The notes under the pieces were generated by a model. That model saw nothing but the letters and a program-made list of their open reading frames with translations. It made no database searches and was not told the DNA's origin. A program made the position numbers and the translations under genes. This document shows positions 1-35,664 of a stretch of DNA of 35,664 nt, piece by piece. The DNA is from a virus: UHGV virus genome UHGV-0379599, one strand, 5' to 3'. Numbering within the stretch: the first letter of the stretch is position 1; the number at the start of each line of letters is the position of its first letter.

Positions 1-752
1 AGGAATCGGAACCCCTTAACGTTATCGCTCAAACCATGTCGTTTCGTGAAATGCTGTTACGCCAGCGGGTCAATGAGGGCGCACGCGCCTGTATGTTAAG
101 CCACGGTTCAGGGACAAACCTGGACAACCTCGCGGGCAATATGAACACAAAGCGCCTGGTTATCACTCCGGCAACGGATACCACCGACGCGGTGATGGAG
201 AGCGATACCTCGCTGAGACTGCGGGCGCAGCGGGCGTATGACGGCCTGAGTGTTGCAGGCCCGTCAGGCGCATACGAGTATTTTGCCCGCAGCGCCAGCG
301 GTCTGGTGCGCGATGCGCGAGCTATCAGCCCGTCTCCGGCCTGTGTGACGGTTTCCATTCTGTCCACTGAAGGCGACGGCACAGCAACGGAGGCGTTGCT
401 TAATACCGTTCGCGCCGTTCTGAATGCAGAGGATACCCGTCCGGTGGCCGACCGCCTGACCGTACAGAGCGCCAGCATCGTGACATGGCGGCTGAATGCA
501 AAACTGTACTTTTACCCCGGCCCGGAATCCGAACCTATTCTGGCCGCGGCGGAATCGTCATTCAGGAAGTGGCTGGCTGAACAGGGGCTTATCGGTCAGG
601 ATGTGGCGTTGTCCGCCATTGCTGCCGCACTGCATGTGCACGGCGTGCAACGCGTGGAGATAATCGAACCCACACAGAATATGGCCATCAGCGACATACA
701 GGCGGCGCGCTGTGAGTCATTCTCCATCAGCGAAGGTGGGCGTAATGAGTAA
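1..752 (+). CDS. J: Baseplate assembly protein J, C-terminal part; the N-terminal part is at 35520..35664 and the two join in frame across the window ends
   Basis: Frame is open from the first base to the TAA at 750-752. Translation resembles P2 gpJ as recalled (RQRVNE, LSVAG..GAY.Y, PVADR.TVQSA, LHV.GVQRVE). Last base of the window plus first two bases form codon CAG. Confidence 0.85.
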   Translation, partial: ESEPLNVIAQTMSFREMLLRQRVNEGARACMLSHGSGTNLDNLAGNMNTKRLVITPATDTTDAVMESDTSLRLRAQRAYDGLSVAGPSGAYEYFARSASGLVRDARAISPSPACVTVSILSTEGDGTATEALLNTVRAVLNAEDTRPVADRLTVQSASIVTWRLNAKLYFYPGPESEPILAAAESSFRKWLAEQGLIGQDVALSAIAAALHVHGVQRVEIIEPTQNMAISDIQAARCESFSISEGGRNE

Positions 753-1272
753 TTCACTGTTACCGCCATCAGCCAGCAATTTCATGCGTTGCGCCGAAGC
801 TGTCGGAGCGCGCATTACAAACATCCCGGTAGACCTCAACACGCTGTGGTCACCGGACACCTGCCCGGTGCATCTGCTGCCTTATCTCGCCTGGGCATTT
901 TCCGTTGACCGCTGGGATCGCAACTGGCCGGAAGAGACAAAGCGACAGGTTATTCGTGATGCATGGCTGATACACCGACACAAAGGGACCATCAGCGCAC
1001 TGCGACGAGCCATTGAACCGCTGGGATACCTCATTCGCGTGTCTGAGTGGTGGGAGTTCGACGGCGAACCCGGAACATTCAAGGTTGATGTTGGCACGCT
1101 GGACAGTGGTGTGACCGAGGAAATGTATCTGGAAATGGAACGGCTGATTGCCGATGCCAAACCCGCAAGTCGCCACCTTATCGGCCTGAACATTATCCAG
1201 GACATTCCCGGCTATCTGTATACAGGCGGTGTGGTCTGTGATGGTGATGTTATTACTGTTTATCCCGGATAA
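745..1272 (+). CDS. I: Baseplate/tail protein I
   Basis: 175-aa ORF; ATG at 745 overlaps the J stop; position between J and H as in P2. Confidence 0.8.
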   Translation: MSNSLLPPSASNFMRCAEAVGARITNIPVDLNTLWSPDTCPVHLLPYLAWAFSVDRWDRNWPEETKRQVIRDAWLIHRHKGTISALRRAIEPLGYLIRVSEWWEFDGEPGTFKVDVGTLDSGVTEEMYLEMERLIADAKPASRHLIGLNIIQDIPGYLYTGGVVCDGDVITVYPG

Positions 1273-1282
1273 GTGAGAAACA

Positions 1283-3604
1283 ATGAGCACGAAATTTAAA
1301 ACCGTTATCACTACTGCCGGAGCCGCAAAGCTGGCAGCCGCCACTGTCCCCGGCGGGAAAAAAGTAACTCTGTCTGCAATGGCCGTGGGTGACGGTAATG
1401 GCAAATTGCCGGTGCCGGATACCGGTCAGACGAAACTGGTGCATGAGGTCTGGCGTCACGCTCTGAATAAAGTCAGCGTGGATAATAAGAATAAAAACTA
1501 TATCGTGGCTGAACTGGTTGTACCGCCCGAAGTGGGCGGCTTCTGGATGCGTGAGCTTGGTCTGTATGACGATGCCGGAACACTGATTGCGGTATCCAAT
1601 ATGGCAGAAAGCTATAAGCCTGAACTGGCTGAAGGCTCCGGACGTGCGCAGACCTGCCGCATGGTTATTATTGTCAGCAACGTGGCATCCGTTGAGCTGA
1701 GTATTGATGCCAGCACAGTGATGGCGACGCAGGATTACGTCGATGACAAAATCGCAGAGCATGAGCAGTCCCGCCGCCATCCTGACGCCACGCTGACAGA
1801 AAAAGGTTTTACTCAGTTAAGCAGTGCAACAAACAGCACCAGTGAAAAGCTGGCGGCAACGCCAAAAGCTGTCAAAGCAGTGTTTGACCTGGCAAACAGA
1901 AAACAGCCACTTGATGCAACTTTAACCGCACTTGCTGGCCTTGCGACAGGCGCAAATAAATTGCCGTACTTTACCGGTACAGACACTGTTTCTCAGACTG
2001 ACTTAACGTCAGTCGGTCGCGATATTCTGGCCAAAACAAGCGTTCTTGCTGTTATCCAATACCTTGGTTTTAGAGAACTCGGTACAAGTGGTGAAAAGAT
2101 CCCCCTGTTGAGCACGGCTAACACATGGAGTGCACGCCAGACTTTCAACGGTGGGATCACCGGGGCGCTGACAGGGAACGCCGACACCGCAACGAAATTG
2201 AAAACAGCGCGGAAGATTAACAACGTTTCATTTGACGGTTCGACAGATATTACTTTAACAGCCTCGGATGTCGAAGCATTGTCACTGGAGGATGCCAGGA
2301 AGATTATTCAACCGCTGCCTGATGTGTGGATACCGTTTAATGATTCACTGGATATGATTACGGGCTTTTCGCCATCATATAAAAAGATTGTTATTGGCGA
2401 CGACGAAATAACAATGCCTGGCGACAAGGTTGTTAAGTTTAAACGCGCATCGAAAGCAACCTATATTAATAAATCTGGTGTGCTGACAGAGACTGCCATT
2501 GACGAGCCACGATTTGAACGTGATGGCCTGCTTATTGAGGGACAACGAACAAACTACATGCTCAATTCGGAAAACCCTGCCAGTTGGGGGCGATCGTCAA
2601 ATATGGATGTTCCCGAAACCGGGACGGATAGTTTTGGTTTTACCTATGGAAAGTTTGTCTGTAACGATTCTCTGATTGGGCAAACGTCAGCCATTAATAT
2701 GGCATCAATTGCTGCTACAAAGTCAGTTGATGTTTCAGGCGATAACAAGTACGTGACAACCTCATGTCGTTTTAAAACAGAACGACAGGTAAGGTTGCGT
2801 ATCCGCTTTGATAAATATGACGGTAGTGCAACAACTTTTCTTGGTGATGCATATATTGATACACAAACGCTTGAAATTAATATGACAGGTGGCGCGGCCT
2901 CAAGGATTACAGCGAGAGTCAGAAAGGACGAAGCTACCGGATGGATTTTTGCAGAGGCAACAATCCAGGCAATTGATGATGAGTTAAAAATAGGATCTCA
3001 GATACAGTATTCCCCTAAGCAGGGCGGAGCAACCGTATCTGGAGACTATATTTATCTGGCCACCCCTCAGGTTGAGGATGGTTCGTGTGCATCATCTTTT
3101 ATTATCTCAGGAACGACGGCGGCTACCCGCGCAAGCGATATAGTTACAGTTCCAATTAAGAATAATCTTTATAATCTTCCTTTTACGGTTCTTTGTGAGG
3201 TACATAAGAACTGGTATAAAACGCCAAATGCAGCGCCGCGTGTTTTTGATACAGGCGGTCATCAAACCGGAGCGGCTATTATTCTTGGCTTCGGTTCTTC
3301 AGCAGATTACGACGGATTTCCTTATTGCGATATTGGAGGAGCTAACAGACGGGTAAACGAAAACGCATCGCTTGAAAAAATGGTTATGGGGATGCGTGTA
3401 AAATCAGATCAGTCTACGTGCTCAGTAAGTAACGGGCGCATATCCAGCGAAACAAAGACTACGTGGTCCTATATTCAGAACTCTGCAACCATCCGTATTG
3501 GAGGCCAGACTACAGCAGGGTTACGTCATTTATTTGGTCATATCAGGAATTTCAGAATATGGCATAAAGCATTAACAGACCAACAAATGGCTGAGGTTAT
3601 TTAA
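1283..3604 (+). CDS. H: Tail fibre protein H (773 aa), with a conserved N-terminal part and a divergent AT-richer C-terminal receptor-binding part
   Basis: N-terminus MSTKFKTVITTAGAAKLAAA and internal TEKGFTQLSSATNSTSEKLAATPKAVKAV are typical of P2 H / lambdoid side tail fibres. GC appears to drop after about 2300. Confidence 0.85.
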   Translation: MSTKFKTVITTAGAAKLAAATVPGGKKVTLSAMAVGDGNGKLPVPDTGQTKLVHEVWRHALNKVSVDNKNKNYIVAELVVPPEVGGFWMRELGLYDDAGTLIAVSNMAESYKPELAEGSGRAQTCRMVIIVSNVASVELSIDASTVMATQDYVDDKIAEHEQSRRHPDATLTEKGFTQLSSATNSTSEKLAATPKAVKAVFDLANRKQPLDATLTALAGLATGANKLPYFTGTDTVSQTDLTSVGRDILAKTSVLAVIQYLGFRELGTSGEKIPLLSTANTWSARQTFNGGITGALTGNADTATKLKTARKINNVSFDGSTDITLTASDVEALSLEDARKIIQPLPDVWIPFNDSLDMITGFSPSYKKIVIGDDEITMPGDKVVKFKRASKATYINKSGVLTETAIDEPRFERDGLLIEGQRTNYMLNSENPASWGRSSNMDVPETGTDSFGFTYGKFVCNDSLIGQTSAINMASIAATKSVDVSGDNKYVTTSCRFKTERQVRLRIRFDKYDGSATTFLGDAYIDTQTLEINMTGGAASRITARVRKDEATGWIFAEATIQAIDDELKIGSQIQYSPKQGGATVSGDYIYLATPQVEDGSCASSFIISGTTAATRASDIVTVPIKNNLYNLPFTVLCEVHKNWYKTPNAAPRVFDTGGHQTGAAIILGFGSSADYDGFPYCDIGGANRRVNENASLEKMVMGMRVKSDQSTCSVSNGRISSETKTTWSYIQNSATIRIGGQTTAGLRHLFGHIRNFRIWHKALTDQQMAEVI

Positions 3605-3882
3605 TGAAAGATATTACGTTGAAATTCAGAGACAGAGCAGAATACGACTCTTTTTTAGAGAGTATATCCTGGCACGATAATGAAGAACTGCAAAACAACA
3701 TCCTTCTTGATGTTGTAGGTATTACATATACCGAAATACCAAACGGCGAGAACGAAGAACCAACAGTGATTAAAAATGATGGCTTCTTTGTTAATGTTCG
3801 TATTTTAAACGACAGTTTGAAACAACAAATGTTTGATGGTTTTGAAGTTCAATTAGAACAACCGCTGCGGGAATGGGCGTAA
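3604..3882 (+). CDS. Hypothetical 92-aa protein, translationally coupled to H (TAATG overlap); possible fibre chaperone/accessory
   Basis: AT-rich ORF; start overlaps the H stop. No recognisable motif. Confidence 0.45.
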   Translation: MKDITLKFRDRAEYDSFLESISWHDNEELQNNILLDVVGITYTEIPNGENEEPTVIKNDGFFVNVRILNDSLKQQMFDGFEVQLEQPLREWA

Positions 3883-3891
3883 GGAATTAAT

Positions 3892-4803
3892 ATGGCAACA
3901 GTGACAACGATACCAGCAGATATAACTAATCTGAAAAAAGAAATCGACTCTATTAAGAGTAATGTTGCTAAAAAACTGGAAATTTCAGGCGGCACAATAA
4001 CTGGTGATCTAACAGTTGTTGGTGGCATTTCTGGTGAGCTGTCCGGAAATGCCTCAACAGCCACAAAACTAAAAACCGCGCGAAAGATTAATTCCGTTTC
4101 GTTTGATGGTTCAAAAGACATTAACCTCACGCCTGAAAATGTTGGTGCATTGCCAATAACCGGAGGAGCTCTTACCGGCGGTTTAACGGCTGCTGGCGAG
4201 ATTGTTTCCAAATCAGGAAACGGCTTCCGCATCGTACAGGGTAACTATGGATTCTTTATCCGAAACGATGGTTCAAACACATACTTCATGTTGACCAATT
4301 CGGGCGACAGCCTAGGAACATGGAATAGTTTAAGGCCGCTTACCATTAACGATGCCAGTGGTGGAGTAACTATTGGGAACGGTTTAACGGTTAATGGTTC
4401 TCTTGGTCTGGGTACTGCAAATGCTCTTGGCGGTAACTCTATCGTTCTTGGCGATAATGATACTGGTTTTAAACAGAACGGTGACGGCCTGCTTGATGTT
4501 TATGCAAATAGCCAGCATGTATTCCGCTTTCAGAATGGTACTTTGCAGAGTAACAAGCCAGTTAATGTCGCAGGTCAGGTGACTCCATCAGATTACGGTA
4601 ATTTTGATTCCCGCTATGTGAGGGATGTCAGACTTGGCACACGTGTTGTTCAGACCATGCAAAAAGGCGTGATGTATGAAAAATCAGGTCATGTAATCAC
4701 GGGGCTTGGTATTGTCGGTGAAGTCGATGGTGATGACCCCGCAGTATTCCGACCAATACAAAAATACATCAATGGCACATGGTATAACGTTGCGCAGGTG
4801 TAA
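3892..4803 (+). CDS. Tail-fibre distal (tip) module, 303 aa, lacking an N-terminal baseplate-attachment domain
   Basis: Shares the junction motif NASTATKLKTARKINSVSFDGSKDINLT with H (NADTATKLKTARKINNVSFDGSTDITLT, about nt 2170-2260). Block GNGFRIVQGNYGFFIRNDGSNTYFMLTNSGDSLGTWNSLRPLTINDASGGVTIG resembles lambdoid Stf C-terminal regions. SD-like taaggaa upstream. Confidence 0.6.
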   Translation: MATVTTIPADITNLKKEIDSIKSNVAKKLEISGGTITGDLTVVGGISGELSGNASTATKLKTARKINSVSFDGSKDINLTPENVGALPITGGALTGGLTAAGEIVSKSGNGFRIVQGNYGFFIRNDGSNTYFMLTNSGDSLGTWNSLRPLTINDASGGVTIGNGLTVNGSLGLGTANALGGNSIVLGDNDTGFKQNGDGLLDVYANSQHVFRFQNGTLQSNKPVNVAGQVTPSDYGNFDSRYVRDVRLGTRVVQTMQKGVMYEKSGHVITGLGIVGEVDGDDPAVFRPIQKYINGTWYNVAQV

Positions 4804-4806
4804 ATT

Positions 4807-5334
4807 ATGCAGCATTTAAAAAACATTAAGTCAGGTAATCCAAAAACAAAAGAACAATATCAGCTAACAAAGAATTTTGATGTTATCTGGTTATGGTCCG
4901 AAGACGGAAAAAACTGGTATGAGGAAGTAAGTAACTTTCAGGAAGACACAATAAAAATTCTTTACGACGAGAATGATATTATTATCGCCATCACCAAAGA
5001 TGCCTCCACGCTTAACCCTGAGGGTTTTAGCGTTGTTGAGGTTCCTGATATTACCGCCAACCGACGTGCAGACGACTCAGGTAAATGGATGTTTAAGGAT
5101 GGTGCCGTGATTAAGCGGATTTATACGGCGGACGAACAGCAGCAACTGGCAGAATTACAGAAGGCAACTTTGCTTTCCGAAGCTGAATCCGTGATTTTGC
5201 CGCTGGAACGCGCTGTCAGGCTGAATATGGCAACAGATGAGGAGCACAGCCGACTGGAAGCATGGGAACGCTACAGTGTTCTGGTCAGCCGTGTGGATAC
5301 GGCAAATCCCGAATGGCCACAAAAGCCTGAATAA
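4807..5334 (+). CDS. G: Tail fibre assembly protein (Tfa / P2 G-like)
   Basis: 175 aa; N-terminus [41 protein letters not shown] is characteristic of enterobacterial phage tail-fibre assembly proteins. Confidence 0.8.
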
Positions 5335-5341
5335 AAATTAA

Positions 5342-5368
5342 GGCCCGATAGCGGGCCTTGTCTCATTC
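5342..5368. terminator. Hairpin (GGCCCG-atag-CGGGCC) in the convergent G/U intergenic region
   Basis: Inverted repeat directly after the G stop, followed by TTGTCTCATT on + and a T-run on -. Confidence 0.4.
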
Positions 5369-5540
5369 AGGTTGTTCGGGAAACGTTGCTGGCAGGCTGG
5401 AGGTGTCTGTAGATTCGACTTTCTACGCGTAGAGCATCCACTCGGTTAATTTTTGTTTATTCTCGTCGGAAATGATGTCCAGCCGTAGCTGTGAGTCCCA
5501 TAGGCGATATACAGGCCGAAGAAACAACCAGGCAGATCCA

Positions 5541-5582
5541 GGAAAAAGAAAACCGCTAATCTGACCATTAGCGGTTTTTGTG
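5541..5582. terminator. Bidirectional rho-independent terminator (ACCGCTAAT-ctgacc-ATTAGCGGT flanked by A-run and T-run)
   Basis: 9-bp perfect stem with TTTTTGTGTT downstream on + and an A-rich tract upstream (T-run on -); sits just after the end of U on -. Confidence 0.6.
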
Positions 5583-5587
5583 TTAAA

Positions 5588-6082
5588 TCAGAACAGCCCT
5601 TTAACTGAACTGGCCGCGCTGTTAAGAGATGATGTCACCTTATCTTTGAAGCCGGACAGCATATCGCTGAATGATGAGGATTGCAGGCGCTCCCGCAAAT
5701 CCTCATCACAGCGTTCAAGGGTCAGTGAAAATTCTATCTTTTTCGCCTTACCGTAGCGATCAAACTCGGAACGGGTCGTATTCGTTTCAGTCAGCACATA
5801 CATGCCGTAAATCTGCCCGACACCATCAATCAGAGGCCAGGGGCGTCCTGTATATGCCTGCGTGGTCAGCAACGAAAGCGACACTTCACCACCTGTAATT
5901 TCAGGATAAAGCACGCCGGAAAGCACAATGCGATCATCACCTGCACCGATATACTGCCAGCTTGCTGAACGGTTAACGCGTTCATTTTTCACATGCCGCC
6001 AGCTTTTGTTTTGCTGTAACTGCTGATGCGGCAGTGTGCGCAGCTCAAAAACAAACATGCCGTAGATCATCATCATGACCAT
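5588..6082 (-). CDS. U: Tail protein U
   Basis: 164-aa ORF immediately downstream of the tape measure gene on -; size and position as P2 U. Confidence 0.7.
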   Translation of the reverse strand: MVMMMIYGMFVFELRTLPHQQLQQNKSWRHVKNERVNRSASWQYIGAGDDRIVLSGVLYPEITGGEVSLSLLTTQAYTGRPWPLIDGVGQIYGMYVLTETNTTRSEFDRYGKAKKIEFSLTLERCDEDLRERLQSSSFSDMLSGFKDKVTSSLNSAASSVKGLF

Positions 6083-6088
6083 GACTCC

Positions 6089-8932
6089 TCAATCTTTATC
6101 GTAAAAACTGCCACGTCCGGCACGGGCGCGCCGTTCCATCTCTGCCCTGACCATTTCACCGACCAGTTTCGCCAGTTCGCGGGGATTCTGCGTAACAACG
6201 TTATGCAGATGGACATGAATTTCACCACCAAATCCGGAGGCAACAGGCTCCCGGTTACGGGAAGTTGCAGGAACTGATGCCACTGGCGATCGTATGGCCT
6301 CCGCCACCGGGCGGGAGCTGGCCGCAACAACAGGGACCAGCGCCGGAGGCAGCGGAGCCGGGACCACGGGTGTGATATTAATTGCGGGGGCAGGCTTACT
6401 GGCCTGCGCAATCTTCCGCTCCTGCCACTCCCCACGAACGGCAAGTGCGCGGGGCAGGTTCTTAAAGACAATATCACCGGGGCCAATGCGTTTTTTCGTC
6501 TCATCAACCAGCTTACCTGTGTTATCAGCAATTTTGCTGAGTCTGCGTAGCGTACCGGTATTGCTGTCTGTGAGCGGTTTGTTGTCTTTGGGGTTATCAC
6601 CTCCGGTGCCATTGCCATTTTCCACAGGCTTCGGCGGATTGATTTTCGCAATGTCTCCCTGAAACAGAGCAACCTTGTCCTGAAGAATGGCCGCACGCTG
6701 TGCGTCTTCGATTTTCTTGCGCGCCCTTTCCGCTTCATCCGGAAGGACGCCAAGTTTTTCAAGTATCCACGCCAGCGTATCCAGTAGCATTTTTGCAGGT
6801 GTCAGAACAAGCTGTAACGCACCGCCAAGAACGTTACCGAATATCTCGCCAGCACTGGTACATTTATCCAGCGTTTCCTTGCTGGACTCCATCGGTGACA
6901 GCAGCGATTTAAACCAGTTAAACACCTGGCTGATCCCGCTTCCGATTGCGTCAAAAACAGGACCAAACCGCTCAAAGGTTTCGCGCAACGGGGTCAGCCT
7001 TTCCATAATCCCGCTGAACACCCCGGCAAAAAATGCCCTGATGGGATCCCAGTATTTCCAGATAAGAACGGCAGCTCCGGCAAGCGCAGCCACGATAAGA
7101 CCAACCGGACTGAACAGCGCCCCGATAGCGCCTCCCAGCAAAGAAACAGAACCCGTCACCATTCCCCACAGCGCAGGCAACACCCTGACGACATTCATTG
7201 ACCGGGTAAGAATGTCAAAACCAAGACGCAGGGTGGCCAGCTTCCCGTAAAGCACCCCAATAACCAGCGACAACGAGCCAATCGTTGCAGTCATTGCCAG
7301 CAACGCACCGCCTGCTATCAGTAGCTGGCGCGTCAATACCGGATGGGCCTGCGCCAGCGAGGTGATTTTTTCAAGCACCCGCGTGAGCCACTGCGTGACA
7401 GAACGCAGCGGACCGTCAACCAGATCACTGATGCGAATACGAAGACCTTCCCATGCGCTGTCGAGATTTTTCAGGTCCCCATCAAGATTATCGGCCATTA
7501 CTTTTGCGACGCGATCGGCCTCTCCCCTTGCCCCCTGCAATTCTCTGGTCAGTTTTTGCAGCTCTCCTGAACCAGCCGCCGCAACAAGCGTCTGCAAACC
7601 AACGAACGCCTCTTCTCCGGCGATGTCCTTGAAGAAGGAAACCTGGTCCACCTGTCCGTATTTTTGTGTCGCCTTATAGAGATCAAGCAGCACATCCTCC
7701 ATCGGGCGCATTTTGCCTCTGGCGTCAGCAACTGACACCCCCAGCTCTTTCAGTGCATCAGCCGCAGCTTTTGGCGGTGATGCAAGGCGGGACAGACTTG
7801 CGCGCATGGCCGTACCAGCATCGCTTCCACGAAGACCATTATTGGCAAGCATCCCGGCCATGGCCGCCGCTTCTTCAAGACTGATACCAAGTTTTGCGGC
7901 AACCGGACCGGTATACTTCATGGTTTCGCCCAGCGCGCGTAAATCAGTATTGGTCCGGGTGAATGCTGCTGTCAGCGTATCGCCAACCCGGTCCATTTGA
8001 TCGGCTGTCAGGTTGAACTGTGTGAGGATATTGGAGCCTATATCAGCCGTCTCGCCGAGTTCGACGCCACCTGCCAGCGCCATATTAAGAACACCGGGCA
8101 ATGCGGCCTGAATGGCCTGCGGAGTAAAACCAGCCATTGCCAGAAAGCTCTGCCCACTGGCGGCATCACTCGCAGTAAACTGTGTTTCAGAGCCAAGTTT
8201 TAACGCCTGCTCACGCAGCGCCTTAAACTGCGGGCTGTTTTTGTCGATTCGCGTCAGTGCCTGAACGCGGGACATCTCTTTCCCGAACCCGATCGCAGGC
8301 TGCAAAAAACGTCCGGCAGCATAGCCGCCCGCCGCTGCCGCACCAATTGCCAGCGCACCACCTGTTTTCAGTTTTCCCGCTGTTTCCTGCGCGCGCGAAT
8401 ACCGCTCACGCGCCCGCGTTACACGCGCAAGCGCCTGCCGTTCGCGTTCAAGCTGGTTGTTGTACTGTTCGGTGCGTCTGATGGCCTGCTGGATGGTGTT
8501 ATCGCTGCCTGTCAGGGAAATGCCGTGGCGTTTCAGCTCTCCGCCAAGCTCCCGCATTTTCTGAATTTCACGTGTGCGCGATTCATTCAGGCGTTCAAGC
8601 CGGGTGCTTAACTGCTGCATCAGCTTTTGTTGTTTTTCGCTGAGCACTGTACCCGTGCGTTGTAACTGATTAAGGGCGTTAAGCTGGCGTCGTGCTTTCA
8701 CGATGCCCGCATCCGCTTTACTGACAGCGTCGCGGGCGCGCTCAAATGAACGCGCCTGACGCTCGAGATTTTTGATCGCCCCCTGCGTTCGCTGAATGGA
8801 GTCACCAAACTGCCCCATCAGGCGGCGGGCGTTTTCGGCAGGCCGGGTCAGCCTGTCAACGGCGCTGAAAGCGACCCGGATGTCAAGAGTCTTCATTATC
8901 TGCATTCCCGCTGCGAAGTGCCGCCCGCTCAC
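6089..8932 (-). CDS. T: Tail tape measure protein T (947 aa)
   Basis: Long alpha-helical, Ala/Gln/Arg-rich N-terminal half, hydrophobic Gly-rich central segment, Pro-rich C-terminus; located between E/E' and U. Confidence 0.85.
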   Translation of the reverse strand: MSGRHFAAGMQIMKTLDIRVAFSAVDRLTRPAENARRLMGQFGDSIQRTQGAIKNLERQARSFERARDAVSKADAGIVKARRQLNALNQLQRTGTVLSEKQQKLMQQLSTRLERLNESRTREIQKMRELGGELKRHGISLTGSDNTIQQAIRRTEQYNNQLERERQALARVTRARERYSRAQETAGKLKTGGALAIGAAAAGGYAAGRFLQPAIGFGKEMSRVQALTRIDKNSPQFKALREQALKLGSETQFTASDAASGQSFLAMAGFTPQAIQAALPGVLNMALAGGVELGETADIGSNILTQFNLTADQMDRVGDTLTAAFTRTNTDLRALGETMKYTGPVAAKLGISLEEAAAMAGMLANNGLRGSDAGTAMRASLSRLASPPKAAADALKELGVSVADARGKMRPMEDVLLDLYKATQKYGQVDQVSFFKDIAGEEAFVGLQTLVAAAGSGELQKLTRELQGARGEADRVAKVMADNLDGDLKNLDSAWEGLRIRISDLVDGPLRSVTQWLTRVLEKITSLAQAHPVLTRQLLIAGGALLAMTATIGSLSLVIGVLYGKLATLRLGFDILTRSMNVVRVLPALWGMVTGSVSLLGGAIGALFSPVGLIVAALAGAAVLIWKYWDPIRAFFAGVFSGIMERLTPLRETFERFGPVFDAIGSGISQVFNWFKSLLSPMESSKETLDKCTSAGEIFGNVLGGALQLVLTPAKMLLDTLAWILEKLGVLPDEAERARKKIEDAQRAAILQDKVALFQGDIAKINPPKPVENGNGTGGDNPKDNKPLTDSNTGTLRRLSKIADNTGKLVDETKKRIGPGDIVFKNLPRALAVRGEWQERKIAQASKPAPAINITPVVPAPLPPALVPVVAASSRPVAEAIRSPVASVPATSRNREPVASGFGGEIHVHLHNVVTQNPRELAKLVGEMVRAEMERRARAGRGSFYDKD

Positions 8933-9090
8933 GCCAGCTAACCACTTCGCCGGGCGTCATCATGAAGATTTCGGCGGGCGACCAGTTAAAAATAACGGCA
9001 ATATCTGCCACAAAGTCTTCTATGTGCTCAAAGCACACAACCGTGATCAGGCTTCCGTCGCCTGTTCGTTCTTCCCGCCAGAGTCCGCAC
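8883..9090 (-). CDS. E': E' extension reached by programmed -1 frameshift from E (E+E' product)
   Basis: Slippery heptamer TTTTTTG on the - strand (complement of + 9084-9090) within codons AAT TTT TTG of E. The -1 frame stays open to 8883 and overlaps the T start, as in P2 E/E+E'. Confidence 0.65.
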
Positions 9091-9412
9091 CGCTCAAAAA
9101 ATTTACGGCAACCACACATAACTGAATAAAGTCACGGGATGCCATTTTTTTGATCGTCACTTCATCCAGTCGCGGTGATGTCACGCGTGACAGCAGCGTA
9201 AACATGGATTCCGCTTTCAGATTCAGCACATCAGACAGCGACAAATCTCGCAGAGATCCAGCCTGCTCAATAGCCCCGGTGATCTCCACATACGTGATTT
9301 TTTCGCCGCCTCGCTCAATTGGTTGGGTAAGTTTTACGCCACGCTCACTGGTTTCTTTCACAGTGTCAGCAACTACCGTGTTTTCGGTATCGATGTTTTT
9401 CGTCTCTTTCAT
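9047..9412 (-). CDS. E: Tail assembly chaperone E
   Basis: 121-aa ORF between the tail tube and tape measure genes; contains the slippery site near its 3' end. Confidence 0.75.
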   Translation of the reverse strand: MKETKNIDTENTVVADTVKETSERGVKLTQPIERGGEKITYVEITGAIEQAGSLRDLSLSDVLNLKAESMFTLLSRVTSPRLDEVTIKKMASRDFIQLCVVAVNFLSGADSGGKNEQATEA

Positions 9413-9466
9413 CAGGAAACTCCTTTCAGTCAGAGGCGACGCACTGCGCCGCCTGCATATTACTTA

Positions 9467-9979
9467 TCAGCCAAGCCCAAGCGCGGAACGGATGCGATCG
9501 GGCACAATGTCCTTGCCGTCCTTCCGGTAAATGAAGTTCAGCAGATCAATCTCCCACAACGGGCGATCGTTAACACTCAGCTTGTAGTAGGTGTTTTTAA
9601 TGGCGTAAGTGTGTGATGTGGCTTCGCCCTGTTTGGCTTCCCCCATATCAATTTCCGTCACACGTCCGCGCATTTCGACTTCATACAGGTCGCTTTCTGC
9701 ATCGGTGTAGTATTCACCCGCAAAACGCAGCAGCGTGCCGTCAATCGTGCCGCCATACTTAAGGAACAGCTCACGAACTGCGCCCCCCATGACAAAGCTC
9801 GCATCAAGCGCGGAGTCGTCCAGACCGAGATCAATACTTACCGCACCCATCATGCCGCCCCCCCGGTAGCTGTCGGTTTTGCGCGTCAGTTTGGGCAGAG
9901 TGACGGACGTCACCTTACCCACTTCGTTTTCACCATCCACAAACAGCGTAAAAAAACGAAGATGTTTTGGCACAGCCAT
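9467..9979 (-). CDS. FII: Tail tube protein FII
   Basis: 170-aa ORF; ATGA overlap with the FI stop at 9979; position after the sheath gene. Confidence 0.8.
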   Translation of the reverse strand: MAVPKHLRFFTLFVDGENEVGKVTSVTLPKLTRKTDSYRGGGMMGAVSIDLGLDDSALDASFVMGGAVRELFLKYGGTIDGTLLRFAGEYYTDAESDLYEVEMRGRVTEIDMGEAKQGEATSHTYAIKNTYYKLSVNDRPLWEIDLLNFIYRKDGKDIVPDRIRSALGLG

Positions 9980-17750: not shown

Positions 17751-18029
17751 ATGACCAAAGAGCATGCACAAGGTGTATTTATCCGTTTTATTGATTTTCG
17801 CGGTGAACTGTTATTACGCGCATCAGCCATTGACGGAGTTGTTCCATCCGAAAAAAACGCAGCTACTTACGTTTATCTGAACGGTACGCGCCTGACTGTG
17901 GAGCTTCCGTACCAGACCGTACGAGAAATCATTAGCGAAGCTGAAAAGGCACGTCAGGTTAATGGCGATGAACCATATATCGAAATTATTTGTATGGATT
18001 CAGAAGCTGAAATTCAGAAAGCAGATTAA
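17751..18029 (+). CDS. Hypothetical early protein (93 aa; ATG at 17751)
   Basis: ORF in the early operon; no recognised motif. Confidence 0.4.
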   Translation: MTKEHAQGVFIRFIDFRGELLLRASAIDGVVPSEKNAATYVYLNGTRLTVELPYQTVREIISEAEKARQVNGDEPYIEIICMDSEAEIQKAD

Positions 18030-18040
18030 AGGGCGTTGCG

Positions 18041-18283
18041 ATGGGCAAAGAATATAAAACTCTCATTAACAAAGCACTTGAACGATTTTATTTTCGCTTA
18101 AGTGCATCAGGCGCTCATGCTGAACGTGCAGCTCGTGACTCATTGACCAGGGCAATCCGGAGTTTGTATGACGTCGCTTTTTACGCTGATGATCTGGATG
18201 CACTTAACGAACTTTCCGAGCTGATCTGTGCCGCAGAATGCGGGGAACATATTGAACCGTATAAGCTGGGGAATATCGCATGA
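18041..18283 (+). CDS. Hypothetical early protein (80 aa)
   Basis: ORF with upstream SD-like sequence. Confidence 0.4.
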   Translation: MGKEYKTLINKALERFYFRLSASGAHAERAARDSLTRAIRSLYDVAFYADDLDALNELSELICAAECGEHIEPYKLGNIA

Positions 18284-18393
18284 GTATATTTATCTCATGG
18301 CTTGTTCTGATTATTTCGGTGGCCTGCGCCATTGGGATTATGCGAATTATTCATTCAGTAAAAAAGATTGAACGCTTTTTCACTGACGAATAA
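18280..18393 (+). CDS. Small hydrophobic peptide (37 aa, single predicted TM helix), translationally coupled (ATGA overlap)
   Basis: MSIFISWLVLIISVACAIGIMRIIHSVKKIERFFTDE; below the ORF track size cutoff. Confidence 0.3.
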   Translation: MSIFISWLVLIISVACAIGIMRIIHSVKKIERFFTDE

Positions 18394-18485
18394 CAGCTTA
18401 AACAAAACACCAGATTAAACCCGAAAACCTGAAAACTATCCGCATTCGCGGAGGTATTCGCACACGTAAATAACGGAGATATAAA

Positions 18486-18902
18486 ATGAACACAAAAGAA
18501 GAAGGCATTATCAACACATTAAAAAAAATATCAGAAGCGGAAGATGAAATGGCTAAAGATGCCGTGAAGCGTAGCCAACATATGGCAGCACTTCACGCAC
18601 TGACCATTGCAAAAATCACCGCTGACGCAGCCAAAATTATTGAGGAACAGAGCAAAGAAATCGACACTCTTAAAACACAGTCAACAGTTGCAGCCATGAA
18701 TCCGTCCAGCATTGGACGCTGCATTTATATTCTTGGTTCAGCAATGATGCCGCAATACACCATTATTGCCGAACTGCACGGCAAATACCTGATAACGCCT
18801 TACCACACAAAAGAGTCTGAGCTTCTGACAAATCTCCGCCTGATAGAACGCTCTCAAGCTGTATTCATTGATGACGCGCAACGTGCCGTATTTAACGCAT
18901 AG
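18486..18902 (+). CDS. Hypothetical early protein (138 aa)
   Basis: ORF with AT-rich 5' end. Confidence 0.4.
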   Translation: MNTKEEGIINTLKKISEAEDEMAKDAVKRSQHMAALHALTIAKITADAAKIIEEQSKEIDTLKTQSTVAAMNPSSIGRCIYILGSAMMPQYTIIAELHGKYLITPYHTKESELLTNLRLIERSQAVFIDDAQRAVFNA

Positions 18903-18925
18903 GGTTACTGGACAAAGGGGGCGCA

Positions 18926-19129
18926 ATGGCAATTAAGCATTTTTCCGTCGTTCGCTTTACCTCCAGAGGGCGCGAATACGAGGTCGACGAACGCCTGATT
19001 ACCACTATCGACAAACATCGTTCGGAAAAGGATGCGCACCACATCTACCTCACTGACGGCACTTATTTCTGCGCCACCAACGTGGCGCGGGTGAATCTTA
19101 TCCGACAAGTACAGGAGCCACGCAGATGA
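18926..19129 (+). CDS. Hypothetical small protein (67 aa)
   Basis: ORF in the early operon. Confidence 0.4.
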   Translation: MAIKHFSVVRFTSRGREYEVDERLITTIDKHRSEKDAHHIYLTDGTYFCATNVARVNLIRQVQEPRR

Positions 19130-19392
19130 CCATTCTGGACTACATCGCTACTCATCCGGGGTGTAGCGGCGGAGAGATCGCCGCAACACTGAATACTCCA
19201 ACCACAGCCATTAATGCTGAGTTACGCCAACTTTGGCGCGGCGGCTTAGTCATCAGAACAAACCGCAGCACAGGTGGTCGCGCTCGCAAAACTGGAGGCC
19301 AGGCTTCTTACCACGTAAACCCGATGCCGTTCGGGTGTAGCAATCCACTTACTCACATGTTTAACCAGCTACTGAAGGAAGCCAGAACATGA
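19126..19392 (+). CDS. Hypothetical protein, possible winged-helix DNA-binding (88 aa)
   Basis: ORF overlapping its neighbours by 4 nt (operon-like coupling). Confidence 0.45.
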   Translation: MTILDYIATHPGCSGGEIAATLNTPTTAINAELRQLWRGGLVIRTNRSTGGRARKTGGQASYHVNPMPFGCSNPLTHMFNQLLKEART

Positions 19393-19688
19393 GCACCATC
19401 AACCACCAGAAGCTACGCGAACTGGCATTTGCCCTGCAACGAATGGCAACTCCTCAAAAATTACTGGCATTTCGCGCAATGCTCTCGCCGTCTGCTGTGC
19501 TGGCACTGCTGGATCAGCTGGAGCACGCCAAAACCACGGCTCCTGCCATTCGCCTGACGCTCCATCATGAAATCGCTGATTTCTGCGCAACGCTGGGGGC
19601 ACCTGGCGAACCGGAAACGCCGGAAGCAATGCAGCAAGAGCTGCTGCAACGCATTGACAAGGTTTTTGATTTTTTTCTGAACCAGTAA
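19389..19688 (+). CDS. Hypothetical early protein (99 aa)
   Basis: ORF translationally coupled to the upstream gene. Confidence 0.45.
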   Translation: MSTINHQKLRELAFALQRMATPQKLLAFRAMLSPSAVLALLDQLEHAKTTAPAIRLTLHHEIADFCATLGAPGEPETPEAMQQELLQRIDKVFDFFLNQ

Positions 19689-19859
19689 GAAACCAGAACA
19701 TGCACACACAAAAAAACCGCTTGCCATGCCGCAATCGGTCAGGTTACATTTCCGCTGCACCTCGCTCTCCGGTGTTGAGAACCCTGTACGTCTCGCCACC
19801 CCGAGATTCTCAACTCTGGATGGTGAGCTATTTCTATCACCGAGCAAAGAGGCCACACC

Positions 19860-20090
19860 ATGGCAAACCGCAAACAACAGCGCGCATACGCTGCGCGTCG
19901 TCACATCCAGACTGAAATCAACCGCAGACTTTTCCGCGCATCACGCGTCGCGCAAATCATGCACATCAATATGCTGCATGAGCGCAGCCACGCGCTATCG
20001 AACATCTATTCCGCCTCTGTTTTCAGCTATCTGGCGGATGATCTGCGCGAGCTGCAACAACTCTTCCAGCAGCAAAACAAACTCCATTAA
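19860..20090 (+). CDS. Hypothetical protein (76 aa); frame choice uncertain (an overlapping 146-aa ORF exists at 19726..20166)
   Basis: ORF only. Confidence 0.3.
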   Translation: MANRKQQRAYAARRHIQTEINRRLFRASRVAQIMHINMLHERSHALSNIYSASVFSYLADDLRELQQLFQQQNKLH

Positions 20091-20162
20091 TTCCTGTTCC
20101 GGGCCTTTCCTGCACCTTGCGGCGGGAGGCCTTCGCACATCTGTAGTAAAGAGAATTGCAGC

Positions 20163-20552
20163 ATGATTGACGCTCATGACTTCACAAGATGGGTGCGCAC
20201 ACAGGACACCCGTCTGGCTCCCGTTCTTCAGGGATTATTTGATCTCTACATCCGTGGTCGTGACAACAGAGCACGCACCACAAAACCGGAGAATGCAGAC
20301 ACCCTTTATTTCACAGTAGACGACTGCTACCGCGTGGACTTCACACCACACGGGCTGGCGTTGCACTGCCTGACACCACACGGAGAATCACTGCTGGCGT
20401 ATTACGACTCCCCGGCCTCCGTATTTGCGGCAATGCTGGCGCATCGCACTGCTGGCGGGTGTGCCTCGCTGAGTGAATACACCGCTGAATTTAACCGCCT
20501 TTCTGCCCTCTTCTCGCAGGAGTGGCAGCGCGTGACGGGATACCAGCCATGA
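20163..20552 (+). CDS. Hypothetical early protein (129 aa)
   Basis: ORF immediately upstream of and overlapping the A start. Confidence 0.45.
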   Translation: MIDAHDFTRWVRTQDTRLAPVLQGLFDLYIRGRDNRARTTKPENADTLYFTVDDCYRVDFTPHGLALHCLTPHGESLLAYYDSPASVFAAMLAHRTAGGCASLSEYTAEFNRLSALFSQEWQRVTGYQP

Positions 20553-23389
20553 ATGAGTTTGCATGGAGCTGGAATGAACCACGGCCAGCCATTGATCCGG
20601 CCAGATTTACGGAGCACAGGCAGGAAACTGAAACCGACCTGCAACGCGCCATCCGTTACTACCTTGAGGCAGACAAAAAGGCTCTGGAAGAACAGGAAGC
20701 GAAGGAGGAAGCCTTTTTCGCACAATCCACCGTGGGTAAAAAACTCATGGCATCCCTTGAGGAAGCCGGACAGCGTGAAAAGCTGGCACAAAGCATCATC
20801 AGCAAGCGTCAGGCAACAGAACAAGACCCGGTGGCCCGTGCTTTTGCCACACTGAAGGTGCTTCCCGTTTATCTGCGTGAACCTCTGAGCCGCCACCTCT
20901 CTTTCCTGCGCAAAAAACAGGAAGCCGATCGCCAGAAAGGCAAAAAGAGCTGGCAGGCTGAACGCTACGCGCGCGGAACCCTGCGCAAAATATTCGAACG
21001 CCTGGACCGCACCGACCACCGCTGGCTGACACCGGGTTATCGCTCCCTTGCCGGACGCGAACGCCTGGATGATTTGCTTTACCTGCCGCAGCTCAACAAG
21101 CACCAGATACAGACGCTGGCCACCATGACGGCGGCGATGTTCAGCAGCACCTTCGAAAAACTCTGCGATGGCTTTGGCGCGACCGATGGTGAGTTGACCA
21201 TGGAGGTGGCACTGAAGGCGTATCAGATGCTGGCCCGCATGGCGTTACACCTGCACGCCATGCCTCCACATTATGACGCACTGACAACAGACAAAGACCG
21301 CAAGAACGAACCGGACACGGAACTGCTGCCGGGCGCAATCCTCCGCCTGACCTGTGCAGAATGGTGGAAACGCAAACTGTGGCTGTTACGTTGCGAGTGG
21401 CGGGAAGAACAACTCCGCGCCGCCTGTCTGGTTTCCAGAAAAACATCGCCCTATCTGAGCCAGGACGCGTTAAGCGAGTTTCGCGCACAGCGCGAGAAAA
21501 CACGCGATTTCCTGAAAAGTTTCATGCTGGAAAACGAAGACGGGTTCACGATTGATCTCGAGACGGTGTATTACGCGGGAGTAAGTAACCCGGTCCACCG
21601 TAAAGCAGAAATGATGGCCACCATGAAGGGGCTGGAACTTCTGGCCGAAGCCCGTGGCGACAGAGCGGTGTTTCTGACTGTCACCTGCCCGTCAAAATAC
21701 CACGCCACAACAGAGAACGGTCATCCGAATCCCAAATGGAACGGGGCCACCATGCGCGACTCCAGCGATTACCTGGTTAACACGTTTTTTGCGGCGGTCC
21801 GCAAAAAACTGAACCGCGACGGCCTGCGCTGGTATGGCATCCGCACGGTGGAGCCTCACCATGACGGCACCGTGCACTGGCATATGATGGTCTTTGCACA
21901 TCCGGACGAGATTGAAACCATCGTGTCCCATGTCTGCGATATTGCCATTCAGGAAGACCGCCACGAGCTGGGCGATGACATAACTCCGCGTTTTAAGGCG
22001 GAGTACGTAGACGGCTCAAAAGGCACGCCAACCAGCTACATCGCCACCTACATCGGAAAGAACCTGGACAGCCGCGCCGTGGATGGCATCGACCCGAAAA
22101 CGGGCAAGCCACGCGTTGACCACGAAACCGGAAAATCAATGGCAGAGAGCGTGGAACGCGCCATCGGCTGGGCGCGCCTTCACCGGGTCCGCCAGTTCCA
22201 GTTCTTTGGCATTCCCTCTCGTCAGGTATGGCGTGAACTCCGCCGCCTTGCCAGCCAGATGGCACGCAACCCGGAAGGCCCACAACGGCTGAAGGATGAT
22301 GCAATGGATGCGGTACTCGCTGCCGCTGATGCCGGGTGTTTTGCCACCTACATTGAGAAACAGGGCGGCGTACTTGTTCCACGCAAAGACTACCTGATTC
22401 GCACCGCCTACGACCTCGCAGATGAGCTGAACGATTACGGCGAGCAGAGTGTACAGATTTACGGGATCTGGTCGCCGCTCATCGGGGAGTCTTCCCGTGT
22501 GTGCACACATCCGGATAACTGGAAGCTGGTAAGACGTAAACCTGAAGCAGAAGACAGCGCCCGCGAAAATGGTTTTGACCTTCAGGGCGGCCCTGCCGCC
22601 CCTTGGACTCGTGGCAATAACTGTCCCCGTGTACAGGAAACGGACAACAACGGGACAGAACAGCCGGAAGAACGGCCAGCACCGTGGCCGCAGCTCCCTG
22701 ACGGCGTTGAAGTGAACGAATGGATGCGCTCACTGAAACGGCACGAACGCCGGGCGCTGATGCGTTCGCTTCGTGACAAACAGGCAAAAAACAGCAGTGA
22801 TGAAATGCAGAGCTGGACACAGAGCCGCAAACAGCAGCGGCCTTTGCCTGATAACCACGAATTACTCGCTAAAGAATGGCGGGAGTCTGCCGAATCTCTC
22901 GGCCTGCATATCGGTGAACAGCAGATGCAGCACCTGTTACGGGGCGGCAGCCTGTACGTTGACGGCAGCATCATTGCACCGCAGGGATATGAAATTGTAC
23001 GCAAACCGGATACCCGCCCGGACAGCCGAATCACGCAACTCTGGCAACGCCTGAGCCGTAATCACGGCGTAAGCAGCACGGAGATCCGTCATAACCCGGT
23101 CGCCAGCTATCTGGAACAGCTGGGGGCATCAGACCCTGAAGCCGCCGCACGCCTGGCATCCACACTTCAGCAGGACCAGAACACCATGAAAACACCCGTT
23201 ACCGTGCTTTCTGACATGCTGCGCGCCATCCGCGACGCAGAGCACGCACAGAGAATCAGTGAAACCACTGAACGCGCCCGCCGCAAAGCAGACCTGCTGC
23301 GGGGTGGCCTGACCAGTGGAAACAAAAAACAGACAGAAACGGGATTCACAAATCCCGTAAATGAGCAAAAAACGCGCCGCGATATATGA
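20549..23389 (+). CDS. A: Rolling-circle replication initiator (P2 A-like endonuclease); start at 20549 or 20522
   Basis: HUH-type motif TVEPHHDGTVHWHMMVFAHPDE; following tyrosine-containing region (TSYIATYIGKN); size and position between early genes and the Q/P block. Confidence 0.8.
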   Translation: MNEFAWSWNEPRPAIDPARFTEHRQETETDLQRAIRYYLEADKKALEEQEAKEEAFFAQSTVGKKLMASLEEAGQREKLAQSIISKRQATEQDPVARAFATLKVLPVYLREPLSRHLSFLRKKQEADRQKGKKSWQAERYARGTLRKIFERLDRTDHRWLTPGYRSLAGRERLDDLLYLPQLNKHQIQTLATMTAAMFSSTFEKLCDGFGATDGELTMEVALKAYQMLARMALHLHAMPPHYDALTTDKDRKNEPDTELLPGAILRLTCAEWWKRKLWLLRCEWREEQLRAACLVSRKTSPYLSQDALSEFRAQREKTRDFLKSFMLENEDGFTIDLETVYYAGVSNPVHRKAEMMATMKGLELLAEARGDRAVFLTVTCPSKYHATTENGHPNPKWNGATMRDSSDYLVNTFFAAVRKKLNRDGLRWYGIRTVEPHHDGTVHWHMMVFAHPDEIETIVSHVCDIAIQEDRHELGDDITPRFKAEYVDGSKGTPTSYIATYIGKNLDSRAVDGIDPKTGKPRVDHETGKSMAESVERAIGWARLHRVRQFQFFGIPSRQVWRELRRLASQMARNPEGPQRLKDDAMDAVLAAADAGCFATYIEKQGGVLVPRKDYLIRTAYDLADELNDYGEQSVQIYGIWSPLIGESSRVCTHPDNWKLVRRKPEAEDSARENGFDLQGGPAAPWTRGNNCPRVQETDNNGTEQPEERPAPWPQLPDGVEVNEWMRSLKRHERRALMRSLRDKQAKNSSDEMQSWTQSRKQQRPLPDNHELLAKEWRESAESLGLHIGEQQMQHLLRGGSLYVDGSIIAPQGYEIVRKPDTRPDSRITQLWQRLSRNHGVSSTEIRHNPVASYLEQLGASDPEAAARLASTLQQDQNTMKTPVTVLSDMLRAIRDAEHAQRISETTERARRKADLLRGGLTSGNKKQTETGFTNPVNEQKTRRDI

Positions 23390-23436
23390 AGCGCGCACAA
23401 GACAGGCGAAAACGGGATTTAAAAATCCCGTAAACG
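23337..23436. repeat. Two copies of a 20-bp palindrome (ACGGGATT-n4-AATCCCGT) about 73 bp apart; candidate protein-binding sites (parC-like centromere/operator)
   Basis: Copy 1 at 23339-23358 (inside the 3' end of A); copy 2 at 23412-23431 (35 bp upstream of the parM-like start). Flanks also repeated (AAACGGGATT...ATCCCGTAAA). Confidence 0.5.
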
Positions 23437-23465
23437 ATTAATTAATCAACATAAGGAAAATCGAC

Positions 23466-24425
23466 ATGAAAATTTGTATCGACGACGGCTCCACCAACAT
23501 CAAGCTGGCATGGACTGAGAACGGCGAACGCCGCAACGCCATCAGCCCGAACAGCTTCAAGTCGGAATGGTCTGCGCCGTTCGGTGGTACACAGCCCGCG
23601 AACTACATGCTTGATGGCGTGCGCTATGGTTTTGATCCGGTCAGCGATCGCTTTGTCCAGACGACCGACACGCAATACCAGTACAGCGATGTGAATGTCA
23701 TTGCCATTCATCACGCGCTGGTCAAATCAGGCATCACGCCACAGGAGGTGGATGTGGTTGTCACCCTGCCACTGAGCGAGTATTTCGACACAAACGCACA
23801 ACCGGACATGGCCAACATCAACCGCAAAAAAGTGAACGTTATGCGCCCGGTGGAATACCAGAACGGCGAAACATTCACTATCCGCAACGTACGGGTTATG
23901 CCTGAATCCATTCCGGCTGGCTTTAAGGCACTGGCTGACATGAGTCCGTTTGAATCCCTGCTGATTGTGGATTTAGGCGGAACCACGCTGGATGTGGCAA
24001 AGGTTCAGGGACAACTGGCAGGTATCAGCCAGGTGTTTTGCGATCCACACGTAGGCGTTTCCCTGATAGCCGATGCCGTACTGTCGGTGATGGCCACTAA
24101 CGGTATGCGTACCAGTCACCATATCGCCAATACCATCATCGAACATCGCCACGATGAAGCCTGGCTGCGCCAGCACATCCACAATGACGCGCATTACGAC
24201 AGCCTGATGGCGGTTATTCGTGAAAAGGAAGAAACACTGAAACAACGCGTGATCCGCGCGCTGGCGGGTTTTTCGGGTTACGGGCGGGTGATGGTTGTCG
24301 GTGGCGGGGCGGAGATTGTGGCACCCGCTATCCGCGAAGCCTGCGGAGTTAATGCGACTTTCATCGCGGACGGGGTGCCACAGTTTGCTCTGGTTAATGG
24401 GCTGTACGCAATGGACAAGGAGTAA
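23466..24425 (+). CDS. parM: ParM/StbA-like actin-type plasmid segregation ATPase
   Basis: MKICIDDGSTNIKLAW...ISPNSFK...YSDVNVIAIHHAL...VDLGGTT closely parallels recalled plasmid R1 ParM (MLVFIDDGSTNIKLQW...ISPNSFK...YSDVNVVAVHHAL). Confidence 0.8.
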   Translation: MKICIDDGSTNIKLAWTENGERRNAISPNSFKSEWSAPFGGTQPANYMLDGVRYGFDPVSDRFVQTTDTQYQYSDVNVIAIHHALVKSGITPQEVDVVVTLPLSEYFDTNAQPDMANINRKKVNVMRPVEYQNGETFTIRNVRVMPESIPAGFKALADMSPFESLLIVDLGGTTLDVAKVQGQLAGISQVFCDPHVGVSLIADAVLSVMATNGMRTSHHIANTIIEHRHDEAWLRQHIHNDAHYDSLMAVIREKEETLKQRVIRALAGFSGYGRVMVVGGGAEIVAPAIREACGVNATFIADGVPQFALVNGLYAMDKE

Positions 24426-24429
24426 ACCA

Positions 24430-24741
24430 ATGACGACACCAACCAGACGGATAAGTTTCTATCTGAAGCCTGCGGCCGTCAAGAACGAAAGCGAAGCATG
24501 CGCCTGGCTGGACAGCCTTACACCAGAAGCCCGCAAAAGCGGCCAACGCGTGGCTTTTCTGGCCGGGCTGGCACTTCTGAAAATGAATCCAGCAGAGGCT
24601 TACCGACTGGCTGCATGGGCTGACGATGAGGCGTTATCAGTGACACAAACCAGGACAGAATGCCCCGCGTCACAGCCAGTATCAACCGCACAGATAACCA
24701 GTCAGATGGCCGGAAATATCCGGGCGTTATTTCCCGAATAA
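24430..24741 (+). CDS. parR: ParR-like centromere-binding adaptor (104 aa; start at the ATG 4 nt after the parM stop)
   Basis: RRISFYLKP...LDSL....R...AFLAGLAL parallels the recalled R1 ParR N-terminal RHH region (RRTIAFKLNP...LDSI...R...AALTAGLAL); gene order parM-parR. Confidence 0.6.
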   Translation: MTTPTRRISFYLKPAAVKNESEACAWLDSLTPEARKSGQRVAFLAGLALLKMNPAEAYRLAAWADDEALSVTQTRTECPASQPVSTAQITSQMAGNIRALFPE

Positions 24742-24746
24742 CACAA

Positions 24747-24770
24747 CATCAGGGCGCATCCGCCCTGATG
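24747..24770 (+). terminator. Hairpin (ATCAGGGCG-cat-CGCCCTGAT) after parR
   Basis: 9-bp perfect inverted repeat 5 nt after the parR stop; weak T tract. Confidence 0.35.
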
Positions 24771-24839
24771 ACTTTAATCCGGGAACATAAACAAGGGGGA
24801 CACAATGCAACACATTGACAGAGAAAAAGGAAAAAAAGC

Positions 24840-25247
24840 ATGAACAGAAAACAGAAACAAGAGTTGAAATACTTCTTACGTAAAGAAATTGCCAGGCTTG
24901 AAGATGCAGAGTCACAATCATCAGAAATTCCGTTCGGAATGGATATCAACGACGCCCGTATGCTTCAGGCATACCGTATAGCTCAGGCTGCACTACAGAC
25001 AAAACCGTTAAATAACATACATGAAAAGTATGATTATTTTACGGATACCGCTTGCTTGCTGACATCTGAAGAACAAAAGATAGCCCAACTTTTAGGCGAC
25101 GCATGGAACCTGTATTTAACATTGCCAGTTGAGCATCCAATGGGTAGAGATGAATTTTGCCGGGCAATTCATCATTGCCAAAATATGGTGTTGGCACGCC
25201 CGGCCATCAGGGCGCTGGCCAGGAAGGGGCAAGGCTATAAAAGATAA
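24840..25247 (+). CDS. AT-rich orphan gene, 135 aa, unknown function
   Basis: ORF preceded by a purine-rich SD region (GAAAAAGGAAAAAAAGC); lower GC than the backbone; located where P2 carries old/tin. Confidence 0.5.
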   Translation: MNRKQKQELKYFLRKEIARLEDAESQSSEIPFGMDINDARMLQAYRIAQAALQTKPLNNIHEKYDYFTDTACLLTSEEQKIAQLLGDAWNLYLTLPVEHPMGRDEFCRAIHHCQNMVLARPAIRALARKGQGYKR

Positions 25248-25250
25248 GTA

Positions 25251-25276
25251 AAACGCCCTCCTCCAGAGCGTTTATT
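25251..25276 (+). terminator. Weak hairpin terminator after the 135-aa gene
   Basis: AAACGC...GCGTTT stem followed by ATTTC. Confidence 0.3.
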
Positions 25277-25279
25277 TCA

Positions 25280-25731
25280 ATGCACAATAGTGCACAAATT
25301 TGCACGATTTTTTTGAACGACTTTTTGCCCTTCCGGCCCGCGTGGCGGCTGGATCCGTCAGGGATCCGTGCGTGCACAAAAAAACGCGCTTTTTCTGCGC
25401 GCAGGTGACGGGGGAACAGCCCGCGTTTCAGGGGGTAAATAGCATCCCCTGAACGATGTCGCAGCAACACAACAGAATGGCTGTATTTCTCACGCTGAGC
25501 GTGAAAAAGACGTGAGGGCTTTTGATTTGATGGGGTGAAAGGTAAGGCCGTCAAAATCGCACTGAGGCGGTGAGAACATGCAGTTAACGCGGTGGGATTG
25601 CGTAAGAGTCTGACCGTCGATGATGGCAATAAGCAGGAAAGCGTCGTGAAATTATCTGACTGATACAGGAGCTGGAGAGTCGGGGCATAAATTTTTTATG
25701 CCCCGGCGAAGCAGCAGACAAGCGAAGCGCG
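25280..25731. other. Non-coding region expected to contain cos (packaging site), by synteny
   Basis: About 450 bp without a credible ORF between the accessory genes and portal gene Q. Several dyad symmetries (GGATCC-gtca-GGGATCC, TTCAGGGGG...CCCCTGAA, GGGGCATAAA-TTTTTTATGCCCC). GC-rich stretches resembling P2/186 cohesive-end sequences (GCGTGGCGG; GACGGGGGAACAGC) but no exact match recalled. Confidence 0.35.
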
Positions 25732-26778
25732 TCAGGATGTGGGCTGGGTGTCCAGCAGTGCATAAGGGTTAAAGCGGATCACCTCTTCGCCAAGCCAGTC
25801 ATTGATGTGCTTCATGGCCTCCATGACGGGCATCAGCTCGTTAATTGCGTAAACCCGCGCGGCCTTCTCCACATCACCAAACGCACTTTTTTCACCCGGC
25901 ATCGCCCCCATCAGTTGCGGCGGGACACGGTGCGCAGCCAGCACATCATCACGGGATGCCGCCTTAACATTCATGAACTCATCCTTTGCGGTGATCTGCT
26001 GGAACGGCAAAATTTGCACCCCCTCTTTGCCCCCGTTGGGCGCATGGATGAGCACGTTTTTAAACGCACCACCACCACGCGCACCCTGTAACGTTTCTTT
26101 CAGGGAGTCCATGCTTTCGCGGTTTACCTGCGCTGCACCGATGTAGATGATGCACCCGGCGTGGGATCCATTGTCGTAATACAGTTTTCTGAACATGTCC
26201 GCCGAATGAGACAGGCTGGCCGAGAGTAATGCGCCAAGATATTCCGGCATGCCGTAAATTTCCTGGTTAATGTCCGGATTCATCAGGTGGCACACTTTGC
26301 CAGGGCGAAACTGGAACGCGTCCTTGCCATCCTGCACATACCACCATGATTCAAGATCGCTTCCGCGTCGCATGTATTTCGCCAGTGCGTGCCGTAATTT
26401 AAGCGGTTCGCCGAGCATATTGCTTCGAAGCTCAAGGAATGCGTTACCGAACACAAACCAGTCCAGCGCCAGCGCCGAGAAATCCTGCCGGGAAAGCAGC
26501 GGGTGCGGGATGTAGCAACCGAGTAATACATTGCGCTTAAAGTAAAGCGCAGACTGATGCCAGGACGTTTGCCGGGCTGCTCTTGCCAGACCGTACCAGT
26601 CCACCGGGGTTTCATACCACCGCCCGTTATCAGCACAGTACATATTGTCCAGCAGGTCATGCCCGGTCAGGCGATAAGGACCATCAAATGTGAATGCACT
26701 GAGCGATGATTCTTTCCTGAGCGCATCAGCGAGATCAATGCGTGAACTCATGCGCACTTTTTTATTTTTTCTGCTCAT
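25732..26778 (-). CDS. Q: Portal (capsid portal vertex) protein Q
   Basis: 348 aa; position upstream-adjacent and co-directional with terminase P, divergent from O, as in P2. Confidence 0.85.
   Translation of the reverse strand: MSRKNKKVRMSSRIDLADALRKESSLSAFTFDGPYRLTGHDLLDNMYCADNGRWYETPVDWYGLARAARQTSWHQSALYFKRNVLLGCYIPHPLLSRQDFSALALDWFVFGNAFLELRSNMLGEPLKLRHALAKYMRRGSDLESWWYVQDGKDAFQFRPGKVCHLMNPDINQEIYGMPEYLGALLSASLSHSADMFRKLYYDNGSHAGCIIYIGAAQVNRESMDSLKETLQGARGGGAFKNVLIHAPNGGKEGVQILPFQQITAKDEFMNVKAASRDDVLAAHRVPPQLMGAMPGEKSAFGDVEKAARVYAINELMPVMEAMKHINDWLGEEVIRFNPYALLDTQPTS

Positions 26779-35664: not shown

Follow-up and report, generated by a model that had tools for sequence, protein, structure and literature searches.

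The tail-fibre locus examined here raises the question of why a P2-like prophage should carry an additional fibre gene between its tail-fibre gene H and the assembly chaperone gene G. In P2, H and G are reportedly the canonical tail fibre and its chaperone (Haggard-Ljungquist et al., 1992). The window (the whole stretch of DNA analysed, 35,664 nt) is the virus genome UHGV-0379599, read as a P2-like E. coli prophage, and a preliminary description had seen in its fibre region two alternative receptor-binding tips. We consider it fairly probable that the four genes from H (here H') to G instead encode one composite tail fibre, which would show two receptor-binding modules simultaneously. The features involved are the following.

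712 to 1272, plus strand: baseplate gene I, native P2-like, given for context (Pfam Tail_P2_I, E 3e-52)
1283 to 3604, plus strand: H', proximal tail-fibre protein of 773 aa, with native P2 collar N-terminus, imported shaft and lectin-like C-domain
1901 to 4535, plus strand: imported block (shaft end, junction motif, C-domain, orf92 and the first ~214 codons of orf303), by identity to a P1-like plasmid
2189 to 2260, plus strand: junction motif copy 1, H aa 303-326, ATKLKTARKINNVSFDGSTDITLT
2315 to 3601, plus strand: C-domain of H', aa 345-773 (~430 aa), starting QPLPDVWIPFNDSLDM, a lectin-like putative glycan-binding module (GTA_spike_fiber)
3604 to 3882, plus strand: orf92, small accessory protein of 92 aa (PHROG 1361)
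3892 to 4803, plus strand: orf303, distal fibre protein of 303 aa, with putative docking motif, coiled-coil-like stretch, shaft and Tfa-dependent tip
3892 to 3939, plus strand: N-terminal 16-aa motif of orf303, MATVTTIPADITNLKK, consensus M[AV]TxTxIPxDIxxLK, a module-specific putative docking peptide
4060 to 4131, plus strand: junction motif copy 2, orf303 aa 57-80, ATKLKTARKINSVSFDGSKDINLT
4807 to 5334, plus strand: G, tail-fibre assembly chaperone (Tfa), native P2-like and cognate to the orf303 tip (Pfam Caudo_TAP, E 6.7e-34)
5340 to 5359, no strand: GC-rich, terminator-like hairpin directly 3' of G, at the end of the fibre operon
5363 to 5524, minus strand: 54-codon remnant of a second, inverted Tfa gene, interrupted by an in-frame stop (tblastn)

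The coupled 92-aa frame, the 303-aa frame and the Tfa-like G behind H are as the preliminary description gave them. H, orf92, orf303 and G form a tightly packed operon with start/stop overlap or gaps of 3-9 nt; the orf92 ATG overlaps the H stop as TAATG, and orf303 starts 9 nt past the orf92 stop with AAGGA ahead of it. A Shine-Dalgarno-like sequence precedes each start in the operon, and none of the gene junctions from H to G was found to have a terminator-like site.

H is chimeric, and the AT-richer C-terminal part is of other origin, as had been proposed. The GC content drops from 0.50-0.55 (1283-1900) to 0.42-0.46 (2250-3600) and 0.36-0.38 (3450-4050), and the locus is P2-like over 844-1880, P1-like over 1901-4535 and P2-like again over 4393-5334. 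On the left side, gene I is 90% identical in nucleotides to Peduovirus P24B2 from nt 844 on, i.e., over most of the gene; the P2-like homology stops at nt 1880, and homology to P1-like DNA or to a 48-kb phage-plasmid begins at 1760-1901. The block shows 96.4% nucleotide identity over 2638 nt to the P1-like plasmid NZ_CP123334 (L002, 6001-8638), and window positions 1760-4398 show 93.9% to the 48-kb phage-plasmid (L001). In the P1-like plasmid it lies inside an invertible segment (inverted repeats 6154-6350 and 12093-12289) with a recombinase gene adjoining. These identities indicate that a 2.6-kb block (about 1901-4535), one arm of a P1-like invertible C segment, took the place of the central part of a canonical P2-type H. 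The import brought the ~430-aa lectin-like C-domain, the 92-aa gene and a new start of orf303 with its 16-aa motif; recombination of the block into a single-polypeptide H would have split that gene in two.

Canonical P2-type phages (P24B2, L-413C, P88) share with the window the baseplate genes, the H N-terminus (90% in nucleotides), the tip end and G (89%), but their H is one polypeptide of 764-926 aa running from collar to tip, whereas in the window the middle is replaced and the gene divided into H', orf92 and orf303. The seam within orf303 is visible in its protein. Residues 1-214 are P1-like (197/214 identical to the P1-like plasmid), and residues 215-303 are P2-like, with 80 of 89 positions identical to P24B2 H 823-911; these last 89 residues are the native P2-type tip. 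G is 92-93% identical in amino acids to G of P24B2 and of an E. coli M45 prophage, and only 36% to Tfa of the P1-like donor. As the orf303 tip and G are both P2-like, unlike the donor Tfa, a cognate pair of tip and chaperone has been preserved.

A second event is recorded behind the operon. The minus-strand remnant at 5363-5524 has 81% tblastn identity to residues 125-178 of phage P88 gp41, and P88, the nearest backbone relative, has at the equivalent place an invertase together with an alternative tip and Tfa. The P88 region 24068-26062 (tfa', alternative tip, DNA invertase) has no counterpart in the window, which retains the 54-codon inverted-Tfa scar. By this match the remnant is what a deleted invertible host-range segment left behind, and the same lineage would also have lost its own invertible alternative tip.

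Such origins bear on the idea of alternative tips, in which recombination at the junction motif or some other switch would fuse either tip to H and make the host range phase-variable. The donor block does derive from an invertible segment, with 96% identity to one P1-like arm; a crossover at the motif would stay in frame and regenerate a 549-aa single-chain fibre, and spontaneous collapse of double-gene ltf loci into single ones has been reported for T5-like phages (Golomidova et al., 2016; PMC4728585). However, the window differs from the P1 C segment with Cin, the Mu G segment with Gin and the P88 segment with its invertase: an invertase, an inverted alternative tip and flanking inverted repeats are all missing from it. 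A tblastn search with the P88 invertase gave no match in the window, in agreement with the preliminary description, and no relevant inverted repeats were found there. The repeated junction motif reported earlier does occur as two direct copies, offset by 1871 nt, which agree at 70% of positions in an ungapped 91-nt comparison and at 74% within the 72-nt core (21/24 residues identical); given the offset, the copy-2 region in register is 4041-4131, 4 nt off the 4045-4135 first reported. The resemblance is homology and not chance, yet many fibre proteins have this motif. The two copies have no exact run of more than 8 nt in common, so homologous exchange within the genome at this junction, which had been suggested, is unlikely. 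An 8-nt exact run is too short for efficient RecA-dependent recombination, which has a minimal homology requirement. Moreover, deletion between direct copies is irreversible and would therefore not constitute a switch. Switching between tips is extremely unlikely on these grounds, and the two modules of the window are presumably fixed in direct orientation and expressed together.

Is orf303 then merely what the swap left behind? It matches Mu gpS (PDB 5YVQ, E 1.5e-44) and T4 gp34 (E 7.6e-22), with Pfam Gp34_trimer (E 6.6e-30) and also gp37_trimer; by these homologies orf303 is a genuine fibre tip. Residues 100-196 and 226-302 align to gpS 268-366 and 424-503, and the Caudo_TAP chaperone gene behind orf303 adds to the likeness with Mu gpS/gpU. 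Mu gpS differs in being a single baseplate-attached protein, whereas in orf303 the module-specific motif takes the place of the N-terminal two-thirds. A non-functional leftover, transcribed but unassembled and decaying, with the lectin-like domain as the only working tip, would fit the fact that the C-terminal 89 aa are what remained of the original H, and that C-domain and orf92 can form a complete fibre end alone in many lambdoid prophages and in Bas49. Against this, the frame is unbroken, a good ribosome-binding site precedes it, and its 9-nt spacing is that of 115 other loci. Its start and putative docking motif arrived with the donor block; in the donors, too, the distal-fibre gene has its full length (L002, 365 aa; L001, 346 aa). 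The dN/dS of orf303 is 0.17-0.36 (0.17 against P24B2, 0.26 against the P1-like plasmid), the identical protein occurs on 98 contigs, and the cognate G is intact with a dN/dS of 0.13; across the parts of the fibre locus dN/dS is 0.14-0.36, which means purifying selection. A leftover is thus very unlikely. The module swap of the preliminary description stands, its decaying remnant is not supported, and orf303 is most probably neither such a remnant nor an alternative tip.

The proximal protein has the only attachment domain of the two. Pfam places the P2 collar N-terminus (Phage_tail_fib, E 1.4e-57) at H aa 1-151 and Phage_fiber_2 at aa 170-209; the collar is found in H only, and no collar or baseplate-attachment domain was detected by Pfam in orf303, as stated before. 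This native collar would anchor H' on the P2-type baseplate. The C-domain of H' matches NCBIfam GTA_spike_fiber (E 3.1e-14; 53.9 bits, cut-off 36) and PHROG 1419 (E 6e-235), and its profile finds the RcGTA head spike fibre Rcc01080 in the PDB (6TB9, E 1.8e-15). Laminin_G_3 is found at the C-end in 7 of 11 homologues (best E 1.1e-5), and a monomer structure model reached a pLDDT of only 33.7. The RcGTA head spike fibre reportedly binds capsule polysaccharide (Westbye et al., 2016). The imported lectin-like domain probably binds a surface polysaccharide such as O-antigen, the basis for this being remote homology. It could alternatively be a structural joint only (a knee or adaptor platform), with orf303 as sole receptor binder and the ancestral P2-type specificity unchanged. 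Across phages, hardly any variation is seen in the first ~80 and last ~30 residues, as expected of a platform, but the middle is highly variable, like a specificity determinant, with overall identity down to 39-45%. In addition, the domain alone ends the fibre in many prophages and Bas49, and its homology is to the RcGTA spike fibre and to LamG/ConA-like lectin folds. A purely structural role is hence unlikely.

The same arrangement recurs far outside P2-like phages. C-domain and 92-aa gene are always adjacent, at ~200 loci in T5-like, T1-like, Seuratvirus, Dhillonvirus, lambdoid, P1-like and P2-like phages; hosts of the module include Peduoviridae (the window), P1-like plasmids, the 48-kb phage-plasmid, lambdoid Tritos, Seuratvirus Bas25, Tequintavirus Bas32, Drexlerviridae and Dhillonvirus. 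A second fibre gene with the motif starts 9-12 nt downstream of orf92 in 38 of 54 unique loci. The same layout in so many unrelated phages suggests that the extra gene is a working part and not a leftover. The motif is kept at the start of at least five unrelated distal-fibre families, as expected for an exchangeable plug-in tip. A DNA pattern search of IMG/VR for the motif gave 118 sites, 117 of them testable, and orf92 and C-domain homologues lay immediately upstream in all 117. The two candidate receptor-binding modules of the preliminary description are retained, but not as alternatives.

The companion gene itself is less easily placed. Homologues of orf92 are present in 187 phage records, and one lies directly behind a fibre gene ending in the C-domain at 81 of 81 loci with data, at C-domain identities of 39-100%. 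Its AF2 model (pLDDT 82.9) predicts an alpha/beta fold with an invariant, disordered C-tail, QPLREWA; structural comparison gave no informative match. The identity of orf92 follows the distal-fibre N-terminus (rho 0.85) far more than the C-domain (rho 0.21), although close linkage by itself could account for this. Around 35 lambdoid prophage loci and Vequintavirus Bas49 have C-domain and orf92 without a distal fibre, so orf92 is not simply a connector and the distal-fibre docking site could be dispensable. Orf92 is an obligate companion of the lectin-like domain, and may act as its assembly factor or as a small subunit of the joint.

Where orf303 is attached is the remaining point. In the composite fibre, orf303 would be a separate distal fibre whose 16-residue motif and coiled-coil-like stretch dock onto the C-terminal module of H'; it would still carry the tip of the P2 lineage, with G as the dedicated chaperone that folds it. 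It might otherwise be assembled as an independent short fibre on the baseplate or tail, giving two separate fibre sets of the kind that exist in some myoviruses. Such independence is unlikely: besides having no attachment domain and the motif being never without C-domain and orf92, the same motif heads the distal fibres of siphoviruses and myoviruses with unrelated baseplates. As the tails of these phages are unrelated, the C-domain/orf92 pair is the sole shared candidate partner of the distal fibre, and the evidence favours both modules being co-assembled in one fibre.

The closest known counterpart is the lateral tail fibre of Bas32 (Tequintavirus IrisVonRoten), which has a homologous three-gene module, Gp22-Gp23-Gp24, in the same layout. 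Gp22 is 65% identical to the H' C-domain and Gp23 54% to orf92, while Gp24 is the motif-bearing distal fibre homologue, starting 9 nt downstream with the same motif, MVTKTVIPTDITKLK. AlphaFold-Multimer puts Gp24 on the proximal fibre Gp22, whose C-terminal galectin-like domain is predicted to stick out and might serve as an additional receptor-binding domain (Humolli et al., 2025, PLoS Biol, PMC11990801, Fig 12B); the 92-aa protein and the N-terminal motif are not discussed there. This predicted placement also speaks against a separately attached orf303. Bas32 differs in being a siphovirus with a T5-type N-terminal anchor in place of the P2 collar, and its T-shaped distal body of 574 aa brings an intramolecular chaperone, while orf303 has a Mu-S/P2-H-type tip with a separate Tfa. 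Likewise, the branched LTF of DT57C and DT571/2 (LtfA/LtfB) works alike, since a baseplate-anchored fibre with its own receptor-binding region also holds a second receptor-binding fibre, the product of a downstream gene (Golomidova et al., 2016; PMC4728585). There, docking relies on regions with homology to phiEco32 gp14/gp15, and each protein has the autocleaving chaperone pfam13884 at its end (PMC4728585), a domain that Pfam did not report in either H' or orf303.

In 5,426 complete E. coli genomes the full arrangement was never found, so the P2-type chimera is rare. The exact H protein occurs on 38 E. coli contigs; 24 contigs with identical H were read, with two places displayed and 22 rated similar.

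The genome is most closely related to the Peduoviridae phage P88 (Xuanwuvirus), to which most of it is 94-98% identical. The window begins inside baseplate gene J (1-752) and ends in the W/J region (35166-35664). Since the BLAST alignment to P88 opens at 19798 where the window starts and closes at 19796 where it ends, the window is, by this alignment, a complete and circularly permuted genome of ~35.7 kb rather than a fragment with host flanks. Four closely spaced genes come after the baseplate genes J and I in its late region.

Genes of the tail-fibre operon
1283-3604, plus strand: H (also H'), anchored proximal tail fibre, 773 aa
3604-3882, plus strand: orf92, 92-aa accessory protein; its start and the H stop overlap by 1 nt as TAATG, with GAGG upstream
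3892-4803, plus strand: orf303, 303-aa distal fibre; start 9 nt past the orf92 stop, with AAGGA ahead
4807-5334, plus strand: G, Tfa chaperone gene; start 4 nt past the orf303 stop

No terminator-like sites were found at the junctions between H, orf92, orf303 and G; a GC-rich hairpin follows G, and the gap from G to gpU is ~250 bp. Six sigma-70-like sites were found against 8.7 expected from shuffled sequence, with no sign of a promoter belonging to orf303 itself. A programmed frameshift or readthrough fusing the reading frames was rejected in view of the clean stops and of starts with ribosome-binding sites.

The N-terminal part of H carries a tail-collar/baseplate attachment domain (PF12571, aa 1-151, E 1.4e-57) and a fibre repeat (PF03406, aa 170-209, E 2e-20), both of which are shared with P2 gpH. 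The single chain of P2 gpH that runs to a Tfa-dependent tip is, however, absent; the H polypeptide ends in a lectin-like C-domain and the tip sits in the separate orf303. The latter matches Mu gpS (PDB 5YVQ, E 1.5e-44) in two stretches reaching the C-terminus, and it also matches T4 gp34, where the similarity to the C-terminal region is at the domain level only. It is homologous to tips of the Mu gpS, P2 gpH and lambda Stf type, has a Caudo_TAP chaperone gene directly downstream (G; PF02413, E 6.7e-34), and is a bona fide fibre tip. The preliminary description had noted that this reading frame lacks a baseplate-attachment N-terminus and is followed by a Tfa gene, and the Pfam scan agrees on both counts, finding no attachment domain on orf303.

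The GC content of H is 0.50-0.55 in its 5' part and 0.42-0.46 in its 3' part, and near orf92 it is 0.36-0.38. Homology to the canonical P2-like comparators (P24B2 of the genus Peduovirus, the E. coli M45 prophage and P88) reaches up to nt 1880-1903 and is found again from 4393-4592, and the segment 1901-4535 shares 96.4% identity with a P1-like plasmid (NZ_CP123334) and 94% with 48-kb phage-plasmids of one family; the C-terminal part of H is thus of another origin, as had been proposed. Within orf303, residues 1-214 are of the donor type (197 of 214 identical to the P1-like gene), and a comparison with relatives, also proposed earlier, places the native tip of the P24B2 H C-terminus (residues 823-911) in orf303 residues 215-303, with 80 of 89 residues identical. 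Likewise, G is 92-93% identical to the P2-type G and only 36% identical to the donor Tfa. By these breakpoints and protein identities, an H that had been one polypeptide was divided into H', orf92 and orf303 by one double crossover in homologous fibre sequence, through which the original tip and its cognate chaperone G stayed together.

The imported block derives from an invertible segment, being in the P1-like plasmid one arm of the invertible C segment with 197-nt inverted repeats (6154-6350 and 12093-12289) and an adjoining recombinase gene. In the plasmid region 4800-13000, this arm comprises the C-domain end of S, an orf92 homologue, a 365-aa distal fibre and a Tfa, and the opposite arm carries a 630-aa tip made as a single chain, along with a Tfa specific to that arm; the plasmid thus switches between a two-protein and a one-protein fibre.

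The window keeps a scar of an invertible system of its own in the form of a minus-strand tfa' fragment at 5363-5524 (54 codons with an in-frame stop), 81% identical to residues 125-178 of P88 gp41 by tblastn. At the corresponding site, P88 has a DNA invertase as well as tfa' and an alternative fibre tip, and ~2.0 kb of this site (P88 24068-26062) is missing from the window. As this segment is missing and the tfa' fragment is left, an invertible host-range switch was deleted in the window lineage. A tblastn search with the P88 invertase gave no match in the window, no relevant inverted repeats were found there, and the inverted alternative tip and its Tfa are reduced to the 54-codon fragment, which sets the locus apart from the Cin/Gin/Pin type of switch.

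The junction motif ATKLKTARKIN.VSFDGS.DI.LT is present twice, at aa 303 of H and aa 57 of orf303. The alignment bears out the two copies reported in the preliminary description (21 of 24 residues identical, with 74% nucleotide identity over a 72-nt core and 70% over 91 nt), and their direct orientation and the lack of an invertase were also correctly described; the second copy lies in register at 4041-4131, 4 nt off the position first assigned to it. Both copies are already in the donor, and are a property of the module rather than a duplication that arose in the window genome. It had further been suggested that the two tips are alternatives, switched or exchanged by homologous recombination at this junction. 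A deletion between the motifs would be in frame and yield a 549-aa fusion, and an occasional collapse to one gene is possible, as in the double-gene loci of T5-like phages (PMC4728585), but such a deletion is irreversible, no invertase is present, and the direct repeats have a longest exact shared run of 8 nt, so that a recombination-switched pair is extremely unlikely.

The C-domain of H extends from aa 345 (QPLPDVWIPFNDSLDM...) to the end and matches PHROG 1419. C-domains of the module type are ~430-440 aa long, start with PLPDVWIPFNDSLDM and end in RHLFGHxRNxRxWHK, a description that H aa 345-773 fits. Residues 417-617 score 53.9 bits against the head spike fiber domain of NCBIfam (NF048003, the domain of the RcGTA head spike fibre), above the curated cut-off of 36, and a profile of diverse C-domain homologues matches the RcGTA head spike fibre Rcc01080 (6TB9) with E 1.8e-15. 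A Laminin_G_3/ConA-like lectin match is found in the last ~50 residues in 7/11 homologues. The AF2 model of the H C-domain, built from homologues all at least 93% identical, has a pLDDT of 33.7 and is too poor to use. The C-domain is 65% identical to that of Gp22 of Bas32 (Tequintavirus IrisVonRoten) and 39-100% identical to those of 80 other loci, with a dN/dS of 0.14-0.30. Across phages, the domain hardly changes in its first ~80 and last ~30 residues and varies strongly in between. This variable middle, together with the terminal position of the domain in fibres without a distal partner, speaks against a purely structural joint, which is improbable.

Its neighbour orf92 belongs to PHROG 1361 (E 5.3e-36), and no relatives were found in Pfam, NCBIfam or the PDB. 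AF2 models orf92 as a small alpha/beta fold (pLDDT 82.9) with the invariant C-terminal QPLREWA disordered, and fold searches with the model returned no informative match. A search for natural fusions with fibres (105 representatives, 1.84 billion proteins) found nearly all homologues as stand-alone proteins of 85-110 aa. The orf92 profile also gave weak hits to 5-13 stretches in giant PKD-repeat proteins of 1,400-2,100 aa (P0239, P0240, P0252, P0262, P0296), which is probably a local beta-hairpin similarity.

Homologues of orf92 occur in 187 phage records, including T5-like, T1-like, Seuratvirus/Nonagvirus, Dhillonvirus, lambdoid and rV5-like phages, and in many IMG/VR prophages. In all 81 loci with data, the homologue overlaps the stop of a fibre gene whose C-domain is 39-100% identical to that of H. 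Of 54 unique loci, 38 have another fibre gene 9-12 nt further on, which starts with M[AV]TxTxIPxDIxxLK; orf303 begins with MATVTTIPADITNLKK and fits this 16-aa motif. The bodies behind the motif belong to at least five unrelated families, such as Mu-S-like Tfa-dependent tips, coiled-coil fibres with C-terminal chaperone-like ends, and T-shaped fibres of 574-586 aa. In the opposite direction, IMG/VR was scanned for the motif with a degenerate DNA pattern, which gave 118 sites, with orf92 and C-domain homologues directly upstream in 117/117 testable cases. As the tails of these phages are unrelated, the C-domain/orf92 pair is the only common partner on offer to the distal fibre, and it is unlikely that orf303 attaches independently to the baseplate.

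The identity of orf92 correlates far more strongly with that of the distal-fibre N-terminus (rho 0.85) than with that of the C-domain (rho 0.21), a difference not taken as evidence of contact because all three are adjacent. Relative to the lambdoid phage Tritos, the C-domain of H is 91% identical in protein and orf92 only 48%, and since the nucleotide similarity stops 22 nt into orf92 (window 3626), the C-domain/orf92 boundary appears to be a recurrent recombination point, with orf92 travelling with the distal-fibre N-terminus. Some ~35 lambdoid prophage loci have a C-domain fibre and an orf92 homologue without a distal fibre, and Vequintavirus Bas49 has a divergent orf92 and no distal fibre, which argues that the primary partner of orf92 would be the C-domain, as an assembly factor or small structural subunit, and not the distal fibre. 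In such lambdoid E. coli prophages (L016-L049; L042 at 6292-6585), a predicted 97-aa membrane protein (MDISPLLHALCAVAAQ...) follows the orf92 homologue, and these prophages end beside host sitABCD-like genes.

The preliminary description had also considered orf303 a remnant of a module swap in decay. This is very unlikely, as the reading frame is intact and under selection (dN/dS 0.17-0.36), its spacing is conserved and its cognate chaperone G is intact (dN/dS 0.13); the value for orf92 is 0.23. The exact H protein is found on 38 E. coli contigs and the exact orf303 protein on 98. An assembly artefact was rejected in view of the 24 contigs with identical H that were read (two places displayed, 22 reported as similar). 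One of the two displayed places lacks an orf303 gene call; its coordinates are otherwise the same as those of the other, and hence we read the gene as uncalled in that record. The whole arrangement was absent from 5,426 complete E. coli genomes and 50,697 phage records, and so the P2-type chimera is real but uncommon.

The observed anatomy, homologies, breakpoints and co-occurrence are most likely explained by one fibre that presents two receptor-binding modules at once, namely the lectin-like module of H' and a docked orf303 tip. H' would anchor to the baseplate and end in the lectin-like module, which probably binds a surface glycan; orf303 would trimerise with the help of G and attach at the end of H' by its N-terminal motif. 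The obligate companion of the lectin-like domain is orf92. We infer the docking, the glycan binding and the role of orf92. For Bas32, a similar arrangement was predicted with AlphaFold-Multimer by Humolli et al. (2025; PMC11990801, Fig 12B), with Gp24 attached to Gp22, the proximal fibre, and with the galectin-like C-terminal domain of Gp22 protruding as a possible additional receptor-binding domain. Gp22 is homologous to the H' C-domain, Gp23 to orf92 and Gp24 to the motif-headed distal fibre. With a C-domain, an overlapping PHROG 1361 gene and a motif-headed fibre, the locus is by sequence a member of the Bas32-type module, for which attachment itself is only predicted, and in Bas32. In its mode of action it would resemble fibres that are branched or in two parts, such as those of DT57C and Bas32. 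The DT57C fibres LtfA and LtfB differ in that both carry a C-terminal autocleaving chaperone domain (pfam13884), which has no match in H or orf303 (Pfam, E <= 0.01). According to PMC4728585, their docking regions are homologous to phiEco32 gp14 (LtfA) and gp15 (LtfB N-terminus). The T4 long tail fibre (gp34-gp35-gp36-gp37), with its gp35/gp36 hinge between the proximal and distal halves, also differs: orf92 gave no match to such proteins in Pfam, NCBIfam or the PDB.

The module is not described in the first BASEL paper or the DT57C papers, and no specific account of two-gene fibres in P2-like phages came up in a literature search. In the literature searched there is likewise no description of the P2-type context, of the origin by gene splitting or of the strict linkage of three parts that includes the 16-aa motif. 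The principle and the module are known; nothing is overturned, and earlier work has already described or predicted mosaic fibres, branched fibres and the same module. The host range of a phage is set by its tail fibres, and host-range engineering is aimed mainly at them; this locus shows a single-polypeptide fibre turned into a two-protein, two-specificity fibre by one recombination event with tip and chaperone kept together. The connector (domain, 92-aa protein and 16-aa peptide) is compact, strictly linked and common to at least eight phage groups; if docking is confirmed, it could serve to equip P2-like phages or tailocins with a second receptor-binding module. PHROG 1361, a small uncharacterised family, would gain a testable role in fibre assembly. 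More speculatively, and with some doubt on our part, the connector may be a universal portable fibre-on-fibre coupling that can place any tip on any anchored fibre in myoviruses and siphoviruses, with the 92-aa protein as a novel type of joint subunit or specialised chaperone, and which in the P2-like lineage replaces an invertase-driven either/or switch by simultaneous display.

Elsewhere in the genome, a 1.3-kb segment missing from P88, downstream of the tail gene cluster, encodes a 356-aa protein (12604-13674, plus strand) with an N-terminal PIN_12 domain (E 2.9e-20), which may have an accessory or defence role. Like P88, the genome codes for a plasmid segregation actin of the ParM type (23466-24425, plus strand; StbA_N/ParM, E 6e-82), and its presence together with a tyrosine integrase (15664-16806, minus strand) is noteworthy in a P2-like phage.

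Follow-up and report, generated by a model that had tools for sequence, protein, structure and literature searches.

Background

Actin-based systems related to plasmid partition cassettes have been described in elements that reside in chromosomes. The chromosomally integrated elements SXT/R391 carry SrpMRC, a ParMRC-like system; according to the proposal, part of which has been demonstrated, its importance is restricted to the short-lived excised circle, whose replication is of the rolling-circle type (Carraro et al. 2015, PMC4489591). The C. glutamicum prophage CGP3 carries AlpAC/alpS, in which an actin-like protein is co-transcribed with an adaptor that binds sites in the upstream region of its own operon; AlpAC is induced early after excision and acts on circular phage DNA (Donovan et al. 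2015, PMC4446434). Among P2-like phages, Burkholderia KS14 was demonstrated in 2010 to be a plasmid prophage by means of plasmid preparations (Lynch et al. 2010, PMC3091744). The gpA-gpQ locus, which holds old and tin in P2, also houses many defence systems in P2-like phages; about three quarters of these phages, P2 included, lack the partition cassette considered here, and the authors of that study made the same observation as ours, with the same speculation about phage-plasmids (Rousset et al. 2022, PMC9122126). The protein is also listed as a 'fitness' factor in the paper on Citrobacter phage phiSM (PMC6456863).

The cassette is therefore not new, being already annotated in GenBank and RefSeq records and already published. 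We have analysed it in UHGV virus genome UHGV-0379599, a complete, circularly permuted P88-like E. coli phage genome (Xuanwuvirus, Peduoviridae) of 35,664 nt, hereafter the window. The original prediction recognized a type II cassette preceded by two palindromes at the old/tin position of a P2-like phage, pointed to a hok-like locus, and suggested that the element can be maintained extrachromosomally, which was thought to be undescribed for such phages. The cassette, the palindromes, the locus and the hok-like gene all hold up, whereas plasmid maintenance is not supported by the genomic data presented below, and the supposed novelty is contradicted by Rousset et al. 2022 and by KS14.

The partition cassette and its surroundings

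The cassette (Table 1) is placed between gpA and the portal gene, equivalent to the old/tin position of P2, with the terminase also downstream. The gpA gene, whose counterparts in P88 and relatives are annotated 'replication endonuclease', directly precedes it and contains the first repeat in its 3' end. At every ParR homologue with context read (Escherichia, Citrobacter, Hafnia) the order is gpA-parM-parR-cargo-portal. The cargo, whose first ORF has no match in Pfam, NCBIfam or PADLOC, varies among P88, 569R5, 520873, phiSM and the Hafnia/Logan relatives. The idea that parMR itself belongs to this variable hotspot cargo was rejected: it is a lineage-wide conserved module beside gpA, and the variability is confined to the segment between parR and the portal gene. 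The phage retains an integrase and a C-type repressor and encodes the hok-like gene (14210-14350, Pfam HOK_GEF, above cutoff); a plasmid-type replicon was looked for in the phage and none was found, the rolling-circle gpA being the sole initiator. The window is in the attP configuration, a form likewise yielded by virion DNA.

Table 1. Features of the gpA-gpQ locus in the window
Feature	Position	Strand	Evidence
Replication gene A (gpA), HUH rolling-circle initiator, 955 aa	20522..23389	+	Pfam Phage_GPA 1.2e-129
parC-like repeat unit 1, 42 nt, inside gpA CDS; palindrome 23339-23358 (ACGGGATTCACAAATCCCGT)	23323..23364	.	repeat search, conservation
parC-like repeat unit 2, 42 nt, intergenic; palindrome 23412-23431 (ACGGGATTTAAAAATCCCGT)	23396..23437	.	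repeat search, conservation
parM, actin-fold segregation ATPase, 319 aa	23466..24425	+	Pfam, PHROG, R1 ParM structure matches
parR, predicted centromere-binding adaptor, 103 aa	24430..24741	+	PF10784, PHROG 2515
GC-rich hairpin, 10-bp stem, closing the cassette	24747..24770	.	repeat search, terminator scan, RNA folding
135-aa ORF, first gene of the variable cargo between parR and cos/portal; outside the par cassette	24840..25247	+	PHROG 13916 and 660 only
Portal gene (gpQ), right-hand boundary of the gpA-gpQ locus	25732..26778	-	portal annotation in relatives; tblastn 99-100% identity to 'phage portal protein' features

The first protein is a genuine, full-length ParM: it matches Pfam StbA_N (6.4e-82, residues 1-157), the ParM C-terminal domain (6.9e-69, residues 159-316) and PHROG 691 'partition protein' (1.4e-90), and aligns end to end with the structure of R1 ParM (1mwk, E=5.2e-93, residues 2-316). 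The nucleotide-binding and hydrolysis motifs are intact, with DDGSTNIK, PESIPAG (R1 E148), DLGGTTLD (R1 D170) and GGGAE kept relative to R1. ParM is nearly invariant and under strong purifying selection, with dN/dS of 0.02-0.13 (0.035-0.05 at dS 0.65), compared with a looser 0.11-0.31, mostly 0.2-0.3, for gpA; an intact parM persists even in some degraded prophages (e.g. L006). Neither ParM nor ParR has a match in PADLOC.

The small protein that follows, with the start implied by the original prediction, belongs to the ParR family (Pfam PF10784 Plasmid_stab_B, 1.7e-24; PHROG 2515 'partition protein', 1.5e-57). A profile of 28 ParR homologues matches the ribbon-helix-helix domain of pB171 ParR (2JD3, E=0.008, residues 8-73), and in the alignments a ribbon-helix-helix-like N-terminus with the conserved strand RRISFYLKP is followed by a hypervariable linker (residues ~65-95) and, at the C-terminus, by the conserved tail NIRALFPE; the equivalent NIKNLFP closes the ParR of the closest plasmid system among the matches listed. 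This pattern fits a three-part system: constraint falls on the predicted DNA-binding N-terminus and on the C-terminal tail, while the linker is free to change. The presumed partners of ParR, ParM and the palindromes, likewise show hardly any variation. In a tblastn search of PLSDB this type of ParR was found on no bona fide plasmid, only in records carrying the phage, and no bona fide plasmid has palindromes of the phage type.

Both 20-bp palindromes sit within 42-nt direct repeats, 73 bp apart, the second repeat unit ending 35 nt before the ATG of parM; at 35-130 bp upstream of parM they occupy the canonical position of parC. Within the window of 35.6 kb the motif occurs twice, compared with 0.08 occurrences predicted by chance; among 100 shuffled sequences none has at least two, and a scan of the whole window found no further copy. 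Repeats and palindromes are kept in 8 relatives, reaching as far as Hafnia phages: compared with the Hafnia relative, repeat unit 1 is 81% identical and repeat unit 2 83% (90% within the palindrome), while the flanks reach 45-49%. In palindrome 2 the core GGGATT...AATCC is invariant around a variable centre, except that the last C is T in the degraded prophage L006. Changes in the arms, such as GGGACT for GGGATT in palindrome 1 and those of the outer pairs in palindrome 2, are uncompensated, and essentially invariant inner half-sites with a free centre are typical of a protein-binding inverted repeat. In the Hafnia relative the gpA stop codon falls in the centre of palindrome 1, so its conservation is not due to coding.

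The stretch separating gpA and parM has no predicted plus-strand terminator, and a consensus promoter was missing upstream of parM in the three relatives scanned, as would fit transcription reading through from the early operon; the missing promoter is weak evidence, with which expression of parMR in the lysogen remains compatible. The strong closing hairpin, at whose end the cassette had been predicted to finish, is shared with P88. It resembles a terminator whose T-rich tail is confined to the minus strand; the folding energies are -18.4 kcal/mol (plus) and -22.5 kcal/mol (minus), with z ~ -4.2 to -4.5.

P88-like phages are found integrated in chromosomes, not living as plasmids. Across 5,426 complete genomes of E. 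coli, 1,454 places with the cassette are chromosomal and 2 lie on plasmids, and a probe spanning attP found a contiguous match in none at a coverage of at least 80% (intact attP in 0 of 1,545 matching genomes). A phage with identical ParM is integrated beside a host FecCD gene on a 206-kb contig, and 83 of the 151 collection blocks holding the identical ParM have it on contigs of >50 kb. The single phage-sized circular 'plasmid' record, NZ_CP148288.1 (34.5 kb), comprises a whole P88-like phage with identical ParR, and shares 9.6 kb at 100% identity with a copy integrated in a different strain. Phage-sized P2-like 'plasmid' records without any par genes also exist, e.g. pENTAS02, and records of this kind probably represent DNA from excision or induction.

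Possible function of the cassette

The selection on parM and the conservation of the palindromes make the cassette look functional. We see about an even chance that it is a ParMRC-type module, part of the conserved core of the Xuanwuvirus lineage, which acts on transient extrachromosomal phage circles. On the basis of homology, ParR would bind the two palindromes, whose spacing corresponds to about seven helical turns, as dimers or as dimers of dimers, and the conserved tail of ParR would capture the ends of ATP-ParM filaments, whose growth between two ParR-parC complexes would drive two circular phage genomes apart. Since the normal resting state is integrated, this activity would most likely be limited to periods in which transcription of the early operon (cox...gpA-parM-parR) coincides with an extrachromosomal, circular phage genome, i.e. 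after infection but before integration, and after excision. The few replicated circles would then be spread to both cell halves or daughter cells, and more descendants would keep a copy, able to integrate or propagate it; a long-term plasmid prophage would not be sustained in this way. By analogy, the experimental precedents of SrpMRC and AlpAC, par-like actin systems that serve integrated elements only while excised, lend support to this reading. Against it, there are only two ParR sites, compared with the dense iteron array of R1-type parC, so that a full segrosome may not form, and the palindromes could be a mere operator. Moreover, partition cannot help a single non-replicating circle. The lytic cycle of P2 is short, and cells may divide too seldom while the phage is extrachromosomal for partition to make a difference.

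We regard as very unlikely that the element is a true or facultative phage-plasmid that persists for many generations at low copy number, partitioned by ParMRC and aided by hok-like post-segregational killing, for instance where attB is absent or occupied. Such a lifestyle would accord with the presence of a complete partition cassette beside a hok/gef-family gene, with NZ_CP148288.1 and with the attP configuration of the window; it has a precedent in KS14 (PMC3091744) and was raised as a possibility by Rousset et al. 2022. However, the chromosomal places vastly outnumber the plasmid ones, the genomes lack an intact attP, the identical ParM lies on long contigs in 83 of the 151 blocks and, in the place read, beside host genes, the plasmid deposit shares a long identical segment with an integrated copy, similar records occur without par genes, and virion DNA gives the attP form too. 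The phage has gpA but no plasmid Rep and retains its integrase and C-type repressor, while KS14 carries RepB and ParA without a matched gpA-like protein. It seems barely probable that ParMR is instead a hotspot accessory expressed in the lysogen, acting in trans or on the host, e.g. in partition incompatibility with, or exclusion of, related elements that enter the cell, or in segregation of a parC-bearing chromosome region. The other tenants of the gpA-gpQ locus (PMC9122126), the 'fitness' listing (PMC6456863) and the intact parM of degraded prophages point in this direction, but the PADLOC search was negative, parMR is conserved lineage-wide with the variable cargo downstream of it, and it has no consensus promoter of its own. 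The ParR type and the palindromes are also absent from bona fide plasmids, so there is no obvious incompatibility target except sibling phages.

Alternatively, the cassette could organize the lytic cycle in the manner of AlpAC, with ParR-tethered ParM filaments positioning or transporting replicating circles, e.g. to a site of replication or packaging; they would be required for these processes to be efficient rather than for inheritance when the cell divides. P2-type replication produces monomeric circles, the substrate of packaging, and these would be plasmid-like objects to move; parMR has the same orientation as gpA and lies directly downstream of it with no predicted terminator between, and a constraint on parM exceeding that on gpA is expected of a function used in every infection. 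We nonetheless consider this unlikely: the cassette is not required for P2-type replication or packaging, because about three quarters of P2-like phages lack it (Rousset et al. 2022), and the phage ParM is of the orthodox R1 class, whereas AlpC is a distant actin-like protein. A further alternative concerns the palindromes, which might be intrinsic terminators of leftward (antisense) transcription, or an operator only, with the centromere elsewhere or absent. In the window as well as in P88 and the Hafnia relative, terminator prediction flags both of them on the minus strand as weak candidates, with 8-bp hairpins and T-rich tails (-10.2 kcal/mol, z ~ -2.1 to -2.6), and two sites are few beside R1-type arrays. 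This nevertheless appears quite unlikely, given that the interval from the portal gene to parR already contains stronger terminators on the minus strand (25402-25384, 25273-25251, 24770-24747), that the arm changes are uncompensated while the inner half-sites are essentially invariant and the centre free, and that the motif occupies the canonical parC position with no other copy in the genome.

Comparison with known partition systems

With ParMRC of R1 (StbA/StbB of IncF) the phage cassette shares the order centromere, parM, parR, a ParM that aligns end to end with conserved ATPase motifs, and a ParR of the same Pfam family. However, the phage proteins are only 46.5% (ParM) and ~25% (ParR) identical to their IncF (R1-type) counterparts, the R1-type upstream region contains dense short AAACCC-type direct repeats around a TTGACA promoter (L011) in place of two isolated palindromes, and the host replicon of R1 is a low-copy theta plasmid, whereas here it is an integrating rolling-circle phage. 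The phage ParR resembles that of pB171 in its N-terminal ribbon-helix-helix domain, and, among the matches listed, the plasmid ParM nearest to that of the phage (52.6%) is from the IncI-gamma/K1 plasmid, whose ParR has the same NI(K/R)xLFP tail. Yet sequence similarity is low (~25%), the T-rich upstream region of the IncI-gamma/K1 plasmid has short direct repeats without the GGGATT/AATCCC palindromes, and the phage type of ParR is on no bona fide plasmid in PLSDB.

Among the other phages of the collection, only the P1-like phage-plasmid D6 has a homologue of ParM (47.5%, annotated StbA), but it is a 91-kb phage. KS14 similarly combines P2-like virion genes with a partition gene, which however encodes a type I ParA and is accompanied by a plasmid RepB initiator with no matched gpA-like protein, while our phage has gpA, an integrase and a C-type repressor and is integrated. 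AlpAC can be likened to the cassette as an actin-like protein and adaptor encoded by an integrated prophage, but its host is Gram-positive, its adaptor is unrelated to ParR, in contrast to the orthodox R1/pB171 class of the phage proteins, and what it has been shown to affect is how efficiently replication proceeds, not partition. SrpM and SrpR have only a remote relationship to their R1 counterparts, no ParR domain is recognizable in SrpR, and SXT/R391 is conjugative, which the phage is not; the function of SrpMRC has been tested, while the present cassette is known from its sequence. Nonetheless, SrpMRC is functionally the best analogue of the phage cassette.

Identity of ParM and ParR

The original prediction recognized, downstream of the replication gene, a ParM-like protein followed by a small ParR-like protein, and both similarities hold up in database comparisons. 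The first protein matches the Pfam domains StbA_N (6.4e-82, residues 1-157) and ParM C-terminal (6.9e-69, residues 159-316) as well as PHROG 691 ("partition protein"), and it aligns from end to end with the R1 ParM sequence of the crystal structure 1mwk (E=5.2e-93). In this pairwise alignment, on which the R1 residue numbers were counted, the conserved motifs are DDGSTNIK (phosphate-1), PESIPAG (R1 E148), DLGGTTLD (R1 D170) and GGGAE (adenosine), and their key residues, including the equivalents of E148 and D170, are identical to those of R1 ParM. In R1 ParM these motifs serve nucleotide binding and hydrolysis. With both domains and these motifs present, the protein belongs with the ATPases of the type II (ParMRC) partition systems. 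In NCBIfam, ParM obtains only sub-threshold matches and ParR none.

Homologues of this ParM at 40-53% identity occur in more than 5,000 plasmid records, including the StbA/ParM of IncF (R1-type) plasmids (46.5%) and, as the closest plasmid protein among the matches listed, that of an IncI-gamma/K1 plasmid (52.6%). Among 50,697 phage records, a homologue was found only in the P88-like phages (96-99%) and in the phage-plasmid D6 (47.5%). A clean identity gap therefore separates the phage clade from all plasmid ParMs, which indicates an old acquisition of parM with vertical maintenance thereafter.

ParR matches PF10784 ("Plasmid stability protein"; 1.7e-24, 85.9 bits, cutoff 25) and PHROG 2515. 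As a lone sequence it retrieves no match from the PDB, and a profile of 28 homologues reaches the ribbon-helix-helix domain of pB171 ParR (2JD3) over residues 8-73 with E=0.008. The AlphaFold2 model of the monomer is poor (pLDDT 57), no surprise for a domain that folds as a dimer, and contains only helices (20-29, 32-52, 54-61 and 86-100). At the sequence level, phage ParR is thus predicted to possess the N-terminal ribbon-helix-helix domain characteristic of type II systems. Residues 1-63, with the strand RRISFYLKP, are conserved and residues ~65-95 are hypervariable; despite this variable linker, the tail NIRALFPE retains N96, I97, F101 and P102 in all 28 variants, and a tail of this kind, NIKNLFPDDE, terminates ParR in the closest of the plasmid systems listed. 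The part of R1 ParR that binds ParM is its C-terminus, and the conserved phage tail would therefore be suited to the same role.

A tblastn search of 72,556 plasmids with this ParR returned only seven records, all of which carry the phage itself, and its homologues fall into 84 clusters from Escherichia, Citrobacter, Cronobacter and Hafnia. ParR itself occurs in no fewer than two allelic classes, with an identity of only 52% (24430-24741 in the window and 4631-4945 in L003; vB_EcoM-569R5 is an example of the divergent class). Both are joined to a nearly identical parM (97% nucleotide identity) and to the same palindromes, and the DNA match to the 569R5-type class stops ~55 nt (18 codons) into parR. 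We considered the diversification of ParR as avoidance of incompatibility, in which case it should follow changes in the palindromes, and rejected this idea, as the palindromes are unchanged across the two classes.

Features of the partition cassette and of the surrounding phage genome
Feature	Position	Strand	Description
Gene J (baseplate)	35520-35664 and 1-752		wraps the window ends; 145 + 752 = 897 nt
PIN_12 protein	12604-13674	+	356 aa; 2.9e-20
ogr	13759-14019
Hok/Gef ORF	14210-14350	+	46 aa; Pfam HOK_GEF 4.1e-07, 29.9 bits (cutoff 22)
attP region	~14556-14747
Cargo ORF	14748-15278	-	between attP and int
Cargo ORF	15279-15692	-	between attP and int
Integrase ORF	15664-16806	-	same gene bears Pfam Phage_integrase in the integrated copy
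gpA	20522-23389	+	955 aa; Phage_GPA 1.2e-129
Palindrome 1	23339-23358		ACGGGATTCACAAATCCCGT; 20 bp, within 42-nt direct repeat
Palindrome 2	23412-23431		ACGGGATTTAAAAATCCCGT; 20 bp, within 42-nt direct repeat
parM	23466-24425	+	319 aa; actin-fold ATPase (Pfam, PHROG, alignment with R1 ParM)
parR	24430-24741	+	103 aa; starts four bases after parM (PF10784, PHROG 2515)
Hairpin	24747-24770		strong; closes the cassette
Segment from parR hairpin to portal	24772-25731		gene content and length vary among relatives
Terminator-like hairpins	25402-25384, 25273-25251	-	within the preceding segment
Portal (gpQ)	25732-26778	-

A two-palindrome candidate centromere

The two 20-bp palindromes that had been noticed upstream of parM are the only matches to their motif in the window (2 versus 0.08 expected; two or more were reached in none of 100 shuffles), and they lie within 42-nt direct repeats whose starts are 73 bp apart. 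Their location upstream of parM is the canonical one for parC, and the architecture, with two sites only, is unlike the iterons of R1. In a record with an R1-type parC (L011), a dense array of AAACCC-type direct repeats surrounds a TTGACA promoter, in contrast to the two palindromes of the phage, and the corresponding region of the IncI plasmid differs from them as well, containing T-rich repeats.

Both palindromes hold their position in eight relatives, including Hafnia phages, from whose parM that of the window is separated by dS ~0.65. The core GGGATT...AATCC is invariant, apart from a T in place of the last C in one degraded prophage (L006); variation is seen in the four bases at the center. 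The two 42-nt repeats of the window resemble their counterparts in the Hafnia phage (81% and 83% identity) more closely than do the adjacent gpA coding sequence (48%) and the spacer between the repeats (45%). In the Hafnia phage the gpA stop codon falls into the center of palindrome 1, while gpA of the window reads through it, so that palindrome 1 must be conserved at the level of DNA. Depending on the lineage, gpA ends within or after palindrome 1. Between the two palindromes lies a small GC-rich repeat (ACGCGC...GCGCGC), which was considered as a covarying hairpin and dropped, since its changes are inconsistent among relatives.

The palindromes could alternatively be weak intrinsic terminators of the minus strand, and both score as such in three relatives (-10.2 kcal/mol). 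We retain this explanation as a rival; the substitutions in the arms are not accompanied by compensating changes among relatives, a pattern more readily expected of an inverted repeat that binds a protein than of an RNA hairpin under selection.

Genomic position and selection

Over the cassette region, Escherichia phage P88 and other genomes of Xuanwuvirus (Peduoviridae) show 95-98% identity to the window. Gene J spans the window ends, and its two parts add up to the length of P88 gp37, so that the window represents a circularly permuted complete genome. The genes follow the order gpA, parM, parR and an ORF of 135 aa, after which come portal and terminase, encoded on the minus strand. As proposed originally, the cassette sits after gene A, at the place where P2 carries old and tin; this is the gpA-gpQ locus, between gpA and the portal gene, defined by Rousset et al. 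2022 (PMC9122126). Within gpA, the Phage_GPA domain is confined to residues 194-518, and the long C-terminal region diverges fast and has no domain assignment.

In all ParR contexts examined, including those from Escherichia, Citrobacter and Hafnia, the order is gpA-parM-parR-cargo-portal-terminase. The parMR pair is kept in all 14 P88-like phage records (ParM identity 96-99%) and in syntenic relatives from Hafnia and metagenomes, and lacks the variability among close relatives that marks hotspot cargo. It is the segment from parR to portal that differs among P88, 569R5, 520873, phiSM, the window and more distant relatives, hence the variable hotspot proper starts after parR, and parMR is a core module of the lineage rather than hotspot cargo. 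The segment 24772-25731, which is the real variable hotspot, probably also holds cos. A PADLOC search with an E-value limit of 0.01 returned no known defence family for ParM and ParR, nor for the 135-aa ORF downstream.

The PIN_12 protein, encoded just upstream of ogr, where P88 has no counterpart, is not matched by PADLOC and may be accessory or defence cargo. One of the cargo ORFs between attP and int encodes a coiled-coil protein of 176 aa (CCDC90/DUF1640-like in RefSeq), whose PADLOC matches were disregarded as low-score coiled-coil noise, and the other encodes a protein of 137 aa with no family match.

The dN/dS ratios calculated by the method of Nei and Gojobori are 0.02-0.13 for parM (0.035-0.05 against the Hafnia phage) and 0.11-0.31 for gpA (0.2-0.3 in most pairs, including all that involve the window or the Hafnia phage). 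For parR, with its fast-evolving linker, they are 0.13-0.37, and dN of its N-terminal domain is 0.00-0.01 within the close class from E. coli and Citrobacter and 0.09-0.25 in comparison with the Hafnia and 569R5 classes. As these figures show, the cassette is no relic in the process of decay. As parM is under tighter constraint than the replication initiator, the cassette must matter to an element whose resting state is integration and whose replication is of the rolling-circle type. In the degraded P88-like prophage mentioned above (a 12.3-kb contig of GCA_008711365.1), gpA is split into four ORFs, an IS element directly follows parR, which is apparently frameshifted mid-gene, and an intact 319-aa parM and both palindromes remain.

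Integrated or episomal?

It was suggested that the cassette, together with a hok-like locus, could maintain the element extrachromosomally. The hok-like locus is real: the Hok/Gef ORF lies between ogr and attP, and hence, once the prophage is integrated, at its right end; the search of the whole window against Rfam returned nothing, including no hok/sok RNA. The proposed lifestyle finds no support. Of the 5,426 complete E. coli genomes, 1,308 (~24%) contain the cassette, in 1,454 chromosomal versus 2 plasmid places; its parM is probably among the commonest ParM genes in this species. A 1-kb probe spanning attP (14150-15150) matched 1,545 genomes, in none of them contiguously and in no place with a coverage of at least 80%; the best matches begin at query position 465 (~14614 in the window), within the attP region. 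Since the probe is broken in all of these, complete genomes hold the integrated form, and the window corresponds to phage DNA that is excised, circular or from virions. Blocks of the collection with the exact ParM protein number 151, for 83 of which the longest contig exceeds 50 kb, and in one integrated copy (L014) a host FecCD gene adjoins the coiled-coil gene.

The only phage-sized circular record in PLSDB, NZ_CP148288.1 (34,461 bp), comprises the whole phage, and over 9.6 kb its sequence agrees at 100% identity with an integrated copy in a sister strain. Phage-sized "plasmid" records of P2-like phages that lack partition genes also exist, e.g. pENTAS02. The Shigella boydii "plasmid" NZ_CP049283.1 was rejected as an episome, being a linear assembly fragment riddled with IS1, and the remaining PLSDB matches are large records (228 kb to 1.4 Mb) that contain phage genes. 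The sole replication initiator found is gpA, of the HUH rolling-circle type; ten ORFs of the early region include no plasmid Rep and match HTH, DUF4761, DUF4754, MarR-like and Derepression families. The phage also retains an integrase and a C-type HTH repressor.

Compared to a phage-plasmid, the element possesses a predicted partition system, with parM and parR intact and under purifying selection, and shows neither an autonomous extrachromosomal replicon in lysogens nor a plasmid-type initiator. The original prediction was not aware of P2-like phages described as phage-plasmids; KS14 is a proven P2-like plasmid prophage and encodes RepB and ParA (PMC3091744), unlike the phage studied here, in which gpA is the only initiator found. 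A stable or facultative plasmid lifestyle appears improbable to us. The same low probability attaches to a dual lifestyle, in which the normally integrated P88-like phages would persist for generations, e.g. when attB is missing or occupied, as low-copy circles partitioned by ParMRC, stabilized by hok and replicated at a low level by gpA. If it were true, about a quarter of the P2-like prophages of E. coli would be facultative phage-plasmids with a rolling-circle replicon of ~35 kb.

Possible function

We conclude that the cassette has the look of a working ParMRC-type machine, in which ParR would sit on the two palindromes and capture with its tail the ParM filaments; these would in turn push apart sister circles, the substrate being the transient extrachromosomal circles of the phage. 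No terminator is predicted between gpA and parM, and when the window, P88 and the Hafnia relative are scanned for consensus promoters, no sigma-70 site turns up upstream of parM (matches of the 7-of-12 type seen by eye were not counted), which weakly suggests that parMR is expressed with the early operon. We give roughly even chances to the possibility that the benefit lies in the partition of phage circles at division. That the cassette acts in lytic replication or positioning, in the manner of AlpAC of the prophage CGP3, a tested precedent (PMC4446434), seems to us rather unlikely, and an accessory role expressed in lysogens improbable. The other tested precedent is SrpMRC of the SXT/R391 integrative and conjugative elements (PMC4489591).

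Relation to known systems

Neither the presence of the cassette nor the idea of plasmid maintenance is new, as earlier publications and database annotation contain them. The genes are annotated in GenBank and RefSeq as ParM and partition protein, and PHROGs contains families for both; the paper on phiSM lists a protein of the cassette among "fitness" ORFs (PMC6456863), and Rousset et al., who made this observation and raised the plasmid idea before, tabulate "StbA + Plasmid_stab_B" arrangements (PMC9122126). In the published literature we found no functional study of the cassette, including its stabilization of a replicon. Of the original prediction, the observation is confirmed and was known before, and the interpretation is supported in part, with no support for the plasmid lifestyle. 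New in this work are the two-palindrome site along with the phylogenetic footprint that it shows, the division of ParR into three parts by conservation, the dN/dS values, the recognition of parMR as lineage core rather than cargo, and the quantitative evidence against the plasmid lifestyle.

If the role of the cassette is worked out, it would define a minimal, two-palindrome centromere for a ParM of the R1 class. It would also extend the idea emerging from SrpMRC of SXT/R391 and AlpAC of CGP3, namely that cytoskeletal motors of the plasmid type serve integrated elements in their brief extrachromosomal phases.

Follow-up and report, generated by a model that had tools for sequence, protein, structure and literature searches.

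A pair of palindromes as a candidate parC of the parM-parR cassette of P88-like phages

Described partition sites and the cassette of a P88-like phage

The parC site of plasmid R1 spans 159 bp and consists of ten direct 11-bp iterons, arranged as two sets of five that flank a 39-bp promoter region (PMC2241845). It lies upstream of the partition genes, and R1 ParR autoregulates (PMC2241845). The chromosomal cParCMR system of Clostridium botulinum has a parC of three palindromic repeats, to which ParR binds in gel shift assays (PMC12270681), so palindromic parC sites with a low copy number of repeats exist. In the Corynebacterium prophage CGP3, AlpC, AlpA and alpS provide an actin-like filament, a DNA-binding adaptor and specific sites, and the system acts on viral DNA after induction (PMC4446434, PMC5539076).

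The window analyzed here, the complete 35,664-nt stretch of UHGV virus genome UHGV-0379599, is a P88-like (Xuanwuvirus) P2-type phage with a parM-parR cassette. On the plus strand, gene A (20522-23389; TGA stop codon at 23387-23389) encodes a replication endonuclease (Pfam PF05840 at 1e-129). It is followed on the same strand by parM (23466-24425), encoding a 319-aa actin-like segregation ATPase matched over its full length by PF06406 (6.4e-82) and PF21523 (6.9e-69), and parR (24430-24741), which starts 4 nt past the parM stop codon and encodes a 103-aa adaptor of the ParR/StbB family (PF10784, 4.3e-24). These matches confirm the gene names A, parM and parR given in an earlier, sequence-only reading of this DNA. 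The ParM shares 46-52% identity with plasmid ParMs, among them those of the R1/StbA type. The cassette occupies a slot of P2-like genomes that is known to be hypervariable, and has the components of a type II (ParMRC) system: an actin-like ATPase ParM, a small ParR/StbB-family adaptor encoded directly downstream of it, and repeated cis motifs that adjoin the operon and co-evolve with ParR.

Two palindromes upstream of parM

The cis motifs are two 20-bp palindromes, each with perfect 8-bp arms and a 4-nt centre, and neither is assigned to a strand. Site 1 (23339-23358) is ACGGGATTCACAAATCCCGT, or ACGGGATT-CACA-AATCCCGT, with the core GGGATT-N4-AATCCC; site 2 (23412-23431) is ACGGGATTTAAAAATCCCGT, or ACGGGATT-TAAA-AATCCCGT. 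They start 73 bp apart and the whole array spans 93 bp. The sequence-only reading had described two near-identical palindromes at about this distance with similar flanks, and a repeat search extends the likeness to a pair of 42-nt direct-repeat units on the plus strand (23323-23364 and 23396-23437), each comprising an A-rich 5′ flank and a site, that are 81% identical. The 3′ end of A overlaps site 1, which is read in frame as codons T-G-F-T-N-P-V, 10-16 codons before the stop, and thus sits in the last codons of A as had been stated. Site 2 does precede parM, with 34 nt (first given as 35 bp) between its end and the ATG at 23466.

We searched the 35.7-kb window for ACGGGATT-N4-AATCCCGT with up to two mismatches, as the sequence-only reading had proposed, and found two matches, sites 1 and 2 only. 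By chance 0.01 matches are expected, and none of 100 shuffles contained two; the palindrome pair is real and not due to chance. No extra copies of the 8-mers occur within 800 bp of the sites with one mismatch allowed. The looser pattern GGG-N10-CCC occurs six times in the window, about the chance number. One occurrence, at 25433, is part of a different and longer inverted repeat (TTCAGGGG...CCCCTGAA), and on both grounds we rejected it as a ParR site.

The sites share several features with R1 parC. They lie directly upstream of parM-parR, and consist of short repeats in two blocks with a periodicity of about one helical turn. Their half-sites (A-rich, then CCC) resemble the 11-bp iterons as read in the R1-type plasmid L127. 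The ParR belongs to the same family (PF10784) and the ParM is ~47% identical to the R1/StbA type. However, the phage sites do not have the architecture of an R1-type parC: they comprise only four half-sites, which form two inverted pairs 73 bp apart within 93 bp, there is no recognizable promoter between the sites, one site is inside a coding region, and the carrier is an integrating phage rather than a plasmid. The few palindromic repeats and the chromosomal location resemble the C. botulinum system, but its proteins come from an unrelated Firmicute lineage, its parC is reported to follow parR rather than to lie upstream of parM, and conserved spacing is not reported for it. The CGP3 system is likewise prophage-encoded and actin-like, and provides a precedent for a ParMRC-like role in an integrated phage, although its proteins are at most distantly related and its host belongs to another phylum.

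The spacer between the sites (23359-23411, no strand assigned) is 53 bp long and A-rich, and holds the stop codon of A and a G+C hairpin (23373-23395). Lineages share the length of the spacer but not its sequence. Upstream of parM, a conserved leader on the plus strand (23441-23460) combines the motif ATTAATCAA with the Shine-Dalgarno sequence AAGGAA, and this leader is kept in four lineages. In two loci (L144 and L145) the leader is duplicated and a 93-aa ORF is inserted; the inserted gene follows site 2 and has taken over the leader, and the sites remain at the 5′ end of the operon. A search for sigma-70 promoters between or after the sites detected none, and the leader was not scored as one. 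Two candidates seen by eye were rejected: TTTAAA-17-ATTAAT, which overlaps site 2, is weak and is lost in a common allele of that site (TCAG), and TGAGCA-15-TATATG in the spacer is also weak. Given that no sigma-70 promoter was detected, an operator role for the sites is unsupported.

Conservation of the sites with parM-parR

Comparison of related loci indicates which gene the sites accompany. In two loci (L046 and L066) the upstream gene is different and both sites are kept, with breakpoints just 5′ of site 1. Where a protein with 31-39% identity or an unrelated one stands in for A, the sites persist, and in Hafnia type B they are found in or after a different ORF of 167 aa. As the sites stay with parMR when the upstream gene is swapped, they belong to the parMR module and not to gene A, which is context outside the partition module. 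In another Hafnia locus (L132), the end of A falls within site 1 and is read in a different frame, and GGGATT-N4-AATCCC is nevertheless kept, indicating that the constraint is on nucleotides rather than on protein.

These observations bear on the idea that the sites are bound not by ParR but by another protein, which could be A itself (in an ori-related or regulatory role), a phage regulator such as C, Cox or Ogr, or a host nucleoid protein. Site 1 is within gene A, both sites are at the end of the early/replication module, and palindromes are generic binding sites for dimers. We consider this explanation unlikely, as the sites outlast the replacement of A and no such pair was found near the end of A in P2-like phages that do not carry parMR (186 and a Klebsiella phage). 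Moreover, the motif has no further copies in the phage genome, unlike typical regulator operators, which are near their promoters, and among DNA-binding proteins only ParR is consistently inherited together with the sites. The suggestion in the sequence-only reading of a site linked to replication control also found no support. A clear homolog of the annotated 186 ori is located inside A at about 22585-22625 (aligned at ~22604), ~740 bp upstream of the sites, and consists of a hairpin followed by CTTGGACTCGTGGCAATAACTGT (the 186 counterpart is CTCGGAGTTCTGTCAATAACTGT). The palindromes have no similarity to the P2/186-type ori and do not form part of it.

The motif, which the sequence-only reading had suggested looking for in related elements with the same cassette, is present in them. 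In Plesiomonas (L137) the sites are GCGGGACAACAAAAACCCGA and GCGGGACAACACTAACCCAC, 72 bp apart, and in Hafnia B (L139, L146 and L145) they are GGGATTGAGGAAACCC and GGG(T/C)T(C/T)ATTAAATCCC, 73 bp apart. The ParM proteins of both lineages are only 62% identical, and the flanks and spacer cannot be aligned. The chance of finding such a GGG-N10-CCC pair is ≤1e-5 for each of these lineages. A profile search of genome contigs with the ParR alignment reached three species only, and searches of viral contigs gave one Serratia-type locus with the Plesiomonas ParM and none with the Hafnia B ParM. The metagenome search returned P88-clade loci only. The cross-lineage evidence therefore rests on three GGG-N10-CCC lineages.

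The same comparison was used to evaluate whether the palindromes function as hairpins in RNA or DNA, either as minus-strand terminators of transcription into A or as stabilizing or processing hairpins in an A-parM mRNA. Each site in the window folds to -10.7 kcal/mol as RNA, and the 181-nt region folds better than shuffled sequences on both strands (z of -2.65 and -3.24). A T-run is missing on the plus strand, as the sequence-only reading had pointed out; on the minus strand, however, that argument fails, since T-rich tails follow both sites and the intervening G+C hairpin, and site 1 was listed as terminator-like there. Against this explanation, no minus-strand genes end here, and better terminator-like hairpins exist at 24747-24770 and 25251-25273, between the leftward late genes and parR. 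The predicted stability falls to -7.1 kcal/mol in Hafnia A, to -4.9 and -4.2 kcal/mol in Plesiomonas (3-4 bp stems with a 10-nt loop) and to between -4.6 and -2.7 kcal/mol in Hafnia B, yet GGG-N10-CCC and the 72-73 bp spacing survive in all of these. Polymorphisms in the stems are a mixture of wobble pairs and mismatches and are not compensatory, and an Rfam scan of 22800-25400 on both strands had no matches at E ≤1. The palindromes do not have the features of intrinsic (Rho-independent) terminators. A hairpin function is thus very unlikely, and the earlier view that the sites are unlikely terminators stands on comparative grounds, although its T-run argument was incomplete.

Metagenomic loci were used to examine how strictly the pair is retained. 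Among 57 loci chosen by their ParR and not by the motif, 56 have both sites: site 1 is present in 56 and site 2 (≤2 mismatches) in all 57. Fifty-two of the 57 have the 73-bp spacing, and the remaining two-site loci have 72-74 bp. The centre of site 2 has two alleles, TAAA and TCAG, and the arms are conserved, as expected for a palindrome contacted by a dimer. Within the closely related E. coli clade, conservation of the cores only slightly exceeds that of the sequence around them. Common polymorphisms fall in the cores: GGGACT replaces GGGATT in 14 of 68 haplotypes, and AATCCT replaces AATCCC in 10 of 68. One locus (L213) is a natural one-site variant, in which recombination between the 42-nt units precisely deleted one unit.

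That deletion shows that the repeats recombine, and it is consistent with the pair being a neutral, functionless relic of a 73-bp tandem duplication at the junction where parMR recombined. The extension of the likeness over a 42-nt direct repeat and the location of the cassette in a hypervariable slot could be explained in the same way. We regard this as highly improbable, however, because the core and spacing are kept at 62% ParM identity where the intervening sequence has been wholly replaced, the arms stay palindromic while the centres vary, and both copies are retained in nearly every metagenomic locus despite the risk of recombination.

In combination, co-inheritance with parMR, the conserved core and spacing, the loss of hairpin stability and a correlation with the N-terminal strand of ParR (see below) suggest that the two palindromes are probably the parC (centromere) of a type II ParMRC cassette, with both sites as putative docking sites for ParR. 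We also count their position for this assignment, as type II parC sites lie directly upstream of parM-parR. Of the roles offered in the sequence-only reading for a dimeric protein, the ParR centromere thus gains support and the operator does not.

ParR and the proposed mode of action

We compared motif type with ParR strand type over 10 systems. ParRs with the strand TRR(I/V)SFYL always occur with GGG-N10-CCC pairs, a correlation that rests on the three GGG-N10-CCC lineages, which share ancestry. ParRs with NRK(I/C)SFY, from Serratia and Enterobacter prophages and from IncF and IncL/M plasmids, have other upstream repeats and no GGG-N10-CCC pair, and the same is true of the R1 and IncI types. 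Across E. coli ParR alleles down to 52% identity, RRISFYLKP in the N-terminal strand and NIxxLFPE at the C-terminus are invariant, matching the near-invariance of the sites.

In the P2-like prophages of Serratia and Enterobacter (L138, L141 and L143), the cassette is in the same slot, between gpA and the portal gene, encodes a ParM that is 54-58% identical and a PF10784 ParR, and has a compact inverted-repeat element ~45-110 bp upstream of parM. In contrast to the window, the element has a single pair of 19-bp arms, AGGAACGAAATAGAAAAAT and ATTTTTCTATTTCGTTCCT, with ~28-31 nt between them; it includes the motif ATTTTTCT, which forms the iterons in IncF and IncL/M plasmids, and the ParR strand is NRKISFYL rather than TRRISFYL.

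Among solved structures, a profile of these ParRs matched only that of pB171 ParR (2JD3, deposited as “STBB protein”; E=1.3e-15, full length), a ribbon-helix-helix dimer that forms a helical scaffold on DNA. The ParR sequence of the window by itself had zero matches among PDB sequences, and an AlphaFold2 monomer model from a 13-sequence alignment was poor (pLDDT 56), with the N-terminal strand modeled as a helix. The ribbon-helix-helix fold of the phage ParR is thus a prediction from sequence-profile homology alone. The phage protein is shorter than pB171 ParR (103 versus 130 aa), and the two differ in their strand residues, implying that their site specificities are not the same.

From these sequence features we infer ParR binding, its stoichiometry, partition activity and the timing of that activity in the phage life cycle. 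ParR would form a ribbon-helix-helix dimer and use its N-terminal strand (T-R-R-I-S-F-Y) to read the major groove of a half-site, an A/T-rich stretch followed by TCCC, or in mirror image GGGA followed by A/T. Each palindrome would present two convergent half-sites ~10 bp apart from centre to centre, a geometry that would fit two ParR dimers on the same helical face. As 73 bp is ~7 helical turns, both ParR assemblies could lie on the same side and form one compact complex across the A-rich spacer. The C-terminal tail (NIxxLFPE) may then link the complex to ParM filament ends, so that DNA copies would be pushed apart. As the sites occupy the 5′ end of the parM-parR unit, autoregulation by ParR may also take place there.

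More speculatively, an integrating P2-like phage with rolling-circle replication may use this minimal two-site type II centromere, bound by ParR, so that ParM filaments position or separate its genomes after infection or induction or sustain a plasmid-like carrier state; we find this conceivable but doubtful. If four half-sites suffice for ParM filament capture, the centromere would be much smaller than the ten iterons of R1. Two defined 20-bp sites at a distance of 73 bp make it easier to test ParR binding and a role in an integrating phage.

In P88-like prophages, annotation routinely covers ParM and ParR but not the cis site. A literature search found no publication on parMR of P88-like phages, its cis site or the role of the cassette. 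The candidate parC is most likely a known kind of site that is undescribed for this common E. coli prophage family, and a ParR with TRRxSFYL combined with GGG-N10-CCC pairs could serve as an annotation signature for this putative type. Of 5426 complete E. coli genomes, 1274 (~23%) contain the region, which is chromosomal in 1408 of 1410 places, including the chromosomes of UTI89 and of O157:H7 and O104:H4 strains. If the phage does use this minimal centromere, a functional plasmid-type centromere would be embedded in many E. coli chromosomes. One P88-like genome was deposited as a 34.5-kb circular “plasmid” (NZ_CP148288.1).

The palindrome pair and its genomic setting

The window is the genome of a P88-like P2-type phage (Xuanwuvirus, Peduoviridae), and its 22900-24900 region shares 95-98% identity with phage P88, PhiR44_2, phiSM and others. 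Two 20-bp palindromes lie around the end of gene A, upstream of parM. Site 1 (23339-23358, ACGGGATTCACAAATCCCGT) is read in frame as T-G-F-T-N-P-V by the replication endonuclease gene A (20522-23389, plus strand, PF05840), whose stop codon is at 23387-23389. Site 2 (23412-23431, ACGGGATTTAAAAATCCCGT) lies 73 bp on from site 1, and 34 nt separate its end from the parM ATG. Both are embedded in a 42-nt direct repeat with copies that are 81% identical, and the element as a whole comprises four half-sites, arranged as two inverted pairs, in 93 bp. The sequence-only reading had described this pair and placed site 1 in the last codons of A, and both statements hold. The pair is unique in the window, with no further copy when up to two mismatches were allowed (0.01 expected by chance), and it is kept in relatives with parMR.

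The cassette consists of parM (23466-24425, PF06406 and PF21523), encoding an actin-like ATPase, and parR (24430-24741, PF10784), encoding a putative DNA-binding adaptor. By local gene order a 135-aa ORF lies 3′ of parR, also on the plus strand, and the leftward portal and terminase genes come after it. The A protein has 955 aa, and its alignments to A proteins of P2, 186 and Klebsiella P2-like phages end near residue 811; the C-terminal ~140 residues (~810-955, given as 22022-23338) have no counterpart in those proteins.

Conservation of the sites across parMR loci

Scanning viral contigs for the exact pattern gave 120 loci, which are P88-like with adjacent A and ParM except for five chance matches. 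Loci L046 and L066 have a different upstream gene (31-39% identical or unrelated), yet both sites and parMR are kept, and the breakpoint falls immediately 5′ of site 1. In the Hafnia relatives L131-L133 (Hafnia A; ParM 95% identical), A ends within site 1 in a different frame; GGGATT-CATG-AATCCC is kept there and the outer AC/GT positions are not. Because the core persists in another reading frame, the constraint acts on the DNA and not on the A protein.

We found both sites in 56 of 57 loci of a metagenome sample selected by ParR sequence, and thus unbiased regarding the motif, with a spacing of 73 bp in 52 loci. The sole exception, L213 (about 930-1000), has lost exactly 73 bp through recombination of the two 42-nt direct repeats with each other; this leaves a single site and also alters the C-terminus of A. 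In one Hafnia lineage (L144/L145, 1140-1545) an insertion with a 93-aa ORF separates site 2 from parM. It is bordered by duplicated leader copies (CACAT-TATTAA-CA...GGA...TTATTTATG) and puts the two sites 397-470 nt upstream of parM. The inserted ORF directly follows site 2 and uses the original leader, and a leader copy precedes parM, so the unit still has the sites at its 5′ end. Judged from these sequence comparisons, both sites are part of the parMR cassette rather than of gene A.

P2-like prophages of Plesiomonas, a second Hafnia type (Hafnia B), Serratia and Enterobacter have more distant ParM homologues (54-62% identity) in the same slot, flanked by gpA and the portal gene. The Plesiomonas pair is GCGGGACAACAAAAACCCGA and GCGGGACAACACTAACCCAC, 72 bp apart, and the Hafnia B pair is GGGATTGAGGAAACCC and GGG(T/C)T(C/T)ATTAAATCCC, 73 bp apart. 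When the upstream region of either lineage was shuffled, no more than 1 in 100,000 shuffles gave a GGG-N10-CCC pair with a 72-73 bp spacing. Besides the sites, the upstream regions have in common a short leader motif, ATTAATCAA, and a Shine-Dalgarno sequence; the remainder is unalignable. The lineages share the bipartite GGG/CCC core with its A/T-rich centre, and the two sites are always about seven helical turns apart. In the E. coli clade, where overall identity is 95-97%, conservation of the cores is just mildly above that of the flanks. Two core polymorphisms are common (T23345C in 14 of 68 haplotypes, C23429T in 10 of 68), and variation within the sites is greatest in the 4-nt centre.

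Readings of the pair and the link to ParR

Predicted hairpin energies are -10.7 kcal/mol in P88, -7.1 in Hafnia A, -4.9 and -4.2 in Plesiomonas and -4.6 to -2.7 in Hafnia B. Core and spacing are thus kept while the ability to form hairpins is not, which argues for a putative protein-binding site over terminators or RNA hairpins. The earlier claim that the palindromes are unlikely to be terminators stands as far as hairpin stability across lineages goes, but T-rich tails are present on the minus strand at both sites. Between them, a G+C hairpin (CGCGC...GCGCG, 23373-23395) overlapping the A stop codon is followed on that strand by TTTTTT, resembling an intrinsic terminator. A minus-strand terminator role of the sites in the P88 clade itself is improbable: such a terminator has no target and is not conserved across lineages. 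Neither the Plesiomonas nor the Hafnia B lineage has the G+C hairpin.

A profile built from these ParRs finds the solved structure of pB171 ParR (2JD3, E=1.3e-15); structure prediction gave a poor model. Ribbon-helix-helix proteins read DNA with an N-terminal strand. This strand is TRRISFYLKP in P88 and Hafnia A, TRRISFYLNP in Plesiomonas and TRRVSFYLKP in Hafnia B, all with a GGG-N10-CCC pair upstream. It is NRKISFYLKP in the Serratia and Enterobacter prophages (19-bp inverted repeat with ATTTTTCT), NRKCSFYIYP in IncF and IncL/M plasmids (ATTTTTCT-type direct iterons) and RRTIAFKLNP in the R1-type plasmid (11-bp A-rich-CCC iterons flanking the promoter). No GGG-N10-CCC pair was found in these prophages, in the IncF, IncL/M and R1-type plasmids or in the one IncI plasmid examined. 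Among E. coli P88-like loci (L002-L121), ParR (24430-24741) varies strongly: its alleles share as little as 52% identity, and residues 65-95 form a hypervariable linker. ParM is 94-99% identical. The first 18 residues of ParR, including the N-terminal strand, and the last 8 (the NIxxLFPE tail, presumably the ParM-binding end by analogy with R1) are invariant. The comparison supports well that the pair is probably a ParR centromere (parC).

The sequence-only reading had also offered a replication-control site or an operator. The first is rejected, since A contains a P2/186 replication origin homologue at another position: CAGGGCGGCCCTGCCGCCCCTTGGACTCGTGGCAATAACTGT (22585-22625), a hairpin then CTTGGACTCGTGGCAATAACTGT, can be aligned to AAGGGCGCTTCTGCGCCCTCTCGGAGTTCTGTCAATAACTGT, the region annotated as ori in 186. 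ParR autoregulation is unsupported, as the region around the sites yielded no sigma-70 promoter; parMR may be transcribed by read-through from the early operon.

The putative centromere resembles parC in position, repeat logic and protein family. R1 parC spans 159 bp: a 39-bp promoter region is flanked on each side by five direct 11-bp iterons, each iteron takes up roughly one ParR dimer, and ParR exerts autoregulation there (PMC2241845). Unlike R1 parC, the phage element is built of two inverted pairs of half-sites, four in all, over 93 bp, with one site within a coding region and no evident promoter. The palindromic, low-copy, ParR-bound parC sites of a chromosomal C. botulinum system are a known precedent (PMC12270681). 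The Serratia and Enterobacter prophages with a related parMR cassette (L138, 3385-3455; equivalent positions in L141 and L143) have just one pair of arms upstream, 19 bp each and inverted (AGGAACGAAATAGAAAAAT ... ATTTTTCTATTTCGTTCCT), which include the ATTTTTCT motif of the IncF and IncL/M iterons.

Spread in E. coli and the 3′ end of the cassette

The literature searches turned up no account of parMR, or of its site, for P88-like phages. Of 5426 complete E. coli genomes, 1274 carry the 161-bp region, which occupies 1410 places in all (1408 chromosomal, 2 plasmid). NZ_CP148288.1 (L124), deposited as an E. coli plasmid, is a complete, circular P88-like phage genome of 34,461 bp with a 100% identical ParR. 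By analogy, the CGP3 AlpAC system, which handles viral DNA after induction (PMC4446434), offers a precedent for a possible role of a plasmid-type segregation system in an integrating phage.

Strong terminator-like hairpins follow parR (24747-24770) and the 135-aa ORF (25251-25273). The two are scored on the minus strand as well, and they would limit the parMR unit and form a barrier to leftward late transcription. The non-coding stretch that separates the 135-aa ORF from the portal gene holds an inverted repeat, TTCAGGGG-GTAAATAGCA-TCCCCTGAA (25425-25455). At about 25565-25585 we observed GAGGCGGTGAGAACATGC, which we take to resemble the P2 cohesive end (cos).
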